A stretch of DNA of 64,000 bases from positions 186,001 to 250,000 of IMG/VR virus record IMGVR_UViG_3300023083_000001; one strand, 5' to 3'. This document shows, piece by piece, positions 1 to 64,000 of the stretch. A program made the position numbers and the translations under genes. Within the stretch, counting starts at the first letter, position 1. The number at the start of each line of letters is the position of its first letter. The notes beneath the pieces were generated by a model. It had not been told where the DNA came from. It made no database searches and worked only from the letters and a program-made list of their open reading frames with translations.

Positions 1-179
1 AATCGATGGAAGCGGTACGACGTTATCTGTTCGAAGACGAACGTCACACCCCTGGTGGCCTGAACACCGTCGTGGCCGAAGAATTTGAAAGCCTGGGATA
101 CACAGTAGCATACAACCGTCTCGACGGCGTGCTGCTCTTTGCAATGAAATCAGGGTCTGTTCGCTGGACCGCAGTCTGA
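1..179 (+). CDS. 3' end of hypothetical protein (truncated by window start)
   Basis: Frame is open from position 3 to TGA 177-179, followed by a terminator-like hairpin. Confidence 0.6.
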   Translation, partial: SMEAVRRYLFEDERHTPGGLNTVVAEEFESLGYTVAYNRLDGVLLFAMKSGSVRWTAV

Positions 180-185
180 TCAATC

Positions 186-222
186 AGCCCGGTGGAAACA
201 CCGGGCTTTATGTTCCTTTTTT
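186..222 (+). terminator. Hairpin terminator
   Basis: AGCCCGGTG-GAAA-CACCGGGCT, then TTATG and a T-run. Confidence 0.75.
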
Positions 223-232
223 ATTGTAAAGG

Positions 233-259
233 GTTGTAGTCACACATTACCCAACTGAA
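233..259 (+). promoter_or_regulatory. Putative early (virion RNAP) promoter
   Basis: CACATTACCCAACTGAA matches the recurring motif TACATyAy-N5-TG, which resembles the phiKZ early consensus TATATTAC. Confidence 0.55.
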
Positions 260-290
260 CACAAACCCACATCCCTGAAAGGATATTGCA

Positions 291-593
291 ATGCCTCGTC
301 AAATTGTCTTCACTGATTCTATCGAACTGCTCGCACACGTGGACCGTATCGAGCATCGTTTCATCCCTCTGGATAATGATGAACTGGCGGTCAAGACTAC
401 CTTGGTCTTTGCCGAGCACGAGTTCCACGTCACCACCAAGTCCCACGCACCACACACCAAGAACCATACGGCCATGGCCAGCAACATCAACGAAGCTCTC
501 GACCAGGTCGAGATTGCTGTCCGTGAAGGGAAGATCGTCAACCTCGGTCGTACAGACATCTCCTTCGCTGAGAAAGAAGTCGAAGAAGACTAA
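291..593 (+). CDS. Hypothetical early protein
   Basis: AAGGA RBS, highly expressed-type codon usage, lies between promoter motif and terminator. Confidence 0.75.
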   Translation: MPRQIVFTDSIELLAHVDRIEHRFIPLDNDELAVKTTLVFAEHEFHVTTKSHAPHTKNHTAMASNINEALDQVEIAVREGKIVNLGRTDISFAEKEVEED

Positions 594-608
594 TCGCATC
601 TGACTACT

Positions 609-648
609 CAGCGCACAGTTTTCTGTGCGTTGGGCTCTCTTTCTTTTT
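609..648 (+). terminator. Intrinsic terminator
   Basis: CAGCGCACAG-TTTT-CTGTGCGTTG plus T-rich tail. Confidence 0.7.
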
Positions 649-668
649 GTTAACAGGAGTTCTTTATA

Positions 669-941
669 ATGCGCAAGTCCAAGGTTTACTTCGGTCGTAA
701 CAAACGTGTCACTCAGTTTGGTAAAGTAGCCAACACTCAGGTCTGGGGTGTTCCAGTGATGCTTCGGCATTACTTCACCGTTCAGATGAAGCGCTACTTC
801 GACATACAGCAAATGAAGCTGAACATCAACGGCAGTTACGGCTCGACGGTGCAACGTCCTGCGGTCGATCCGGGGAAGATGGAGCAGCTCCTGAATGAAC
901 GCCGTCAACTTAAACAGAAATTCATGTCAGGTAACTTCTAA
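669..941 (+). CDS. Hypothetical basic protein
   Basis: AGGAG RBS; TAATG coupling to next gene. Confidence 0.7.
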   Translation: MRKSKVYFGRNKRVTQFGKVANTQVWGVPVMLRHYFTVQMKRYFDIQQMKLNINGSYGSTVQRPAVDPGKMEQLLNERRQLKQKFMSGNF

Positions 942-1537
942 TGAGTTCTAACATTGCAGACTTCGGTAAGGCCCGGCGCACCAGGACCGCCAACAGCATT
1001 GACGAAACGCTGAAGAGATTCAGCCCGTTACTACCTGTGTTGGTAGAGAAGGGTGATGAAGTGGCTGAATATTTCAATTTGTTCGTCGTGAACGGAATGG
1101 AACTCGGCGGGGCGGAACTACGTCGCTGGTGTAATTTTGGCTGGGAACTTCCTGCCGGCGGTCCGGTGTTTGTGCAGTTCTCAGTCACCTGTAAAGTCCA
1201 AGGTAAGGAAGGTGCCTTCTTCAAAGTAGATCTGGTTCATAAACCAACTGACGTACCAGATCTCGATGCGCAGGGGAGTCATGCGGTAGCTTTTGGGAAG
1301 GCAGTCTTGGCACGGCTGAAAGATACCCACGACCGATGGAGTGCGCTCACATTTCACGTGTTGGGTGAGATTGTGAACAAGGTAATGTTGTCAGCCAGAC
1401 AAGGACGTATCGTCAAGTTTGAAGACAACGAAGGATACCACTTGCTGATACGTGACTTAACCAACAAAGATCTTTACCTGAAGATCTACCTGGGTGGTTG
1501 TTTCATCCACGGCGGCGTTGTTGAGGAGACTAAATAA
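941..1537 (+). CDS. Hypothetical protein
   Basis: 198 aa, translationally coupled on both sides. Confidence 0.75.
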   Translation: MSSNIADFGKARRTRTANSIDETLKRFSPLLPVLVEKGDEVAEYFNLFVVNGMELGGAELRRWCNFGWELPAGGPVFVQFSVTCKVQGKEGAFFKVDLVHKPTDVPDLDAQGSHAVAFGKAVLARLKDTHDRWSALTFHVLGEIVNKVMLSARQGRIVKFEDNEGYHLLIRDLTNKDLYLKIYLGGCFIHGGVVEETK

Positions 1538-2217
1538 TGAGCCGTGAAGTACGTCGCGTTAAAGCAGATTGGAAACATCCGTCCACGGGATTCTACCACA
1601 ACGGCGAAATCAACTACGTTCCTCTTTACGATGGATCCAAGTACCAACGTGAAGTTGATCGGTGGGATGAGGAAAACGCCAAATGGGAAAATAAGGAATA
1701 TCCCAGCTGGGCGGACGAAGACGACAAAAAACTGACCTTCACTGAGTGGGATGGTGAACGTCCTGACGCTAAGGACTACATGCCGGTTTGGACAGATGAA
1801 GAGAAAACTCACTTCATGCTCTACGAGACTACCACTGAAGGTTCTCCGAAAAGCCCGGCGTTCGAAACGATTGAAGAACTGGCGCGTTGGTTGACTGATA
1901 ACCAAGCAACTACGTTTGGGCGGATGACCACCACGTACGACAGGTGGTTGGAGTTCTGCAAAGCGGGATGTGAGTCGGGCGGTTTCACGATGAGTTCACG
2001 TGAGGTTGTTTCTGGCGTTGACGAAGTGGCGATAGCAAACGTAAATGCCAGGCGGGTCACCTCCATCAGTGCCGACTTCGATGGGGATACGCCGTACTAC
2101 CCAGCGCCGGTCAATACCACTGAATGGTCAATTTCTCGTCGTGACTTCAACAACCTTTCTCTGACTGCGAAGAATAAATTTCGTAAGGTGCGCAGACTTT
2201 TACGTAAGGGGAAGTAA
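1537..2217 (+). CDS. Hypothetical phage protein
   Basis: GAGGAG RBS, 226 aa; YETTTEGSPxSPxF motif recalled from widespread phage hypothetical proteins. Confidence 0.75.
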   Translation: MSREVRRVKADWKHPSTGFYHNGEINYVPLYDGSKYQREVDRWDEENAKWENKEYPSWADEDDKKLTFTEWDGERPDAKDYMPVWTDEEKTHFMLYETTTEGSPKSPAFETIEELARWLTDNQATTFGRMTTTYDRWLEFCKAGCESGGFTMSSREVVSGVDEVAIANVNARRVTSISADFDGDTPYYPAPVNTTEWSISRRDFNNLSLTAKNKFRKVRRLLRKGK

Positions 2218-2218
2218 C

Positions 2219-2356
2219 ATGCAATGGGAACTTGACTGGATAGATCGTAACGTACACCGTTACGATTCACCGATGCACGCAGAAGCGGTCAAGCGTAACA
2301 TTGAAAAACGCTACTACATTCTGGAACTTGAACGACTGTTGAAGGAGAAGAAATAA
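2219..2356 (+). CDS. Small 45-aa hypothetical protein (absent from ORF track)
   Basis: MQWELDWIDR...LLKEKK fills the gap exactly; its TAA overlaps the next ATG. Confidence 0.6.
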   Translation: MQWELDWIDRNVHRYDSPMHAEAVKRNIEKRYYILELERLLKEKK

Positions 2357-2775
2357 TGGCCGGTATGGCAGCTGTAGAGAACATCGTTCGTAGCCATCCT
2401 GAGGTGAGGATTTATATCCACATCGCTGACGGCGAAGTCTTGGCAATGTTGCTACCCAAAGACGTTGACGTTGAACGCATTGCCATGCTGCTCGACACCG
2501 CTCGAGAAGAAGACCAAGGTGCGTACTCCGATTACTTCTCGTCCAAGTGGTTCCCGCTAGCGCAATCCGATTCCATGGAACATGCGCTGGAACTGCTGAA
2601 CCACAAAGTTAACGCGGTCAGTCCAGATCGTTCCGACGATTACGTCATGACCGTCACTAGCCACTGGGGTAACATTGAAGACAACTTCAAAGCTCATCTG
2701 TTTGATGACTTCGATGAAGCTACCAGTTACGAGAAACAATTGAAGGCCGCTATCAAGGCCAGAGCCGAAGGATAA
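2356..2775 (+). CDS. Hypothetical protein
   Basis: AAGGAG RBS, 139 aa. Confidence 0.75.
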   Translation: MAGMAAVENIVRSHPEVRIYIHIADGEVLAMLLPKDVDVERIAMLLDTAREEDQGAYSDYFSSKWFPLAQSDSMEHALELLNHKVNAVSPDRSDDYVMTVTSHWGNIEDNFKAHLFDDFDEATSYEKQLKAAIKARAEG

Positions 2776-2779
2776 CCGC

Positions 2780-3559
2780 ATGAAAATTGTAAAACATACC
2801 CCTGGGTTTGCAGACGATCTACGGGTACCACGTGAGATCGTTGAATTCCAAACGCTGGCAGAATTGCTTGATATCGATTACGTGGTTAAGTCTACAACAC
2901 TGGAAGGCTTCGTAAAGCTTTCCCGTGCTGAACTACACCTGGTCAATGTTCAAGAAGCGCACCGGCCTTTGGAAGACGAGTATTATTTCCATTTGATGGC
3001 TGAAGTGGACGAAGGGTACAGTTGGTGGGTACTCGGGATGGTTTACGGCACGATGCCTGAACTGGCGACACTTACCCTACCGAACTGGCAAGGTAAGTAC
3101 AAGGTGTTTGGACTCAAGCCTGAACCAGTAACCCGTGTCGTTCCTGAAATCAGTCTGGATAAGCTGGTTGATAGCGGGGCAGTCTCCTTCGTAACGCGTG
3201 CTGCTGAACTTCCTCAGTACCAACAGCCGGCAGAAGGAGACTGGATTGAGCGGTCAGAAGAAGCGAAGTTTGATCGTATCGCACTGATGGGGATGGGTAA
3301 CGTACCTGCCCGTGATCTTCGCAGTAATAAAATTGCAGTTGATCACAAAGACGTACCGGTGGGCACGTTCACCGGTAAGAAAGCCGCTGATGCAGCGTAT
3401 CTCTTCATCAAGAGCCAGCAGTACACCCAGACTCAATTCGACGCGCTCTACATGGTCACACCGACCGATGAGTTCCAGCTTCGGATCGAAAATACCGATA
3501 ATGGGTATCGGTTGCAACTGACTGATACCAACATGGATATTCTTATCCAACCTGAGTAA
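2780..3559 (+). CDS. Hypothetical protein
   Basis: AAGGA RBS, 259 aa, operon context. Confidence 0.75.
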   Translation: MKIVKHTPGFADDLRVPREIVEFQTLAELLDIDYVVKSTTLEGFVKLSRAELHLVNVQEAHRPLEDEYYFHLMAEVDEGYSWWVLGMVYGTMPELATLTLPNWQGKYKVFGLKPEPVTRVVPEISLDKLVDSGAVSFVTRAAELPQYQQPAEGDWIERSEEAKFDRIALMGMGNVPARDLRSNKIAVDHKDVPVGTFTGKKAADAAYLFIKSQQYTQTQFDALYMVTPTDEFQLRIENTDNGYRLQLTDTNMDILIQPE

Positions 3560-3569
3560 GGAGTAAGTC

Positions 3570-4001
3570 ATGGGTCTGGGCAGCTGTGCTAGTCAAGAGC
3601 TAACGGTAGTTAAGTCCAAGAAATTCGAATACGCTGAAAAGTGTCACGAGCTGTCTCAGTACTTCAAGACTCAAGAAGGTCTGCCTCAAGCCGACGGTCT
3701 GGCTGACACTTTGGAGTTCACAGCCATTCATTGCGCTTTCGAGTTAGTTGAAAGTGTGGTCAAGCGCTACCCGACCGAGGTCCATGCAATTAAACTGCGG
3801 TACGACTCTGAAGAGGAAGTGGATATCTTGACTTTCCCTAACGGCCGGTTGGTTGCTCGAGGGGTAGACCTCGAAGCTTGCGTGGGTGCAATTGATAAGA
3901 CCTACTACCGCGCTAATCCTCCCGACACTCTGCCACTGGTCGATGTGATCATGTCGGGTTTGCGTGACCTACACAACCAGGGTAAGGTCGAGTTTGACTA
4001 A
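3570..4001 (+). CDS. Hypothetical protein
   Basis: TAAGGAG RBS; last gene before terminator. Confidence 0.75.
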   Translation: MGLGSCASQELTVVKSKKFEYAEKCHELSQYFKTQEGLPQADGLADTLEFTAIHCAFELVESVVKRYPTEVHAIKLRYDSEEEVDILTFPNGRLVARGVDLEACVGAIDKTYYRANPPDTLPLVDVIMSGLRDLHNQGKVEFD

Positions 4002-4012
4002 CGGTAACTTTG

Positions 4013-4048
4013 CGGACACCCTTCGGGGTGTCTGTACTTTCTTTTTTT
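4013..4048 (+). terminator. Intrinsic terminator with cUUCGg loop
   Basis: GGACACCC-TTCG-GGGTGTCT plus T-tract. Confidence 0.85.
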
Positions 4049-4408
4049 GTGATCAGATTAACTTTTGAATGGTTCGTGTATGTTATGTCCGACCAGTAAT
4101 TTTTCTTGAGAGAGGAAGAGGAGGGGTAGGATTTACGAAGTAAATCCGGGGTGGTGTTGGAGAGAGAAGGACTAGACCGAGGAGATGGAGCGTAGCGATC
4201 ATCGACGAAGGTATCTCTTAGGCGAGGCACGAGCCTATAGCGTAGTAATTTTTTACGTAACACTAAAATCCTATTCTACAAAATACCAAACAACAGAGAG
4301 GGGCTGTAAGACCCGCTCTGAGTAAACAATCTTTTTATGCTGTTTGCTCTTACTGAATTAGAATATGATGTATAAAACCCACTGCTATTGATTGAGGTGT
4401 TTTCCGTT

Positions 4409-4972
4409 ATGAATTCCTACGGTGTATTGATTGGATCCATGCTGTCTCAGGCCAGCATGGAGTCGTCTGACAAGTCTGAAGAAGAGCAAGAGAAAGAACC
4501 CAACGGTGCTGCCGACAATGTCGAACTGAAATCCAATCCTGACTACAAACCGCAAGGTGCGGTCATGATCGAATTCACACAGACTCTGGAAGATAGCGAA
4601 GCGCTGCAAGACCTCAAGATGTCACTGGAATCCAAAGGCTGGGTCGTACTCACCCGCTTACCGGTTTACTCCACAGAGGACACCTCAAACGGCGACAGTA
4701 CCGGACGGCCAGTACCTCAGGAACAAGAGACGATCGTCAACACGATCGTCAACGGTATTAACCAAGTCTACGATAGCGCAGGCGATATCTACAAAGTCGT
4801 GCAGCTCGTACGGCCTGAGGATACGGTCGTAGGTAGTCAGGCTGACATTATCTACCTGATGAATGACAATGGCGATGTTAAGGACTATCTGCGTAATGAA
4901 GGACATCTGGTGGAATCCGATACCGATGCCTTACACCTGATGTTGCTGACCGATAACGAGAAAGATCTCTGA
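4409..4972 (+). CDS. Putative virion head protein
   Basis: GAGGT RBS before ATG 4409; acidic N-terminus with ASME and MSLE, the S-x-E type prohead-protease sites of phiKZ-like head proteins. Confidence 0.55.
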   Translation: MNSYGVLIGSMLSQASMESSDKSEEEQEKEPNGAADNVELKSNPDYKPQGAVMIEFTQTLEDSEALQDLKMSLESKGWVVLTRLPVYSTEDTSNGDSTGRPVPQEQETIVNTIVNGINQVYDSAGDIYKVVQLVRPEDTVVGSQADIIYLMNDNGDVKDYLRNEGHLVESDTDALHLMLLTDNEKDL

Positions 4973-4976
4973 TGCA

Positions 4977-5013
4977 GCATAGAGGCCGACCACAGGAAAC
5001 CCCATGGTCGGCT
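4977..5013. terminator. Hairpin between convergent genes
   Basis: GCCGACCA...TGGTCGGC preceded by GCATA. Confidence 0.6.
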
Positions 5014-5020
5014 CAAAATG

Positions 5021-5047
5021 TTTACAACCATACATTACACACTTGTA
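5021..5047 (+). promoter_or_regulatory. Putative early promoter, antisense to 5051-5884 and pointing to phuZ
   Basis: TTTACAACCATACATTACACACTTG; first 15 nt identical to the copy at 27820. Confidence 0.55.
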
Positions 5048-5050
5048 CGA

Positions 5051-5884
5051 TCACCACTTAGGCTTACTGCCGAGTGATAACTTCAAGACCTTACGGTACT
5101 TTTCGGTATCGTTAAGTAATGCAATCTTGGTCCAGGTCGTAGAAAGGTAATCGTAGTACAGCTGGTTTGAATCAGCGTACTGGTCGGTGATCTCACGGAT
5201 ACGACCCAGACTCATACCTGCGCGGATTTGACCTTCATCCATGTCTACCACCAGGGTGTTGTGAATATGCGCTTTGGCTGCATAGACGACAAGCTGACTG
5301 AAGTTGTGGTAGTAGGCTGGTTTGATGTCGTTGAAGTTCGGTTCATGAGCCAACGTACAACGCAGGACCGCATCACCGATTATCTGGTTCATGTCGTTGA
5401 CCAGGATCGTGTTAATCCCAACCAATTGAACGTAGGAAGACCCCACCGACTGAACACCTGATGTACTGCGGATAATCTGTCGAGCAATCGACAGCATGTT
5501 GTTGGTATTGGAAGGAGTAATCCCACCACCAGCCCATGATCCCGTTGTGTAGCCGTAGTTGAGTTCGTGAGCGGAGATAATCCGACGACCACCTGTGGCT
5601 TCTCGCGGGAAACGATAGACCATGTTCCAACCATCGACCATCTCAAGCTCAGCCATCATGAGAGGCAGGTACATTTCTGTACCACCAACCAGGTTGACAT
5701 CGACTGCTACACGGCCTTCAATCACGTGTAGTCTGATCTGCTCATCGATTGAGGTGGTGGATACGTTGTCAAAGTAACGATCCCGCCGAGTCGGGTCGTA
5801 ACGTTTGGGCATGAAGGCTTGATCCAGAAGGTCCCTCGGAACTTCAGCTTTAACCCGCATGATTGCAACTTGTACTGGATCCAT
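5051..5884 (-). CDS. Conserved jumbo-phage protein, probably virion structural
   Basis: 277 aa, GGAGGA RBS, divergent from phuZ. Confidence 0.65.
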   Translation of the reverse strand: MDPVQVAIMRVKAEVPRDLLDQAFMPKRYDPTRRDRYFDNVSTTSIDEQIRLHVIEGRVAVDVNLVGGTEMYLPLMMAELEMVDGWNMVYRFPREATGGRRIISAHELNYGYTTGSWAGGGITPSNTNNMLSIARQIIRSTSGVQSVGSSYVQLVGINTILVNDMNQIIGDAVLRCTLAHEPNFNDIKPAYYHNFSQLVVYAAKAHIHNTLVVDMDEGQIRAGMSLGRIREITDQYADSNQLYYDYLSTTWTKIALLNDTEKYRKVLKLSLGSKPKW

Positions 5885-5967
5885 AAACGATTCCTCCCCG
5901 CAGGGTATACCTTAAGTCATACCACCTGCATTAAATTCGTAACACCCACATCTGTTAGGAGTAGTAA

Positions 5968-6960
5968 ATGTCTGATCTTATCGCTGCACGTACCCGTACT
6001 CTTCGTTTCATCGCTTGCGGCGGCACCGCGATTAACTTGCTGCGTAACTATCGTGACAATAAGCCGAAAGATTCTGATGCGTTGTCAGAAGAGCACTACA
6101 GCTATGTCGATACTTCGATCGCTAACCTCAAAGGTGTGTCGAACGACGAAGTGTATCTGCTGCAAGGCGTGGACGGTTCGGGTTCCGATCGTCCGAAGAA
6201 CGCCAAGGCCATCAAGACTGCGTTGCCTGAAATCATGGTCAAGCACGGCGCCGCTGATTTCAACATCGTGATCTTCTCGGCAGCAGGCGGCACTGGTTCG
6301 GTTGCAGGTCCAATGATCTTGGAACACCTGCTGGGTGACAAGAAGAACGCCATCGCAATCGTGATCGGCAGTCACGACAGCCTCAAGCGCACTACCAACA
6401 CCATCGGCACGCTACAAGGTCTGGAAGCCGCCGTGGCCCGTCTGGGTCGTCCCATCGTAATGCACTACAAAGAAAACGAACTGGACAAACCACATGCGGT
6501 CAACAACCGTGGTCCTCAGTTCGTGATGCAGACCGTGTCCATGCTGACCTCCGGCAAGAACGATCACCTGGACAGTGCAGACGTCAACAACCTGTTCAAC
6601 TTCCACACGGTTACACACCATGCGCCATCCCTGGCGATGTTGAACGTTTACGCAAACGCAGAACAACTGACCGAGAAAGTCAAAGCACCCATCGCGTTCG
6701 CCGCTTTGGTGCGTGACAGCGAAGAAGTAGTCCCTCAGCTCGGCCCGGATTACGACACTGTCGGTTATCTGCCATCGTCCAAGACCGCATACGACAACTC
6801 GTTCTACTTCGTGGTGACCACCGACGCATTGGCCGGCGTGTTCACTGAACTGAACAGTAAGCGTGAAAACGCAACCAAGCAGCAGAAAGTCCAGGCCAAG
6901 ACCACCAGTCTGTTGGGTGGCGACACCAAGCATGACGAAGACACCGGCCTGGTGTTCTAA
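5968..6960 (+). CDS. phuZ: PhuZ tubulin-like spindle protein
   Basis: FIACGGTAIN, GxDGSG and AAGGTGS tubulin/FtsZ signatures; acidic-hydrophobic C-tail DEDTGLVF. Confidence 0.95.
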   Translation: MSDLIAARTRTLRFIACGGTAINLLRNYRDNKPKDSDALSEEHYSYVDTSIANLKGVSNDEVYLLQGVDGSGSDRPKNAKAIKTALPEIMVKHGAADFNIVIFSAAGGTGSVAGPMILEHLLGDKKNAIAIVIGSHDSLKRTTNTIGTLQGLEAAVARLGRPIVMHYKENELDKPHAVNNRGPQFVMQTVSMLTSGKNDHLDSADVNNLFNFHTVTHHAPSLAMLNVYANAEQLTEKVKAPIAFAALVRDSEEVVPQLGPDYDTVGYLPSSKTAYDNSFYFVVTTDALAGVFTELNSKRENATKQQKVQAKTTSLLGGDTKHDEDTGLVF

Positions 6961-6983
6961 GCAGTAGAAGTAGCAACAGAATG

Positions 6984-7012
6984 TACATAGGGCGGAAACG
7001 CCCTATGTATGC
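6984..7012 (+). terminator. CATA/TATG hairpin after phuZ
   Basis: TACATAGGGCG-GAAA-CGCCCTATGTA, perfect 11-bp stem. Confidence 0.7.
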
Positions 7013-7039
7013 CCTTCCACCAAGAAAGAGTATTGAATC

Positions 7040-7252
7040 ATGACTAACATGATGTTTGTTTGCGACACCTGTAACAACGTAGATAGTTTACGTGTGAGTA
7101 GTAGTAACCACGAAGGCTTCAAATGTTATCGCTGCCAACACGGTCACTGGCACGGGCTATTCCCGGAAGAAACCTACGACCCGTATCAGCACTTTGTTGA
7201 GAACCGGGTAAACCGAAACTTTAACGAGCATGGAGAACCGTCATTTGGTTAA
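7040..7252 (+). CDS. Small zinc-ribbon protein
   Basis: CDTC...CYRC pairs in 70 aa. Confidence 0.65.
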   Translation: MTNMMFVCDTCNNVDSLRVSSSNHEGFKCYRCQHGHWHGLFPEETYDPYQHFVENRVNRNFNEHGEPSFG

Positions 7253-7424
7253 TACCTCGAAAGAAATTCGTAGGGAGTCTGTGACTCCCTGTAGTCGGAT
7301 TTTCTTTTGTAGCTTATAGATTCATCGTCGAAAGGACGAACGAGGCGTCTACATGCACTACAGGAGCTTACGACCGTATTTACTTACAAAATGGCCTAAT
7401 CATGTACAGAGGTTGAGGTCAACT

Positions 7425-7793
7425 ATGCAAGACACCCCATTCTACATCGTGGACATATCGGAGTTGATTAACCGAGTGTCCCGAGGTGACCGGTTCCCAC
7501 CGGCGATATACGAAACGTGGATAGCTAATAAGTACACTAAAAACTGGGGTGTTCCATGTGTCAGTACCACGTTACTGGACATGGACCCAACGAGCATAAG
7601 AACGTTCTCGGGTAACCGGGAGCAAATTGTAATGAACGCACAAGAGCAAGGCGTGAATCCGATAGACTTTCTACCGGCACCTGATCAATTGTGGCATGAT
7701 GAACGCGGCATATGGCTGCTTGTAAAAGATAGCTATCTGCTGATGGGAGACGGCCGTGCAATTAAGAAACTGTGGCGAAATCTGTATTCTTGA
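7425..7793 (+). CDS. Hypothetical protein, array member 1
   Basis: GAGGT RBS before ATG 7425; FYIVDISEL motif. Confidence 0.7.
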   Translation: MQDTPFYIVDISELINRVSRGDRFPPAIYETWIANKYTKNWGVPCVSTTLLDMDPTSIRTFSGNREQIVMNAQEQGVNPIDFLPAPDQLWHDERGIWLLVKDSYLLMGDGRAIKKLWRNLYS

Positions 7794-8208
7794 TACTAAT
7801 GAGATCGTTGCTTCAGCATTCAGGGATCTGAAGAAGCATAATGAACATCTGGACCGAGCGGACCGGGAACATCTGACAAACGTGATCGCCGATATCTTTG
7901 ACGACCACATCACCGTCAACATGTACTGGACCAAGACAGGGACTCATCCAGATGCGGACCGTTATCTTGATAAGCTTGAAAAACTCATCAAGAAGCATCC
8001 AAGGTCTTACGAACTGATTGAAGATATCCGCGACAAGATCGACGAGTTATTGATGAACGTGGTGAGGCTGCCGACTTGGCATGAAATACACGTCAGAATC
8101 CGGGGGTCCAATATCCAGTTGGAGTTGGGTCAAGATTACCGAATTACCGACTGGATGAAAACCCATGCTAAGGAATACCGCATCGCCGCTGAAATTCGAG
8201 ACTGGTAG
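7756..8208 (+). CDS. Hypothetical protein, array member 2
   Basis: GGAG RBS before GTG; ICILDTNEI motif. Confidence 0.7.
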   Translation: MQLRNCGEICILDTNEIVASAFRDLKKHNEHLDRADREHLTNVIADIFDDHITVNMYWTKTGTHPDADRYLDKLEKLIKKHPRSYELIEDIRDKIDELLMNVVRLPTWHEIHVRIRGSNIQLELGQDYRITDWMKTHAKEYRIAAEIRDW

Positions 8209-8704
8209 TACCTTGTTGTTGGACATCACCGAATTCCTGACGCGATTCCGAAAGCAGATGGAAGAAGATGAGTGGGATGAGTTCAAACTCATTTGGAGGT
8301 CCAGAGAGATACTGCTCGAGTTCGCCCGTAACCTGTACTCCAGAGAAGAATCGATCTACGGCACTGCCAAGAACATCGCGGGTAGTCGTAAGTGTTTTCT
8401 TAACTGGTTGTGTTTGGGGAGCGAGTTGGACTTTGCAGTGCGTGAACATCTGTTGGATAACGCACCGGAAGGTTCGGTCGTGACAGAGATTGATCTGGTC
8501 TTTGACAAACCCCACCTACTCATTAGACATCATGTCCCGAGAACTGAAGATGAACCAGGATTTGAAAGATATATTGAAAGATGCCGTCGGGAAGGGGAAA
8601 CTATCCATCCAGAAGTCGACAAGCAATTGCGCTTCTTCCGATCTCTTGGATCGCCCGGAGCATTCGTACTTGATCGTCGACGTTACCGGTCTCCAATTGA
8701 CTAA
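8165..8704 (+). CDS. Hypothetical protein, array member 3
   Basis: 179 aa; TLLLDITEF motif. Confidence 0.65.
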   Translation: MLRNTASPLKFETGSTLLLDITEFLTRFRKQMEEDEWDEFKLIWRSREILLEFARNLYSREESIYGTAKNIAGSRKCFLNWLCLGSELDFAVREHLLDNAPEGSVVTEIDLVFDKPHLLIRHHVPRTEDEPGFERYIERCRREGETIHPEVDKQLRFFRSLGSPGAFVLDRRRYRSPID

Positions 8705-8990
8705 GGTCAGCGATGAAGTGTTGGTTGATCAGGGGGTTATTCTCAGAGCAGCCTTGTTGTACGAGTTTTACGATGTTGATACAGAGTGGAAGGCGTTGTG
8801 CGCCAAGACGCCTCCAGATTGTGATGAGATGTTCGATGTGGAAGAAACACTGAACACCTGGTTCTCCAATCAGATAGAAGGTATCAGTCTGCGGTTTGAG
8901 TTCATTACCGCGATGAGGCCTTACTATCCATCGGATGTTGTGGTGATGGGTGACTTTGTATTAATCGAAATGACTGAAGGCGAAGACTGA
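8550..8990 (+). CDS. Hypothetical protein, array member 4 (start uncertain)
   Basis: YLIVDVTGL motif; overlaps upstream gene by ~155 nt. Confidence 0.6.
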   Translation: MNQDLKDILKDAVGKGKLSIQKSTSNCASSDLLDRPEHSYLIVDVTGLQLTKVSDEVLVDQGVILRAALLYEFYDVDTEWKALCAKTPPDCDEMFDVEETLNTWFSNQIEGISLRFEFITAMRPYYPSDVVVMGDFVLIEMTEGED

Positions 8991-8998
8991 GGTGTTTG

Positions 8999-9457
8999 AT
9001 GAGTCGTGATGACGATACTGTCGATTTATATACACCGGCTCATCCACGATTACCTTTACGGGTAGGCGGTCGAGAACCGGTGTTGATGAGGATCGATACT
9101 GAGATAGCCGTTGCAGTGCAGAGTCTGACCGACTACTTCGATATATCGAAACACAACAACGTAATAGAAGGAACATTCAGTATCCTCCTGATAGCTTTGT
9201 TGCTTGAGCAAAGTGACGATGCGGTGGATGCGTTTGAAAGGATTATTACGCAGAATAGAGTCAAACCCAGGATGGACGCTGACAAACTCTGGGGTGAATT
9301 CATGACCCTGATCTCGTTTTTCATCGATGTGTATGAAAACGATACGGTGTTGTTGGAAGAGCTGGAGATTTTATTACCCAGCGAAGTGCGTATTTTCCCT
9401 GAAGAAATATTTCAAGTCCGCTGGTCCAAAGGCGGCGACTACTTACTGATACAATAG
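8999..9457 (+). CDS. Hypothetical protein, array member 5
   Basis: GAGGT RBS; LMRIDTEI motif. Confidence 0.7.
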   Translation: MSRDDDTVDLYTPAHPRLPLRVGGREPVLMRIDTEIAVAVQSLTDYFDISKHNNVIEGTFSILLIALLLEQSDDAVDAFERIITQNRVKPRMDADKLWGEFMTLISFFIDVYENDTVLLEELEILLPSEVRIFPEEIFQVRWSKGGDYLLIQ

Positions 9458-9465
9458 GAGGCGGT

Positions 9466-9879
9466 GTGAACAACCCACAGCTATTCATCGTCCCCATCGA
9501 TAGACAGATGGTGGTGAGTCTTGGAACTGTCTGCAATCACCTACATTCTACTCACGACCTGTCGTTCGAATCTCTGGACAGTATCCAACATGCGTTCATC
9601 GTAGCGTTGGCTGAATACTGGATCATGAGTGATTGGACAGGTCTGGAGTTCTTCCTTGAGTGTCTCAAGGAGTTGGAAGACGGGATGCTTAAAAGTCTGT
9701 GCGAAGTAATGATCAGACAGATGGCCGATGGCGATGTCCGGTACTACCCAAGGATGCGCGATGGGATCTACTCTCTGAAAGATGAGACCAAGTACATCAC
9801 TCGTGGTTTTTACATCCAGGAAGGTAAAGTGGATGCTAGATCTCGCGCGCTGGCAGTTACGATTAGTTATGCAAAGTAA
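9466..9879 (+). CDS. Hypothetical protein, array member 6
   Basis: AGGAGG RBS before GTG. Confidence 0.7.
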   Translation: MNNPQLFIVPIDRQMVVSLGTVCNHLHSTHDLSFESLDSIQHAFIVALAEYWIMSDWTGLEFFLECLKELEDGMLKSLCEVMIRQMADGDVRYYPRMRDGIYSLKDETKYITRGFYIQEGKVDARSRALAVTISYAK

Positions 9880-9891
9880 TTCGAGGGCAAC

Positions 9892-10245
9892 ATGATTGAA
9901 CATGAGCGCTATGTATTGTCGATCCAACCCTGCCATGGCGTTACTGATGACGCCATGGCGTCTATGCTGTCAAGCTGGGTAACGGGTACAGTTCACTCGC
10001 AACAATGGCTGACCCAAGATGCTATCCATGCGTTAATTACTAACCATCCGCTCAAAGGTTGTGATATCGAGAAGATGGCAGTGAGCGTACTGGATGCATT
10101 GGACGGTTGCGGTCTTTACAGTCACCTGCTGATGAAAGTCGAGGATTTGGATCTGGTGACCTGTCAAGTCAAAGGTAACCTGGCGTACCTGGAACTGGAG
10201 TGGAAGAAGCGAAATGAATCTGCCTATAGTTACCCAACAGCGTAG
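9892..10245 (+). CDS. Hypothetical protein, array member 7
   Basis: GAGGG RBS, 117 aa. Confidence 0.7.
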   Translation: MIEHERYVLSIQPCHGVTDDAMASMLSSWVTGTVHSQQWLTQDAIHALITNHPLKGCDIEKMAVSVLDALDGCGLYSHLLMKVEDLDLVTCQVKGNLAYLELEWKKRNESAYSYPTA

Positions 10246-10588
10246 AAAGCCGATCATCTTTTCGTTAAGAGATGATAAGCTCAATCGGTTCATCTCAACG
10301 ATTGATCTGGATAACCATCTTCGAATCCTGGCGGGAATGTTAGAGGACTTCGTTCCACTGTTCCCGTTCTCCACCTTCATGCTGGATTGGCCGCCATCCA
10401 AGATGTACCTCAAAGGGGCGGCTAAGGATTCCCCACTCAAAACCCTGTACGATGTTTTACAGGGACACTTATCCGAGAGTGGCTACCCAGTCACTGTACT
10501 CAGCACCATGGTGGTCCTGCATCATGAACCGTTCGACACCACCCTCATCGAAGCCTCGAGTACAGCTCGAGTCTGTTCTCTGCACTAA
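10214..10588 (+). CDS. Hypothetical protein, array member 8
   Basis: 124 aa, overlaps both neighbours. Confidence 0.6.
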   Translation: MNLPIVTQQRRKPIIFSLRDDKLNRFISTIDLDNHLRILAGMLEDFVPLFPFSTFMLDWPPSKMYLKGAAKDSPLKTLYDVLQGHLSESGYPVTVLSTMVVLHHEPFDTTLIEASSTARVCSLH

Positions 10589-10955
10589 CTCCGAATACGT
10601 CGTTATTGAAATCACCCGTGAAGTCAGGCGTTTCATCGACGCGGTTGATGGTTACGTGGAAGACCTCAGCTACAACATCGAAGGGATCATCAAAGCCTAC
10701 AACCATTACCGCCACAGGAAGACCAACATCCGTGACCTAGATGACCTGGTTCCTGAGCTGCTGCATTCAAGCTTCGTCAAGAACGTAGAAGATGCAGAGA
10801 AGATTGCCAGCATAGCGCTTTACACATTCTACCCAGATATTGCAGCTGCGATTGTAGCCCATGGGTATTCCGCTGGACTTATCCATATGGTGAAAGTTCA
10901 CACAACCCGTGATACACGTATGTCAAGTTGCGTATTGCTGCTGAAAGTTATCTAA
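10524..10955 (+). CDS. Hypothetical protein, array member 9 (start uncertain)
   Basis: YVVIEITREV motif. Confidence 0.6.
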   Translation: MNRSTPPSSKPRVQLESVLCTNSEYVVIEITREVRRFIDAVDGYVEDLSYNIEGIIKAYNHYRHRKTNIRDLDDLVPELLHSSFVKNVEDAEKIASIALYTFYPDIAAAIVAHGYSAGLIHMVKVHTTRDTRMSSCVLLLKVI

Positions 10956-10964
10956 CCGGAGAAG

Positions 10965-11303
10965 ATGATGTCAAAACCATGTATCGTGGGTTACTGCCCC
11001 GAACTCTACGATGCTCTCCAGACGGTGGCGCATCAAGTACTCCCTTACGAACCAATTGACGAGTGGCCACCCCACGCTCGCCAATACAATGAAGAAGACC
11101 GGGACAAGCTGATCCGTCAGTTACTCCTAGGTCTTACAGATTCCGAAAAGTGTGACAGGGAACTGGAACACTACATCAACGTCCTCTTCGAGTCGATCAG
11201 CGATGATACCTTGAGGGGGTTGATCGAATTTGGCGCCATCGAGAAACTGATCATCAACGATCGCGGCTATTATTTGGCCGTTGAAGGGGTAAGCTTTTTA
11301 TGA
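10965..11303 (+). CDS. Hypothetical protein, array member 10
   Basis: GGAG RBS; ATGA coupling to next gene. Confidence 0.7.
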   Translation: MMSKPCIVGYCPELYDALQTVAHQVLPYEPIDEWPPHARQYNEEDRDKLIRQLLLGLTDSEKCDRELEHYINVLFESISDDTLRGLIEFGAIEKLIINDRGYYLAVEGVSFL

Positions 11304-11692
11304 AACTCATTTCCACCAACATCGGCAAGACGATGACGTTCCAAACGTTTTCAGGTATCAAGTACAGCAACCAGAAATTGGTCGCTCTGCTTGACGCCAC
11401 GACGGTTGAAGCGTTAGGTCAGGATCCTATCGCAGGTCATATCCAAAACCTGCCGTACATGAAGGATCCAAAGCCGGGTGCCTACACCGATTACCTGTAC
11501 GCCAAGTTCACTGACGCTGACGGTACTCCTCTGTACCTCGGCATCCCGTGGACGGATGAAGATTCCATTGTTCAGAACACTACGCCCAACTACGTCATCA
11601 CGTTGGTCGGTCCTGAACAAGCGCAGGTTGACTCGTTGAAGTCCATGATGATCGCCAATGGCATCGAGAACTTCACGATCAAAGCCGTATGA
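11300..11692 (+). CDS. Conserved phiKZ-like protein (gp49-like by position)
   Basis: Directly upstream of the polymerase subunit; Y..Y.Y...LGIPW motif. Confidence 0.6.
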   Translation: MKLISTNIGKTMTFQTFSGIKYSNQKLVALLDATTVEALGQDPIAGHIQNLPYMKDPKPGAYTDYLYAKFTDADGTPLYLGIPWTDEDSIVQNTTPNYVITLVGPEQAQVDSLKSMMIANGIENFTIKAV

Positions 11693-11758
11693 CATACAGC
11701 TCACATCCCGCCTATTACAGGTCAGGGATGTGGGTCGTTATGCCCTACTGTTTTTTTT
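11691..11758 (+). terminator. Hairpin terminator
   Basis: CACATCCC...GGGATGTG flanked by ACATA/TATGC, then T-run. Confidence 0.65.
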
Positions 11759-11810
11759 GTTAACGATACGCCTACTGGTACATGAGACACATCCCTCGAG
11801 GAATCTGTAA

Positions 11811-13973
11811 ATGGCCGCATTGACTAACCCATTCCTTCTTCCGGTTGAGCAGTATCAACGGGACATCGATATCAAGAAAGGTTATCTCCAACAAGTTGCT
11901 AAGTATCTGTCCTGCGCGCTGAAGAAGCCGTACAAGCAATGTCTGGAGTTTGTACTCAACGAAGTGAAGGACCGCAACAGCGAGTTCCGCTTCCGTGATC
12001 CAAAGATGTTGCAGTTGATCCGCAAAGGGGTTGGTGAGCGAGTTCAGGACGAAACTACCTTTCTGGATTACGTTGACGCTATTATCGACACCGGTCGTAT
12101 TGTTTCCCCCTCGCTTGTGGTCTACGAGCGTCCTGAGGTTGAGAAGTCTGTAACCGCTGAATGGCAAGATGAGAACATCAAAGCTCGTAAGCGTTCAAAG
12201 ACTGCAATGTTTGAATTGAAACAACTCGGCGAATTGATGAAGTCGGCTTTGGCTGACTATGACCAGAACGCCCGTAAGATCCGTATCAACTCCGTGTCGG
12301 GTATGCGCGGCTTTGAAGGTAACCCACTGTTTCTGGCATCGGGTCACTCCAGCCTGACATCGATGTGTCGTGCTGCTGCTGGGTACGGTAACGGTACGGT
12401 TGAGCGTTTCCTGGCAGGCAGTCGTCATTATCACACGCCAGAGATTGCCAAAGCTAACATCATGGCCATGATCACCATCGAAGACAAAGCTCGTTTCCTG
12501 GCTGTGATCTCCCGCTACAACCTGGTGTATCCAACAGTTGAAGATGTGGTTTCGATGATCCGTCGGTCTACCGACCTGTACTGGGAAACTCCAGACGAGA
12601 TGGATCTGATCGAAGAGATGGTCAAAGGCATGGATCAACTGGAACGGGCTATCGTCTGTTATTCAGGCGACATGTTCCACTTGGCTAAACTCAATCCAGA
12701 GATTGTGCGCGAGTTGTTTGGCGAGATGATTGCCATCAACATCGAAGACATGGATGACGTGGACACTGCGGCTATCCTCAAAGGTCTGGACAGTACAGAG
12801 AAAGCGTACATCAACGCCCTGTGTGCTAACGTGCTTAAAGGTACGACCCTCAAACAAGTCCAGGCAAACAATCCAGCGGGCTGGCAGACGATCGGCAAGA
12901 CAGCCCAACGCTTTATATGGGCCTGTCAGAAGTATCATCAGCTAATCAATACACTGTTCGCTCCGATGCACTTGCCGCCCACTGTGGCGTCTTTGAGAAG
13001 CATCCAGCGCCGTGTCTGTCTGGCAGCTGATACTGACTCCTCTATCTTCACTACTGAGTATTGGGTGGAGTGGTACACCGGACATCTGAAACGCGGAGAA
13101 GTCGAAGACCGCATTTGGTATCTGGCGACTTACATGGTTTGTCAGTGCATTGCTCACTCACTCGCCATGTTGTCTGCTAACGTTGGTGTTGAGCGTTCAC
13201 AGATCTTCCGTCTGGCCATGAAGAACGAGTATGCGTTCCCGCAGTTCGCACTCACCAACTTGGCTAAGCACTACTATTCTACCATGTCGATGCGTGAAGG
13301 TAACGTATACGACGAGTTGGAGTTGGAGATCAAAGGTGTGGAGCTACGTGGGTCAACGGTACCTAAGCACATCTTGAAAGCTGCCGAAGACCTGATGCGC
13401 AATACTTTGCACGCTATTGACCGGGGTGAGAAACTCAACGCCGGCAAGGTATTGGCATTGGTAGCAAGTTATGAATTGGACACGGTGAAGTCGATCAAGC
13501 GCGGGGAATACACTTACCTGCGCAGTGCTCAGATCAAACCTGACAGTCCGAAGATGCCGTACCACGAACTGTGGCAGGATGTGTTTGGTCCTAAATACGG
13601 CATGAGTATCAACCCACCGTACCCATGTGTGAAAGTCACTACTGAACTGGGCAACAAAACCCAACTCAAGGAATGGCTGGACAACATGGAAGATAAAGAG
13701 CTGGCTGGCCGTATGGCAGCATGGCTCATCAAGTACAACCGTAAGGACCTGCCAACTGTCTTCTTGCCAACCATGGCGATCAAAGGCAAAGGTCTTCCTC
13801 TGGAGATTCAAGATGCTGCGAATGTTCGTAAACTGGCCTACCAGATCAACTCCGGTTTCTATCGCATCCTCGAATCCATGGGTCTACACATCGTCGACCG
13901 CAACAACTATCGACTGGTGTATGACTTTCTAAGACTCGACGATTCGGTCGATGCACCGGAGGTGGTTGTATGA
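11811..13973 (+). CDS. Split family-B DNA polymerase, C-terminal catalytic subunit (phiKZ gp50-like)
   Basis: Motif B QxxxKIRINSVSG, motif C AADTDS, KHYY and EIKGVE. Confidence 0.9.
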   Translation: MAALTNPFLLPVEQYQRDIDIKKGYLQQVAKYLSCALKKPYKQCLEFVLNEVKDRNSEFRFRDPKMLQLIRKGVGERVQDETTFLDYVDAIIDTGRIVSPSLVVYERPEVEKSVTAEWQDENIKARKRSKTAMFELKQLGELMKSALADYDQNARKIRINSVSGMRGFEGNPLFLASGHSSLTSMCRAAAGYGNGTVERFLAGSRHYHTPEIAKANIMAMITIEDKARFLAVISRYNLVYPTVEDVVSMIRRSTDLYWETPDEMDLIEEMVKGMDQLERAIVCYSGDMFHLAKLNPEIVRELFGEMIAINIEDMDDVDTAAILKGLDSTEKAYINALCANVLKGTTLKQVQANNPAGWQTIGKTAQRFIWACQKYHQLINTLFAPMHLPPTVASLRSIQRRVCLAADTDSSIFTTEYWVEWYTGHLKRGEVEDRIWYLATYMVCQCIAHSLAMLSANVGVERSQIFRLAMKNEYAFPQFALTNLAKHYYSTMSMREGNVYDELELEIKGVELRGSTVPKHILKAAEDLMRNTLHAIDRGEKLNAGKVLALVASYELDTVKSIKRGEYTYLRSAQIKPDSPKMPYHELWQDVFGPKYGMSINPPYPCVKVTTELGNKTQLKEWLDNMEDKELAGRMAAWLIKYNRKDLPTVFLPTMAIKGKGLPLEIQDAANVRKLAYQINSGFYRILESMGLHIVDRNNYRLVYDFLRLDDSVDAPEVVV

Positions 13974-14099
13974 AAATGCCGACTCACCATGATAGAACGT
14001 TCTGGCAGTGGTTGTTGCGTAAACCGGCAGTTCGTATTGAACGCCGACCTTTACCAGCCACTGCCCCACTTGGCCCAGCCCCTGCACCGGAGTGCTCCA

Positions 14100-14642
14100 A
14101 TGTCAGAAGAACAAGTTGTACCTGCATCACAGTTTCGATTAATTGCCACGTTTGCACCGATCGACGGTGTAGTTCAGGCGATCTTCGAAGCTGACGATAA
14201 CGATCAGCGTAAGTTGCTGGACGCTGCGTATCGCTACATGACGTCCATGCCTGATCTGGTGTTGAACAAGATCTACATCACCAACCTTAACAACGATCGT
14301 ACGTTCAACGATCGACATGAAGCATTGCGCCAAACCCTGAGCTTCTGGGGTAAAGACACCCATGCAGGAATCGAATTGGATCCTGTTGACCCTGATCCGC
14401 TAGGAACCGCGCAGCGCATTATGGGGGTTATGAAAGAGGGTATCGTTGTATCAGATCCGCTTGGCGCGTTGGCTGAAGCGATATCTGAGGGAGAACGCAC
14501 TCCACTCGATTATCCGATACTTCTCATGCGGGGTAACAAAATGGGCGCTCAAGAGATTGCCGAGCAGCGCTCAACCCGTCTTCGCGGTGCAGACACAGGA
14601 ATCCCTCAGATCGACGAGGCTGGGTTCTTGCCAAAAGAGTAA
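14100..14642 (+). CDS. Hypothetical protein
   Basis: GGAG RBS before ATG 14100. Confidence 0.65.
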   Translation: MSEEQVVPASQFRLIATFAPIDGVVQAIFEADDNDQRKLLDAAYRYMTSMPDLVLNKIYITNLNNDRTFNDRHEALRQTLSFWGKDTHAGIELDPVDPDPLGTAQRIMGVMKEGIVVSDPLGALAEAISEGERTPLDYPILLMRGNKMGAQEIAEQRSTRLRGADTGIPQIDEAGFLPKE

Positions 14643-14643
14643 A

Positions 14644-14684
14644 CGGCATACAGGGCGGGTTTCCCCGCCCTGGCTTTATGCTGG
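14644..14684. terminator. Bidirectional hairpin between convergent genes
   Basis: GCATA-CAGGGCGGG-TTTC-CCCGCCCTG...TATGC. Confidence 0.7.
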
Positions 14685-15758
14685 AAGTTGACCAATTACC
14701 AGAATATCCAAACGTTCATTCAAGTACACCGCTTCGGCTGTTGTCAAGCCGTTACTCAGTGTCTTGTCTTCCTTAGACTGGATCAGGAAACGCTTGATAG
14801 CCGTGATCTCTTGCAATAGACGATCGTAGCCTGCGCGTTTACCAAACTCCAGTACCACAGACGCCACTTCCATCTTCTGAGCAATCAGCGCCCAGATCAC
14901 TTGGAAGGTCGGAGTCATCGAAGGAAACCCCACCGCTTGCAAGTAATTCTCACCGTAGACCGCTGGGATGCTGGAGAGGATCTGATTAGCCGTCATGGCT
15001 TTACCAGAGATCTTACTCACAGCGTCTGCAACAATCTCATCGGCGTGATGGTTGTTATTGTTTTGCATGAAGGTCAAGTTCGTTCCTACAGGAGATGCGT
15101 ACTTCAGACCCAACGCCACCTGCACCTTATTAAAGATCGCAACGTTCAAGTGACTCTTGAGTGCACCCACCAGAGGAACCGTAGTCAGGTATTCTTCCAT
15201 GAGTTTACCAGGGTTAGCTGACTGCCACATCTTCCACTGAGCTGCCAGCAGAGGGATGTCGATGTGAATGATCGCCAGACCTGGGTTCCTGATCACCATC
15301 TCGTTCTTCACACCCAGCTCAACGATGGTAGTATCACTCAGAGAGTGCTGGATGATTTCGATGGGGGTTACTGACTTCCAGTCACGCCACAGATCCATTG
15401 CAGTCCAGCGAGCACTCCTGGCGTAGACCACGATCTCTGGACACCCTGGATAGAAGTTACTGTCAGTAAAGATTCGACCTTTACTGAAGCTTGAGGTAAT
15501 ATCTAACGAGGAGCAGATATTCTTTGCGTTAACCTCAACCTTGGACATGTAGCTGACAAGGTCGCCGTTGAACTCAACCGTGAGGGAGATCAGCAGCTTC
15601 ATTAATAGGTGAGAACTGTCCAACCGTCCAGTCGATGTGGAACGCTGTTGGATCAGACGCTGGTAGTTCAGATCGACCTGTTCTCTTAGGTAACCCATGC
15701 GGGCATACTGGAACGGCGAACGATCAGTAAAGTTGGAGGGGTTGAATAACTGATACAT
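14676..15758 (-). CDS. Conserved jumbo-phage protein divergent from chmA, probably structural
   Basis: 360 aa; phiKZ gp52/53-like position. Confidence 0.6.
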   Translation of the reverse strand: MYQLFNPSNFTDRSPFQYARMGYLREQVDLNYQRLIQQRSTSTGRLDSSHLLMKLLISLTVEFNGDLVSYMSKVEVNAKNICSSLDITSSFSKGRIFTDSNFYPGCPEIVVYARSARWTAMDLWRDWKSVTPIEIIQHSLSDTTIVELGVKNEMVIRNPGLAIIHIDIPLLAAQWKMWQSANPGKLMEEYLTTVPLVGALKSHLNVAIFNKVQVALGLKYASPVGTNLTFMQNNNNHHADEIVADAVSKISGKAMTANQILSSIPAVYGENYLQAVGFPSMTPTFQVIWALIAQKMEVASVVLEFGKRAGYDRLLQEITAIKRFLIQSKEDKTLSNGLTTAEAVYLNERLDILVIGQLPA

Positions 15759-15916
15759 GTCCGTCCCTATTCGATGGTTATGTATAAAATTACGGAGGTA
15801 CTACTATCTTATGTAATTAAACTTACAGCCTGCCTTCCAGCAGGTTATGCCGTAGTCTATTACCCAATCTGGTTTATTCATGGTATTGGCAGCGTAAAGA
15901 AAGTGGATCTAAAAAA

Positions 15917-15943
15917 TCTACACTAATACATTACCTACTTGAA
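15917..15943 (+). promoter_or_regulatory. Putative early promoter of chmA
   Basis: TCTACACTAATACATTACCTACTTGAA, preceded by an A-tract. Confidence 0.6.
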
Positions 15944-16126
15944 TGAATACACTAGGTTGTTGAAGTTCGCCCGTTTAATACCCGGTGGTACGCCGGGGAG
16001 TCTAGGCCCGAGTGGCTCACGACGGTGGGTTATTCTTTACGGGAATCCCTGATGCGATAGGGGTAACTGTACATCGGACAAATCCGTCCAGCAATCGCGA
16101 ACATATGTTCCATTAAGGAGTGCTTC

Positions 16127-18106
16127 ATGAGCAATAACGACGATTTCCAAACACGTAGCGACAGCCAACCCGAGGGCCGTCAGCCACGCCAGGAATCCCA
16201 AAGCAACGACCGTGCACAAGCCCGCGACGAGCGCCCTCGTCAAAGCCAACGCAATGACGGTGAGCAAGTGACTCTGGCTGACCTCGGTCGTCTGAACGCA
16301 CGTCCTGGTGTCGGTGGTCTGTCTGACGCAGCTCTGGTAGCAATGATCGAAGCTTTCGACGGCGCCAAAGCGTTCGACAAGCCAAACGTTCCTGAAGCAG
16401 TAAGCCGCAAGCGTTTCCGCGTGCTGCCACTGGATCAGAGCACTGGCCGTACGTCACTGTCCAGCCTCCTGGTCGTTCTGCCGACCGAAATCGCTGGCAA
16501 ACTCTTCACCCTGGTTTACGTTCTGCTGATCGAACAGCCGGGCGGCCCAGGTCTGCGTACTCTGTCTGATCGTGGCGAGCAATTCGAAGCCCTGATCCTG
16601 CCAGAAGACGTGATGACCGATCGTTACATCACCGTCATCAAGAGCCAGGTTGCCAACCTGCAAGACAACTCGAACATTCTGATCGTCGGTAGCCAAGTGC
16701 TGTTGTACAGCACCGTAGCCACCATCACCGAGAAAGAAGGTCAAGCTGCAATCGCCGCCGTCTACGACAACGCGCTCGACGCCATCTCCGGCTTCCGCGA
16801 AAACATCGTCGACGCACTGAGCGACAAACGCAACGACGGCATGCGTATCAACCCTGGCATGATTGCCCGGACTGACCGCCTGGAAGTGTCTTTCGATTAC
16901 AGCGGCAAAACCATCTCCGACTCTTCGGGTCTGCCGGTGCGTTCTGACGTGACTTCTGCCCTGTACTACTCGGCAGCAGCCCCTGAAGAAGAAAACCTGT
17001 ACTCCCGTACTCTGCTCGGCGAAGTCCGCGCTGGCCTGGACCTGTTCCTGACCGACGACGGCGTCGATCGTACCATCCCAAGCTTCGGTTCGCGCCGTCG
17101 CCGCGCTGGTGGTCGTGATGAAGTGGATCAGCCATTCTGGCAGCCAGTGTTCAACATCACTTCGATCAACTGCCCTGCTGGCATTCCGTTCTCGCTGGAA
17201 CTGGCTCAGCTGTTGCTGGCCCAGGTAGCACTGCAATCCAACGACTATCGTTGGGCGAACGTGCTGCGTCCTCGTTCCACCATCGCCGGTGGTCTGAAGC
17301 CAGTCGCACAACTGTCGCACCTGCACCTGCTGAACCCGGACAAGGAAAAGGCCGCCGTCATCAACGACGTCAGCCAGAACATGTCCGATCCCGATCTGTA
17401 CGACTTCCTCGACGTCACTGTCAAACCGGAAATCGTATTCGGCATGGCGATCCCTTCCAGCGGCGAGAAATCTTGGGTGCTCAGCATCTACGAGCGTATC
17501 GCACTGGCAGATCCGCGTGACGCCGAGAAACTGATCGACACCTTGTTCGCATCGGCCGACGTTCTGACCGGTGGTCGTTTCACGAAACTGTACGACGAAC
17601 TCTCCAACGGCACCAACCCGTCGCCGGTTGCGGCATACGGCACTCGCGCCTTCACCGGCACCTGGACCGATACCGACGGCAACGTGCGTCCTCTGAGCGA
17701 ATGGAACGTTCCGGCGGTCCTGACTTCGGTTGGCGTGAAGAACCCAGAGCTGGCTCAAGACTACCAGTACACCTTCGAAGACCGTCGTCACTCGGTCGAC
17801 TACAGCTTGGCACAACGCAACGGCATCCTGTCGCGCATTGTTCCAGGTCTGCACATCGTCGGTACCTGTGAGCAACTGAGCTTCCACCCTTGGTACATCC
17901 AAGCGTTGTCTCTGGCCCTGGCTGATGCGAACATGGCATCGCTGCCAACCAGCGGTGATGGCCTGCAACAGTCGCGTCGTGTGGGTAGCACCGACTTCTC
18001 GGCGTTCGCTACTGCGGATATCGGCTCTTCGCGCCGTCGTCCAAACGACACTGCTGATCGTGGCCGTGGTCGCGATCGCTTCAATGGCGGTGGCAACTAC
18101 TACTGA
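16127..18106 (+). CDS. chmA: Chimallin, major phage nuclear shell protein
   Basis: 659 aa, TAAGGAG RBS, strong codon bias, disordered tails, GLPVRSD motif, directly upstream of the nvRNAP beta' gene as in phiKZ gp54-gp55. Confidence 0.88.
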   Translation: MSNNDDFQTRSDSQPEGRQPRQESQSNDRAQARDERPRQSQRNDGEQVTLADLGRLNARPGVGGLSDAALVAMIEAFDGAKAFDKPNVPEAVSRKRFRVLPLDQSTGRTSLSSLLVVLPTEIAGKLFTLVYVLLIEQPGGPGLRTLSDRGEQFEALILPEDVMTDRYITVIKSQVANLQDNSNILIVGSQVLLYSTVATITEKEGQAAIAAVYDNALDAISGFRENIVDALSDKRNDGMRINPGMIARTDRLEVSFDYSGKTISDSSGLPVRSDVTSALYYSAAAPEEENLYSRTLLGEVRAGLDLFLTDDGVDRTIPSFGSRRRRAGGRDEVDQPFWQPVFNITSINCPAGIPFSLELAQLLLAQVALQSNDYRWANVLRPRSTIAGGLKPVAQLSHLHLLNPDKEKAAVINDVSQNMSDPDLYDFLDVTVKPEIVFGMAIPSSGEKSWVLSIYERIALADPRDAEKLIDTLFASADVLTGGRFTKLYDELSNGTNPSPVAAYGTRAFTGTWTDTDGNVRPLSEWNVPAVLTSVGVKNPELAQDYQYTFEDRRHSVDYSLAQRNGILSRIVPGLHIVGTCEQLSFHPWYIQALSLALADANMASLPTSGDGLQQSRRVGSTDFSAFATADIGSSRRRPNDTADRGRGRDRFNGGGNYY

Positions 18107-18134
18107 GTCTGGTAGTAGTCGTTAGGGTATAGAT

Positions 18135-18172
18135 CAGGAGAGGGGTAATTCCCTCTCCTGCTTCTTTTTTTT
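18135..18172 (+). terminator. Intrinsic terminator after chmA
   Basis: CAGGAGAGGG...CCCTCTCCTG plus T-run. Confidence 0.85.
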
Positions 18173-18193
18173 CTTATCCCTAGGAGATCGTGT

Positions 18194-19684
18194 ATGGAAT
18201 TGATTACTCAGGATATCCATGAACCTCGGCAACGGTATCCTGGTCGAAAAGGTATTTACCCCATCATCGAGAACTTCGATGACATCTTTCGTCGTCTAGA
18301 TATCCAGCCCGTGTTGGCTAATGACCTGGATCTGACAACAGATGCCGGTAAAGAACGATTCAATGATCTGGTCTATACGAAGTACGATGGTGACGTGTTC
18401 TCTAACGTTCCCGCTTGTCCATGTCGTTACACCAAAGGTGGTAGCAAGATCCGTCACAAGTGTGTCCGTTGTGGGCACTTAGTTCTACCGATTACCGAAC
18501 AGTCCATCGAACCCATTGTCTGGGTGCGTGTGCCTGACGAACTCCCTGCTTTCATGAACCTGACTGTGTACCGACTACTGCGTGCTCGTTTCACCAAGAG
18601 CGGCTTCAGCGTAATCGACTACATGCTCGACCCGAAATACCGTCCTCCGAAACTGGAAAGTATCGAGGAAAATCTGACCAAAGCAATATGCCCTGTGCGT
18701 GGGATTGTTTATTTCCACAAACACTTCGACAAGATCATCACTGCTCTGTGTGACCTCCGGCACTTTCAGTCGGCGACTCGCGGTGCTGTGACGCTCAAGT
18801 TCGTAGAAGCTCACCGAAAGCTCATATTCTGTAAGTACATTCCGTTCCCTTCCAAGATCGGTTTCATTGTAGAAGATGTCGGCGATCGTAAGTACGTTGA
18901 CCCGAAGATGGCGCCTGCTCTTAATGCGCTGATCTCTCTGGCTAACGTCACCAACGGCGGCCGTTCAGCAGTACGTGACATGGAGAGCCGTGTAGCCCGT
19001 GCCATTGGCAGTCTGGCGAACTACTACTCCAGCAACGAACACAGCAAGATCTTCGATAAGAAAGGTATCTTGCGCAAACTGGTGTATGGGGTAAGTCCAC
19101 ACTTTACCTTCCGTACGGTTATCACCAGTAACCATAAACCTCACGACCATGAATCTCTCGAGACTCCATGGGGTGCAACAGTCCTGACGCTCAAGTTGCA
19201 TTTGGCGAACAAGCTGTTGGCAGAACGTTATACGCCGAATGAAATCCTGACGCTGATCTACGATAACACTCTGCGTACGCACTACAAGCTGGAAGAGCTG
19301 ATCGATATACTGATCGCGGAAAGTCCGGGTGGACGTGGTATTCCGTGTGGCTTTACCCGATTCCCATCGCTGAAACGCGGTTCTACCCAACGGTTCTTCA
19401 TCAACCGGGTGAAACGTGATCCTACAGCGCTGAGTACATCGATTTCGGTATTGACGCTTATTGCGCCGAACGCTGACTTTGATGGCGATTACATGACTGG
19501 ACAACTCTGCCTGGATAACCAGACAGCCAGAGCGTTTGACCGGATGGCGCCGTACACTGGGATCATGGATCTCAAACGCCCATTCCGTGTGGGTAATCAT
19601 GCGTCCATCCCAGCGCCTGTTCTATCGACAATCAATGCCCGTCTAGAAGAGGGTGATGACCTGTCAGTACCTGTGGAGGATTGA
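18194..19684 (+). CDS. rpoC: Non-virion RNA polymerase beta' N-terminal subunit (phiKZ gp55-like)
   Basis: Catalytic NADFDGD; zinc site CPC...CVRC; RFPSL motif. Confidence 0.93.
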   Translation: MELITQDIHEPRQRYPGRKGIYPIIENFDDIFRRLDIQPVLANDLDLTTDAGKERFNDLVYTKYDGDVFSNVPACPCRYTKGGSKIRHKCVRCGHLVLPITEQSIEPIVWVRVPDELPAFMNLTVYRLLRARFTKSGFSVIDYMLDPKYRPPKLESIEENLTKAICPVRGIVYFHKHFDKIITALCDLRHFQSATRGAVTLKFVEAHRKLIFCKYIPFPSKIGFIVEDVGDRKYVDPKMAPALNALISLANVTNGGRSAVRDMESRVARAIGSLANYYSSNEHSKIFDKKGILRKLVYGVSPHFTFRTVITSNHKPHDHESLETPWGATVLTLKLHLANKLLAERYTPNEILTLIYDNTLRTHYKLEELIDILIAESPGGRGIPCGFTRFPSLKRGSTQRFFINRVKRDPTALSTSISVLTLIAPNADFDGDYMTGQLCLDNQTARAFDRMAPYTGIMDLKRPFRVGNHASIPAPVLSTINARLEEGDDLSVPVED

Positions 19685-19685
19685 A

Positions 19686-20303
19686 ATGGCATACCTGCTG
19701 AGCCAGGCCGACAATGACGTCATCCATGCGACGACCCATGGCCTGATTAATAATGACGATCTCGGTTTCTTACGGGAACGTATGAGTTCTACCATGCGGA
19801 CGATGGGGAACTTTGCATCGAAGTATCTGAACGAAGCGCGTGAGAAGTTGGAGAAGTTCGATCTGGGTCGCCTCCGGGATCGAGTGGAAGTCATGCGTGA
19901 TCGTTTCGGTCGTCGATGGGACGAGGATCGTATCCTCGAAGTGGTGGACCTTGGTGGTTTCCAGAATGCCAAGCCTACCATGCGGAAATACATCATGGCT
20001 GAACCAAGAACCCGTCGTCTCTATCACCAGGGACGTTTGGACGGCTATGGTAGTTTGTATCAGGATGACGAACCTGATTGCGTTGGGCGTGAACACACAG
20101 CGTATCGTGAGGTCATGCAAGGCGCATCGGTAGGTGATGAAGAGGAAGACCGCTTCGTGACTTACCTGGGATTGGAGACCGAGGAAGGTCACCCACTATC
20201 CCACGTCGAACGTACGGCAGTCCGTCGTACATGGGCTGAGCAGAAAGCAATCCTGGATCGCGGTAAACAAGATCCAACGAGCCCGCTGCGCAAGACCCTG
20301 TAA
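19686..20303 (+). CDS. Conserved Chimalliviridae core protein (possibly gp59/Imp3-like)
   Basis: GGAGG RBS; MRKYIMAEP..R.LY..GRLDGY motif; the Imp3 link is positional inference. Confidence 0.55.
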   Translation: MAYLLSQADNDVIHATTHGLINNDDLGFLRERMSSTMRTMGNFASKYLNEAREKLEKFDLGRLRDRVEVMRDRFGRRWDEDRILEVVDLGGFQNAKPTMRKYIMAEPRTRRLYHQGRLDGYGSLYQDDEPDCVGREHTAYREVMQGASVGDEEEDRFVTYLGLETEEGHPLSHVERTAVRRTWAEQKAILDRGKQDPTSPLRKTL

Positions 20304-20310
20304 CTGAAAA

Positions 20311-20342
20311 CGTACAGCCCGGTGAAAGCCGGGCTGTATGCC
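20311..20342 (+). terminator. Hairpin of the ACAGCCCGG family
   Basis: TACAGCCCGG-TGAAAG-CCGGGCTGTATG. Confidence 0.7.
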
Positions 20343-20366
20343 CTATCGATCATTAGGAGATCAGGC

Positions 20367-20741
20367 ATGTCCGAGATTATTCCAGGTAGTACCCTCAACA
20401 AACTCAAGGCTTCTGCGGAATTACTGCGTGACATGCAGTTTCATCCATTCGACCAAGAACCGACCAATTTCACCAACCCACTCAAGATCCCAGTGACCTT
20501 GGTGGTGAAGCCCGCTGAGACCACAGCCATCTTCGAAAATCTGGTTGAGGGTAATGTTTTCGAATTCACCGCTACCGACAAACAGAACCCGTCGAGTCGT
20601 TGTGTTGTAACGATGGGGTTCGCTATGGGTGATGCTGATCTATTGCTCCGTTACACCTACAGCGAGTTCCCTGTGGACTCTTCGGTGGTTATAAACGCCA
20701 TTGAAGACGGCGTCAAAGCCTGGCATGGGTTGATGAACTAA
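20367..20741 (+). CDS. Hypothetical protein
   Basis: AGGAGA RBS before ATG 20367. Confidence 0.7.
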   Translation: MSEIIPGSTLNKLKASAELLRDMQFHPFDQEPTNFTNPLKIPVTLVVKPAETTAIFENLVEGNVFEFTATDKQNPSSRCVVTMGFAMGDADLLLRYTYSEFPVDSSVVINAIEDGVKAWHGLMN

Positions 20742-20816
20742 CCCAATAAGGAGTTGAACGTGAACAAAGAGTACCACTTAACTTACCGCCATTTCCCAGC
20801 AACCCAGGAGATTTCT

Positions 20817-21353
20817 ATGAAAACCGAAACAGAAGATCTTGACATCAATCATCCAGGTCCACTCACGGCTGCTGATATCCCAGCCTGGGTCCGTCGTCAA
20901 GTCCTCGGGCATTCGCAACGCGAAACTGCGCCAGATCAACTTGAAGATGGTTATTGGGATCAGCTTCAACGTGACATTGTAAATCGTTACAACGGCCGTA
21001 CTCCAGACGGAACGGAACAAGACTTCGTGATCAGCGAAGCGCAAACGCAGATCCAGATGTTACGTCAAGGCGTAAGCCACGAGTTCGGCTCAAGCCTGCG
21101 TGAAGACAACACTTTGGCCGACCTGCTTAATAGCAACGAAGTCGCTTCAGCTAAGGTTGAAGTCTACACCGGCGCCGAAGCGATCGAATCGTACCGCAAG
21201 AAGATGGAAGGCCTGACGCCAGAACAAGTCGAGTTCATGACCAACCTCGGTTGTGGACCTGATGACGTCGTGACAGTTACTCACGTTGCAGATTCCGGCC
21301 AGCGTATCCTTGACGTCCAGCACGGTAACACCACGACCAGCATCAAGCCGTAA
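20817..21353 (+). CDS. Hypothetical protein
   Basis: AGGAGA RBS before ATG 20817. Confidence 0.7.
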   Translation: MKTETEDLDINHPGPLTAADIPAWVRRQVLGHSQRETAPDQLEDGYWDQLQRDIVNRYNGRTPDGTEQDFVISEAQTQIQMLRQGVSHEFGSSLREDNTLADLLNSNEVASAKVEVYTGAEAIESYRKKMEGLTPEQVEFMTNLGCGPDDVVTVTHVADSGQRILDVQHGNTTTSIKP

Positions 21354-21392
21354 GGAATGGTTTGAACGTTACCGATATCAAGGAGTAATCCA

Positions 21393-21713
21393 ATGACTCT
21401 GCAACAACTATCTGCCATGTTTCTGTTGGCAGGGATCGAAGTCAAAAGTGTTGTCTCCATTCCTAACGAGTATGTCAGGGATGCAACAGACAGTCCTTGG
21501 TGGTTAGTGGGGACTTCAATGGGTCTGATCAAGATCGGTTGGAGACGCCGTGTCATCAACATCGATTGGTCACAAACCAATCGGCGCGGTATCTGCACGC
21601 AAGACGAAGTGACTAAGGGTGACGATCATGTCCACGCTTATAGTCATGGCAAAGCCGTGCAGTATTTGAGTGACCTATACCGTCACGTCCCAGTCTTCAA
21701 GGAACCCGTGTAA
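21393..21713 (+). CDS. Hypothetical phage protein
   Basis: AAGGAG RBS; PWWLV...IKIGWRRRVINIDW motif. Confidence 0.75.
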   Translation: MTLQQLSAMFLLAGIEVKSVVSIPNEYVRDATDSPWWLVGTSMGLIKIGWRRRVINIDWSQTNRRGICTQDEVTKGDDHVHAYSHGKAVQYLSDLYRHVPVFKEPV

Positions 21714-22045
21714 TGTCAAGCGACAAGAACGAACAAGTGGAAGAGCTGGAAATCTCTATCAAAGGGACTCCAGAACAGATCGATGCGATGTTGGAAAGTG
21801 GCGATCTACAAACGGCGATCTCTTCAGTCACCGCAGAGTTTGACGCTGAAACTGAGGAAACTCATGTCCACGCGCTGGTATCTCTGACTTACAACGGCCT
21901 CGTGACTAAAGAAGTCGCAGGCGAGCTGCTGGAGAGCGCACTGGAACACGTCCGTGAAGAAGGCATGTTGTCTGACCCGGAATGGCTGAACGACCCTGCC
22001 ACCGAAGAACTGGCTTGCGACGAAATCAAAGTTCGTATCCTTTAA
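21713..22045 (+). CDS. Acidic hypothetical protein
   Basis: TAATG coupling, 110 aa. Confidence 0.7.
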   Translation: MSSDKNEQVEELEISIKGTPEQIDAMLESGDLQTAISSVTAEFDAETEETHVHALVSLTYNGLVTKEVAGELLESALEHVREEGMLSDPEWLNDPATEELACDEIKVRIL

Positions 22046-22132
22046 GGAGGTGATCATGAATACGTTCTATTGGTTGATCTACACACGTTGCCCTCTTCCA
22101 TGTCGGGAGAGGGGCGTAAGTGGATCAACAAC

Positions 22133-22387
22133 ATGTCGAGTGATAAAACCAAAAGTCAACAGCGGCGTAAAGTAGATTCATTAGCTGTGGTTAAACAGCT
22201 GACCATTTGTAAGTATCACAACGCATCGGTAACTATTCCTCTGGGGCGGTTACGTAAGAGCCATGCGTTGAATTGCGGTAGGTCGCACTGCAAGCTGTGC
22301 AGTAATCCACGTAGGACTTGGGGTCGGTTGACCTTACCTGAAATTAAAGCGAATGAAGCCTTTCGATACGCGCTTATTCAATCGTAG
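22133..22387 (+). CDS. Small basic Cys/His protein (start uncertain)
   Basis: H...CGRSHCKLCSNPRR, putative zinc site. Confidence 0.55.
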   Translation: MSSDKTKSQQRRKVDSLAVVKQLTICKYHNASVTIPLGRLRKSHALNCGRSHCKLCSNPRRTWGRLTLPEIKANEAFRYALIQS

Positions 22388-22397
22388 GGGAATACGA

Positions 22398-22613
22398 ATG
22401 TCTGGGTGTGAAAGGTGTGTTGGGAAAATGAACATTCTCTTGAGGATTGGTGAGTTGTCCCACGAGAAAAGGCTGTCAGATGAACAGCACGAACCTTTTG
22501 TATTGTACGAAACGCGTATGAATGAGGAGAGTGTATTGGTTATCGAACCAATGTACGGAGACAGGCTTTCAGTAACGCTGATTGTAGGTAACACGCAAAT
22601 CCGTACCGTCTAG
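22398..22613 (+). CDS. Hypothetical protein (start uncertain)
   Basis: Fills the gap before a terminator. Confidence 0.45.
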   Translation: MSGCERCVGKMNILLRIGELSHEKRLSDEQHEPFVLYETRMNEESVLVIEPMYGDRLSVTLIVGNTQIRTV

Positions 22614-22615
22614 CA

Positions 22616-22662
22616 GCATACACCCCCAGGCGAAAGCCTGGGGGTGGTCTGTTCTTTTTTTT
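22616..22662 (+). terminator. Intrinsic terminator
   Basis: CACCCCCAGGC-GAAA-GCCTGGGGGTG plus T-run. Confidence 0.85.
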
Positions 22663-22704
22663 GTTTACGCAATCAGCATATCCTGTATAGAGCAGGAGTT
22701 TATA

Positions 22705-23106
22705 ATGAAAACGTCGAGTATAGGTCCAATCGCCAATCCATTGACTTCATTGGTGGTCACTGATGAAAGATTCGTCAAAGTTAGAGATGAGTCAGGCGTA
22801 CACTACGCACTGAACGTCAATACACCGTCCGAAGTTATCATGGCCGCCAATCAGATATTTGCCAAACACGTAGTCCTCCCCTACAACGAGATGGTTATTA
22901 AAGCGTTGTTGACCCATCCGGTTCACGGGAAGATTTTCATAGTGACTGCATTAGAAGAAGAATTATACAACCCACAGTCCGTAGCTGTTCGTTACAACTT
23001 ACCGCCTGAAAGATTATTCCCTTTGCGTGAATGGTGGGGTACCATCGTGAATATGCTGTTCGATTACCAAAATCTGTTCGCGGAAGACAACGCGCAACTC
23101 AAATAG
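22705..23106 (+). CDS. Hypothetical protein
   Basis: AGGAG RBS, 133 aa. Confidence 0.7.
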   Translation: MKTSSIGPIANPLTSLVVTDERFVKVRDESGVHYALNVNTPSEVIMAANQIFAKHVVLPYNEMVIKALLTHPVHGKIFIVTALEEELYNPQSVAVRYNLPPERLFPLREWWGTIVNMLFDYQNLFAEDNAQLK

Positions 23107-23138
23107 GATGTCCTGCTTAATCACCCGAGTACATCCTC

Positions 23139-23564
23139 ATGTCAGTCAACGTAATCACGCTAGGTAAAGAAGGTAAGCTTGATGATCCCGATCTGAAGAT
23201 CGACTACATCATGAACTGCTACTTCTTCTCCAAGTACAGCCAGTCCACCTTGTTTGCAGGTAAGATCACTTCACTGACTAAAGTCATCCAGATGTACGGT
23301 GATGACGCCATCAGTATCCGTAAGGAAGTAGAAGAGTCCCTGCAAGCATTCTTGAACAAGTTCTTCACCACAGCCAGTGTTGAAGTGACTGTGGAAGATA
23401 CCGGAGTAAACCCTGGTATTAAATTACAAATCAATGCAATAGTAAGCGACGGAGCAAGCATCTCACCTAATTCGTATAGCGTGGGTTATTCGCTCATGGT
23501 CAAGGATTCGACTCTTAAGTCCATCCTCAATATCCAGACCCGTCAAGAACTTCTCGATAGTTAA
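23139..23564 (+). CDS. Conserved phiKZ-like protein (gp62-like; possible baseplate gp25-type fold)
   Basis: K.DY...YFF.S.YSQS.LF.G.I.SL motif and position. Confidence 0.55.
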   Translation: MSVNVITLGKEGKLDDPDLKIDYIMNCYFFSKYSQSTLFAGKITSLTKVIQMYGDDAISIRKEVEESLQAFLNKFFTTASVEVTVEDTGVNPGIKLQINAIVSDGASISPNSYSVGYSLMVKDSTLKSILNIQTRQELLDS

Positions 23565-23590
23565 ACAACCCGCGTAAGGAAAGCCCTACA

Positions 23591-24115
23591 ATGTCGCAAA
23601 AACACATCGCTAAAGGCCGCAAGTTCCCGAAGACTTCGGATGAGCTGCACATGTTCATCGCCGAATCCTTCCGCGACTTGCTGGCTGTTCCAGAAAACGG
23701 CGCGATCTTCGCTAACACAGTGCTTCACGCCCAACTGAGCGCACTGACCGCCAATCGTGAACACGAACAACGTGCGCAGACCGCGATCGTCCTGGTCAAG
23801 ACCGAATACCCACAGTGCGTACGCGCTACAGTCACCGCGCCAGTCGTTGAAGGCGAGCTGCTGAGCGTTACCCTGGAAGTGCGTGACAACGGTCCTGAAA
23901 GCGACTGGGTCGACGCTGGCAAGCTCTACACCAAGGAAGCACTGGACAACGTCGGCAAGCTGGTTCTGTCCCAGACCGCCACACCAGGCGATCAGTGGTA
24001 CGTGACCACCAACCACGCTGTCGATAAGGCGCGTGAGCAGGTCAGCCAGATGATGCTGGAACAAGCCGATGCACTGGCAGCAATGACGGCTGAAGCTCCA
24101 GCGTCCGTCAACTGA
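23591..24115 (+). CDS. Hypothetical protein with highly expressed codon bias
   Basis: TAAGGA RBS, 174 aa. Confidence 0.75.
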   Translation: MSQKHIAKGRKFPKTSDELHMFIAESFRDLLAVPENGAIFANTVLHAQLSALTANREHEQRAQTAIVLVKTEYPQCVRATVTAPVVEGELLSVTLEVRDNGPESDWVDAGKLYTKEALDNVGKLVLSQTATPGDQWYVTTNHAVDKAREQVSQMMLEQADALAAMTAEAPASVN

Positions 24116-24176
24116 TCCGTCATTCCCGGCCAACTACCAGAGAGGATAAAACCTCTCTGGTCAGTCAGAGGTTTTT

Positions 24177-24845
24177 ATGTCCGAAGCTGAAGATAACAAA
24201 GTAAAAGAACCGATAGACCCAGCATCTGATCATTACCGTGAGATCATCAACACCGGCCTCGAGCATATGACCGAAGCCGCGAAAGAGATCAATGGTTTTG
24301 TTGCACAGCGCAAGCGTGTGGTGCCTGAGGGTTTCTTCATCAACATGTTGCTGCCGATCATTCGTGCACACATCCGCCAAGAACATCCCGTGGAATTGGG
24401 ATACTGGCTGAACGTGGCCGACGGCATGCACAACACCATCGACGTGCATGATGACAAAGATCCAGCGAAAATCCTCTTCACCGTACCACCTGCTTTCAAC
24501 AACTTACCTGACCGTGACAAGAAACCAGAAACGGGTAAGCGCTTCGGCACTATCGCGCAGCTGGTTAACGCTCAGGCGGGCATGCTGGACAATGGCGACA
24601 CTCGCGGTAGCATGGCTATTGATAACGAACTCAACGCTATCTGTGCTCCCCGTCCCGAAGATGACGAGAAGACCAAAAACCTGTTACTCCTGGTTGAGAT
24701 CTACGAGCGATACGAGCTTCCTCTAGAAGAACTCCTCGGATCAGCGGCCGACGAAATTCGTCAGCTACTCCGAAAGCGCGACGGCAAAGTTGTACAGGGA
24801 ACTACAAATGACGGCGATGACGAAGAGCCACCCCTCCTCTACTAA
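24177..24845 (+). CDS. Conserved phiKZ-like protein (gp64-like)
   Basis: PE..F....LP and LFTVPP motifs; directly upstream of sbcD. Confidence 0.6.
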   Translation: MSEAEDNKVKEPIDPASDHYREIINTGLEHMTEAAKEINGFVAQRKRVVPEGFFINMLLPIIRAHIRQEHPVELGYWLNVADGMHNTIDVHDDKDPAKILFTVPPAFNNLPDRDKKPETGKRFGTIAQLVNAQAGMLDNGDTRGSMAIDNELNAICAPRPEDDEKTKNLLLLVEIYERYELPLEELLGSAADEIRQLLRKRDGKVVQGTTNDGDDEEPPLLY

Positions 24846-25989
24846 CGCCATCACCAAAGTAATCCTGGGGGAGTTTCTATTTTCCCCCAGAGTTGCAGGT
24901 GAGATCAGGATCTCCAACATCAGTGACGTCCATCTTGGTCATGGACGTGTACCGACGGCAAAGATCCTTGATTGGTGGGAGCAGGTCTATACCCCAAAGA
25001 TGCTCGATTGCCTGGACGTCATTATTGTCTCAGGTGATTTGTTTGACCGCCGTCTACCCCATGACGGTGATGATGCAAAACTGATTGCCCGCTGGGCAGG
25101 TCGTTTCCTAAGACGTCTGGTCAAACACGGTGTAGCCCTCAGGATCCTGGAAGGCACACCAAGCCACGACAACCGTCAGTCCAGATGGTTAGTCGACTAC
25201 AACGAAATGATGCACCTGGCAGCCGATGTCAAGTTCTACGAGTGCATCACAATCGATGAACTGATCCCTGGTGGTCCGTCCGTCCTTTATATACCGGACG
25301 AAGTCAACCACGATGCCAACCAGACCTGGATCGAAGTCCAGGAGTACATGCGTGAGCATGACTACAAGACCGTCGACTTTGCCGTGATGCACGGTATGTT
25401 CACGTTTCAGGAACCGATCAAGAGTATCGCGAGCCACTTGGAAGATCGGTATGAATCGATTGTGAACCACCGCATCATGATTGGACATCACCACACGCAT
25501 GTCCAGTCTGGCAAGATTGTCGTCCCAGGATCTACCGAACGTCTAAGACACAATGAGGAAGAGGATAAAGGACATTACCAGTTCACCTTCTCCAAAGAGC
25601 GTGGTTTGTTCGATGAGTATTTTATCATCAACTCCCAAGCTACTGTGTTCACAACGTTTGATGTCGAAGGCTGGTCGTACAAGAAGGTCCACGATCTGCT
25701 CCAGAAACACGATCATCTGCCTAATGGTTCAAACCTGAGGCTTAAGCTTAGTCGTAAGGACGATGCCTACATCAGCTTTAATAAGTTGAAATCAGATTTC
25801 CCTCATTTCAAACTCGAGCACAAAATGGTCGAGCTGGAAGAGCAGGAGAAAGAAGTCGTAGAACTGATCGACCGCCCGGTCATGACGTCGATCCGTCCTG
25901 ACACCTTACGTGCATTGCTGGAACCTAAGCTCAGCGGTATATCGGCAGAGATCAGGGCAGCAGTCGATAAGGCGTTAGAAACCTGTTGA
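24808..25989 (+). CDS. sbcD: SbcD/Mre11-like metallophosphoesterase nuclease
   Basis: SDVHLG, GDLFD, GTPSHD, MHG, GHHH and PGS motifs. Confidence 0.88.
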   Translation: MTAMTKSHPSSTNAITKVILGEFLFSPRVAGEIRISNISDVHLGHGRVPTAKILDWWEQVYTPKMLDCLDVIIVSGDLFDRRLPHDGDDAKLIARWAGRFLRRLVKHGVALRILEGTPSHDNRQSRWLVDYNEMMHLAADVKFYECITIDELIPGGPSVLYIPDEVNHDANQTWIEVQEYMREHDYKTVDFAVMHGMFTFQEPIKSIASHLEDRYESIVNHRIMIGHHHTHVQSGKIVVPGSTERLRHNEEEDKGHYQFTFSKERGLFDEYFIINSQATVFTTFDVEGWSYKKVHDLLQKHDHLPNGSNLRLKLSRKDDAYISFNKLKSDFPHFKLEHKMVELEEQEKEVVELIDRPVMTSIRPDTLRALLEPKLSGISAEIRAAVDKALETC

Positions 25990-26007
25990 TCCAAGGAGTG
26001 TCTGCTC

Positions 26008-26862
26008 GTGTCTGTTGATTCCATCTCTCGGGATACTCTGGCGGCAAGAGCCGTCGGACAATTCCCTATTTCGATTGCTACCAGTCTGGCTATTGAGTCA
26101 GCAGTAGGTATTTTACCTGAGGCGCCAACAGACTCTCCTGAAATCAAGAAGCGTCAGTTGTTGATGGTAAACGTCAGAACGCTGATCCGTAATCTGTACG
26201 GGTCGGTAGATAAAGAACAAAAGTCTAAGTTGGAAGAGTACACGATCGCTGAATGTATTGCCGGAGAGATGCGGGCTATTGAAGCCATTGTCGCAGAACA
26301 CTCCGATGGTCGTTGCAGTTGTGTGTTCTACTTCTGCTCCCACTTGGACGCGCCTCGTCGTTTCATGAAAGCGATCCTCAAGTCTCCCAGCACTGTCGGC
26401 CAGCAGATGTATCAAGCATCGGAAGCTGCAATCGTCAAGTACCTGGACACGGAGTTTGCGTCTACTGCTCCGATCACTCATTACGTGAGTGACTTCCCGG
26501 ACATCAACCTCAACACGTTGATTATGACGCATTATCCGATCGACCTGCTGCAACGGTATAAGTTTGCCTCTCTAATGCTCTTAGAATCACACACAGGCGC
26601 TCTCAAGCCGCCTATGATGTGGAATACCAAACTACAGAACGGTAGAGAGCTGGAAATTATTCCGTTTGACCGCATGACACTTCAGATGTTTGGTGATGGT
26701 GTCTTGTTTACGCCAATGCCAACAAAGATCCGAAAGGTCATGTTGGAGATTGCTGCGCAGAACATGTGGACACCAGGTACTACTAAGGATCTGGCGATCT
26801 ACTCGGTTGAGAAACACCACGATCCGGCACTCACGGTCTTGGTGAAAGAGATGTACAGGTAA
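26008..26862 (+). CDS. Conserved core protein (phiKZ gp66-like)
   Basis: AAGGAG RBS; G.FPISIATS.A.E and LLESHTG motifs; sits between sbcD and chmC. Confidence 0.65.
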   Translation: MSVDSISRDTLAARAVGQFPISIATSLAIESAVGILPEAPTDSPEIKKRQLLMVNVRTLIRNLYGSVDKEQKSKLEEYTIAECIAGEMRAIEAIVAEHSDGRCSCVFYFCSHLDAPRRFMKAILKSPSTVGQQMYQASEAAIVKYLDTEFASTAPITHYVSDFPDINLNTLIMTHYPIDLLQRYKFASLMLLESHTGALKPPMMWNTKLQNGRELEIIPFDRMTLQMFGDGVLFTPMPTKIRKVMLEIAAQNMWTPGTTKDLAIYSVEKHHDPALTVLVKEMYR

Positions 26863-26921
26863 TAAGTTAAATAACCGGACAATGGAATGTCCACGTAATC
26901 CACCCTCAGGTATTAAAGAAA

Positions 26922-27716
26922 ATGGCTGACGACAGAAAACCCCGCAAAGACCCCACAGCGATTGACGACGGCAAACTCAAGCTGTTCGCCAAGCCGTTGA
27001 AAGATGATGGCTCAGCGCGCGCTCCATCCCTGCGGGTGAAGATGATCGAGAACAATCCATGCATCCACGTGGACCTCGGCATCAAGACTGAAGGGCGCAA
27101 CGGTAAAGAAGGCTACCCGATCTCGATCGAAACGCCGATGGAACCTCGTTCTTTCAACATGTTGATGTGCATCATCATGGACGTAGCGGCCGCCAAAGGC
27201 GCCTGCTCGTTGGAAATGGAAAACTGGGGTCACCCATTCCTCTGGAACAAAGATCAGGGTAAGAACGTCCGTTCTCCTGAGCGCATGATCATTTCCCGCT
27301 TCTGCATCTCCAAACGTGACGACGGCATGGTCACCTTCGGCGTTGCTGCTAAAGGCAAGCAGGACGTAACGTTCGAGTTCACTCCGAACGAATTCCACGC
27401 GTTGACTCAGAACGGTCAAGCGGTCGGTGTTTCCATCTCCTCCAAGCTCGCAGCACAAGCCTGGGCCGGTGTCTGGAAAGATCTGTACGTAACACACTTC
27501 GAACGGAACTGGGTAGAACCTGAGTTCATGAAGAAGCGTCGTCTGGAAAACATGCAACGCGCTAATGGCGGTGGCAGCGGCTACAACAGCGCACCTGCTG
27601 GCGGTGGTCAGCAACAGCGTCCACAGCAACAGAACAATTACCAGCAACAACCTACAGCGCCTGCTGGCGGCGGTGGCGTACCTGACTTCGACGTAGGGGA
27701 AGATATCCCTTTCTGA
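26922..27716 (+). CDS. chmC: ChmC-like nucleus-associated RNA-binding protein (phiKZ gp67/Imp6 position)
   Basis: Directly upstream of the sigma-like subunit; beta-rich domain followed by a G/Q/N-rich disordered tail. Confidence 0.65.
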   Translation: MADDRKPRKDPTAIDDGKLKLFAKPLKDDGSARAPSLRVKMIENNPCIHVDLGIKTEGRNGKEGYPISIETPMEPRSFNMLMCIIMDVAAAKGACSLEMENWGHPFLWNKDQGKNVRSPERMIISRFCISKRDDGMVTFGVAAKGKQDVTFEFTPNEFHALTQNGQAVGVSISSKLAAQAWAGVWKDLYVTHFERNWVEPEFMKKRRLENMQRANGGGSGYNSAPAGGGQQQRPQQQNNYQQQPTAPAGGGGVPDFDVGEDIPF

Positions 27717-27760
27717 TCTGAAGACCATCAAATTAAACTACTGACGGCCTAGAAGCCTTG

Positions 27761-27804
27761 CCACACAGACACCGAACAGGGTCTGTGTGGTGGGGGTTTA
27801 TGCC
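27761..27804 (+). terminator. Hairpin after chmC
   Basis: CCACACAGAC...GTCTGTGTGG, then TTTATGC. Confidence 0.65.
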
Positions 27805-27819
27805 GCCTTAGTGTAAATC

Positions 27820-27846
27820 TTTACAACCATACATCATAACTATGAA
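27820..27846 (+). promoter_or_regulatory. Putative early promoter of the gp68-picA-gp70 operon
   Basis: TTTACAACCATACATCATAACTATGAA. Confidence 0.6.
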
Positions 27847-27872
27847 CAGCACCATATATAAGGATCAGTTGG

Positions 27873-29468
27873 ATGAAATTCAGCATCTCCAGTTTCACCA
27901 AACGCAGTTTCTCAATGGTTCAGGTCGACCATCCTGGCGAGAATGAACTTATCTTTAACGCAGCAGGCTACGCTAACACCAAGCCTGGCGCGGTGGTGGC
28001 TGATGCTGATTCAGAATTCGGTCAACGGGTAGAACTGTTTATCGAAGTCAACGAATTCATTTCACGTATGCCCGAAGCGACACAGTTGGCATTGTACGAC
28101 TGCTACGCGCGGTTGGAATCTGTCTACTCGAACTACGGCGGCATGGGTTTGACAGTCAAGCATTCCAGCGACAGTCTGGACAATATGCTGGCTGACATCA
28201 TTGGCGACATTTCCAAGATCGTAAAGCTTGCAGATCTGCGGGCTTACATCGTAGGTAACAAGAATATCAAATTGCCATCTGAGCTTTCAGATGAGTACAT
28301 CACAAACGACAAGATCACTCCATTGTACATGGAGCGTACCTATCGCAAAAGTGAGTACATCGATTTGACGGCCGTGGCAATGATGACACGGTTCCTGATT
28401 CCTGTCTGGGGTACTTACTTGCCGATCAGTGGTAAAGAGAACTCGCCAGACATGAAAGAATACAACGGTTATAAACTGTTGGATAAATCTGAGCTGTACA
28501 CGTGTCCTGCGCTTCAGCGTCTGGAAACGTACGTGCGGGCTAACCTGGTCGAAGGCGAGTACGAATTGACAATCGTGTTCAAGTTCTTGTCCAGCGAAGA
28601 AGTGCCGATCTACTTGATGGCATTGGCTCTGATCCGTAAACTCTCCATCGCGCCTCTGTCGGCTGAGTTCGACAAAGACCACTTGATGAAGATCGTGTAC
28701 AACTACGTCTGCGGTAACAACAACCGCATGCCGGCAGCCTTTGGCTCCAACATCAAACCAAAGACCGATAACGAAGGTCTGTCTGACGACAACGGTTCGG
28801 TGTGGTGCGTGTACAAGATGAAAGAACAGATCAGCACGGGCGATCTCATGATCGTGCAGGTCTACATCACCAACTATGTCTTCGCCGGGTTGGACATCGA
28901 GCCGACTCTGAAAGAAGAACGAATCAAGCAATGTGTTGAACGCGCCATGAACCTTCAAGACTTCGACCCTACCCCAGCACAGATTTCCTTGTGTCTGTGG
29001 GTGATGTCGACTGTTATTGCAGGTTGTGTGGTGGAGATGTTCGACAGGAAGACCCTGATGATATCCATGGGACTGGCTCAAGCCGTACTGTGGGAATGGG
29101 GTTATCCACAACTGGCTATCCTGATGACCGCCAATCTGATCCCACTCGAAGAAGGTGAGTTGTTGCCGCCTATCCCTCGTACCAAGATTAGCCAATCTAA
29201 TCGGGAACTGTTGGAAGTGATCTACCCGTACAAGTTGCCTGAAAGCAAACGCAGTGAAGCAGTCGTATCGACCAACCCAGGTATCCGGGGTGTGGAAGAA
29301 GTCGCGACTGAACTGTTCCGCAATGAATGGGAACCGCGTTGCCCTAAACCCCTGGCCGCCAGCTACTATCGTTCCGATGTTAGCCGACGTGTCGAAATCT
29401 CTACAGATATTCGTGATCAGATCGCCTCCTTGCTTATCAAGCTTGACGGTCATATTCGAATCATCTGA
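27873..29468 (+). CDS. Non-virion RNAP sigma-like specificity subunit (phiKZ gp68-like)
   Basis: 531 aa; TY..SEY.DL...R...PVWG motif; position in the gp67-gp71 block. Confidence 0.75.
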   Translation: MKFSISSFTKRSFSMVQVDHPGENELIFNAAGYANTKPGAVVADADSEFGQRVELFIEVNEFISRMPEATQLALYDCYARLESVYSNYGGMGLTVKHSSDSLDNMLADIIGDISKIVKLADLRAYIVGNKNIKLPSELSDEYITNDKITPLYMERTYRKSEYIDLTAVAMMTRFLIPVWGTYLPISGKENSPDMKEYNGYKLLDKSELYTCPALQRLETYVRANLVEGEYELTIVFKFLSSEEVPIYLMALALIRKLSIAPLSAEFDKDHLMKIVYNYVCGNNNRMPAAFGSNIKPKTDNEGLSDDNGSVWCVYKMKEQISTGDLMIVQVYITNYVFAGLDIEPTLKEERIKQCVERAMNLQDFDPTPAQISLCLWVMSTVIAGCVVEMFDRKTLMISMGLAQAVLWEWGYPQLAILMTANLIPLEEGELLPPIPRTKISQSNRELLEVIYPYKLPESKRSEAVVSTNPGIRGVEEVATELFRNEWEPRCPKPLAASYYRSDVSRRVEISTDIRDQIASLLIKLDGHIRII

Positions 29469-29494
29469 TTTAACGCTACCAACAGGAGTTATCA

Positions 29495-31078
29495 ATGGAA
29501 CTTATCAAACTGTCCTTCGTAGAAGCGGACGGGATGCTCAACCAGGTTATTCGCCCCTATGACCTGGATCAGCGTGGTTCGGCTATCGACCTCTTCTCCA
29601 AAGCCACTGAGAAAGGTTTCAATATCAGCGCTAAACGTTTGGCAGCAGTAGCCGCTCCACTCATGGGTCCGTCTACTCGTCGCAAGATCGACGCGCATAT
29701 CTCCAACGGTTGGGATGCACCCCGCATCATGTTCGCAATGGTGATCGCTACCGGCAACCGTGCCAACAGCAAAGAGTATCACTACATCGTCGGCCACACT
29801 GACGAATCCATGCACACTGTGCGTGGTACCAACGTGCGCTTCGAGAAGCGGATGAAGTTGTATTTCAACAACATCACCCGTATCCACATGACCGAAGCGA
29901 CCTACATGACGCGAGATCGTGGTCATCGTTCGTTGTGGCAACCAAAGATCATCACGCACGATCAGGTGTTGAACCGTAGCGCGATTGAAGGTTTCAACGG
30001 CGGTCGCCGCGAACACCGTAACCGCGCCATGTCTCTTCGTCCAACCGATCTGTTTACACGCCAGGGTGGTGAAACGGCATTCGGTGCGTACTTGACTGAT
30101 AAAGATGTACCTGTCAAGAACCTGTGTGGCGTCTTCAGCGGTCAGTTGCGTTCTTCCACTCGGGAGAATAACAGCTCGACCAACTTCATGCGTCGTAGTC
30201 TCAATGCGTTCGTCAGCTCAGCTGCCGATCCGCAGTCGGCATTCATTGACGACAACCACGACCATGAAACCATGCAGCGTACGATCGACAGCGTGATCGA
30301 GAACAGCATCGATGCCGATCCGTACATCGAACAGATCCGCCGCGATTCCAACATCCTGGAACAAGGGTACATCACGTTCGGCGAACTGATGGACATGAAC
30401 CCAGACTTTGACGAAGACTCGCAGCTTCCGTTCATCCCGCTGGACCGTAACAACCGTAACCGTATCGTGGACAACATCGTTGGCTTCAAATCCGACGAGA
30501 ACGAATCCATTGCTGCGGCCATGATTGCTCACTCTCTGCCAGGCATCCTGATCAACTCGATGTATTCATCGGTTGATAACCTGACCATCACTACACGCGC
30601 GCGCGTCGGTGAGAACAAGTTGCAGTCAGCGTTTCCACATCCGTTTGTTGAAGGCATGTCGATCGCAGCAAGCTGGCCGTACTTCGAAGATCAGATCGAA
30701 AACATCTTGATCCAGGAAGTCAGCAAGGGCGGTCAGTTTGAATTCGATGCCCGCATCGATGCCAACATTGACCAGATGATCAAGATCTGGATCCGCATGG
30801 ACGGCGCGCCTGAGGCGTACTTCGAGTTCCCTGCGTTCTGCGATTCCCTGCTGTCTCCGATGTTGGAAGACAACATGAAGTCGTTCGAAGATCTGTCCAA
30901 GGGTATCGTGGATCTGGCTGGCGATTTGTCCAGGCAGCGTCTGCGTAGTAGTCCATCCGCCGTAGTGGAACCGGTCATCTTGACGGCCACTGAATCCATG
31001 CGCAATACACGTACCGACGGTATTGACCGTGGTGCAAGTCAACCTCGCGCATCCAGTCGTACTGACCGGTCCTGGTAA
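29495..31078 (+). CDS. picA: PicA/Imp1 nuclear import protein (phiKZ gp69-like)
   Basis: 527 aa after the gp68-like gene; RPY, I.NGW...R..F, LRP.D.F and P.F.DSL.SP motifs. Confidence 0.75.
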   Translation: MELIKLSFVEADGMLNQVIRPYDLDQRGSAIDLFSKATEKGFNISAKRLAAVAAPLMGPSTRRKIDAHISNGWDAPRIMFAMVIATGNRANSKEYHYIVGHTDESMHTVRGTNVRFEKRMKLYFNNITRIHMTEATYMTRDRGHRSLWQPKIITHDQVLNRSAIEGFNGGRREHRNRAMSLRPTDLFTRQGGETAFGAYLTDKDVPVKNLCGVFSGQLRSSTRENNSSTNFMRRSLNAFVSSAADPQSAFIDDNHDHETMQRTIDSVIENSIDADPYIEQIRRDSNILEQGYITFGELMDMNPDFDEDSQLPFIPLDRNNRNRIVDNIVGFKSDENESIAAAMIAHSLPGILINSMYSSVDNLTITTRARVGENKLQSAFPHPFVEGMSIAASWPYFEDQIENILIQEVSKGGQFEFDARIDANIDQMIKIWIRMDGAPEAYFEFPAFCDSLLSPMLEDNMKSFEDLSKGIVDLAGDLSRQRLRSSPSAVVEPVILTATESMRNTRTDGIDRGASQPRASSRTDRSW

Positions 31079-31116
31079 GGGACCGGCGTTACCTTCTTCA
31101 ATAACAGGAAATAAGC

Positions 31117-32343
31117 ATGTCAACTAAACTTGAAACACTACTGGACTTCGACACGAAAGTGTTGGGCGATGTCGGCGTGTTCGATAATGATGGCGGCGGC
31201 ATGTTGTCTTATACTGGCCGGGATGGCAAGCCTAAGGCAGTGACCATCAGTGGTAAACGTCTGGTTCTGCCTACTCAGCAGTTCCTGCGTGACGGCGACT
31301 GGGAGAAACGCATTGCGTGGCACCCACTGTCCGAACAGATCAACGAAGGTCCAAGCCCGGTCCTGAACGCCACCAAGAACTACATCACCGAACGGTTGAA
31401 ACTGACCTTCCGTGAACTGGCTCTGGCGTTGATGGAACTGGCTGCTGAAGAAAAGCGCCACAAGGCATTGACCGCCAAAGCTGGTAAGTACCTGGTGACT
31501 TTGCCAGGCGCTGATCAGAAAGTAGTCGACACCCTGCGTAAGGTTCTGGACTCGGTCGGTGATGCGCCTGAGAAACGTTCGATTACCATGTTCCTCAAGA
31601 ACGGCGGCAAGAACGGTGCTCTGCGTAGCTGCATGGTCAGCTTCCCAATCCTGGATGAATCTGAAACCGAAGTAGAAGATGGTGCAACCTTCTTCGGCGT
31701 GAAGATGCCTCGTAAGACTAAGGACAAGCAATTGATCCTGAGTCTGTTCGAATACATCCTGGGCGACAAAGACTATCGCGAGACTTACACGCAGTCGTCT
31801 AGCAACAGCGATGCGCCGTACTTGCATTGCCTGCTGCTGTCGTTCCAAGTGTTGGCTGAGCGTTTCAACAAGCTGATCGAAGTTCACGTTGCGGCTTGTC
31901 CACAACTGTCGGGTTTCAAGTTCGGTTTGGGCTGGCTTGAAAACATGAACGACTTCGACAACTTCGCAAAAGTCTACGGCGTGGCGGTTCCATCTCTTCC
32001 GGGTAACAGCGGCGTTACTGCCTCTGAACCTGAAGACTCCAGCAAAGACGTGTTCGAAGCCGATGCTGAAGATCTGGGCAAGGTTGCTATTGACCTGCCG
32101 TGGGATGAGCGTCCAGGTGACACTGGTCGTCGTGATTCACCGTCTCGCGATCGTCGATCGGTAGAGCGTGAACCGGTGCGTCAGGAAGGTGTTCCAACTC
32201 GTAGCCTCAAGGACGTGTTGGGCGGCAGCCGTCGTAATGACGAACCAGACCGTGAGACTCGCGGTAGCAGCTGGCGCAGCAGCGGTCGTGATGACCGTGG
32301 TGGCGGTGGACGTCCAAGCGGCCGTGGTGGTCGTAGCTGGTAA
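31117..32343 (+). CDS. Nucleus-associated core protein (phiKZ gp70-like)
   Basis: GKRLVLPT...HPLSE....G.SPV motif; R/G-rich disordered tail. Confidence 0.7.
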   Translation: MSTKLETLLDFDTKVLGDVGVFDNDGGGMLSYTGRDGKPKAVTISGKRLVLPTQQFLRDGDWEKRIAWHPLSEQINEGPSPVLNATKNYITERLKLTFRELALALMELAAEEKRHKALTAKAGKYLVTLPGADQKVVDTLRKVLDSVGDAPEKRSITMFLKNGGKNGALRSCMVSFPILDESETEVEDGATFFGVKMPRKTKDKQLILSLFEYILGDKDYRETYTQSSSNSDAPYLHCLLLSFQVLAERFNKLIEVHVAACPQLSGFKFGLGWLENMNDFDNFAKVYGVAVPSLPGNSGVTASEPEDSSKDVFEADAEDLGKVAIDLPWDERPGDTGRRDSPSRDRRSVEREPVRQEGVPTRSLKDVLGGSRRNDEPDRETRGSSWRSSGRDDRGGGGRPSGRGGRSW

Positions 32344-32345
32344 CG

Positions 32346-32388
32346 GCATACATGGGCAGGGGTAAAACCCTGCCCATACTTGCTTTTT
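32346..32388. terminator. Hairpin between convergent genes
   Basis: ATGGGCAGGG-GTAAAA-CCCTGCCCAT. Confidence 0.75.
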
Positions 32389-32398
32389 AATTTGTGGC

Positions 32399-32743
32399 TC
32401 AACTAACCGTAAGGCTGGTCCGATAGACTTGTTTCAACCGTGCAACTGTAGATTCATCAGGGACGAGAAGACTGTTCAAGTTCTCATCCATGGCGTGTGT
32501 ATCATTCAACCCGTTAAGTCGCATAACAAGCCGATGGTCTTCGAGCGCAACATTCGAAGCTAGAAGAAACCCCGTCAGATCAAATCGGTAGAGATAACCC
32601 GTCTCTGGCGAGATATAAACGCTTCGTGTGCTGGGGTCATTCTTCAGCAGTATGACCAACGACTCGATAAAAACATTATATTCATCGGTCATGGTGATGA
32701 GGTCCGGCGATTGGATCATGTAGCTATCTAGCTTCGTGGGCAT
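32399..32743 (-). CDS. Small conserved protein, possibly LysM/T4 gp53-like baseplate component
   Basis: AGGAG RBS; Y.FDL.GFL...VMRLNG pattern. Confidence 0.55.
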   Translation of the reverse strand: MPTKLDSYMIQSPDLITMTDEYNVFIESLVILLKNDPSTRSVYISPETGYLYRFDLTGFLLASNVALEDHRLVMRLNGLNDTHAMDENLNSLLVPDESTVARLKQVYRTSLTVS

Positions 32744-32758
32744 TTCAGTCTCCTAAAA

Positions 32759-32785
32759 CCTACAGTCATACATCATTTACCTGAC
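32759..32785 (+). promoter_or_regulatory. Putative early promoter of the nvRNAP beta/beta' genes
   Basis: CCTACAGTCATACATCATTTACCTGAC. Confidence 0.55.
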
Positions 32786-32810
32786 CAGCAATAACAACCA
32801 GGAGTAGTGA

Positions 32811-34967
32811 ATGAGTTCGCATAACCCTAAAGAGTTTTTGATCCCTCCTGAGATGGTTCCTATCAGTGGATTGAATCCATACTTTCACTATGTAGCGTCA
32901 GCCCGGCAAGTAATGTTCACCGGTAACCTGCCGCAAGCGCTGTTGGTGGATGGGCGTACTCGTAAACGGCAGCAGTCTGGCTTTGAGCGAGAAGTTGCTC
33001 GTGCCACGTTTAGCCACTCCTTCCCTCGGGATGCGGTGGTGCTTAAAATCATTCCCCGCTTCAGTTCCCAGATGTGGGGTGAGAACTTCGCAATCAACCC
33101 CATGGACCTTGTGATCTACGAGGACTATGAAACCCGACAGCTTGATTGTATCGAATTGTCCAAGTTTCACGTAATGCACCAGCATTACGGGTTCCAGTTC
33201 GATTACGACATGGACGTGTACAACAAGCTGACCAAAGGTGCCCGTTTTGAGAAGGGTACTGTCATTGCACGTAGCCCAGCAGTGACACCGGACGGCGACT
33301 ACATGTACGGTCTGGAAACCAACGTCTGTATGATTTCCCACCCGTCAGTGACTGAGGACGGTGTGATGTACAGCAAGAGCTATGCAAATCGCATTCGCTC
33401 TGATGGTTTCGAAAGCCGGATCATTCGGTGTGGGCGTACACATTACCCCATCAACTGGAACGGCAATGCCAGTGAATACAAACCAATCCCGGATGTCGGC
33501 GACTTCATTCGTCCGAACGGTTTGATCGCAGCGCTTCGTCCATACGACAGCAAGTTCGACCCGGTCTACATGTCCAGGAAGAAGTTGTTCGCTCCGGTGT
33601 ACGGCTTGGACACACCTACCTACGGCATTCCCGATGCTCAGGTAGTTGACATCAAGGTGTTGCACAACGACCGTCTGCCAAATCCTCGGATGCCTGAGGA
33701 GATGGGTAAGCAGTTCCGCAAGTATCACGAAGCGGATAAGCGGTTCTACACCGACATCGTCAAGACGTGCCTGTGTCGCAATGGACAGAAGATGCAAAAG
33801 GACGTAGACATGTCTCCACGTCTGCGTGCTCTGGTGTTTGAAGCCATCGCCCGTGCTGGTGAAGCATTGATCGAAGAAGGCATCTGGCCTAAGGCTGAGT
33901 CTGACGAACTGCGTGCTCGCAAGAACTATCGCGGTGAACTGCTGGACGAATTCCAAGTCGAGATCATCTATAAGTACAAGACCACAGTGGGCGAAGGTCC
34001 TAAGGTTACGGACTTGGACGGTGGTAAAGGCGTAGGTTCGTTGGTAGCTGAAGACGAAGACATGCCGGTGGATGCATTCGGTAACCGTGCCGAAGTGGTA
34101 ATCTTTGCCAACTCAACTGTTAACCGTCTGAACAACGGCAGGCAGCATGAGCAGGTAGTAGGCGCCGCAGGGCGTGATGTAATCAAACGCATCCGCCGTA
34201 CGTACGGTCTGCCAGACGTTGGGGCTATTCCAGACCAAGTCATCCGTGATGCAGTAACAAAGAACGAAGCCCTGTCCAACAAGAACTTCGGTTACTTGAT
34301 GGGCTTCTACAAGATGGTCAGTCCTAAACAGTGGAAGCTCCTTAACCGTAAGGAAACTATCCCGATGGGTCGCCATCTGAAACACTTGATCGAAGTCATC
34401 AAAGACGGCGACGATCCGTACGGTCTATACATTCAGATCGTGTCGGACTCTGGCGTTCGGATGGACAAGGTCATTAACGAAATCAAGAACGGTCCGTATC
34501 GTCCCGAGATGTCTCCGGTCACGTACAAGGACTTTGACGGGAAGTTTGTAACGACCAAGACAGATGTCCTGATTGGTCCGAACTACTACCTGGCGCTTGA
34601 GAAGACAGCGACAGACTGGTCTGGTGTATCTTCCTCGAAGGTGAACCATTTCGGTGTGAACGCTCGTCTGACCAATGCGGACAAGTACACCTCGCCTGGA
34701 CGTCAAACCGTTACTCGTTCCATGGGTGAATCGGAAGGTCGTAACCTGGCGCACGCAATGGGTGGTGAACATGTTGCCAACATCATGGACATGAACAACA
34801 ACCCAGTAGTCCACAAAGAAGTCTGCCTCACAGTCTTGACGCACCCAACTCCGACGAACATCGAAGCCGTGGTGGATCGGGAGTTGTTCAAGATGGGTGG
34901 TCACAGGCCTTTGGCTTATGCCATTCACCAGTTGGTGTGTTCGGGTAAAAACATCTCTCGCAAGTAA
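32811..34967 (+). CDS. rpoB: Non-virion RNA polymerase beta C-terminal subunit (phiKZ gp71-73-like, uninterrupted)
   Basis: SARQVM, TEDG, GPKVTDLDGGKGV, NRLNNG and RSMGESE RpoB motifs. Confidence 0.9.
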   Translation: MSSHNPKEFLIPPEMVPISGLNPYFHYVASARQVMFTGNLPQALLVDGRTRKRQQSGFEREVARATFSHSFPRDAVVLKIIPRFSSQMWGENFAINPMDLVIYEDYETRQLDCIELSKFHVMHQHYGFQFDYDMDVYNKLTKGARFEKGTVIARSPAVTPDGDYMYGLETNVCMISHPSVTEDGVMYSKSYANRIRSDGFESRIIRCGRTHYPINWNGNASEYKPIPDVGDFIRPNGLIAALRPYDSKFDPVYMSRKKLFAPVYGLDTPTYGIPDAQVVDIKVLHNDRLPNPRMPEEMGKQFRKYHEADKRFYTDIVKTCLCRNGQKMQKDVDMSPRLRALVFEAIARAGEALIEEGIWPKAESDELRARKNYRGELLDEFQVEIIYKYKTTVGEGPKVTDLDGGKGVGSLVAEDEDMPVDAFGNRAEVVIFANSTVNRLNNGRQHEQVVGAAGRDVIKRIRRTYGLPDVGAIPDQVIRDAVTKNEALSNKNFGYLMGFYKMVSPKQWKLLNRKETIPMGRHLKHLIEVIKDGDDPYGLYIQIVSDSGVRMDKVINEIKNGPYRPEMSPVTYKDFDGKFVTTKTDVLIGPNYYLALEKTATDWSGVSSSKVNHFGVNARLTNADKYTSPGRQTVTRSMGESEGRNLAHAMGGEHVANIMDMNNNPVVHKEVCLTVLTHPTPTNIEAVVDRELFKMGGHRPLAYAIHQLVCSGKNISRK

Positions 34968-35001
34968 TTGCGAGAGGTACTCTTGAGGAGTCGTAATAAA
35001 G

Positions 35002-36975
35002 ATGAGACGATTCAAAGCCAGTGAATTGTTTACTACACACGTCTACATGTGGCCTTGCAAACAGCTGGAGAAGTTCATCCTGGAGTTTGATGACGGGGAC
35101 TGGATTGAGACTAATACCTATCGCACCGAAGTCTCTCGCAAGATGTGGATGGCTCACGAACATTACGATCGACTGCCCATCTACAAACGGCACCACATCG
35201 GCAATGGTCCTCTGAGTAATGCCAGGTTGCAGGACGTGGCGTCTGCCATTGTCGAGGATGTGCAGAACATCTACGGGGACGCAGGTTATAATCGGGAAGA
35301 GTTGTGGTTCCTGACGTACAAGGCGTTCGAGCGTTTGTATAACGAATCGATCGTCGAGTATTCTGAATACGTGCGAAGTTCCAACTCGTTCGACTTCAGT
35401 GACCTGTACGAGTTTCCTCCGATCAAAGCTGCACGGGAAAAGATCCTGGAGAACCCGAACAACCTTTCCATTAAGAAAGGCTACGATGAAGCTGCGTTGG
35501 TATTGATGAAAGATCCACTCATCGCGCGTAACTCCATCGTGTCTGACTTGCGAGCCGGTTTGCTCAAGATGGAACAGTTGCTCCAGATCCTGGTGATCCG
35601 TGGCGATAACACTGACATCGATTCGCACATCTACAACCGACCTATCACCGGCAACTATTTCGCAGGGATCCACGATCCGGCGGAAGCGATGATGGAATCG
35701 ACCTTGGCGGCTAAAGCGATCATCTTTACCGGTGCTCCGCTTGAGCAGACTGAGTATGCGAACCGTAAGATGCAGTTCACCTCCCAGAAGGTAGATCTGT
35801 TGGTCATGAACGATTGTGGTGCACGACCTGAAGCTGAGATCGAAGTCACCTTGTCCCGCTTCAAGGACATGGAAGGTCTGTATTACCTGGATGAGAAGAC
35901 GGGTAACCAGAAATCTCTGCGTATCTGGGATACGGACATGATCGACAAGAAGCTGAAGTTCCGTCTACCGTTCAACTGTCGGTATCGCGACCAGAACAAC
36001 ATCTGTCAGAAGTGTTACGGCGACTTGGCGTACAACATCCCGTTCGGTACCAACATTGGGCACGTGGCTTCCACCATGACCCAGTCTGAAGTATCGCAGC
36101 AGGTATTGAAGGTTAAGCACTCCGAAGCTTCAGCGGTGTCTGATCTGATCAGCATCAACGAAGACGAGCGTCCGTACATTCTACCAGGCGGCGAAGCCAA
36201 TGAGATCCGTCTCAATCCAAGACTGGCACGTAAAGGCATTAAGTTGCTGCTGCGTAGCGTTTCCAGTCAAGGTACGGCCAACGCCTCGAAGTTGCCTATC
36301 CTGAAGAAGGCTGATGTGCAAGAAGGGTTGTCGACTTCCCGCTTCAGTCAGTTCAAGGACGTCACGTTCGAAATCCCAGCTGAGGGTAAACAACCCATGC
36401 GTTATCACGTAGCGGTATCGCGTGGTGCTCGGATGAGTTATCTCACAGCTCCATTCCTGCGGTTCTTCCTTAAAGAAGGCTTCAAGATTAAGGATGATGG
36501 TTACTATCACATCAACCTGGATAACTGGGACTTCGACCAGCCTGTGTTTGAAATGCCCAACCGTCACGGTAACATGAAGGACTTTGCGGCAGAAGTTGAA
36601 GTGTTCATTCGTTCGACACGTGATTCGTCCCAGCGTCACTTGGGTCGATTGAAACAACTGAAAGGTTACGACGATCCAGTAGAAGCATTGCTGGACCTGC
36701 ACGAACTGATTAGCAGTAAGGTGTCCGTACACTTTACTCATGTGGCGATCGTCATGCTGTCGATGATGGTGGCGAAGAACAACGGTAACGACTGGAGTAT
36801 CCCTCCTATCGAAGTACCAGTGAAGTTCGCCAAGTATGACCAGATCATCAACGGTGGATCCCTGGGTCCTTTGTTCGCCTATCAAGGTGGCAGAAAGATC
36901 CTGGAAGACATTGATCAGTACATGAACACCAACCGAATGCCTCACTTGATGGACCCGATGCTCTTACCCGTGTAG
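35002..36975 (+). CDS. rpoC: Non-virion RNA polymerase beta' C-terminal subunit (phiKZ gp74-like)
   Basis: TEYANRKM bridge helix, DCG, ICQKCYG and SQQVLKVKH trigger loop. Confidence 0.9.
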   Translation: MRRFKASELFTTHVYMWPCKQLEKFILEFDDGDWIETNTYRTEVSRKMWMAHEHYDRLPIYKRHHIGNGPLSNARLQDVASAIVEDVQNIYGDAGYNREELWFLTYKAFERLYNESIVEYSEYVRSSNSFDFSDLYEFPPIKAAREKILENPNNLSIKKGYDEAALVLMKDPLIARNSIVSDLRAGLLKMEQLLQILVIRGDNTDIDSHIYNRPITGNYFAGIHDPAEAMMESTLAAKAIIFTGAPLEQTEYANRKMQFTSQKVDLLVMNDCGARPEAEIEVTLSRFKDMEGLYYLDEKTGNQKSLRIWDTDMIDKKLKFRLPFNCRYRDQNNICQKCYGDLAYNIPFGTNIGHVASTMTQSEVSQQVLKVKHSEASAVSDLISINEDERPYILPGGEANEIRLNPRLARKGIKLLLRSVSSQGTANASKLPILKKADVQEGLSTSRFSQFKDVTFEIPAEGKQPMRYHVAVSRGARMSYLTAPFLRFFLKEGFKIKDDGYYHINLDNWDFDQPVFEMPNRHGNMKDFAAEVEVFIRSTRDSSQRHLGRLKQLKGYDDPVEALLDLHELISSKVSVHFTHVAIVMLSMMVAKNNGNDWSIPPIEVPVKFAKYDQIINGGSLGPLFAYQGGRKILEDIDQYMNTNRMPHLMDPMLLPV

Positions 36976-36981
36976 TACGCA

Positions 36982-37018
36982 GCATAGAGAGAGCCACCTT
37001 CACCGGTGGCTTTTTTTT
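36982..37018 (+). terminator. Intrinsic terminator
   Basis: AGCCACC-TTCACC-GGTGGCT plus T-run. Confidence 0.75.
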
Positions 37019-37059
37019 CTACATATAGAGGGAATACTTTAACCAATTCACTAGGAGTA

Positions 37060-38583
37060 ATGGTTGTGCGTATAGATGTCTTTAGCCATTCCTTCATGGT
37101 GACTGAATTATCAGACCGCCAGAATCATGCAACGAAGCAGTTTATCCGAACATTGATTCAATACGAACCTGTGGTTACTGAGGGTCGTAAGGAAATGGTA
37201 CCAGCTCGCGTCTTTGCCTCAACCAACGAGGACCGCGAGTACTTCAGGTTCCACATCAACATGTTCTCAGAATTCCTGGAGCGTCTGCGTTTCGAGCAGA
37301 TCCCCGATCGTGATGTCCAACAACATCACCACAAGTTTGAGGTGCGGGAAGATTCGAAGATAGAACACATCGTCAAGTTCCTGCACAACCCACGTGACAC
37401 TCAGCCGGACATCATCGACTACATCAAGGCTGATGGGGATAACAAAGTCGTTACCCTCCAACCGGGCGGTGGTAAGACACTGATCGCTAAGCACTGCATC
37501 GCTGACTTCGGTGTCAGGACTGCGTGCATCATGCGTGGTAGCTTCATCGATCGATGGGTTCCTGACCTTGAGGATACCTTCGAGCTGAAACGTGGAGAGT
37601 TATTGGTCATCCGTGGATCGCAGTCTCTGAATGCGTTAATGGAGATGGCGTTGGAAGGGGATGAGTTGGGTAAGATCATCATGATCTCCATCAACACCTT
37701 CACCAACTACATCAAGGACTTCGAGAAACAAGGCGCGTCCGAGCAGTATCCGATTCCACCAGGCTACTTCTTTGAGAAGTTAGGGATTCCTTTCGGTATC
37801 TTTGACGAAGCCCACCAGTTCCCCCACCAAGTCATGAAGATGTTCTCTTACATGCACATTGGTAAGTTCCTGTCCCTGTCCGCCACATTGAACACCCAAG
37901 ACAAGTTCATGAATTCAATGTACGAAGTGATGTACCCACGAGGTACACGTTTCGATGGCGGTAAGTTCAACGCCTTTGTTGTAGCTGCATCGATCAAGTA
38001 TTCGTTAAAGGTACCCAACTCTATCCGGTGTAAGGGCTTCCAAGGCGCGTACAGTCATACAACGTTTGAAGCCTCACTGATGGTCAGGAAGAACAAACGT
38101 CTGCTTGACAACTACCTGGCGCTCATCAGCTGGGCGGTTAAAGAGAACTTCACCGATGTAATGATCAAGGGTCAGAAAGCGATCGTGTTCTGTGGGACCA
38201 TCAACTTCTGTACCCTGGTTCAGAAACACTTGCAAGCGCTTCACCCGCATCTTAAGGTGGTGCGTTACGTATCGAAAGACAAGATGTCGGTTATGGACAG
38301 TGCAGACATTATCGTCAGTACAGTCTTGTCAGCAGGTACAGCTGTGGACATCGTGGGTCTCAGGTACAACCTGCTGACCACCGCGATCGATTCGCAGCAG
38401 TCAAATGAACAAACGATGGGTCGGACACGAGTCTTGAAAGACTGGCCTGGTACCGATGTCGTGTTCCATTACTTTGTTTGTGATGGGATCGAGAAGCACA
38501 TGAAGTATGACATGAATAAACGGGAGTACTTCCGGGGCCGTGTTAAGTCGCACGGTACGGTAATGGCTCCTATCAGCGTATAA
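37060..38583 (+). CDS. SF2 (DExH) helicase, phiKZ gp75-like
   Basis: PGGGKT, DEAH, LSAT and QTMGRTR motifs. Confidence 0.9.
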   Translation: MVVRIDVFSHSFMVTELSDRQNHATKQFIRTLIQYEPVVTEGRKEMVPARVFASTNEDREYFRFHINMFSEFLERLRFEQIPDRDVQQHHHKFEVREDSKIEHIVKFLHNPRDTQPDIIDYIKADGDNKVVTLQPGGGKTLIAKHCIADFGVRTACIMRGSFIDRWVPDLEDTFELKRGELLVIRGSQSLNALMEMALEGDELGKIIMISINTFTNYIKDFEKQGASEQYPIPPGYFFEKLGIPFGIFDEAHQFPHQVMKMFSYMHIGKFLSLSATLNTQDKFMNSMYEVMYPRGTRFDGGKFNAFVVAASIKYSLKVPNSIRCKGFQGAYSHTTFEASLMVRKNKRLLDNYLALISWAVKENFTDVMIKGQKAIVFCGTINFCTLVQKHLQALHPHLKVVRYVSKDKMSVMDSADIIVSTVLSAGTAVDIVGLRYNLLTTAIDSQQSNEQTMGRTRVLKDWPGTDVVFHYFVCDGIEKHMKYDMNKREYFRGRVKSHGTVMAPISV

Positions 38584-38630
38584 CTTAGCCGGGGAGAAAT
38601 CCCCGGCCTTTATTTCCCTTAGGAGGGTAG

Positions 38631-38969
38631 ATGGATCTCAGCAAGCTCTCTTACAAAGAGTTAGACACGCTCCTGGAACAGGTCGTCGTTGCCCGTAACG
38701 CAGCTTGGCAAGCCTTAGGTAGCGTACCTATCGAACATCCAGTAAATGGCTGGAACTGTTTCCATTGCGGTATGAAGTTTTACCACGTTCATCAAGCCAG
38801 ACTCCATTTTGGTACCGCAGTGGACGCAACACCTTACTGCCAGTTCTCCCCCGAAGCTCACAACCTGATTCACCGTATTAGGGAATTGGAACTCGAACTT
38901 GAAACCACACGCGAAGTTTTCGCTGAGCATTTAGAAGGATGTAGTGATGTCTCTCAAAGTAAAGTCTGA
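38631..38969 (+). CDS. Zinc-finger-like hypothetical protein
   Basis: AGGAGG RBS; CFHCGMKF...ARLHFG...C. Confidence 0.7.
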   Translation: MDLSKLSYKELDTLLEQVVVARNAAWQALGSVPIEHPVNGWNCFHCGMKFYHVHQARLHFGTAVDATPYCQFSPEAHNLIHRIRELELELETTREVFAEHLEGCSDVSQSKV

Positions 38970-39252
38970 GCCTTTGGAAATAACCTCTTCGACATTCATC
39001 GGGAACTTCCGAACTTCTGATCTCCTCAAATGGAAATCGTCAGCCATTCCAGTGCCACAGGAAATCCTCGCTAAATCAAATCTCTCAATGAACTTGCTGT
39101 TAAATCAGTACAGCCAAGGGAAACTGACGCGTGAACAGTTCCTGGATGCCCTCGAGAAACAAATGGGTCCTCAGCTAGACACTGAAGCAACGATCTCGGA
39201 TGAAACCATCCAGAAGTTCTTGGCGCAAGTCCAACCTCAAGATAAGGAGTGA
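38947..39252 (+). CDS. Hypothetical protein
   Basis: AAGGA RBS; GTGA coupling to next gene. Confidence 0.6.
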   Translation: MSLKVKSEPLEITSSTFIGNFRTSDLLKWKSSAIPVPQEILAKSNLSMNLLLNQYSQGKLTREQFLDALEKQMGPQLDTEATISDETIQKFLAQVQPQDKE

Positions 39253-40304
39253 TCATGTTCGATAAGTATACGTCAGAAGTTCTCGCGCTGATTGAAAGGG
39301 CCATCAACGAAGTTACCGGTCAGGTGGTGACTGATGCTGAAGTCCTGGACATCCTTAAAGAGCTGGATAATCGCGGCCTTGAGGTTAAGGTCAAGCCGCG
39401 TGTACTGGATGAGCTGCAAGCCGAGTTTGCGAGAACAACTCACGACATGCCTTTCATCATCCGTCCTCAAAGCTTGCCGTTAGTGGAGGATAGAGTGTCG
39501 GTTCGTCGTGAGGAAGTCCACGGTGGGGTGGATTACTTCGCTTACTACAGACAGCCCAATAAAGCCACAGCTGAAAGGGTGAAAGCTGAGTTCGATAAGG
39601 AACTGGGCTGTACCGACAAAACGAAGATCGTTACCGTACCATCAGAACAATCGGTCGTATCGGGTACGGCCGCAGCAGTTGTCTCGACACTGAGCCCACT
39701 AGGTGTATCACCAGCCTTTATGGTGGACGGTAAGTACAACGCCGAAATGCACCGTATGATGATCGATGAGGAGATCAACAATCCGACTTACCCGCATGTG
39801 ATGAAACTTCTGAAGCCTAACCTCGTAGTGGACTTGGAAGACCTCAAACGGAAAACCGAAGGACTCGATCCCAACGACGCGTTTCTGACGCAAGAGCAAC
39901 AAGGGTGGATCGTGCAACGTTGTAATGTTGACAAAGAGTATTTCGAAGCAAAGGTGGCCATGATCGATCGCAAGCTTATCGCCGACATTGATATCTCTGA
40001 TACCTATCCGAAAACAATGACGTTAGCGGTAGATCTCCCACCCTCCCCTTTCACGGTGGTTATTCATCATGACTGGGAGGTGGATTTGATTCGTTCCGAC
40101 AGAACCTCGTTCTTCAAACGGGACGAGTATTCTGTTCTTCTTGCCGATTTAATGAAAGTCGTTACGGATGTCCGGGCCGCAATACAACGAACTGAACATT
40201 CCAGCAGAAACGATATTAATGTATCTATCACAATGAGCATTGCTGCAATGTTTGATAGTAACCCGAACTTCAAAGGTGTGACTTACCTCAGTCCCAAGAC
40301 GTAG
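39249..40304 (+). CDS. Hypothetical protein
   Basis: 351 aa, TAAGGAG RBS. Confidence 0.75.
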   Translation: MIMFDKYTSEVLALIERAINEVTGQVVTDAEVLDILKELDNRGLEVKVKPRVLDELQAEFARTTHDMPFIIRPQSLPLVEDRVSVRREEVHGGVDYFAYYRQPNKATAERVKAEFDKELGCTDKTKIVTVPSEQSVVSGTAAAVVSTLSPLGVSPAFMVDGKYNAEMHRMMIDEEINNPTYPHVMKLLKPNLVVDLEDLKRKTEGLDPNDAFLTQEQQGWIVQRCNVDKEYFEAKVAMIDRKLIADIDISDTYPKTMTLAVDLPPSPFTVVIHHDWEVDLIRSDRTSFFKRDEYSVLLADLMKVVTDVRAAIQRTEHSSRNDINVSITMSIAAMFDSNPNFKGVTYLSPKT

Positions 40305-40307
40305 ACA

Positions 40308-40352
40308 GCATACAGCCCGGCTCACGCCGGGCTGTATGTCACTTCTTTTTTT
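40308..40352. terminator. Bidirectional hairpin of the ACAGCCCGG family
   Basis: GCATACAGCCCGG-CTCACG-CCGGGCTGTATGT plus T-run. Confidence 0.8.
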
Positions 40353-40364
40353 TGTATCAAACCA

Positions 40365-41987
40365 CTACTGAGCTGGAGAGTAGTAGATCACGACGTTATT
40401 GCGCTCTTCTTCTGAAGTCACGTAACGCAGGATGTGGTTCAGATCGTAGAGCTTGGCTTCCTGTACACGGCCCGCAGGACGGCGCGTGTGGATCAGCAGG
40501 GTCAGCAGATCTTCGAACGTCGAGGACGCCGACTTGCTCACTTTCATCTGAGCCCAACCACGGCGAGCCTTATCGGAGATGAACAACGTGTTGTAGTTCT
40601 CGTTGATGAAGTCCAGCAGGATGTTCCAGCCTTCGTAGAAGGACTGGGTGTCGCGCTGCATGACCAGACGGATTGCCTTGTACAGAATGACCTGAGCAGT
40701 TGCTGCCGTGGCTTCGGTCAGGTTCGACCCATTCTTGGACATGATGTTCTTGTACTCTTCCAGCTTGGACTTCAGTAGCATGTTATCCACGTTTGCCTCC
40801 GACGGCATTTCAGGTAGTGAATCAAGCAGACGTGCGGCGCTGAAGGACTGAGTCAGCCCCAAACGTTGACGCAGTTGCTCCAGCAACTCTTCTTCAGTGA
40901 AATCAGTATCGATCTCCTTGAGCAGAGCGCTTCGTAGTTCTTTGTACTGCCAGTGGTGGATCGACTTCGCTTTACGAGTCGCATCGTCTTTCAGCACACC
41001 TTGAGAAGTGTACTCAGGACGTTCACCGGTGAGGGCGTAATGCTTGGCTGCTTCGACAGTCCAGTTGCCTGGCATGCGGAAACGTTTGTACAGCTCTTCT
41101 TCCAGAGCCTGCTCATCGACACCCTTAGGTGTCTTGATGCTGCCGTCTACCCAATCGAGCAGTTCGTCAGACGACCAGTCGGTGAGCGTACGTTGACGGC
41201 GGATATCTACCGGCCAGTTACCGCGGCGGGTCTTGGCTGGTTGGACACGCGATTCGTGGTAAAGGAACAACGTTGCGAAGTCCCAACCTTTCAACGCATC
41301 TTCAGGAAGGATACGGCTGTACAACGCTCGCAGATCTTCCTCAGTGAGTTTCTTGGCTTCAGCTTCACCAACGGTTACCTTTTCCCCGCTTTCAGGCTCA
41401 GCAGCCTCAGGCGCTACGGCAGCCGGTTCAGCCTTATCTTCCGGCGCAGCGCCCTGCTCTCCGCTCGACTCTTGAGCTTGGGTGCCTTCGGATGACTGAA
41501 GTCCATCATCCTGGACAGCTCCAGCATCTCCAGTAAGACTGGCTTCGGGTAGCGGGGCATCCACAGCTTCACTCGGACCAGACGTTTCGAGAGTTTCGCT
41601 GCTGTCATCTTTCGACTCAGCAGGGGCTTCTGAGGCTTTGCCGCCATCCGATTCGTCTGCCGCGCTGTCATCCGAGGACTTGCCGCTTTCGCTACCTGAA
41701 TCCTGATCAGACGCCTGGTTGGGTTCGCCGACAACGTCAGGGAATTCCTTCGGTTCAGCTGTAACAGTGCTACGCTGGTCTTTATTGACATTGGAGTTAC
41801 CTTCCACCGGATCGCTGGCAGGTCCTGGTTCCAGGATGGTATCGGATCCTGGAATGTGTTCAACGTCGCCAGTTGCACCACCTTTGTTGTCGGTGTTATC
41901 CAACACTTGACCCGAAGTAGGATCTTGCATTGGGGCGTTGTTCTGATTACCCGCTACAGGGTTCTTTCTGTTGTTCTTGGAAGACAT
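40365..41987 (-). CDS. Conserved protein downstream of the vRNAP gene, with acidic disordered N-terminus and internal repeats
   Basis: 540 aa; phiKZ gp79-like position. Confidence 0.65.
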   Translation of the reverse strand: MSSKNNRKNPVAGNQNNAPMQDPTSGQVLDNTDNKGGATGDVEHIPGSDTILEPGPASDPVEGNSNVNKDQRSTVTAEPKEFPDVVGEPNQASDQDSGSESGKSSDDSAADESDGGKASEAPAESKDDSSETLETSGPSEAVDAPLPEASLTGDAGAVQDDGLQSSEGTQAQESSGEQGAAPEDKAEPAAVAPEAAEPESGEKVTVGEAEAKKLTEEDLRALYSRILPEDALKGWDFATLFLYHESRVQPAKTRRGNWPVDIRRQRTLTDWSSDELLDWVDGSIKTPKGVDEQALEEELYKRFRMPGNWTVEAAKHYALTGERPEYTSQGVLKDDATRKAKSIHHWQYKELRSALLKEIDTDFTEEELLEQLRQRLGLTQSFSAARLLDSLPEMPSEANVDNMLLKSKLEEYKNIMSKNGSNLTEATAATAQVILYKAIRLVMQRDTQSFYEGWNILLDFINENYNTLFISDKARRGWAQMKVSKSASSTFEDLLTLLIHTRRPAGRVQEAKLYDLNHILRYVTSEEERNNVVIYYSPAQ

Positions 41988-41993
41988 GGACAG

Positions 41994-43286
41994 TTACCTC
42001 AAAAAGCCCTCTACATCCAGAGGGGTGGTTTTCAGTTCCTTAGCGTGGGCAGATCCCATCATCACGGCCATCATGGTCGAGGGGATCTCGCTAATCATGG
42101 AACCGACAGAGTCGGGGTACTGGCTTACCTTGTCGCCCATGCACACGGTACAGACATCGCCACGTGGGGTAATGCAGTAGGTGGGGGCAAAGATACCGTA
42201 GAGTTTGCCTTCGTATGTTCCCAGGTTCTCAGCGGTGATCTTGACGGGTTTACCATCGTCTAACAGCGTGCGGCCAATCCGACGTTTATCGATAATCACA
42301 TCCAGTGTGTTCTTGGTACCACAGAACTCTTTGACGATCCGGGCGTTCTGGAAGATACGTCCCATCAAGTCCACGTCTTCACCCGCCAGTGCAGTCAGAG
42401 CACCACGGTAGTAGGAACCTGCCCGCAGTGAGTTGACCATGTCTGGATACTTGGTGACATCCAGACCTTCATCCAGAGAGTTCTTGATCAGTGTGGCGCG
42501 TCCGCCTTCAGAGAAGCCGGCCTCTGGGCCGTGAATCAGGAACATGCGTTTGAGCGCAGTGTTCAGAGACTTCTTCTTATAAAGGAATCCTTCAGCAGGA
42601 TCCCCCTTTAAGTTGTTCTCTATGTAGTTTTTCACCAACGCGTCTTGAATCTTGGACTGAGCCACTGGGTCGTCAATCTGATCCTTGTACTGCTCAAACA
42701 GTTCATCGCGCAGCTTGGTGTTGTTGGCAGGCGCTTGAAGCGACTTCTCCGTTACAGAAGGTACAAACAACTCATACCCCGCCAGGTCGCCAATAGCTTT
42801 GCCAAAGCGCAGCCAATGTTTGACGTACAACTGACCAGCGACATCCCTCCCCTCCGAAGGGTCATCCTGCATACGGTCAACGAAGATCTGTTCGATACTG
42901 CCCAAGTCAACAGGGCCGACTTGATATTCGATACGATCCTGCGCTGCGTAAACCAACACGCGGCTGTTGAAGATGAGATCGCCCCATGTACCATTCTCCA
43001 GATCGACCTTCAGGTTCTCAACATCACCTGCTTTGATCGGTCCGGTTTCTTCGTGGTAGATGAATGGAATCTCGTAAGGGTTAACGCCCTCAAGTGGTTG
43101 CCATTCAAAAGTCCCCGTTTCATTAGGGACATACACCTCAACGCCTTCGGGGTTGTGTTTCAACGCCCAAGGTTCTGGTTCACCACCGATGTCAATTACA
43201 ACACTCATGGCACGCAACATCCATTTACGGTCGTAATGCGCTTTGGCCTTGAGAGACCCGATAAAGTAATCGTACTTACGCATCAC
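41994..43286 (-). CDS. rpoC: Virion RNA polymerase beta' subunit (phiKZ gp80-like)
   Basis: NSL.EG, N.LRAGSY.RG..TA..G, FCGT, APTYC...CTVCMG and MMGSAH motifs. Confidence 0.85.
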   Translation of the reverse strand: MMRKYDYFIGSLKAKAHYDRKWMLRAMSVVIDIGGEPEPWALKHNPEGVEVYVPNETGTFEWQPLEGVNPYEIPFIYHEETGPIKAGDVENLKVDLENGTWGDLIFNSRVLVYAAQDRIEYQVGPVDLGSIEQIFVDRMQDDPSEGRDVAGQLYVKHWLRFGKAIGDLAGYELFVPSVTEKSLQAPANNTKLRDELFEQYKDQIDDPVAQSKIQDALVKNYIENNLKGDPAEGFLYKKKSLNTALKRMFLIHGPEAGFSEGGRATLIKNSLDEGLDVTKYPDMVNSLRAGSYYRGALTALAGEDVDLMGRIFQNARIVKEFCGTKNTLDVIIDKRRIGRTLLDDGKPVKITAENLGTYEGKLYGIFAPTYCITPRGDVCTVCMGDKVSQYPDSVGSMISEIPSTMMAVMMGSAHAKELKTTPLDVEGFLR

Positions 43287-44166
43287 CTTCTCCGAAAATG
43301 GATTTGTATTTCTCAGCGTAACGAGGACGTAGTTGTTCAGCCTGACGACGAACGTCTATTTCGAAACACAAGTCGTCCAGACATTCGCCGATAGCTACTT
43401 GAGCTGATTCAAAGCTTTCGCTGGAAATAGCGGCCAGGGAGAACAGTTGATCCACTTGTGTCTCAACCGGCTTATCCAACAACCGACCCACATGAACGCC
43501 GTACAGACTTTCAAGCGACGAACCCAGTCCCAAGTTCTGAGAACCTAACGTAGCGCCGAGAGAATCACCGTTAGCTTTTACCAAACGTGATAATCTTTTG
43601 AGCAAATCAGGCGACCCATCTTCACTGGTAACATCGTCGGTAGTCACTGCGTCCGCGCAGACCTTCCGTACGGTCTTAGTGAAGCCGTCGCTGATCTGCA
43701 CCAACTGTGGGATCCATTCTTCGTAATCGAACGTACCGAGTTGATCCACGATCTTGCAGAAAGCGTCATCAACGTCTTCTGCCGAATCCAGCAGATCAAC
43801 CAACACACCTGGTGTATCGGTAGGATCGAAGTTCAGGATGATATCCGCCGCTTCGGCGAGCATTTCCAGTGGGATGTCGGGGTTGAGTTCTACGCCGCAA
43901 TTGTTGAGCGCACGTTCGGTCGACAGGCGCAGGATCTCGTCAACACTGACGGTAACTTGCTCTGGTCCGATATTGTGCGAACCCAACTCTCCAAGCAGAG
44001 CATCCAGTTCATCCAAGTGAGCCTTCCAGTGGCAGGCGCTTAACGTTTGATTCAGTCGGACATAGAGTTCCTCCAACTCTGGAGAGCAACGGTCACGTAC
44101 TAAGGTACGGATAGTCCACTGAATGATGTCGTCATCTTCAAAATCGGCATCGGGTAAAACGTTCAT
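43276..44166 (-). CDS. Acidic hypothetical protein
   Basis: 296 aa, GGGAG RBS, coupled to the vRNAP gene. Confidence 0.75.
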   Translation of the reverse strand: MNVLPDADFEDDDIIQWTIRTLVRDRCSPELEELYVRLNQTLSACHWKAHLDELDALLGELGSHNIGPEQVTVSVDEILRLSTERALNNCGVELNPDIPLEMLAEAADIILNFDPTDTPGVLVDLLDSAEDVDDAFCKIVDQLGTFDYEEWIPQLVQISDGFTKTVRKVCADAVTTDDVTSEDGSPDLLKRLSRLVKANGDSLGATLGSQNLGLGSSLESLYGVHVGRLLDKPVETQVDQLFSLAAISSESFESAQVAIGECLDDLCFEIDVRRQAEQLRPRYAEKYKSIFGEGDA

Positions 44167-44251
44167 CGGACAAGCTCCCCGTCAGAACTGTAATTAAACA
44201 TAAATACGACCTTATATATGGGTCATCTAAAGCTTCATACTAGAGGTTATC

Positions 44252-44716
44252 ATGTCAGCATCTCATCAAACTACGCGATTCGGTTCGCGAGACGTAGATC
44301 TCAGCGCTCAGTGCGATGAGATTGAAAAGGACACGGTCAAGCTTTGCCGCTCGGTCGGGCTCGCTATCCGCGCAGCTATCCAACCCATTGAAGAACTACC
44401 GCTGTCGTTGTCGCTTCTCGAACAGGCGGGTCGTAAGGCCGACATTCCTAAACTGGGTCAGCTGGTCCAGTCGATTGCTCGCGATCAAGACAAGTTCATC
44501 GCTGAGAAAACGGCCCTCGATGCAAAGTTCGAGTCGCTGAAGAACGACCGCCCTACCAAGAAAGGTAGTCTGTCTCGTTATTCCAACAGCGTATCCTTTC
44601 TGGGTCATGAATACATCGACCTGAACCAACGGATCGCTCAAACCATGGGGATGACGATCGGCGATTACTTCGATCTCATCCAACCACTAACCGAACCCGC
44701 TGAGGCTGTATCGTGA
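44252..44716 (+). CDS. Hypothetical coiled-coil protein
   Basis: GAGG RBS; GTGA coupling. Confidence 0.75.
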   Translation: MSASHQTTRFGSRDVDLSAQCDEIEKDTVKLCRSVGLAIRAAIQPIEELPLSLSLLEQAGRKADIPKLGQLVQSIARDQDKFIAEKTALDAKFESLKNDRPTKKGSLSRYSNSVSFLGHEYIDLNQRIAQTMGMTIGDYFDLIQPLTEPAEAVS

Positions 44717-46527
44717 CCGATAGCAAAACTCCTGACGACGAAGTATCGAAAGACGAACCCGGTGTCCACACCGGTAGCCATCAAGACGATAGCTCTGCAC
44801 CTGCCGAGACGGTTGTTGATTCGGCAAGCGGTGACGAACCTCTCCTGGCACCGCCGGTTGATGAGGATGAAGATACGGTCAGTCAGCATCTGGTTGACGA
44901 TCCTATTCCAGCTCCTGAGCCACAAACAGAACCTGCCGGTCAAGCAGGTGCTGACGAAGAACCTGAAGCAGCGCCTGACGTTTACGCCGGTATCTACACA
45001 CCGAACGAGAACGTCACTGAAACGCTGAAAGTGCTCGACGAACTCACCGACGATGAACTGCGGGCTTTGGCCAAAAACGGTTCGGTACTTCTTTCCAACA
45101 TGGAAGAAGAAGAGTTGATCAAGATCGATGCCATGGTCCGTCAGCAAATCGGACGTAACCAGAAGCATCGTCGTAAGCTGGTTGACGATGGCGTTCCAGG
45201 TGATTGGCAAGCTGTTGAATTCATGCGGGGCGATAAGCCCATCATCGTCTTCATGACAGAAGCTGAACGTGAAGCAATGCAGGTGCTCGAGTTTTACAGC
45301 CGCTCGATCCGTCACGGTACTGGTCAGGATGTTTTCACCGACGGTAACAAGTGGACCAACCTGCCGGCGATTGGTGATTCGAAGATTGCCATGGGTCTGG
45401 TTGACCACAGCAAGAACAAAGATCCGATCGTTGTGCTGCGTCATAAGCTGGGTCTGTCGAGTGAACACTCCGTCCCGATGTGGGGCACGGGTCTTCATTT
45501 GTCTCTTGAAGGACCAGGGGCTCTTGAGAACCTGATGCTTGACACCAAGCTGCTCCTCGAGAAGATCGATCAGGGCCGTGGCAGCAGCGGTTATGTCTAC
45601 AGCGCCTCATCGGTTTACCTGAACCGTGAAGTGGCCTCGTTCGTGCTGAACAAGGTACGTTACTCTACGGCTGGTACTGTGGACGTGGAAACGCTCAAGG
45701 ACCTGTTGCTGCTGACTGACCTGGAACCACTGGCTCTGGGTGCTGCATCGACCATCTTCCCAGACGGTTACATGTTGCAACGTCCGTGTCTCACCTCCCA
45801 GGGTGGTTGTGGTCATGTGATTGAACGCCGTGTGAATCTACGTCGGATGCTCTTTGTCAGTGATTCCAAGCTGACCAAAGATCAGTTGCAGTTCATGTCC
45901 AAGCGTTCGGGTCGTGTTGACATCTCCACCATCAAGACTTATCAGGAGCAGATGCGTCCTCATATTTCCCGCCTGGTGGCGTTGAAGAACGGTCAAGCAA
46001 TCCGTCTGCGCGTTCCGACCATTGCAGCCTACGAGCGTATCGCCGGCGCCTGGATGGACAAGATGCAGAACAAGGCCAAGGAGCTGGTGCAGTCCAACGC
46101 CAATGAACAAGAACGTAACAACTACATGGCTCGGGCTACCAACGTTGCATTGTTGATGGCGTACGGTCATTGGGTTGAAGCGTTTGTGGACTTGGGTAAC
46201 GGTCTTGACGATGATGCAGTTGACATCGTTAGCCGTGCTGGTTCCAAAGATGCAGAAGTTCAGTACAAGGCGGACATGGCGATTGACAAGTTGCTGGAAG
46301 ATCTTTCCGGCGACGTTGACTTGGCTACGAAAGTAGTCACTGCGATTGAGCAGTTCATCGTCGACATGACCATCGCAACGGTAGCTGTACCTAAGGCAAT
46401 CTGCCCTAAGTGCGGTAATCCGGTATCGGGTGACGAATCTTCCAAGCATCCACACTTGGTTAATATTAACCCGATCGAACTTTTTTTTACCCTACTCCGC
46501 CACAAAATAATGACTGCCGGCGGATAA
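44713..46527 (+). CDS. Putative tail/baseplate assembly chaperone (T4 gp26-like architecture)
   Basis: 604 aa; C-terminal CPKCG then INPIELFF; slippery T8 at its 3' end. Confidence 0.6.
   Translation: MTDSKTPDDEVSKDEPGVHTGSHQDDSSAPAETVVDSASGDEPLLAPPVDEDEDTVSQHLVDDPIPAPEPQTEPAGQAGADEEPEAAPDVYAGIYTPNENVTETLKVLDELTDDELRALAKNGSVLLSNMEEEELIKIDAMVRQQIGRNQKHRRKLVDDGVPGDWQAVEFMRGDKPIIVFMTEAEREAMQVLEFYSRSIRHGTGQDVFTDGNKWTNLPAIGDSKIAMGLVDHSKNKDPIVVLRHKLGLSSEHSVPMWGTGLHLSLEGPGALENLMLDTKLLLEKIDQGRGSSGYVYSASSVYLNREVASFVLNKVRYSTAGTVDVETLKDLLLLTDLEPLALGAASTIFPDGYMLQRPCLTSQGGCGHVIERRVNLRRMLFVSDSKLTKDQLQFMSKRSGRVDISTIKTYQEQMRPHISRLVALKNGQAIRLRVPTIAAYERIAGAWMDKMQNKAKELVQSNANEQERNNYMARATNVALLMAYGHWVEAFVDLGNGLDDDAVDIVSRAGSKDAEVQYKADMAIDKLLEDLSGDVDLATKVVTAIEQFIVDMTIATVAVPKAICPKCGNPVSGDESSKHPHLVNINPIELFFTLLRHKIMTAGG
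46482..46524 (+). promoter_or_regulatory. Putative -1 programmed frameshift signal
   Basis: T TTT TTT heptamer, 7-nt spacer, TCCGCC/GGCGGA stem. Confidence 0.7.
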
Positions 46528-46976
46528 GGACCAACGCCAAAGGGGTATTCGAAGATTTCATTCACCACGTCGGTAACCTGAACTTTGGGGAGGGTAAATC
46601 GCCCTTCACAACAGGGACTGAGTTAAACGACTTGGTGATGAATGAAACGATTCCCGATGACTGGACCCGTCAACTGGCAATGATGGAAACGTACGATCAG
46701 TCCATGGGGATCTTTGACCATGACTCAGCTGAAATGACTGATCCACTTTCTGTCATTGGGTTCCACCCCGCCGAGGATCCTGTAACAGGAAACAGACTGG
46801 AGATCTTGATGCGTGAGTTGATCGCGTGTCGAATTCCAGAGCTGACCAACACGCCTCTTGCTGAACTCCTCAACTATCCACGTCACTTACTGGATATGTT
46901 GCTCAAGGACGGACGTAAGGCGCGTAAGAAGGAAGAGGCGGATATAACCCAGTTGAACCTGGACTTGTCCGGGTAG
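46488..46976 (+). CDS. -1 frame extension of 44713-46527 (track ORF 46632-46976)
   Basis: Frame is open from 46470 to TAG 46976; no convincing RBS for its internal starts. Confidence 0.65.
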   Translation, partial: YPTPPQNNDCRRIRTNAKGVFEDFIHHVGNLNFGEGKSPFTTGTELNDLVMNETIPDDWTRQLAMMETYDQSMGIFDHDSAEMTDPLSVIGFHPAEDPVTGNRLEILMRELIACRIPELTNTPLAELLNYPRHLLDMLLKDGRKARKKEEADITQLNLDLSG

Positions 46977-46997
46977 CAGTGCGTGACGGAGCGAACA

Positions 46998-47031
46998 GCA
47001 TACAGCCCCGGCTCAGGCCGGGGCTGTATGT
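46998..47031. terminator. Bidirectional hairpin of the ACAGCCCGG family
   Basis: GCATACAGCCCCGG-CTCAGG-CCGGGGCTGTATGT. Confidence 0.75.
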
Positions 47032-47034
47032 CGC

Positions 47035-48366
47035 TTACTGAAATTTACCGTTCAAAGCCTTACGGTACTTCCAGAGTACTGCCTGTTCCGACAAGGTGAA
47101 GTCTTCTTTCTTATCAGTCACGTAACGGTCCATCGTCTTCGCTACGTTGAGCGCAGCTTTGGATACAGCGATCGTTACGTTGTTACGGTTGGCTACCAAC
47201 ATCCCGAGAGAATTCTCAAGCGCTGTGAAGCCTTGCAGGATCGAAGTCAACGACATGAAGAATGGAGCCAGCTTGTTGACGTAAACATCTTGCAGCGAGG
47301 CAGGAAGCTTCGTCTCGTCGAAGGACTTGATACGATCCAACGTCGGAGTGATGCGCGCAGTACTGCTGTTGATCAGACCGTTCAGATCCGAAGACCAGTC
47401 ATCCACACGCCCTGTCACGATCGTCTTGGTGAAAGCAGCTTCATCAATAGGAGGACGGGAGTTCTCAGCACTGCGATAGCTGTTGAGCAGGAAACCCGAC
47501 ATGCTTTGGAAGTTGGTCATCTTACTGTTGACCTGAACACTCTTGGTGGAGTATCCAGCTTCAGTCACCAGGCGCGTCAACGCCCCGCTGGTCATGTCTA
47601 CCAACTCGATCTTGGCAATCGCCAGGTCGATGTCGGCAGCCGTCTGCGCAACGATCAACTCTTTCAGGAACGCATCCACACCTTCAACGAATGGCGAGAC
47701 TTTGAGAGTCAACACACCGATGATGGTTTTGAACGCTTCATGATGTTGTTCCGGCGCTTGTAGAAAACTCTGCTTCAGGCCGTTCCATTTGTAGGCGTTG
47801 TGGGCTTCGCTCTTGAAAGCACCATCTTTGACTTTCTTGAAGTCACCAGCCATGCGAGTGCCGGAGACGACTTTGTCGGTTTCGATGATGTAGTTCTGAA
47901 TTGCAATGAGTTTCCCGCCCACGTCGTCCACCGCTTGTGTACGCTGAGTATCGCTTTGAATGAATTGCCACAGACGTTTGAACGACTTGACAACGAAATC
48001 CAGGATCTGACGAAGTGCCTTGACTACAGCTTCAAACGCTGTACGTGTAAAGCCTTCCATCGACACGTCGTAGTTCACCCTGGAAGGTTCCAAGGTAAAG
48101 CTGTTGATCGGGTATTGATCGACCAGATCGTTGAGTGCTGGGTACAGAGGTGTTAAAGCCTTGACGCGTTCCATGTCACCACGGCAGATGTACTTACGGT
48201 CTACGATGGTGCTGTAGGCGTCGAACACCGTTACCATGTTACCGTACTCTTGATCATGCACTGGGTTCAGCAGGTCTGTATCTACAGCACTTTTAGCTCC
48301 GATCTCATCGGAGAAAGCTTCACCGGATTCGAATGACAGATTGTCCAAAGCGATACTTACGTTCAT
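47035..48366 (-). CDS. Virion head protein
   Basis: LSFE and VSME sites followed by the amphipathic helix LRQILDFVVKSFKRLWQF. Confidence 0.7.
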   Translation of the reverse strand: MNVSIALDNLSFESGEAFSDEIGAKSAVDTDLLNPVHDQEYGNMVTVFDAYSTIVDRKYICRGDMERVKALTPLYPALNDLVDQYPINSFTLEPSRVNYDVSMEGFTRTAFEAVVKALRQILDFVVKSFKRLWQFIQSDTQRTQAVDDVGGKLIAIQNYIIETDKVVSGTRMAGDFKKVKDGAFKSEAHNAYKWNGLKQSFLQAPEQHHEAFKTIIGVLTLKVSPFVEGVDAFLKELIVAQTAADIDLAIAKIELVDMTSGALTRLVTEAGYSTKSVQVNSKMTNFQSMSGFLLNSYRSAENSRPPIDEAAFTKTIVTGRVDDWSSDLNGLINSSTARITPTLDRIKSFDETKLPASLQDVYVNKLAPFFMSLTSILQGFTALENSLGMLVANRNNVTIAVSKAALNVAKTMDRYVTDKKEDFTLSEQAVLWKYRKALNGKFQ

Positions 48367-48418
48367 TTCACGTCCTTCAGTTTTGATTCGATACTACAGG
48401 CTGCTTAAGCAACCCGTC

Positions 48419-48841
48419 CTACACGCGCAGCAGGTTTACAGCTTCAAACACTTCAGCGTTCTGGATCTTCAGTGTTTCGATCTCAGGCATCAGTTCCAGC
48501 AGCGTCTGCGAGAACGGTGCGATTTGCAGCAGGTCTGAAGCCTTGGTGTTGAACGCGATGTTGTAACGACGCTCGTACAGACGGAAAGCGTATTCACAAG
48601 CCCGGTCCACATCGAATGGCAGCGCTTCGTTGATTTCAAACAACGCCGCACGGCAGCTGTCAGCGTTCTCTTTGAAGTAGCCACGCAGATCGCCTTGGGA
48701 GATTGGCGACGACGGCATCGGGACAACCAGCGCGCAAGCCAGTGCGAGTACCACGGTGACACGTTGACGACGGTTCTCGACCGTAATACCTTCCGGCATA
48801 GCGGAGAGGGTCGACACGATATTGATAGCGTTCATTGCCAT
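48419..48841 (-). CDS. Hypothetical protein, probably virion-associated
   Basis: TAATG coupling, 140 aa. Confidence 0.65.
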   Translation of the reverse strand: MAMNAINIVSTLSAMPEGITVENRRQRVTVVLALACALVVPMPSSPISQGDLRGYFKENADSCRAALFEINEALPFDVDRACEYAFRLYERRYNIAFNTKASDLLQIAPFSQTLLELMPEIETLKIQNAEVFEAVNLLRV

Positions 48842-50142
48842 TATCCTTTCAGAGCAGCGGAGAGTTGATACAAACGATTGTTAGCAAGTTCTTCAGTCAA
48901 CTCTTGCTGACCGATTTCTTTACCACGTCCAATGACAGCGTCCAGTGAATAACGAGTGATCTTACCAAACACATCAGACCATTCGTGCTTCTCTTCCAGT
49001 AGCTTATCCAGCTCATCGATCTCGGCCAGGATCTGTTTGCGAAACGCATCGTCGAGTGAGCGATCTTTTAGAACAGTCACCAACTCACGACGTAACGCTG
49101 CAATACGCTGAGGAAGTGTGGTGTATCCACTAGACAGTGCAAAGAACGTAAACGAGTTGGTTGCCATGCCGATAGCGAAGGTAGTAGCGATCCGTTTGAT
49201 CGTGGCAAGAAGGACTTTAGCTGCACCTTCGGCCACAGTAGCGAATGGCAAGGCGACGATGTTGGAAAAGTTCATCATCAGACCAAACCACTTAGGCTCA
49301 TACCCGGCTTCAGCAAAGATCCCAGCACTGCGTTCTAATTTAGTCAGACCACGTGCTAAGTCCACACCCATACCCCATCGAGCCGCGAACTGATCAGCTA
49401 CAGCTTCAGCCATGCGTTGATCGTACCACCGGGTATTGAGAGCACGCTGCATCCGAGTAACTTGACCTTCAAGCACCATCGCCACTACTTCAGCGCTGGT
49501 TACATCCTCACGCAGTGACTTGTCAACTTCAGCCAAACGCAGAGCAGCCTTACCGACCCACATGCGTTTCTCAAGGGTTTCCTGATTGTCCATCCGACCC
49601 ACTACTTCAGCCAGGATGTAGTTGGTGATCAACGTTTGCCCGAGGTATTCGTAGTAGGTGTAACAGTGACCCAACTCGTGGAAGTAAAAACCTGCCACTT
49701 CACCCGCTGTGAAATACCCGTCAAAGAATGACGGCGTGATCAAGAACTCGTTGGTCAACTTGCTGAAGAACCCACCCACTTTAGCCATCTTCAAATCAAC
49801 GTAACCGTCGATGATCTGATTGCCATTCATGTTATCCAAATCAAACTTGGCTAACAGCTTCTCTGCACGTGGGTTCAGTGGGGACAGTGCATTGAGATTA
49901 GGAACCATCGCCGCAACGTGATAAGGGCCACGCAGGAATGCCTTCTTAGTGAAGTAAGGCTTAAAACGAATACCTGTGGCGTCTAACGTCAGCTGGGCGA
50001 TCTCGTTCAGATACCTCTCAATGAGGTGCAGTTCACCGTTAGCCGTCATTGCCTGTTGAAACAGTTTGGTCACGCGTTTCGGGTACTCGGCGTTCGTCTG
50101 AAAGGCAATCGCTTCCATCGACTCCTGTAGCGTAAGTGTCAT
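48841..50142 (-). CDS. Virion protein with HExxH zinc-metallopeptidase motif
   Basis: GGAG RBS at ATG 50142; ESME site; FHELGH and EAVADQFA. Confidence 0.7.
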   Translation of the reverse strand: MTLTLQESMEAIAFQTNAEYPKRVTKLFQQAMTANGELHLIERYLNEIAQLTLDATGIRFKPYFTKKAFLRGPYHVAAMVPNLNALSPLNPRAEKLLAKFDLDNMNGNQIIDGYVDLKMAKVGGFFSKLTNEFLITPSFFDGYFTAGEVAGFYFHELGHCYTYYEYLGQTLITNYILAEVVGRMDNQETLEKRMWVGKAALRLAEVDKSLREDVTSAEVVAMVLEGQVTRMQRALNTRWYDQRMAEAVADQFAARWGMGVDLARGLTKLERSAGIFAEAGYEPKWFGLMMNFSNIVALPFATVAEGAAKVLLATIKRIATTFAIGMATNSFTFFALSSGYTTLPQRIAALRRELVTVLKDRSLDDAFRKQILAEIDELDKLLEEKHEWSDVFGKITRYSLDAVIGRGKEIGQQELTEELANNRLYQLSAALKG

Positions 50143-50244
50143 GATAGTAGCTCCATAAGCCACGGTGGGAATCATCCCATTTGCAGTACAAATCTAATTG
50201 GTAGACATATGCTTTACGGGGAACTCAAATGAAAGAGGCAACTG

Positions 50245-52056
50245 ATGTCCATTCCTACTACTGCGGCTGAGATTGACAAGTATATTTTGTCACTCCCCAA
50301 AGAAAGAATTGTTGCACGTGAATGTAAGCATGCCACGTATACCACTCACCGTAATGGTGAACGGGCAGACATGCTGGTTATCAAGGAATATCTGATCCTG
50401 GATGACGGTACGCGTATTCCACGCATCCGTAATGTCGAGAATTACCAACGACCTTATTGGGTCACCAAGCCACACTTTCGTACCCACCCAGACAAGATCC
50501 AGTTTGAAGATCTGTCACGTCTTGACATGTTCAAGTCACCGCAATGTAAGTTGCGTCAAGACATCTGCATGCGCTTAGGTCACGGTAACCCGTCGAACCC
50601 GATCAAGATGCTGGCACGTTCACCATTCTTGTACGGGCTGGATCCAGGTCCTGAAGTCTTCCTGAAACAAAGTTACATGACCAAGTGGCCTGATTCGTTT
50701 GCACCTAACCGTGTCACCGTGATCGATGCCGAGACCGATGTGAACGGCGCACTGCACAAGAAGTTACAATTGCCGATCTGCTGGTCACTCGTCAGCGATG
50801 ATGAGATTGTTCTGTATGGTAATCAGGAATGGACGTACGACATTCCCAACTACGCCGAGCAGGTGTTGGCTGAGTACAAAGAAGTCATCGGTCAATGGGT
50901 CGAGATGATCCGTGAAACGTTGAAAGAAAAGAAAGGCGAGAACAAAGGTAAGTATCCAGAGTGGGTAGACCTGATCGAGAAGATTCCGGTGCGTGTTGAA
51001 ATGTTGAAGAACGACTTCGCCATTACTAAAGGCATGGTCGATCGGCTACATGAAACCCAACCCGACATCGTCACAGGCTGGAACGTATTCTTTGATGCGA
51101 AAGTCATCGAGACGTCCATCGTCAATGCCGGACAAGATCCAGCTGACGTGTTGAGTGATCCTCGTGTTCCGTTTGAGTACCGTGGCGCATTGTTGCGAGA
51201 AGGTCAGCGTGACAAACTGACGGCGTCTGGTCGTAAGATGCAGCTCGATCCACAGGAACGTTGGAACGTTGTGCTCAACACAGCCTCCTGGCGTATGCTC
51301 GACGCGATGCAGGTGTATTGGCAGTTGCGTAAGGCAAAGGGTAAGGAATCTGGCGGTTACGGCTTAGACGCGATTCTAGGACGTCAACTCAAAACCGGTA
51401 AGTTGAAGTACGCTACAGAAGACACCATGGTTCCACCGGGTACGCTTCACTGGCACATGGACATGCAGAAGAACTACAAGGTCCGATACGGTGTGTACAA
51501 CATCATCGACTCCTTGGGTGTATGGGTGTTGGATAAGAAGAACAACGACTTGTCTTCACAAGTCAGTTCGTTGGCAGGCCCTGCCGACTACTCTAACTTC
51601 AACTCACAACCGCGTGTCAACGCCACCGACATGCTCTTCAGCGTCTTGAAGATGCGTAAGAAAGTGATCTGTTCGACGTCCGACCAGATGGCTGATGAGA
51701 ACGACAAGCTGGTAACCGGTAAGGACGGGTGGATTATCACCTTCCCCTCACACAACGTCGTGGACTCAGGTCTGTTCTTGTTTGAGGACATGCCGAACGT
51801 TCAATCAATGATCCACATGTTCAACGCGGATGCTGACGTTGAAACGACATACCCCACTGCTGAGATCATTCAGAACCTTTCCAAGGAGACGACAATCGCA
51901 GAACCATGCAGGGTGATGGGAGTGGGTCGAGAAGCATTGCGTCTCGCCAGTGTCAACATGACAGGTGGTCGAGGCAATGCCGTTGAGATCATCGAAACCA
52001 TTTGCAAGATGCCCACGTTTGATCAGTGGGTAGAGTTAGCCAAAGAAAAGATGTGA
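50245..52056 (+). CDS. Split family-B DNA polymerase, N-terminal exonuclease/motif A subunit (phiKZ gp82-like)
   Basis: ExoI IDAETD, ExoII GWNVFFD, ExoIII YNIID and motif A DADVETTYP. Confidence 0.9.
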   Translation: MSIPTTAAEIDKYILSLPKERIVARECKHATYTTHRNGERADMLVIKEYLILDDGTRIPRIRNVENYQRPYWVTKPHFRTHPDKIQFEDLSRLDMFKSPQCKLRQDICMRLGHGNPSNPIKMLARSPFLYGLDPGPEVFLKQSYMTKWPDSFAPNRVTVIDAETDVNGALHKKLQLPICWSLVSDDEIVLYGNQEWTYDIPNYAEQVLAEYKEVIGQWVEMIRETLKEKKGENKGKYPEWVDLIEKIPVRVEMLKNDFAITKGMVDRLHETQPDIVTGWNVFFDAKVIETSIVNAGQDPADVLSDPRVPFEYRGALLREGQRDKLTASGRKMQLDPQERWNVVLNTASWRMLDAMQVYWQLRKAKGKESGGYGLDAILGRQLKTGKLKYATEDTMVPPGTLHWHMDMQKNYKVRYGVYNIIDSLGVWVLDKKNNDLSSQVSSLAGPADYSNFNSQPRVNATDMLFSVLKMRKKVICSTSDQMADENDKLVTGKDGWIITFPSHNVVDSGLFLFEDMPNVQSMIHMFNADADVETTYPTAEIIQNLSKETTIAEPCRVMGVGREALRLASVNMTGGRGNAVEIIETICKMPTFDQWVELAKEKM

Positions 52057-52110
52057 CATAAAGCCCCTACCCATGACCGGCACTCGCTAGTCATGGGTAG
52101 GGGTCTATTA
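52055..52110. terminator. Hairpin between convergent genes
   Basis: CCCCTACCCATGAC...GTCATGGGTAGGGG, 14-bp stem. Confidence 0.75.
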
Positions 52111-52113
52111 CGT

Positions 52114-55047
52114 TTACGTACTGGCGTGACGCTTGAAGTTCACTTCGATCGAGTCGATCACCGCGAAGGTTCCGTCTGGTTGATTCAACAACGATTTTGC
52201 AATGCAGAACCGTGAGGATTCATCCAGGATGGTAACCACGTTGTAATCGTTCTCAGGACCACCCAGGCCGGACAGATGGATGCTGACGATGTCAGTACCC
52301 GCCTTGGCACGGATAGCGCTCTCGAGCGTGTTACGGGAGATCACGGTAGCATCCAGACCAGCCACTGCTTCTGCAATAGCCGTAGCCTCGAGAGACTTAC
52401 GGATGTCGTTATCACCGTACACTTCTTTGCTGACGTAGAAATCAATCGTCAACGATTGCGCCGTATGCAGCGTCTTCAGTTCGCTGTCCTCAACCAGACA
52501 GTCAACAAACTTCAACGTGTTACGCGGTTGGAAGTACAGATCGGTACGTTCGATGAGATTCTCACGCACAGCGCCTAAGGTCTCGTTGATCCAGGTCACC
52601 AGGATCTTCGGTGCTTCAGCAGTGTAGGTCGAATCATTGATGTCCGTCGCGTAACGATAGACCGCATCGAAGAGCACCACGTCCCACCAACGAATGATGT
52701 TACGCTCTGATTCCATGATCGGATTGCCGTTCTCATCGAGGACAGCTTCACCGGCCCTATGCCGCATTTCCTGCACACCGTCCGCATTGAGGACAGGATC
52801 GCCCTTAGCGAATTTGACCTTGAGGTGTTTGTCGGCACCCGTACCTTCGATGATCACCTGGTTGTTAGCGTCAGTGGCGTAAACGTTCTGCAAGTAGAAC
52901 TTGGGAACATCCACTTGATAGGTCAGATACTTTCTCAGACCGATCATGCTGCGAGCACGAGCCCACAGACCTGACATCTCATCACCCAGCACCACCGAGA
53001 TGGTTTCGTGGTACACGCCAATCGATCCATCAGGCAACAGGAACTTACCCACTGCATCATCCACCGGCATTTTAGTAGCACCGACGACAGTGTAGTCACT
53101 CACCGACCAGATCAAATGGAAATCTTGATGCAGGACGGTAGGGTAAGCTCGTTCGATAGGTTCGTACATGCTGAAGTTGGTCAGGGTCAACAAGTGATCC
53201 TTGGTGATGTCCCATCTCGTGCTCAGCTTGAACTCAAACCAACGTTCGCCATCGGAGCCTTTGGTGATCTGCACACCGTTGATGTACGCAAGGTCGCTTT
53301 CGCCATCGGGGTAGTACGCCAACTGCACATGCACCTGATCGTCACGCAGCGCTTGCCAAGCGGCATTGGAGCTACTCTTGATCTGGATCACGTAACCATC
53401 TTCATTACGAGTAATTGTTTCACTCGTACTGGAACTGATGGTCAGCCCCAAGGTGTCGTTACTGGCCATGTAGGACGTAACGTCTAACGTTGGTGCGTTG
53501 AGGAAGTAAGGACGTGCATGGAACTCGTTCTCACCAATGTCCAACACGTAATGCAGCGGCGTGTACAGGTAAGTGCCATCGCTGATGGTGTTCACCTTGG
53601 CATCACCTGTCAACAACTCGAGCGCACGACGATCAGCGTCTGAAACAATCTTCAAGACCCCGTCAGTGTTGCGATACAAAGTCTGAGGTGTCACGGTAAA
53701 CCGTGTGCCGTTGTCAATGACCGTGTCCATGTTCACGATGTCACTGATTGCAGTCTTCATCGTGATAACAGCCGAGTCGATCCCGGTGCTAGCCTGACCC
53801 GCTGGGTTGGACGGCATTGCACGTGTCGCCAGGTACGTACGGTTGGTCACGTCATCGATGTTCATGATCACATCGAAACCCAGTTCGGCTAACTGAGTCC
53901 CCATCTGAGCATCACTGATCGGCAAGACCGAATCGCCAACCGAGTTGGTGAGTACACGTTGACGACGTTCTTCAAACGACGGCGCAGCTGCACCACCTGT
54001 CACGATATCCGTGGAGAAGATGCTAACAGTAGCCATCACGGTCAGAGGTGCGTAGTAGATCGCGTTGTCGTCTTCATCCAGGTCGCGCCATGTGGCGACG
54101 TAGTTGGTCGGCTCCAGACCCGAGAGCGACAGGTTCATCGGTCCCTTGGTAGTGTAGACATCCACCCGGATATCACGCGTAGTCAGATCGGTTGCGTAAT
54201 ACACATAGGGCAGTTCAATCGTTAACTCACCATCTATGACCTTATACAGCAAGGTTGGATCGGTAGGGTCGAATACTTGTTGGCTGCGAGTGGTCTTGAT
54301 CTCAGACCACAGCCCTGACGACAAACGGCTGAACGCACGAACGTAATAGAAGTCATCGGTCAACGTCAACACTTTCTTCAGCGACTTCGAGGCGCTCAAG
54401 CTGTACTGGTAAGACGTCAGGAGCATCTGTTTAAGGAACACCCTCAAACGCACCATAACGACGTGTCCGCCGTTATTATCGGTGATGCCAGTCGTTACCA
54501 GACTCCAATCGACTTTGTTCCCACGCAGCGTTTGCAGAGGCGACAACTGACTGCCGTCATACACGACATCAATAGCACCGTGCGTCTTGACCAGGAAGTT
54601 AATCGGATACTGAAAGGTAAAGGCTGCATTGTTGACCACGATCTGCGTGTGTTTAGGGATGGTCAGTTTCTTGGTCCCAGTCGTCCCCACACGCACAGCG
54701 TTCTGCAAGATCTCGTCACGAGAGATGTAGATGTCAAACCACGTCCCGGCAGGCGTTGCAAACATCCCCTCGTAATCTTTGTCGGACAAGTGATAGTAAA
54801 GATCATCATCTTCCACCGCCATGACTGAATACTGACGGGTGTTCAGAATCTCATCGCGCTGTACAGCGCCTGCGGTCATCAACACAGAGGCTTCGATCAA
54901 GTGAGGGAAAGGCATCGATGGATCGACCATCAACACTTCACCATCAAACGCAGCTTCCAGGTTTTCCATCATCAAGCTGTTGAGCCGAGTAGGCTCGTAA
55001 CGGATCTCAGCCATGGCAGCCAAAAGCTGAGTAGAAGTAATTGTCAT
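52114..55047 (-). CDS. Large virion structural protein, probable baseplate component (phiKZ gp87-like)
   Basis: 977 aa, beta-rich; TGGA...SFEERR pattern reminiscent of baseplate J/gp6. Confidence 0.7.
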   Translation of the reverse strand: MTITSTQLLAAMAEIRYEPTRLNSLMMENLEAAFDGEVLMVDPSMPFPHLIEASVLMTAGAVQRDEILNTRQYSVMAVEDDDLYYHLSDKDYEGMFATPAGTWFDIYISRDEILQNAVRVGTTGTKKLTIPKHTQIVVNNAAFTFQYPINFLVKTHGAIDVVYDGSQLSPLQTLRGNKVDWSLVTTGITDNNGGHVVMVRLRVFLKQMLLTSYQYSLSASKSLKKVLTLTDDFYYVRAFSRLSSGLWSEIKTTRSQQVFDPTDPTLLYKVIDGELTIELPYVYYATDLTTRDIRVDVYTTKGPMNLSLSGLEPTNYVATWRDLDEDDNAIYYAPLTVMATVSIFSTDIVTGGAAAPSFEERRQRVLTNSVGDSVLPISDAQMGTQLAELGFDVIMNIDDVTNRTYLATRAMPSNPAGQASTGIDSAVITMKTAISDIVNMDTVIDNGTRFTVTPQTLYRNTDGVLKIVSDADRRALELLTGDAKVNTISDGTYLYTPLHYVLDIGENEFHARPYFLNAPTLDVTSYMASNDTLGLTISSSTSETITRNEDGYVIQIKSSSNAAWQALRDDQVHVQLAYYPDGESDLAYINGVQITKGSDGERWFEFKLSTRWDITKDHLLTLTNFSMYEPIERAYPTVLHQDFHLIWSVSDYTVVGATKMPVDDAVGKFLLPDGSIGVYHETISVVLGDEMSGLWARARSMIGLRKYLTYQVDVPKFYLQNVYATDANNQVIIEGTGADKHLKVKFAKGDPVLNADGVQEMRHRAGEAVLDENGNPIMESERNIIRWWDVVLFDAVYRYATDINDSTYTAEAPKILVTWINETLGAVRENLIERTDLYFQPRNTLKFVDCLVEDSELKTLHTAQSLTIDFYVSKEVYGDNDIRKSLEATAIAEAVAGLDATVISRNTLESAIRAKAGTDIVSIHLSGLGGPENDYNVVTILDESSRFCIAKSLLNQPDGTFAVIDSIEVNFKRHAST

Positions 55048-55059
55048 TTCAAATCCCCA

Positions 55060-56136
55060 TCAAAGACCTTTGATCAAACGCGCGTAGTCATCATTAGCAA
55101 CCCACCACTCCAACTCCATCGTCCCAAGGTTGATCCAAGGGTAACCGTTGTAGTTAGTGGCAGCGAGGAAACGACGTTCTACTTTCGTGAAGCTGCTTTG
55201 CCGTTTAGTGTCAGACATGTTCGCGTTGTAAGACTGGATCCGCATGTTGAATTCAAGCAATTGGATCGGGTCGTTATACACGGCACCGACCGAGGCGAAC
55301 TGCACGGAGATCTGTTTGTTCTCAAACTCGAATGCATCTTCACGGTTAAAGCCAAATCCTGCACCGATGGACAGGTTCTGCGGAACACTGGCGCCTGTGT
55401 GGAACCACTGCTCGATGTACCGGCCACTGATATCAAACTTGTAACGTTCAATGCGCGTGTTGAAATCCATCTCATCACGAGCACGTTGAAGTGGATGTGG
55501 GATACACGGACCTACACGCAATGCACCCATGTAAATGATCCAGGTGTGCAGCAATGCAAGAACCACGTTACCTTTAATGTTGTTGAACACGCACGTTACA
55601 TCGTACCGGCCGTTGTACTCGGCAATCGAGTCCGGCATGATCCACACTTCTTTGGCAGCACCTTCTGGACTGCTGTAGATGTTCAATCCAATGTCAGGCG
55701 GGTTGCTCATGCTAACAATGGTGTTAGAGAGCAGCGCTATATAAGGGAAGTTGCGATCCACCAGCGGAGTCGGTTTTGCGATCTTGTAGGTGGTCGGATC
55801 AAGCATCATCCTGACAGCGTATTGATAGGTGAATGGATCCTGCGTCATCAATGCGGCCAACTGCCGCACCGTGGCAATGTTATCGTATGACAAATTGAGA
55901 TTTGGCCTTGTGAACAACACAAGTCCTTGCATCTCTCTGTGCAAAGGCAAAGGAGCCATATTTGGCAGACGATTAAGCCCGTAAAGCACATCGGCGTATC
56001 GGCTGTATTCGGCGCCACTGCCCATCGTACGGGCGACGTTGTCCATCAACTCGTAGGCATCATCAAGACCACCAGATTGCGCCACGTGGTTCAAGATACT
56101 GGCGTAGGCATCGCCAAAGTCGGTTGCAGCTCCCAT
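55060..56136 (-). CDS. Virion structural protein (phiKZ gp88-like)
   Basis: GAGGA RBS; G.VLFTRP.LNLS..N motif. Confidence 0.7.
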   Translation of the reverse strand: MGAATDFGDAYASILNHVAQSGGLDDAYELMDNVARTMGSGAEYSRYADVLYGLNRLPNMAPLPLHREMQGLVLFTRPNLNLSYDNIATVRQLAALMTQDPFTYQYAVRMMLDPTTYKIAKPTPLVDRNFPYIALLSNTIVSMSNPPDIGLNIYSSPEGAAKEVWIMPDSIAEYNGRYDVTCVFNNIKGNVVLALLHTWIIYMGALRVGPCIPHPLQRARDEMDFNTRIERYKFDISGRYIEQWFHTGASVPQNLSIGAGFGFNREDAFEFENKQISVQFASVGAVYNDPIQLLEFNMRIQSYNANMSDTKRQSSFTKVERRFLAATNYNGYPWINLGTMELEWWVANDDYARLIKGL

Positions 56137-56262
56137 AACCAATCCTCAATCGTTGTAGATAAAGTTTCTATGAATCGTGATCGTTGGTCACGGTTTAACC
56201 ATTAACGTTTCAATCGAGTAACTGGTCTTTCAATTAATTATAGAAGACCTTAGGAGAACCCA

Positions 56263-57528
56263 ATGAGTATTGCAGGTGTGTTTCAAGCGGTTGGGGCGGG
56301 TGTAAGATCGGCTGCGGCGATGAAGGGTACTGAATACGTTGCCGGGGCTGTCGCTGGCGCCCTTACCGCTACCGCAGTCGGTACCACGCTTAACAAAGCT
56401 ATTTCAGCCGTCGTTCGCGCTATGCAAGCAGGCGCTGGTCAAAACTTGGTTTCCAAAAGTGCAGGTGTTCGGGTTGAACCTTTTGTACTGGTCGACTCCC
56501 GTGCCGTGCGCCTTCCGTACATCAAAGACGTACTGAACGTCAACCAACGTCTGTTCACCGCTTACTACATGCTGGGCGTGAGTTCCGAGAACAAGATCGG
56601 TTCGATCAAAGTTGCCAAACGTCTGGACAACTTTGCACCTGACCGCAATCTGCTCGACGCAACCGCTTCGTTTCTGACTGCTGGGGCGGACATGCAATCG
56701 TCGACGGCATCGTTCCTTTCTACCGAGTCATATCACTTCGGCCTCCCATTCGTTGGCGAAGCGGCTGGCTTGCACCGTTATGCTGGTTACACAACTGAAG
56801 CTAACAACCCGGTTGTTGCCATCAGAACCCCACAAGCCTCTGGCGCTAGCGTCAATGGTGGTGGTGCTGCGAAGATCATCCAGGACGTCGGCAACTTGGC
56901 GATTGGTCAGATCGTTGACGTACAGATCCAAGACGGCGGTGCCACTGGCACTGTGCAAGTGATGATCCGTCTGCGTGTGATGGGTATTGATCCAGTAGCG
57001 ATCGCTGGTATCTTGGCGTTGGGTGGTAACGACAACGGTATCTCGGCGCGCCTGCGTAAGTTCCGCGTCGGTGAACTCACCATGTGGAATGACCTGGTCA
57101 TGCAACAGGACCGTATCGACGAATACCGTCGTACCGTCTTCGCTGACAAGTCGGGTTACTTCCGCAAAGCTCACGCTCGCAAGAACAAATCTCTGTTGGC
57201 TACCTTGCTGACTGGTACTCCGTCGGTGGCTGAAGCGACCTCGATCGCGATCATCACCAAAGAAACCCAGCTGGAAACCGAAGACCGGATGAATGGTCGT
57301 TTCAGCGACTTCGCCACGCGTCAACGCATGTTCGAAGACTCGTTGCTTATGCTGTTGACCGTGATCGATGCTGACATGGAAACGGTGACGATCTACACCC
57401 GCGACATCGAGGATTACGCTACCCACACCATTAAAGATCTGAAAGGTCCTGGTGCGGCTAATAGCAATGGTGATCTTGCTGACATCATGAAGTCCTACCT
57501 CGAAGGCCGCGTACCGGGCCGTCTGTAA
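56263..57528 (+). CDS. Virion head/inner-body protein (phiKZ gp89-like)
   Basis: AGGAGA RBS; RVEP motif; LSTE site. Confidence 0.7.
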   Translation: MSIAGVFQAVGAGVRSAAAMKGTEYVAGAVAGALTATAVGTTLNKAISAVVRAMQAGAGQNLVSKSAGVRVEPFVLVDSRAVRLPYIKDVLNVNQRLFTAYYMLGVSSENKIGSIKVAKRLDNFAPDRNLLDATASFLTAGADMQSSTASFLSTESYHFGLPFVGEAAGLHRYAGYTTEANNPVVAIRTPQASGASVNGGGAAKIIQDVGNLAIGQIVDVQIQDGGATGTVQVMIRLRVMGIDPVAIAGILALGGNDNGISARLRKFRVGELTMWNDLVMQQDRIDEYRRTVFADKSGYFRKAHARKNKSLLATLLTGTPSVAEATSIAIITKETQLETEDRMNGRFSDFATRQRMFEDSLLMLLTVIDADMETVTIYTRDIEDYATHTIKDLKGPGAANSNGDLADIMKSYLEGRVPGRL

Positions 57529-57559
57529 TTCCAACATCTGTTTAGTGAGAAATAGTCCA

Positions 57560-58462
57560 ATGGATATCGCCGCATTCATCCGCAACCTCCTCCCGACGTT
57601 TGGGAAGAAAGATGTACGGGAAAAGCTTCGCATCATTTCCCGGAAGATCTCTGACATCGTCCAGCCTTGCCTGGAGTTGTTCCTGACCTCGATCGATGAG
57701 AAGTCATTGGTATCGGCGTACGGGATCAAGTTCAAGCGTGACTTGCTCGCGATCCTTCCTCCTCGCCTGCGTAACGTGGACAAGCCTTACGGCATGGTCC
57801 TGACCGCAGCGATGTCGAACGCCAGTAAGCTGGTCGACTTGCTCGAGACCTACATCACCAAGAACTTGAGTGAGACCATCAACATCGAAGGCATGACCTA
57901 TCAAAAGGCATCCGTCATTCGGTTGATTGAATTGCTCGACTTCACGGTCGATTACGCCGGACGGCAACTGGCGTACCTGGTCGCTTCGGAAACCAACGTG
58001 GTCGCTTTCGAACGTCCTGATGGTAAGCCGTACACCCAGGCTGAAATGAACTACATTCTGAACAACCAAGCAACCTACTTCAGGATGCTGGATCTGCTCA
58101 ACGGCGATCCAAAGAAAACGTTCTCGACGATTGAAAGTATTCCTGAGATCGTGATGGGCGACATGGCCATCGGCGAAGTTCCAGCGTTGGCAGGTGCTTC
58201 GGCTGACCCTTTGCTGCTGGGTGCCATTCCTGGCATCTCCAACATCTTCCATTGGGTCGGCATCCGCGTCGTTGACTACGAAGTCGAACGCTACGAATGT
58301 GCCTTGAAACAAAAGCGTGATATCGAGCTGCGTCTGGAGTCGCTGAAACAGCGCCGTCTGGGTAACCTCGACGCACAGACCGAGTCGATCATCGAAGGCT
58401 ACGAACGTGAGCTGACTCTGTCACGTGCCAAGATCGCTCGCTTTGAGGAGAAAGCCCGATGA
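57560..58462 (+). CDS. Virion head protein (phiKZ gp90-like)
   Basis: LLPTFGK N-terminus; C-terminal coiled coil. Confidence 0.7.
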   Translation: MDIAAFIRNLLPTFGKKDVREKLRIISRKISDIVQPCLELFLTSIDEKSLVSAYGIKFKRDLLAILPPRLRNVDKPYGMVLTAAMSNASKLVDLLETYITKNLSETINIEGMTYQKASVIRLIELLDFTVDYAGRQLAYLVASETNVVAFERPDGKPYTQAEMNYILNNQATYFRMLDLLNGDPKKTFSTIESIPEIVMGDMAIGEVPALAGASADPLLLGAIPGISNIFHWVGIRVVDYEVERYECALKQKRDIELRLESLKQRRLGNLDAQTESIIEGYERELTLSRAKIARFEEKAR

Positions 58463-58971
58463 GACTCGTCTATACGCACCGTGGGTTTCCCACTGCGATG
58501 GACGTGACGTCGGGTGTGGAGAGCATTTACGAGTCTCCCGCCATCAGCGACATCTACCGCCGTCGTATGGAGCAGAACCGGCCTGACGTAGCCCTGGAGC
58601 TTGTTCAGATAGCTACTATGACCAAAGAGTGGCAAGCGACGCGAGGGTTCTTTGTACCCTCGCTGAGTCCAAGTGTTCGCATCAGTGGTGCGGTGGCTTC
58701 CTTCATTGGCGAGACCGCTCTCTATCTGACGAAACAGATCACCCGCCGTCGTGTCTCGTTTCAAGACCGTGGGTTGATGATCAAAGCCGATGCATTGGTT
58801 GATGCGCGTCTTCCTAACTTCAGTAAAGAAGAACGTGCGGCAATCGAAGAGCTTTCGTTTCTGAGCACTGAAGAAATCATCCAAATGTGGGTGGTGAACC
58901 TGGGTGTTGATGATCTCTCGCAAACCCTCCAGTTGTATGTAGGTGATCGCAGCAACGCTGCCGCCTCGTAA
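58459..58971 (+). CDS. Virion protein (phiKZ gp91-like position)
   Basis: ATGA coupling, 170 aa. Confidence 0.6.
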   Translation: MRLVYTHRGFPTAMDVTSGVESIYESPAISDIYRRRMEQNRPDVALELVQIATMTKEWQATRGFFVPSLSPSVRISGAVASFIGETALYLTKQITRRRVSFQDRGLMIKADALVDARLPNFSKEERAAIEELSFLSTEEIIQMWVVNLGVDDLSQTLQLYVGDRSNAAAS

Positions 58972-59033
58972 TACTGTGCGTATACGCCGTCGGCTTGCAT
59001 ACCGACGTAATTTTCCTAGGAGTTTTAAACGTT

Positions 59034-60359
59034 ATGAGCAATTCCACTCTCGCAGCATCCCTTCGCCAATACGCTATCGAAGCTGGCGAAATCGGTGAAG
59101 ATCCGATCAAAGATGATCCGTCCCTGATCGGCGCTGAAGAAATCACCATCGTCACCGACAACACCCAAACCGAACTCGAAGAAGCTCTGGAAGAAACTTC
59201 CGAGAAAGTTGAGCGTCTGGAAGACAACGGCGCCGGCGCTGAAAAGATCATGGACGCTGTTGAGTCCCTGGAATCGTACGTTTCTGCGATCCTGGCCAAC
59301 CGCGAAGCTGGCGTTCCTCTGAACGGCCCAGCCATGCAATACCTGAACATGGGCCTGACCGCCTCCCTCGAAGCCCGCGACATTCCTCGCGAAATCTTCG
59401 AAGCTGACGTGCTGGCTCTGCACACTTCCTTCGAGTCCAACTCGAGCGAAGACTACAGCACTGAAGCTGAAGAAAAGGCCAAAGGTCTGCTGGCTCGCCT
59501 GTGGTCCATGCTCAAGGCCGCCGTCTCCGCCATGGCGACCGCGTTCAAAGAGTTCTTCACCACCATGGGCAAAAACGCCAGCGCTATCAAAGCCGCCGGT
59601 GCCAAGCTCAAGCGTGTTGGCGGTTCGATCAAAGGCGAAGTCAAAGAAGGCAAAGTCTCTGTCGGCAAGAACTCCCGTCTGGGTGAAGGCGCTTCGATCA
59701 ATCCAGGTAAAGCACTGGACGATCTGAAAGCTCATTACACCACCGACGTGCTCGGCATCACCAAGCAGATCCGCGCTACCCTGGGCGACCTGTCCACCGT
59801 GCTGGCTGATCCAACTCCTGCCAAGATCGAAGCGTGGGAAGCGTCTGCCGCTGGTAAAGCTCCTTCGAGCAAAACCGTCGTGCTGCCAGGCGCTTACTCG
59901 CTGAAGTACGTGGCCGGCGTTGGTTCGGGCTTCGAAGCTCTGTCCAAAGCAACCTTCTCGGTTGTCGGCTCGGCTAACGCCAATGCCGCTGGTCAGATGG
60001 ATCCGCTGACTCCTGCTGAAATCACCGCACTGGGCGGCAAGATCGAAGCGATCGGCACTCTGATGGAAACTGCTGCCAAAGAAGTTGACACCATCGTCAA
60101 GGCTAACGACGCTCTGCTGGCTAACGCCGACAAAGCTGTTACCAAGGCTGCTGGTGGCACTCCTGAGCAGGTGGCTGCTGCGCGTAAAGCTCTGACCTCG
60201 GCTCGTTTCGCGATCGTTGCGAACAAAGGCGTGATCCCTGCTTACCTGCGTCACGTTGGCGCTGCTGCCAAAGAAGCTTACGGCGTTGGCATGGCCTCCG
60301 CTCGCAAGTACGGCGCTGTAGCCGCTGCCGCTGCTCCTGCTGCCGCTGCTACTGCCTAA
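59034..60359 (+). CDS. Abundant internal head protein (gp93-type paralog family)
   Basis: Acidic propeptide with SLE/SFE/STE sites; amphipathic helix; very strong codon bias. Confidence 0.75.
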   Translation: MSNSTLAASLRQYAIEAGEIGEDPIKDDPSLIGAEEITIVTDNTQTELEEALEETSEKVERLEDNGAGAEKIMDAVESLESYVSAILANREAGVPLNGPAMQYLNMGLTASLEARDIPREIFEADVLALHTSFESNSSEDYSTEAEEKAKGLLARLWSMLKAAVSAMATAFKEFFTTMGKNASAIKAAGAKLKRVGGSIKGEVKEGKVSVGKNSRLGEGASINPGKALDDLKAHYTTDVLGITKQIRATLGDLSTVLADPTPAKIEAWEASAAGKAPSSKTVVLPGAYSLKYVAGVGSGFEALSKATFSVVGSANANAAGQMDPLTPAEITALGGKIEAIGTLMETAAKEVDTIVKANDALLANADKAVTKAAGGTPEQVAAARKALTSARFAIVANKGVIPAYLRHVGAAAKEAYGVGMASARKYGAVAAAAAPAAAATA

Positions 60360-60379
60360 CGGTAGTTGCAACTGATTGA

Positions 60380-60414
60380 ACATATAGGCCGGGCTTGTCC
60401 CGGCTTATATGCTG
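60380..60414 (+). terminator. CATA/TATG hairpin
   Basis: CATATAGGCCGGG-CTTGT-CCCGGCTTATATG. Confidence 0.7.
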
Positions 60415-60466
60415 CTAGCGACTTTATCCTATGACCTAATAACCCTACAGCACAAAGGCGGCTTGT

Positions 60467-61633
60467 ATGGACAATGAATTACTGGATCAGGATCCGTTCC
60501 ACGATCTAATACAAGCTGACAGTACCTTGAGTGCAAGCTTCGAGAATCTTCAGCGTGTGATGGACTCCTACACCGCGCTGGAAAGCTTCATGCAAGCAGG
60601 TGAATCTCTGCCCTCATTCGAGTCTGTATCGCGCCCAATGATCGCAGCTATCCTGGGTGGTACCGATTACGATGTAGACGATCTCGACGTCAGCGTCGAG
60701 TCAGTACGCGGGATGGTAGGTTCAGCTGTTAAAGCAATCCTTGCAGCCTTGCAGAACTTCTTCAAGTCCCTGTTCTCTTTTCTGAGCAGTATGGACTTGG
60801 CGGCTTCCTGGCTGATGCGCAAAGTTGTTCTCCTGGAACGGCAGGTGGCGTCGAGCCGTGGTAAAGTGGCTCAGCAAGAACGCGTAACTCTGGGGCGTCA
60901 GTACAAGTACTTGCGTGTGGGTAAAGTCTTTGCTGAAGATTCCCTGCGTCTTGAAACTGAACTGAAGAACCTGCTCGGTGTGATCAATGTGATTAACACT
61001 GAATATTTGAACTCCGTTCTTAAGGTTGCTGAACGTCTGCCTGCTGCTGTACGTGGCAAGACTTCAGATGCCTTAGTCACCGAGTTGGTAGGTTTGATCC
61101 GTGGTGTCCCTTTCGATGGACTGGCTTCGAAGATGGGGATGTCCGATGTTCCCTACGAACGCTTCAGTCGTAAGAACGTGCAAGCCACCAGTCCATTGCT
61201 GGGCGGGAAAAGCTTGTTCTACCTTAAGTCTGATTTGGATGCTAAAGGTGTGCGAGGTTTCAGGTTCCATGGTTTCAGTTATGACACCACGGGACGGGAC
61301 GTAGGTCGTGTAGAAGCAACGCATGACTTCAACACCCTGTCACCTGCACAGATCGGCAACATCCCAACGGTGGTGCGTGAGATCCTACAACAGATCTCCA
61401 AAGGTGCTAACGCCAGTACCCGCAGCCAGATCACGCGTACACAACGCACGTTGGATAACTTCGTCAAGGCTCAAGAGTCTTCGGCAGGTGGTGATGTGGA
61501 CGCTATCCGTAAAACTGTATCAACTCTCACTTATTGGATGTCTTCTCCATCCAGAGCCCTTTTCATTGACTCGATGTCGGTCTGTCGAGCAGTGGTTCTT
61601 TATTGCAACGCGTCCATTCGAACCTACAGGTGA
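60467..61633 (+). CDS. Internal head protein paralog
   Basis: SFE and SVE sites, then ILAALQNFFKSLF helix. Confidence 0.7.
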   Translation: MDNELLDQDPFHDLIQADSTLSASFENLQRVMDSYTALESFMQAGESLPSFESVSRPMIAAILGGTDYDVDDLDVSVESVRGMVGSAVKAILAALQNFFKSLFSFLSSMDLAASWLMRKVVLLERQVASSRGKVAQQERVTLGRQYKYLRVGKVFAEDSLRLETELKNLLGVINVINTEYLNSVLKVAERLPAAVRGKTSDALVTELVGLIRGVPFDGLASKMGMSDVPYERFSRKNVQATSPLLGGKSLFYLKSDLDAKGVRGFRFHGFSYDTTGRDVGRVEATHDFNTLSPAQIGNIPTVVREILQQISKGANASTRSQITRTQRTLDNFVKAQESSAGGDVDAIRKTVSTLTYWMSSPSRALFIDSMSVCRAVVLYCNASIRTYR

Positions 61634-61636
61634 ATC

Positions 61637-62932
61637 ATGTCTCAATTTAAACAACAGTACCAAGAAGCACTCAAAGGCGGAGCAAGCCTGGAGTCCGCTG
61701 AGATTGCCGGTATGGCTGCAATGCCTGTCGACAGTAGCGAGTGGACTCAGGACGACGTTGAAGACATGCTGGAAGATCGTGACAGCGTTATTGTATCTGA
61801 TGATGCCGTCACCGACCTGGCTGCCGATGGTAAGTTCCTGGCCGCATCGTCTGCCGTCACCAACGTGGTAGGTCAGGCTGCAACGGCTGCTGAAACCATG
61901 CCACCTGCTGTAGCCGAAGCGTTTGTCGATCAAGCCAACTGTGTGATCAACGATGCGTCGAAAGTGATTGGTTCGCCGATCCCTAACCTCAAGTGTGACG
62001 AAGATGGTTTCGTCAACAACGCGTCGATGGAAGGTCTGTCCGATTGGTTCGGTACTGCTGCCCGTGCATTCAAAGCTTCCACCGGTCAGTTCTTTGGCCG
62101 CATCGCTTTGACGTTCACTCGTCTGAACGAAAGCTCCAAGGGTTTGCTCAACCGCTGCTCACGCATCCGTAGCAAAATCAAGTCCCGTAAGGGTGCAGGC
62201 GGTAAGGCGCTGAAGATCAGCTCCAGCGATCTGCGTTACCTGATCCTGGGTGATGGCTACGTCAACAACCCGATCGCAGCGTTGAATGAGTTCAGTGCGC
62301 TGAGTCTTTCGGTCAGTCAAGTCGTCGAGCAGTATTTTGACCGTGTGGACAAGATCCTCAAGGCCAAGATCTTCGATGCGTTGGCTAATGCCTCGGGTAA
62401 CCGTTCGGTGTTCACCAATATCGAGACGTCTGACCTGCTCAAGCAACTGACTGACATTATCAGCAAACAACCAGCACTGAGCCTGGGTAATGTGAAGTAT
62501 GCAGTCAGTAAGATCGACTCGTCCAAAATCATCGGCGTGACCTTGCAAGACCAAACCCCACTGGCCGAACAGCTGGTCAAGCATCTGGACCCTATCCAGT
62601 CGCTGACCAATGAAGAAGTCATGGAATGGGTCAAAGGTCTGGAAGACTTGATCAACGCTCAAATGACGCGTCTGGAGAAGATCACCGACCGCACCAGCCG
62701 TTCGTTCGACAATGTACGCTCCACGCTCGAGAAGCTGAACTACACCGGCGGTGACAAAGATGAGCCGCTGCTGGCTGACGATGTCGACGTCATCGAACTG
62801 TTGCGTTTGGAAAATCAGATGGTCAGCGAAGTCGGCGCTATCTGCGAACGTCTTGCCAGCTACCAGCAAGACCTGGTCAACCGTCTCGACTCGGCGTTGG
62901 TCGTTGTAGAAGAATCCCTCTTCCAGGACTGA
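61637..62932 (+). CDS. Internal head protein paralog
   Basis: ASLE and ASMEGL sites after an acidic propeptide. Confidence 0.7.
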   Translation: MSQFKQQYQEALKGGASLESAEIAGMAAMPVDSSEWTQDDVEDMLEDRDSVIVSDDAVTDLAADGKFLAASSAVTNVVGQAATAAETMPPAVAEAFVDQANCVINDASKVIGSPIPNLKCDEDGFVNNASMEGLSDWFGTAARAFKASTGQFFGRIALTFTRLNESSKGLLNRCSRIRSKIKSRKGAGGKALKISSSDLRYLILGDGYVNNPIAALNEFSALSLSVSQVVEQYFDRVDKILKAKIFDALANASGNRSVFTNIETSDLLKQLTDIISKQPALSLGNVKYAVSKIDSSKIIGVTLQDQTPLAEQLVKHLDPIQSLTNEEVMEWVKGLEDLINAQMTRLEKITDRTSRSFDNVRSTLEKLNYTGGDKDEPLLADDVDVIELLRLENQMVSEVGAICERLASYQQDLVNRLDSALVVVEESLFQD

Positions 62933-62935
62933 TCA

Positions 62936-62983
62936 GACATAAGGCCTGCACGCAGAGGGTACTGCCCTCTGCGTGTTATGCCG
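62936..62983 (+). terminator. CATA/TATG hairpin
   Basis: CACGCAGAGGG-TACTG-CCCTCTGCGTG, then TTATGC. Confidence 0.7.
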
Positions 62984-63009
62984 CCACCTGACAATAGGTA
63001 GATCATCCA

Positions 63010-64000
63010 ATGCCGCGAATTACAGTCAAACTCGCGTCCAGTTACGAGAACATCTCAAGACCTGTGTGTATGGGTCTGGCTCGGGATGTAATGGTGCTGT
63101 GCGACATCGACGAGAAGACACCTGTGTTCATGCCAGGTGAGTTTGAACAAGTCAATCAACCCAACACTGAAATGGGTGGATCGGGCGAAGCTATCTTTGA
63201 AAGCTTTGAACGCATCATCGTGGTAGCCGAAGACAACATGCGTCAAGAGTCTGTTCTGAATCAGGTTGTACGTCAGAACGAACTCCCACCCATGTTGGAA
63301 GATAACCGACTGGGGATCAGTGTACGTCCCGTCTACATGCAGTCGGACATCACGTTGTCGTTCCGCTACATCTGTAGTACACGTCAGCAGGCTATCAAGT
63401 GGCGCGATGAGTTCGCTGCAAGGCGGGCTGAGAACCGTACCAGCGTCTCCCATGAGATCAGCTACAAGATCCCAGTGCAGGATGGCGTCATTGGTCTATT
63501 GGCACATTTGCATCATCTGCGTGAAAAGACGGCAGGGTATGGTGAAACGTTCAACGAGTATTTTAGAAGTATCCAGAAGCGTGAGTTCATTGGACTGGGT
63601 ACTCAGGATGGGGACATTGATAAACTCCTCATCGCTGTTCCTGAGAAACAAGTGGAAGTCACAGGGTGGTTTGATTTCAACGAGATCCCCAAGGAAACCA
63701 AGATCAGTGGTAACTCAACGTGGGAGATTCAATTCACCTACCGTCTGATGTACCACCGTGCCACTCACTTGTACATTTCCTATCCGTTGATGGTTCACCA
63801 GAGTCATATCTCGAAAACCTACTTCTCATCTCGTCCTCGGTATTGCATTGAGGAGTTGAACAAGAACGGGGCCATTGGGATCAAGGCACTGGATGCAATC
63901 GATGGTCAGTACAACCACTTCCCGGCACCAGCGGACGGGATGCGGATTCCAGCTTACGATGAGTGGATTCCACAACCTCGTTCACAACCGCCCATGAGCG
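63010..64000 (+). CDS. Virion structural protein (phiKZ gp98-like), truncated by window end
   Basis: ATG 63010 (MPRITVKLASSYENISRPV); absent from the ORF track, consistent with no stop before the window end. Confidence 0.65.
   Translation, partial: MPRITVKLASSYENISRPVCMGLARDVMVLCDIDEKTPVFMPGEFEQVNQPNTEMGGSGEAIFESFERIIVVAEDNMRQESVLNQVVRQNELPPMLEDNRLGISVRPVYMQSDITLSFRYICSTRQQAIKWRDEFAARRAENRTSVSHEISYKIPVQDGVIGLLAHLHHLREKTAGYGETFNEYFRSIQKREFIGLGTQDGDIDKLLIAVPEKQVEVTGWFDFNEIPKETKISGNSTWEIQFTYRLMYHRATHLYISYPLMVHQSHISKTYFSSRPRYCIEELNKNGAIGIKALDAIDGQYNHFPAPADGMRIPAYDEWIPQPRSQPPMS

What the first reader, a model, noticed from the sequence alone, without database searches (positions are those of the whole stretch)
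31040..32343. PicA and its neighbour both end in RSW
Seen: two adjacent, otherwise dissimilar proteins end ...RASSRTDRSW and ...RPSGRGGRSW after Arg-rich disordered tails. The codons differ (CGG TCC TGG versus CGT AGC TGG), arguing against simple DNA duplication. Known: ChmA lattices assemble through terminal peptide segments. Inference: a shared C-terminal docking signal for the nuclear shell or a common partner.
Basis: partly seen in the sequence, partly recalled or inferred. Interest (0 to 1): 0.6.

Follow-up and report, generated by a model that had tools for sequence, protein, structure and literature searches.

The report
Shared C-terminal tryptophan tag, phage-nucleus proteins
Three unrelated proteins of a nucleus-forming jumbo phage, including the protein importer PicA and its neighbour, end in the same short tag (basic residue, any residue, tryptophan) that is conserved and changes together across related phages, so it is probably a docking peptide for one shared, still unidentified partner.

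Summary
PicA/Imp1 (29495-31078) ends ...TDRSW and the next gene, a phiKZ gp70 / PhiPA3 gp64 homologue (31117-32343), ends ...GGRSW. The Arg and Ser codons differ.

A shared tripeptide between adjacent genes is weak evidence alone: 0.11 such pairs are expected per genome, and this genome has a second one. The comparative evidence is strong.
- In a well-supported 29-member clade, 26 PicA and 25 gp70-like proteins end in W. Their tails are otherwise hypervariable and almost free of W.
- One subclade lost W in both proteins at once (SII or TKF in PicA; SMF, SLF or VRF in gp70).
- A third unrelated 150-aa protein (7756-8208, ends RDW) ends in W in 17 of 21 distant representatives. It ends in SII in exactly the two SII contigs.
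- Other clades show matched ends too: PhiPA3 LGLL/LGLL, FLC9 WKL/YRL.
- Across 18 lineages the likeness sits in the last four residues (p = 2e-5) and not further upstream.

Best reading: a C-terminal docking peptide for one co-evolving receptor at the phage nucleus. The receptor is unknown. ChmA's own terminus does not co-vary with the motif, and the one ChmA-tail complex prediction gave no answer. I found no description of the motif in the searched literature.

The parts
29495..31078 (+). PicA / Imp1 homologue (527 aa), the protein importer of chimalliviruses
   Evidence: phrog_3141 E 3e-54. tblastn to PhiPA3 gp63. E 9e-23 to the phiKZ gp69 locus. Gene order gp68-gp69-gp70-RNAP beta as in phiKZ and PhiPA3.
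30929..31075 (+). PicA C-terminal tail (about residues 479-527): hypervariable and rich in R, S, D and T
   Evidence: The PHROG match stops at residue 478 and the last nearly invariant alignment column is R482. Across the clade the tails are unalignable and contain 0% W before the last residue.
31067..31075 (+). PicA terminal tag R-S-W (CGG TCC TGG), followed by TAA
   Evidence: Terminal W in 26 of 29 clade members, entropy 0.57 bits against 2.0-2.8 at the 11 positions before it; position -2 is K, R or P. 29 of 33 word-search homologues end in W.
31117..32343 (+). phiKZ gp70 / PhiPA3 gp64 homologue (408 aa), a nuclear-shell-associated protein of unknown function
   Evidence: phrog_3520 E 2.6e-64. 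tblastn to PHIKZ070 at 28.5% identity, E 9e-21. AF2 model: residues 1-300 mostly pLDDT above 90. No PDB fold match. PhiPA3 gp64 localises to the shell (PMC10643120).
32023..32340 (+). gp70-like disordered tail (residues 303-408): rich in R, D, G and S, with RG/RGG repeats
   Evidence: pLDDT below 50 over 303-308, 320-333, 335-363 and 369-408. It is the most RDGS-rich C-terminal tail in the genome.
32332..32340 (+). gp70-like terminal tag R-S-W (CGT AGC TGG), followed by TAA
   Evidence: Terminal W in 25 of 29 clade members, entropy 0.69 bits; position -2 is R in 22 of 29. 35 of 41 full-length word-search homologues end in W.
7756..8208 (+). Third, unrelated 150-aa protein carrying the same kind of tag (ends I-R-D-W; tag codons 8197-8205)
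   Evidence: Orthologues end GKGW, RRW, KRW and HSW in W-type phages, and SII in both SII-type contigs. 17 of 21 representatives with E <= 1e-10 in the 1.84-billion-protein library end in W. AF2 pLDDT 91, folded over residues 1-141, last 9 residues coil at about pLDDT 64. No Pfam, PDB or cultured-phage match.
32352..32377 (+). Terminator-like hairpin just after the gp70-like stop; it closes the gp68-PicA-gp70 gene string
   Evidence: 10-bp stem with 7 GC pairs, followed by a T-rich run.
16127..18106 (+). ChmA (chimallin, major nuclear shell protein), a candidate receptor. Its own tail is R/D/G-rich and ends NYY.
   Evidence: PF25677 on all homologues. phrog_4795 nuclear shell protein. phmmer hit to phiKZ gp54. 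Tail sequences.
26922..27716 (+). ChmC / Imp6 homologue, a known direct binder of Imp1 in phiKZ. It has a different, acidic C-terminal tip (ends EDIPF).
   Evidence: phrog_3284 E 7.6e-25. BLASTP to phiKZ gp67 E 8e-9. Syntenic position.

Best explanation
The last residues of PicA/Imp1, of the gp70-like shell-associated protein and of a third 150-aa protein form a short linear motif, roughly [K/R]-x-W with a free carboxylate. The motif sits at the tip of a flexible tail.

Inferred mechanism: the aromatic side chain and the free C-terminus plug into one pocket of a common receptor. This brings several unrelated proteins to the same place at or in the phage nucleus, most likely the import or shell-associated assembly to which PicA belongs. 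Because one pocket reads all the tags, a change in the pocket forces all tags to change together. That would explain why W was replaced by SII, S[ML]F and SII in all three proteins of one subclade. It would also explain why other chimallivirus clades carry different but matched ends (LGLL/LGLL, WKL/YRL, RRSY/RRSF).

Shown here: the motif, its position-specific conservation, its presence on three non-homologous proteins, its co-variation, and the flexibility of the tails. Inferred: that it binds anything at all, and that the partner is phage-encoded and located at the nucleus. The receptor is not identified.
For: (1) Terminal W occurs in 26/29 PicA and 25/29 gp70-like proteins of a clade with 98% support. 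Entropy is 0.57 and 0.69 bits against 1.2-2.8 at the preceding 11 positions. W is otherwise 0% and 0.6% of the last 60 residues.

(2) Coordinated switch: the 100%-supported subclade L039/L031/L049 has TKF|VRF, SII|SMF and SII|SLF. The sister lineage L050 has RRSY|RRSF.

(3) The third family (7756-8208) ends in W in 17 of 21 representatives. It ends in SII on both SII-type contigs: G001, and the Logan contig of L049.

(4) Lineage-level permutation over 18 lineages: same-phage PicA and gp70 ends are more alike than cross-phage ends over the last 4 residues (z 4.4, p 2e-5). At -4..-7 the signal falls to z 1.5, and it is absent further upstream, so this is not a tail-composition effect.

(5) The folded parts are not homologous and the tails share no DNA similarity; the Ser codons are TCC and AGC. 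The identity is therefore kept at the protein level.

(6) In PhiPA3 only PicA and gp64 end in GLL among 394 genes, and both end LGLL.

(7) Literature: PhiPA3 gp63 and gp64 both localise to the shell and both co-purify with GFP-ChmB (PMC10643120). C-terminally tagged Imp1 is inactive.

(8) The tags sit on flexible ends.
Against: No binding was shown. The only complex job (ChmA core plus gp70 tail) gave no answer.

Independent evolutionary events are few. A contrast test finds just 2 independent W changes in PicA, both matched in gp70, which cannot reach significance.

Uncoupled cases exist. L051 has PicA RDW but gp70 RRRR. The third family lacks the tag in G004 and G007. In about 10 of the 18 lineages scored the two ends do not match: there gp70 ends in an aromatic residue followed by one or two residues ending in Arg, while PicA ends NIL, FSY or DDL.

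PicA-sfGFP still forms shell puncta in three model phages. phiKZ Imp1 and gp70 did not co-purify from E. coli, although the constructs appear to have been tagged at a terminus.
Confidence: 0.6

Rival explanations
1. The tag docks specifically into the ChmA lattice, in a groove like those that take ChmA's own N- and C-terminal segments, and so anchors the three proteins in the shell. It is a special case of the best explanation with the receptor named.
For: ChmA lattices are held together by terminal segments (review PMC12908238). ChmA, PicA and gp70-like have the three most R/D/G/S-rich C-terminal tails of this genome, and all end in aromatic residues. PhiPA3 gp63 and gp64 are labelled by ChmA proximity labelling and localise to the shell.
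Against: ChmA's own terminus (NYY, IDY, LEY, WDRR) differs from the tag and does not follow the W to SII/F switch. PicA forms one or two puncta rather than coating the shell, and does so with a blocked C-terminus.
Confidence: 0.2
2. The receptor is PicA itself. Under this reading the tag is an import or handover signal on cargo and adaptor proteins (gp70-like, the 150-aa protein). PicA's own copy would mediate self-association into the punctum, or auto-inhibition.
For: phiKZ gp70 is listed among nuclear proteins. PicA has several distinct cargo interfaces and forms a higher-order punctum that AF2 cannot explain. phiKZ has small cargo-specific import factors (Imp2, Imp4, Imp5), and the 150-aa protein could be an analogue of these.
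Against: Published work finds that cargo is recognised through surface patches rather than terminal peptides, and many cargos are imported with C-terminal GFP. Imp1 and gp70 did not co-purify. No similarity between the 150-aa protein and any phiKZ protein was found.
Confidence: 0.12
3. The receptor is a host protein that reads C-termini, for example an AAA+ unfoldase or adaptor, a tail-specific protease or a PDZ-type domain. The tag changes when the phage changes host.
For: Basic residues followed by a hydrophobic C-terminal residue resemble C-terminal recognition tags of bacterial AAA+ proteases; this is my own knowledge and was not tested here. A host shift would change all tags of a phage at once, as observed.
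Against: The tag differs among fairly close relatives, whereas such host machines are very conserved. The tagged proteins known from model phages are stable, abundant, early shell-associated proteins. The hosts of these metagenomic phages are unknown, so nothing could be tested.
Confidence: 0.1
4. There is no specific receptor. The terminal aromatic residue acts as a generic sticker (cation-pi contacts with the Arg-rich tails) that helps low-complexity tails of shell proteins to condense, or it has another non-binding role.
For: gp70-like tails are RG/RGG-rich. ChmC forms condensates through its disordered C-terminus and needs it for shell binding. Tail composition is shared among ChmA, PicA and gp70 within a phage: R/D/G-rich here, Q/M/G/N-rich in phiKZ.
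Against: A sticker need not sit exactly at the last position, yet W is essentially confined to it. The third family has only a 9-residue extension and no low-complexity tail. Replacement of W by aliphatic II in two proteins of one subclade fits a pocket better than cation-pi chemistry.
Confidence: 0.06
5. It is coincidence or shared ancestry of the tails, with no function.
For: Adjacent genes sharing three terminal residues arise by chance at about 0.11 per genome, and a second such pair (LGK) exists here.
Against: Conservation across proteins of 36-70% identity with unalignable tails, a third family carrying the tag, and the coordinated switch. No homology between the proteins and no DNA similarity between the tails.
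Confidence: 0.02

Closest known systems
PicA / Imp1 (phiKZ gp69, PhiPA3 gp63) and the gp70 / gp64 family of Chimalliviridae
   Same: The two window genes are homologues in the same conserved gene order. Both families are reported as nuclear-shell-associated, and PicA as the essential import factor.
   Different: The papers read here describe no shared C-terminal motif. This clade uses [K/R]-x-W. The model phages use GLL-type ends (PhiPA3 LGLL/LGLL, phiKZ QVL/RLL). Identity to cultured phages is only about 20-31%.
Encapsulin cargo-loading peptides and microcompartment encapsulation peptides (my own knowledge)
   Same: A short terminal peptide on a flexible linker is shared by otherwise unrelated proteins and addresses them to one protein shell. 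This is what the motif most likely works like.
   Different: Binding to the shell protein was not shown here. The sequences are unrelated. At least PicA works at or in the shell as machinery rather than as enclosed cargo.
ChmA N- and C-terminal segments that tie the chimallin lattice together (PMC12908238)
   Same: Flexible tails of phage-nucleus proteins that end in aromatic residues and, in ChmA, dock into neighbouring subunits.
   Different: ChmA's terminus (NYY and similar) is not the same motif and does not co-vary with it.
SSB C-terminal tip (acidic, ending IPF) and proteasome-activator HbYX tails (my own knowledge)
   Same: The very last residue and its free carboxylate are read by a hydrophobic pocket, so one short tail serves as a hub or docking signal.
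   Different: The tag here follows basic rather than acidic residues. The SSB-like acidic tip is found on a different protein of this locus, ChmC/Imp6.

Membership tests
PicA / Imp1 (protein importer of chimalliviruses) | Sequence homology to phiKZ gp69 / PhiPA3 gp63 | tested here: met
   phrog_3141 E 3e-54 over residues 1-478. tblastn to PhiPA3 gene 063. E 9e-23 and 1.7e-20 to the phiKZ and PhiPA3 loci.
PicA / Imp1 (protein importer of chimalliviruses) | Conserved position between the nvRNAP gp68-like gene and the gp70-like gene, in a genome that encodes ChmA | tested here: met
   Gene order. ChmA at 16127-18106 with PF25677.
PicA / Imp1 (protein importer of chimalliviruses) | Localises to the nuclear periphery and is needed for selective protein import | not testable with these tools
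   Known only for phiKZ, PhiPA3 and Goslar.
phiKZ gp70 / PhiPA3 gp64 shell-associated protein | Sequence homology and position directly downstream of PicA | tested here: met
   phrog_3520 E 2.6e-64. PHIKZ070 hit at 28.5% identity, E 9e-21. Synteny in 20 cultured phages.
phiKZ gp70 / PhiPA3 gp64 shell-associated protein | Folded N-terminal domain plus a long low-complexity C-terminal tail | tested here: met
   AF2: residues 1-300 confident, 303-408 disordered. Tails of homologues.
Terminal targeting peptide of a protein compartment (encapsulin or microcompartment type) | The same short terminal peptide on otherwise unrelated proteins, set off by a flexible linker | tested here: met
   Three non-homologous families carry it. 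The ends are flexible.
Terminal targeting peptide of a protein compartment (encapsulin or microcompartment type) | The peptide binds a defined site on the shell protein | tested here: inconclusive
   The complex job with ChmA residues 73-608 and the gp70 tail 369-408 returned no answer.
Terminal targeting peptide of a protein compartment (encapsulin or microcompartment type) | The peptide is necessary and sufficient for targeting | not testable with these tools
   Needs tail deletions and GFP-tail fusions in infected cells.
Mimic of ChmA's own C-terminal segment | The tag resembles and co-varies with the ChmA C-terminus of the same phage | tested here: not met
   ChmA ends NYY (window and G004), IDY (G003), LEY (G001, an SII-type phage) and WDRR (G002).

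The most novel reading that the evidence does not exclude
Nucleus-forming phages use a peptide 'address code'. A C-terminal tag read by one pocket of a so far unidentified receptor gathers the importer PicA, the gp70-like protein and small adaptor-like proteins into a single import assembly on the shell. The tag-pocket pair evolves fast and in step: W, then F/II in one subclade, and GLL or [W/Y][K/R]L in other clades. Related co-infecting phages therefore cannot use each other's parts. The tag would be a handle for fishing out the missing component of the import machine.
Probability: 0.3. Interest if true: 0.85.

Novelty: new variant of a known kind. Interest (0 to 1): 0.66.

Why it matters
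How PicA/Imp1 is held at the phage nuclear shell, what else belongs to the import complex, and what gp70/gp64 does are open questions in the papers read here. A three-residue tag shared by PicA, gp70 and a third protein, changing in step, makes these questions directly testable. Peptide pull-downs could identify the receptor. Point mutations of one residue could separate localisation from function. The matched LGLL ends of PhiPA3 allow the test in a cultivable model phage.

It also offers an explanation for a published puzzle, that C-terminally tagged Imp1 localises but is inactive. It cautions that co-purification experiments done with C-terminal tags may have masked the relevant contact.

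Tried and rejected
- Complex prediction: one job with ChmA core (residues 73-608, alignment A3) and the gp70 tail (369-408, alignment A1) scored 0.02 against a mark of 0.32. The tool's verdict was 'no answer'. It is not evidence for or against binding.
- Fold searches: the gp70-like model had no Foldseek hit at E <= 0.001 and a best VIA Z of 5.7, which is within noise. The 150-aa model had no Foldseek hit. No fold is assigned to either.
- Remote homology between PicA and gp70-like: rejected, hhalign probability 1.5%.
- Gene conversion or duplication of the tails: rejected, longest shared DNA word is 11 nt.
- Tags as copies of ChmA's own terminus: rejected.
- Phylogenetic contrast test on 'ends in W', 'ends aliphatic' and 'ends aromatic': the direction was never opposite, but there were only 2-6 contrasts, so it cannot reach significance.
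- A third GLL-ending protein in PhiPA3, or an LL-ending one in phiKZ: none convincing. The three-family pattern is so far specific to the window's clade.
- megablast of the region against cultured phages, and a single-protein scan of IMG/VR, found nothing. Profile-based scans were needed.
- The DNA of one PicA exception (P0070, ends LKY) could not be fetched, so its partner is unknown.
- Contigs behind L039, L050 and L051 are not held for genome search, so their third-family genes could not be checked.
Full report
**What is there.** The window is part of a 258,357-bp metagenomic contig with 50.7% GC (Ga0247734_1000011). It belongs to a nucleus-forming jumbo phage. It encodes:
- chimallin ChmA at 16127-18106 (PF25677, phrog_4795);
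- an Imp3-like protein at 19653-20303;
- a ChmC/Imp6 homologue at 26922-27716;
- then the conserved string gp68-like (27873-29468), PicA/Imp1 (29495-31078), gp70-like (31117-32343), a small convergent gene (32399-32743, minus strand) and the non-virion RNA polymerase beta subunit (32811-34967).

The order is that of phiKZ gp68-gp69-gp70-gp71 and PhiPA3 gp62-gp63-gp64-gp65. No cultured phage is close at the DNA level. Protein identities to cultured phages are about 20-31%.

**The observation.** PicA ends ...RASSRTDRSW and the gp70-like protein ends ...RPSGRGGRSW.
- The folded parts are unrelated (hhalign probability 1.5%).
- The gp70-like tail (residues 303-408) is disordered in a confident AF2 model (overall pLDDT 80.7, mostly above 90 for residues 1-300).
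- A terminator-like hairpin follows the gp70 stop.

**Is it more than chance?** Taken alone, barely. Only these two of about 306 genes end in SW. But shuffling C-termini among genes gives 0.11 adjacent pairs with the same last three residues per genome, and this genome has a second such pair ending LGK. The case rests on relatives.

**Conservation.** Word searches of the 5.8-billion-protein collection gave 41 full-length gp70-like proteins, 35 ending in W, and 33 PicA proteins, 29 ending in W, at 36-70% identity. I then paired PicA and gp70 from the same contig for 53 distinct phages:
- 20 cultured phages, via annotated records;
- IMG/VR and metagenome loci;
- contigs looked up by protein;

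A tree of the concatenated folded parts puts the window in a 29-member clade with 98% support. In that clade the last residue is W in 26 PicA and 25 gp70-like proteins. Entropy there is 0.57 and 0.69 bits, against 1.2-2.8 bits at each of the eleven positions before it. W makes up 0% and 0.6% of the other 59 tail residues. Position -2 is mostly K/R. The tag is roughly [K/R]-x-W at the free C-terminus.

**Co-variation.** One subclade with 100% support lost W in both proteins: TKF|VRF (L039), SII|SMF (L031) and SII|SLF (L049). Matched ends in other lineages:

| Lineage | PicA end | gp70 end |
|---|---|---|
| L050 | RRSY | RRSF |
| DT01 | KFKF | RRRY |
| PhiPA3 | DLGLL | GLGLL |
| Phabio | LGLL | LGLI |
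| Viktualia | LGLL | MGLI |
| Psa21 | EGL | NGL |
| phiKZ | QVL | RLL |
| FLC9 | WKL | YRL |
| LucasX | SGLL | GGVL |

In PhiPA3 only these two of 394 genes end in GLL.

I treated 18 lineages as units and scored residues counted from the C-terminus with BLOSUM62. Same-lineage PicA and gp70 ends are more alike than cross-lineage ends:
- last four residues: z 4.4, p 2e-5;
- last three residues: p 2e-4;
- last residue alone: p 0.006;
- positions -4 to -7: z 1.5, p 0.07;
- further upstream: no signal.

The likeness is therefore terminal and not a by-product of similar tail composition.

Caveats:
- The lineages are not fully independent.
- A strict contrast test finds only two independent changes of 'PicA ends in W'. 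Both are matched in gp70, but that is too few for significance.
- L051 is uncoupled (RDW|RRRR).
- In about ten of the 18 lineages the ends do not match. There gp70 typically ends in an aromatic residue followed by one or two residues ending in Arg (FQPR, YYRR, WRR, SFR).

**A third family.** I scanned the whole genomes of the window phage and of two relatives for proteins ending in W. This exposed a 150-aa protein (window 7756-8208, ends IRDW) whose orthologues also end in W.

| Genome (PicA end \| gp70 end) | 150-aa protein ends |
|---|---|
| G003 (GKGW \| GRGW) | GKGW |
| G005 | RRW |
| G006 | KRW |
| G002 | HSW |
| G001 (SII \| SMF) | PSII |
| L049 contig (SII \| SLF) | VSII |
| G004, G007 | no tag |

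In a search of 1.84 billion representatives, 17 of the 21 hits with E <= 1e-10 end in W, mostly as [K/R]-x-W.

Its AF2 model is confident (pLDDT 91) over residues 1-141, with a 9-residue floppy end that carries the tag. It has no Pfam, PDB or cultured-phage match.

Three non-homologous proteins thus share the tag, and all three switched together in the SII subclade. A small GNAT acetyltransferase elsewhere in the genome also ends in W in all seven genomes examined. It lacks the basic residue at -2, so I leave it as an uncertain fourth member.

**Mechanism.** The simplest account is a docking peptide. The terminal aromatic (or, in the subclade, aliphatic) side chain and the free carboxylate fit one pocket on one receptor, so the tags must follow the pocket when it changes. 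Published data place the tagged proteins at the phage nucleus.
- PhiPA3 gp63 and gp64 localise to the shell and co-purify with GFP-ChmB (PMC10643120).
- PicA/Imp1 forms one or two puncta on the shell and is essential for import (PMC11087766 and bioRxiv 10.1101/2024.03.27.586873).
- Imp1 with a C-terminal mNeonGreen localises but is inactive. PicA-sfGFP still forms its punctum.

This fits a tag needed for a functional contact rather than for gross localisation, although wild-type protein was also present in those cells. The negative Imp1-gp70 co-purification in E. coli used terminally tagged proteins. It does not exclude a contact that needs a free C-terminus.

**Which receptor?** Unknown.
Its own tail is of the same R/D/G-rich kind; ChmA, PicA and gp70-like are the top three such tails in the genome.
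- However, ChmA ends NYY, IDY, LEY or WDRR, with no relation to the W/SII switch.
- PicA's folded domain, another phage protein, and a host C-terminus reader all remain possible. I rate them in the rivals section.

**Comparison with known systems.** Functionally this looks like the terminal targeting peptides of encapsulins and bacterial microcompartments, or like hub tails such as the SSB tip (my own knowledge). I do not file it under any of them, because binding was not shown.

The two genes themselves are ordinary members of the PicA/Imp1 and gp70/gp64 families. The new element is the shared, co-evolving C-terminal tag. I found no mention of it in the papers on PicA, Imp1, ChmB, ChmC or the nvRNAP import pathway, nor in two full-text searches. 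The library holds only open-licence papers and preprints.

**Verdict.** The 'ChmA lattice' version is open.

Noticed in passing
window 26922-27716 (+); also L001 833-1573, L002 2472-3230 and others: The ChmC/Imp6 homologue ends in an acidic-aromatic tip (here ...DFDVGEDIPF) after a G/Q/N-rich linker. The tip is conserved across distant chimalliviruses: phiKZ FDEDMPSF, PhiPA3 FDDEIPNF, PhiEaH1 DFDSDIPF, 2050HW FDNDIPW, FLC9 SEDLPF. It looks like the C-terminal tip of bacterial SSB (my own knowledge). Deleting the ChmC C-terminus abolishes shell binding in PhiPA3. No paper in the library links ChmC and SSB.
   Followed up: partly
G000:C1:72326-72757 (outside the window; locus L121): A small GNAT acetyltransferase (PF00583, 26.9 bits) ends in W in all seven related genomes examined (VWGW, LLAW, TMGW, VLGW twice, SIAW, SITW). 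It lacks the basic residue at -2. It may be a fourth tag carrier, or the W may simply be structural.
   Followed up: partly
window 16127-18106, 29495-31078, 31117-32343; L012 5649-7529, L001: Tail composition is shared among the shell proteins of one phage. ChmA, PicA and gp70-like have the three most R/D/G/S-rich C-terminal tails of this genome. In phiKZ the same three proteins have Q/M/G/N/P-rich tails. The gp70-like tails of this clade are RG/RGG repeats, a composition typical of RNA-binding, condensate-forming regions.
   Followed up: partly
window 32399-32743 (-): A 114-aa gene (phrog_3455) lies convergent to gp70-like, shares its terminator hairpin, and sits just upstream of the RNA polymerase beta gene. 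A minus-strand gene of 95-122 aa at this spot recurs in most chimalliviruses examined. Its function is unknown.
   Followed up: no
G000:C1:45766-47135 (outside the window): A second adjacent gene pair of this genome shares its last three residues (LGK, proteins of 291 and 132 aa). Two such pairs against 0.11 expected. Conservation was not examined.
   Followed up: no
L020 5295-6620 (+), Pseudomonas phage Viktualia PV037725.1: The record annotates a minus-strand CDS (5328-6719) where the plus strand encodes a full gp70 homologue of 441 aa ending GMGLI. This is probably a mis-called gene.
   Followed up: partly
window 5968-6960 (+) and 7756-8208 (+): The 150-aa tag-bearing gene lies three genes downstream of a 330-aa gene. 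In related contigs, the gene at the equivalent position carries Pfam Tubulin, i.e. it is PhuZ-like. The window copy itself was not scanned against Pfam.
   Followed up: no
L005, L008, L013-L019, L021 (cultured phages of other clades): Outside the matched clades, gp70 homologues mostly end in an aromatic residue followed by one or two residues ending in Arg (FQPR, FGR, YYRR, WRR, FHR, FLR, SFR). PicA there ends in unrelated hydrophobic residues. This may be a second, different kind of terminal motif for gp70.
   Followed up: no

Follow-up and report, generated by a model that had tools for sequence, protein, structure and literature searches.

A conserved putative -1 frameshift site in a core gene of nucleus-forming jumbo phages distantly related to T4 baseplate-hub assembly chaperones

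Results

A T-run near the end of a 604-codon reading frame

A core gene of nucleus-forming jumbo phages, distantly related to the T4 baseplate-hub assembly chaperones gp26 and gp51, carries a run of T's at which ribosomes most likely slip back one base and produce a second protein with a 162-residue extension. The analyzed window is a stretch of 64,000 nucleotides (positions 186,001 to 250,000) of the metagenome-assembled IMG/VR record IMGVR_UViG_3300023083_000001. The T-run is present in every relative examined, phiKZ, PhiPA3, and Goslar included; the signal is not annotated in the nine isolate records that we opened; and a literature search for gp77, gp077, cg18, or frameshift yielded no description of the recoding.

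The reading frame 44713..46527 (+), hereafter ORF0, has a GTG start and encodes 604 amino acids. Near its end it reads GAA CTT TTT TTT ACC, so that the T8 run (46481-46488) contains an in-frame X_XXY_YYZ heptamer, T_TTT_TTT (46482-46488), at codons Phe591-Phe592, followed by twelve sense codons (TLLRHKIMTAGG) and the TAA stop (46525-46527). The -1 frame is closed by TAA at 46467-46469, four codons before the heptamer, and is then open at 46470..46976 (168 codons); hence, entry into this frame must be at or after the T-run, and the two frames overlap at 46470..46527 (+). The slip predicts a product of 592 + 162 = 754 amino acids. The extension (46488..46976, +; 162 codons plus TAG at 46974-46976) starts with a Pro-rich, low-confidence linker, followed by a conserved HV...FG motif (46563-46586), located upstream of any start codon, and by a predicted helical domain (phrog_12109). 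The first canonical start in the -1 frame is TTG 46632, with no SD-like core 4-12 nt upstream; the open reading frame that a gene caller would report (46632..46976, +; 114 aa) is an N-terminally truncated part of the extension, and the PHROG match begins 69 nt upstream of this start. The sequence features described in a first-pass annotation of the same DNA were all confirmed.

The run is the only one of T>=7 in the 64-kb window that lies inside a long reading frame. The other six follow GC-rich hairpins; of these, three lie in no open frame of 80 or more codons, and three lie 17-68 nt inside the upstream end of an open frame, probably ahead of its real start.

The upstream co-directional reading frame (44252..44716, +; 154 aa) occupies the position of phiKZ gp078 and had no family hit; its TGA overlaps the GTG start of ORF0 (GTGA), and it is probably in the same operon. 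Between the end of the extension and a convergent minus-strand reading frame ending at 47035, there is a perfect 12-bp hairpin at 47000..47029 (arms 47000-47011 and 47018-47029), a likely bidirectional terminator closing the transcription unit, although it was not confirmed by a consensus scan that requires a T tail. The neighbors are the gp078-like reading frame, a gp079-like head protein, a virion RNA polymerase subunit, and the convergent gp86-like reading frame; the same synteny is seen in PhiPA3, phiKZ, and Goslar.

Conservation of the arrangement

Megablast of the region against the phage collection found nothing, and the best protein identity to a sequenced relative is 31%. Comparison was made with distant homologs, conservation among which had been proposed beforehand as a test of the frameshift. 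All 60 distinct related loci and five further isolate genomes (GC 27-61%, about 20-30% protein identity) have a T-run at the same Phe codons and a -1 reading frame that opens before it; the arrangement is far beyond chance. In the 60 loci the run comprises T5-T9, mostly T7 or T8, and lies 10-40 codons before the ORF0 stop, and the -1 reading frame has 152-226 aa. Among the 58 loci used for codon counts (all but PhiPA3 and RP12), 49 have an in-frame T_TTT_TTN heptamer, and others have G_TTT_TTT or only T_TTT; the first Phe codon is TTT in 58/58, against a background TTT share of 0.33, and the preceding codon ends in T in 52/58, against a background of 0.27. No other run of T>=6 occurs in 94 kb of the homologous ORF0s. 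The five further isolates are Goslar, phiKZ, Bacillus phage AgentSmith, phiEaH2, and SA002; the same is seen in PhiPA3, pEa_SNUABM_54, RP12, and FLC1-1B. The T-run partly overlaps a conserved Phe-Phe motif, hence, part of its conservation is at the protein level, although the codon choice and the flanking T are not. Six loci have only T5, where a tandem slip is not possible.

The downstream reading frame shows no conserved start column. Its first canonical start ranges from 115 nt before to 413 nt after the ORF0 stop, often deep inside the conserved domain, and only 2 of 60 loci have an SD-like core before it. Gene-called representatives of the family start at profile positions 1-59, and none of the top 150 is a long in-frame fusion. 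The start-less region is coding: between the ORF0 stop and the first start, substitutions fall by -1-frame codon position as 93/80/233 over 483 codons, and the HV...FG motif lies there. The overlap is dual-coding, as, across related pairs, zero-frame third-position change is 0.199 per codon in the overlap against 0.458 upstream, i.e., more than halved. In about 20 loci, the window included, a -1-frame stop lies 12 nt or less before the T-run, which pins the entry point.

Downstream RNA structure

The stem TCCGCC/GGCGGA proposed in the first-pass annotation as following the heptamer exists (46496..46524, +; 6-bp core, 17-nt loop, 7-nt spacer), but is statistically unremarkable: its MFE is -14.1 kcal/mol (z = -1.16), 25 of 200 dinucleotide shuffles fold as well, and it ranks at the 56th percentile of equivalent windows inside the same gene. 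Pseudoknots aside, 13 of 60 loci have strong hairpins, several clades carrying them 5-10 nt after the heptamer, while about 25 loci are unusually unstructured downstream; a universal stimulatory hairpin was rejected, and no downstream structure is shared by the family.

Identity of the gene and its extension

ORF0 is the window phage's copy of Chimalliviridae core gene cg18 (phrog_4585, E 1.6e-73; phiKZ gp077, PhiPA3 gp074, Goslar gp081), listed as hypothetical protein. Residues 1-95 are acidic and predicted to be disordered; residues 210-604 form the conserved predicted fold. A Foldseek search of the AF2 model (pLDDT above 85 over most of 210-604; two alignment rows from annotated-record loci were left out for modeling) against BFVD matched two models annotated "Baseplate hub assembly protein, T4-like" at E 2e-5 and 3e-5, probability 1.00, target TM 0.52 and 0.57, as well as "Baseplate protein" models. 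By sequence the link is weak. Pfam scans of four reading frames of the window gave no hit for either part of the pair (E<=0.1 for ORF0), and one of 51 relatives hits PF12322 (T4_baseplate) at 5.3e-5, whereas T4 gp26 and gp51 both hit it, at 1e-64 and 4e-52. The C-termini align colinearly as AVP.CP.CG...FF.LL, over 27 columns to T4 gp26 and over 54 columns to a 23-member gp26 alignment, although with hhalign probabilities of only 23% and 9%. The first-pass statement that T4-like gp26 proteins end in CxxC...FF is right for T4 gp26, which ends in CPECG...KEFFELL and a stop.

Other searches were negative. Profile searches of both families against PDB sequences gave only chance-level hits, Foldseek against the PDB gave nothing for either model, no solved structure of this family is in the PDB, and NCBIfam scans of the 51 relatives gave only noise. 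The extension has no recognizable relative outside this family in the searches performed. The likeness of the extension to GT-type tails, suggested by the first-pass annotation, was not statistically supported: it amounts to a 12-column motif with hhalign probability 5.6% to an E' alignment, and an ESM-Atlas lead to GpE clusters (0.89, 134 shared features) below the tool's own reliability mark.

Discussion

Interpretation

The first-pass observation of a slippery heptamer before an open -1 frame holds in full. Its interpretation is only partly supported: the programmed -1 shift fusing the two reading frames is strongly supported by comparative evidence, and the relationship to T4 gp26 is borne out as a distant one, while assignment to the G/GT family, the stimulatory role of the stem, and the likeness of the extension to T/E' tails are not supported.

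In the explanation that we favor (probability roughly 0.78), most ribosomes would terminate at 46525-46527 and make the 604-aa protein, while a fraction would slip back one nucleotide while decoding the two Phe codons of U_UUU_UUU and continue to 46976, making a 754-aa isoform in which the last 12 residues are replaced by the Pro-rich linker and a roughly 110-residue helical domain. The ratio of the two isoforms would be fixed by the slip frequency. By analogy with lambda G/GT and P2 E/E+E', one isoform would act as the hub or tail-assembly chaperone proper, and the extended one would tether it to a second, as yet unidentified partner. Our analysis establishes the signal, its family-wide conservation, protein-coding selection on the start-less -1 region, and the distant fold and motif link to PF12322; production of the long protein, the ribosomal nature of the slip, its efficiency, the need for both isoforms, and the chaperone role are inferred. 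T4 gp26 and gp51 are listed as hub assembly chaperones (PMC3004832). The phiKZ virion atlas does not mention gp76, gp77, or gp077, and the Goslar virion paper does not mention gp80-gp82 (its "gp77" is an unrelated capsid decorator), which is compatible with a non-structural assembly factor; however, the gene is not next to tail genes.

Alternative explanations

The main, although unlikely, alternative is transcriptional slippage, in which the phage or host RNA polymerase stutters on the A8 template run and adds one U to a fraction of transcripts, so that ordinary translation gives the same fusion. The window and many relatives have T8 or T9, lengths at which polymerase slippage occurs in bacteria (Thermus dnaX, Shigella mxiE, IS elements); about 25 loci, many of them T8/T9, have no downstream structure at all, as expected if no ribosomal stimulator is needed; and the polymerases in question may be the jumbo-phage multisubunit enzymes, of unknown slippage behavior. 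On the other hand, 32 of the 58 counted loci have T7 or T6, which is short for efficient polymerase slippage; the heptamer is in the X_XXY_YYZ phase in 49 of 58 loci, though the Phe-Phe motif also fixes the phase; the hairpins in several clades are typical of ribosomal stimulators; and the same heptamer type is an annotated -1 translational frameshift site in P2.

Less likely still, the downstream reading frame might be translated on its own, from a non-canonical start or by termination-reinitiation, the T-run being just a pair of Phe codons. A few loci have a start close to the ORF0 stop (in RP12, ATG overlaps TGA; in two other loci it lies at +17), three members of one clade have a broken T-run together with an ATG at the FG motif, and public records annotate two genes. 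However, there is no conserved start column and almost no SD, the protein sequence under purifying selection extends upstream of every canonical start in most loci, synonymous change is suppressed from the T-run onward, before the ORF0 stop, and a Phe-Phe motif alone does not explain the use of TTT and of the flanking T. A homopolymer error in this metagenomic assembly or a decayed gene, conceivable as homopolymers are error-prone and no relative above 31% identity could confirm the T count, is very improbable, since the same -1 split recurs in 60 independent loci and nine isolate genomes sequenced by different groups, with T-runs of different lengths all preserving the -1 relation, no in-frame fusion is seen among the top 150 representatives, and both frames are under purifying selection.

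A more speculative and doubtful possibility is that the frameshift is an obligatory feature of cg18 throughout the family and in related Bacillus and other jumbo phages, and that the extension is the true evolutionary counterpart of the T/E' domain of lambda- and P2-type chaperones, sharing a (G/P)-(L/M)-S-L-x-E-(F/L) helix motif. In that case, the two-isoform principle, thought to be missing from T4-like and giant contractile-tailed phages, would be ancestral to tailed phages and merely grafted here onto a gp26/gp51-type body.

Implications

Nucleus-forming jumbo phages (phiKZ, PhiPA3, 201phi2-1, Goslar, SPN3US-like phages) are heavily studied models and therapy candidates. Recognizing the recoding would correct the annotation of the many public records matching this gene (216 phage records); all nine isolate records that we opened list two separate genes or leave the region unannotated, and in the phiKZ reference record about 220 nt after gp077, in the stretch between its stop and PHIKZ076.4, are unannotated, although they are coding in the -1 frame. 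It would add a roughly 700-750-aa protein to the core proteome, and assigns a testable morphogenetic role, that of a hub or tail assembly chaperone with two isoforms, to two families of unknown function, phrog_4585 and phrog_12109. It would also extend the two-isoform strategy of lambda and P2 to a different chaperone family, in phages for which Xu et al. (2004) reportedly described no such frameshift, and the T5 to T9 sites, with and without hairpins, in hosts from Pseudomonas to Bacillus, form a natural series for studying what bacterial ribosomes need in order to frameshift.

Comparison with known systems

The lambda G/GT and P2 E/E+E' tail assembly chaperones (Xu, Hendrix and Duda 2004) likewise have two isoforms sharing an N-terminal body, the longer one being made by a -1 slip a few codons before the stop into a start-less overlapping reading frame, an arrangement conserved although the sequences diverge; in the present case this is a comparative inference. 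The annotated P2 site, GGT TTT TTG, is of the same heptamer type, and the presumed role is in tail or baseplate morphogenesis. The lambda and P2 chaperones bind the tape measure through the G part and the tube protein through the T part, and are absent from the virion. However, no homology was detected: hhalign probability is 0.2-0.4% to lambda G and T and 0.1% to P2 E, and no Phage_TAC, Phage_tail_T (PF06223), or Phage_P2_GpE (PF06528) Pfam hit was found among 51 members of either part. Homology of the extension to lambda T, P2 E, or P2 E' was rejected as unsupported, and homology of the body to lambda G was rejected. The protein has 604/754 aa, against about 90-140 and 140-280 aa, and is 4-6 times larger, and the gene lies among virion-RNA-polymerase and head genes rather than between the tube and tape-measure genes; in phiKZ the putative tape measure is orf181, far away. 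Hence, "G/GT-type" holds only as an analogy of expression strategy.

With T4 gp26 and gp51, the similarity is in the predicted fold and in the C-terminal P.CP.CG...FF.LL motif at the very end of the core. T4 gene 26 also yields two products, gp26 and an internally initiated gp26'. However, T4 gp26 has 208 aa and ends right after FFELL; its Phe codons are TTC TTT, which is not slippery; it has no extension, and the next gene, 25, simply starts at an overlapping TAATG in the -1 frame, so T4 does not share the frameshift. The jumbo-phage protein is 2.5-3 times larger, with extra N-terminal parts.

Compared with canonical -1 programmed ribosomal frameshift sites (dnaX A_AAA_AAG; HIV-1 U_UUU_UUA), no stimulator is conserved across the family, no upstream SD-like element is evident, and six loci retain only U_UUU (T5); however, the window has an in-frame X_XXY_YYZ heptamer of U's, some clades have a hairpin 5-10 nt downstream, and AgentSmith has exactly U_UUU_UUA.

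Organization of the locus

The sequence features described in the first-pass annotation are all present. The open reading frame 44713..46527 (plus strand, GTG start, 604 aa; here and in its homologues, ORF0) reads GAA CTT TTT TTT ACC near its end, followed by 12 more sense codons and TAA. The T8 run occupies positions 46481-46488, and T_TTT_TTT at 46482-46488 is an in-frame X_XXY_YYZ heptamer. The -1 frame carries TAA at 46467-46469 and is then open to TAG at 46974-46976, 168 codons in all; its first ATG, GTG, or TTG is TTG at 46632, with no SD-like core in front of it. A slip at Phe592 predicts a product of 592 + 162 = 754 aa.

The stem TCCGCC/GGCGGA (46496-46524), pointed out in the first-pass annotation, exists but is ordinary: its folding energy is -14.1 kcal/mol (z = -1.16), 25 of 200 shuffled sequences fold as well, and it ranks at the 56th percentile of equivalent windows within the same gene. 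Hence, a stimulatory role of this stem is not supported.

Six other T7/T8 runs are found in the window, all on the plus strand, at 4042-4048, 11751-11758, 18165-18172, 22655-22662, 37011-37018, and 40346-40353. Each follows a GC-rich hairpin and a short ...CTG..TTC spacer, so that they look like a repeated intrinsic-terminator module (perhaps a terminator plus promoter). Three of them lie in no open frame of 80 or more codons, and three lie 17-68 nt inside the upstream end of an open frame, probably ahead of its real start; therefore, the run at 46481-46488 is the only one inside a long ORF. No A7 or longer run occurs anywhere in the window. A perfect 12-bp hairpin (47000-47029) lies between the end of the extension ORF (46976) and a convergent minus-strand ORF ending at 47035; its arms resemble the hairpin preceding the T8 run at 40346, but it lacks the T tail. 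The convergent ORF (47035-48366, minus strand, 443 aa) has a weak, sub-threshold match to PF25617 (PhiKZ vertex-binding protein gp86; E = 0.0048, 16 bits against a cut-off of 26).

Identity of the genes

The 604-aa protein matches phrog_4585 (E = 1.6e-73), and the -1 stretch matches phrog_12109 (E = 3.6e-16), both being families without an assigned function. The second match begins at nucleotide 46563, 69 nt upstream of the first start codon. A tblastn search finds the first protein in 216 phage records, and in several phages a single-frame alignment to the -1 stretch spans two annotated genes. By annotation and synteny, the pair corresponds to PhiPA3 gp074 + gp073, phiKZ gp077, 201phi2-1 gp136 + gp135, EL gp047, and Goslar gp081 + gp082. 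The supplement of the Chimalliviridae core-genome paper lists it as cg18, "hypothetical protein" (PMC10299810). The phiKZ reference record (NC_004629) leaves about 220 nt between PHIKZ077 and PHIKZ076.4 unannotated (13685-13904, minus strand), although the stretch is open and conserved in the -1 frame of gp077; PHIKZ076.4 (80 aa) is only the C-terminal half of the extension. The window itself belongs to IMG/VR contig 3300023083_000001 (258 kb).

Conservation of the slippery site

To test the frameshift comparatively, we collected 62 IMG/VR loci and nine isolate genomes; the 60 distinct loci span 27-61% GC and show only about 20-30% protein identity to the window. Every one of them has a T-run (T5 to T9, with T7 and T8 dominating) at the same Phe codons, 10-40 codons before the stop, and a -1 ORF of 152-226 aa that opens before the run. 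Codon usage at the site was counted in 58 loci, leaving out PhiPA3 and RP12. Of these, 49 have an in-frame T_TTT_TTN heptamer, while the rest have G_TTT_TTT or a bare T_TTT. The first Phe codon is TTT in 58/58 loci, although TTT constitutes only 33% of Phe codons elsewhere in these genes, and the preceding codon ends in T in 52/58, against 27% elsewhere. No other run of six or more T occurs in 94 kb of these ORFs. Goslar has exactly the same fifteen nucleotides as the window at the site; phiKZ, SA002, phiEaH2, and Bacillus phage AgentSmith all have canonical T7 sites.

Coding in the -1 frame

The aligned -1 translations are conserved from the slip site onward, with motifs including FF(Y)P, HV..P.FG, YE..YGI.DH, and FG.S..EFL.LPR. 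The first canonical start, on the other hand, sits anywhere from before the ORF0 stop to 413 nt after it, often inside the conserved domain, and only 2 of 60 such starts have an SD-like core. A profile search of 1.8 billion representative sequences yielded 1737 clusters; the top 150 are gene-caller products of 105-186 aa that begin at profile positions 1 to 59, and none of these is a long in-frame fusion.

In related pairs, we examined the stretch between the ORF0 stop and the first start of both sequences. Substitutions there fall 93/80/233 on -1-frame codon positions 1/2/3 over 483 codons; hence, as inferred from sequence comparison, this stretch is translated in the -1 frame. In the overlap, the zero-frame third-position change drops to 0.199 per codon from 0.458 upstream, and the first-position change drops to 0.069 from 0.217, which is the signature of dual coding. 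In about 20 loci, the window included, a -1 stop lies 12 nt or less upstream of the T-run, and the reading frame can therefore only be entered at the run. These data indicate that the downstream ORF is not an independent gene.

Mechanism

The simplest account is tandem -1 slippage of two tRNA-Phe on U_UUU_UUN. What we observe directly is the site, its conservation, and the traces of selection in both frames; the production of the fusion protein, the ribosomal nature of the slip, and the role of the products are inferred. Recoding is strongly supported by the comparative evidence, with a probability of about 0.9 that a -1 fusion product is made and about 0.8 that the slip is ribosomal. RNA-polymerase slippage on T8/T9 cannot be excluded, although it fits the majority T6/T7 sites poorly. 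Six loci with only T5 cannot make a tandem slip, and may use single-tRNA slippage or may have moved toward independent initiation. Within one clade of IMG/VR loci (L050-L055 in our collection), L050 and L053 keep a canonical T7 site, while L051 and L055 (T5) and L052 (T6, wrong phase) have lost it and carry an ATG at the conserved FG motif; this may be a lineage switching from frameshifting to separate initiation.

No stimulator is shared by the family. In 13 of 60 loci, hairpins in the top decile of their own gene are seen 5-10 nt after the heptamer. In one clade (loci L016, L026, L029, L032, L033, and L035), an 8-10-bp hairpin starting about 9 nt after the T-run pairs ACTCAGCG, the conserved Gln-Arg codons of ORF0, with CGCTGAGT, which contains the ORF0 stop codon; its arms are invariant and hence provide no covariation. 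In contrast, in about 25 loci (L007-L019, L034, L045, L050-L056, L065, and L066) the sequence 3-55 nt after the heptamer is C/A-rich and G-poor and folds worse than at least 90% of windows in the same gene, the opposite of a stimulatory hairpin, and we have no explanation for this.

Predicted structure and function

An AlphaFold2 model of ORF0 is confident over most of residues 210-604. The N-terminal residues 1-95 (44713-45000) are strongly acidic, Pro/Asp/Glu-rich, predicted to be disordered (pLDDT below 50), and not conserved among relatives. A structural search of the model against the PDB returned no neighbour. In BFVD, after the jumbo-phage orthologues, the model matches two "Baseplate hub assembly protein, bacteriophage T4-like" models at E = 2e-5 and 3e-5 (probability 1.00, target TM 0.52-0.57). 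T4 gp26 and gp51 both belong to PF12322, and one of the 51 relatives hits PF12322 at 5.3e-5. Profile alignment with hhalign lines up the extreme C-termini, T4 gp26 ending AVP.KCPECG...KEFFELL-stop and the window reading AVPKAICPKCG...IELFFTLL, although the probabilities are low (9-23%). gp26 and gp51 are classed as hub assembly chaperones (PMC3004832), and NCBI names the family "gp26 family baseplate hub assembly chaperone". The phiKZ virion atlas does not mention gp76, gp77, or gp077; the Goslar virion paper does not mention gp80-gp82, and its "gp77" is an unrelated capsid decorator. A chaperone role is plausible, about as likely as not or slightly more so.

The slip falls in the last helix of the core, exactly where T4 gp26 ends. 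The long isoform would thus keep the whole core and swap a 12-residue tail for a low-confidence Pro-rich linker and a helical domain, for which no relatives were found outside its own family.

Comparison with known systems

T4 also makes two products from its gene 26 (NC_000866, 3803-4429, minus strand), but by a different route and without a slippery site: the gene ends ...TTC TTT GAG TTA CTA TAATG, gene 25 starts in the -1 frame on the overlapping ATG, and the record also annotates an internal in-frame product 26'.

The interpretation in the first-pass annotation, which proposed recoding of a G/GT-type tail assembly chaperone, is supported only in part, as the recoding holds up while G/GT membership is rejected. 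No homology to lambda G or T or to P2 E was detected, and both the size and the genomic position are wrong. One lead remains: the ESM Atlas placed GpE-family clusters among the neighbours of the extension (0.89, with 134 shared features), and we found that PF06528 is in fact the E' frameshift extension; however, a profile comparison with an E' alignment gave only a 12-column match, "fGlSl.eFL" to "mSLtEL", at a probability of 5.6%.

We found no mention of this recoding in full-text literature searches and in targeted reading of the phiKZ atlas, the Goslar structure paper, the core-genome paper and its supplement, two transposon studies, and the antisense study, although, with most subscription-journal papers outside the search, an older mention, e.g., in the original genome papers, cannot be ruled out; nor is it annotated in the model phages that we checked. 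The strategy itself is the same as in G/GT, and the annotated slip site of P2 is GGT TTT TTG. A conserved -1 frameshift giving two isoforms of a phage morphogenesis chaperone is already known, while its inferred occurrence in this gene family (gp26/gp51-like, cg18) and in this phage family is new as far as the searched literature shows.
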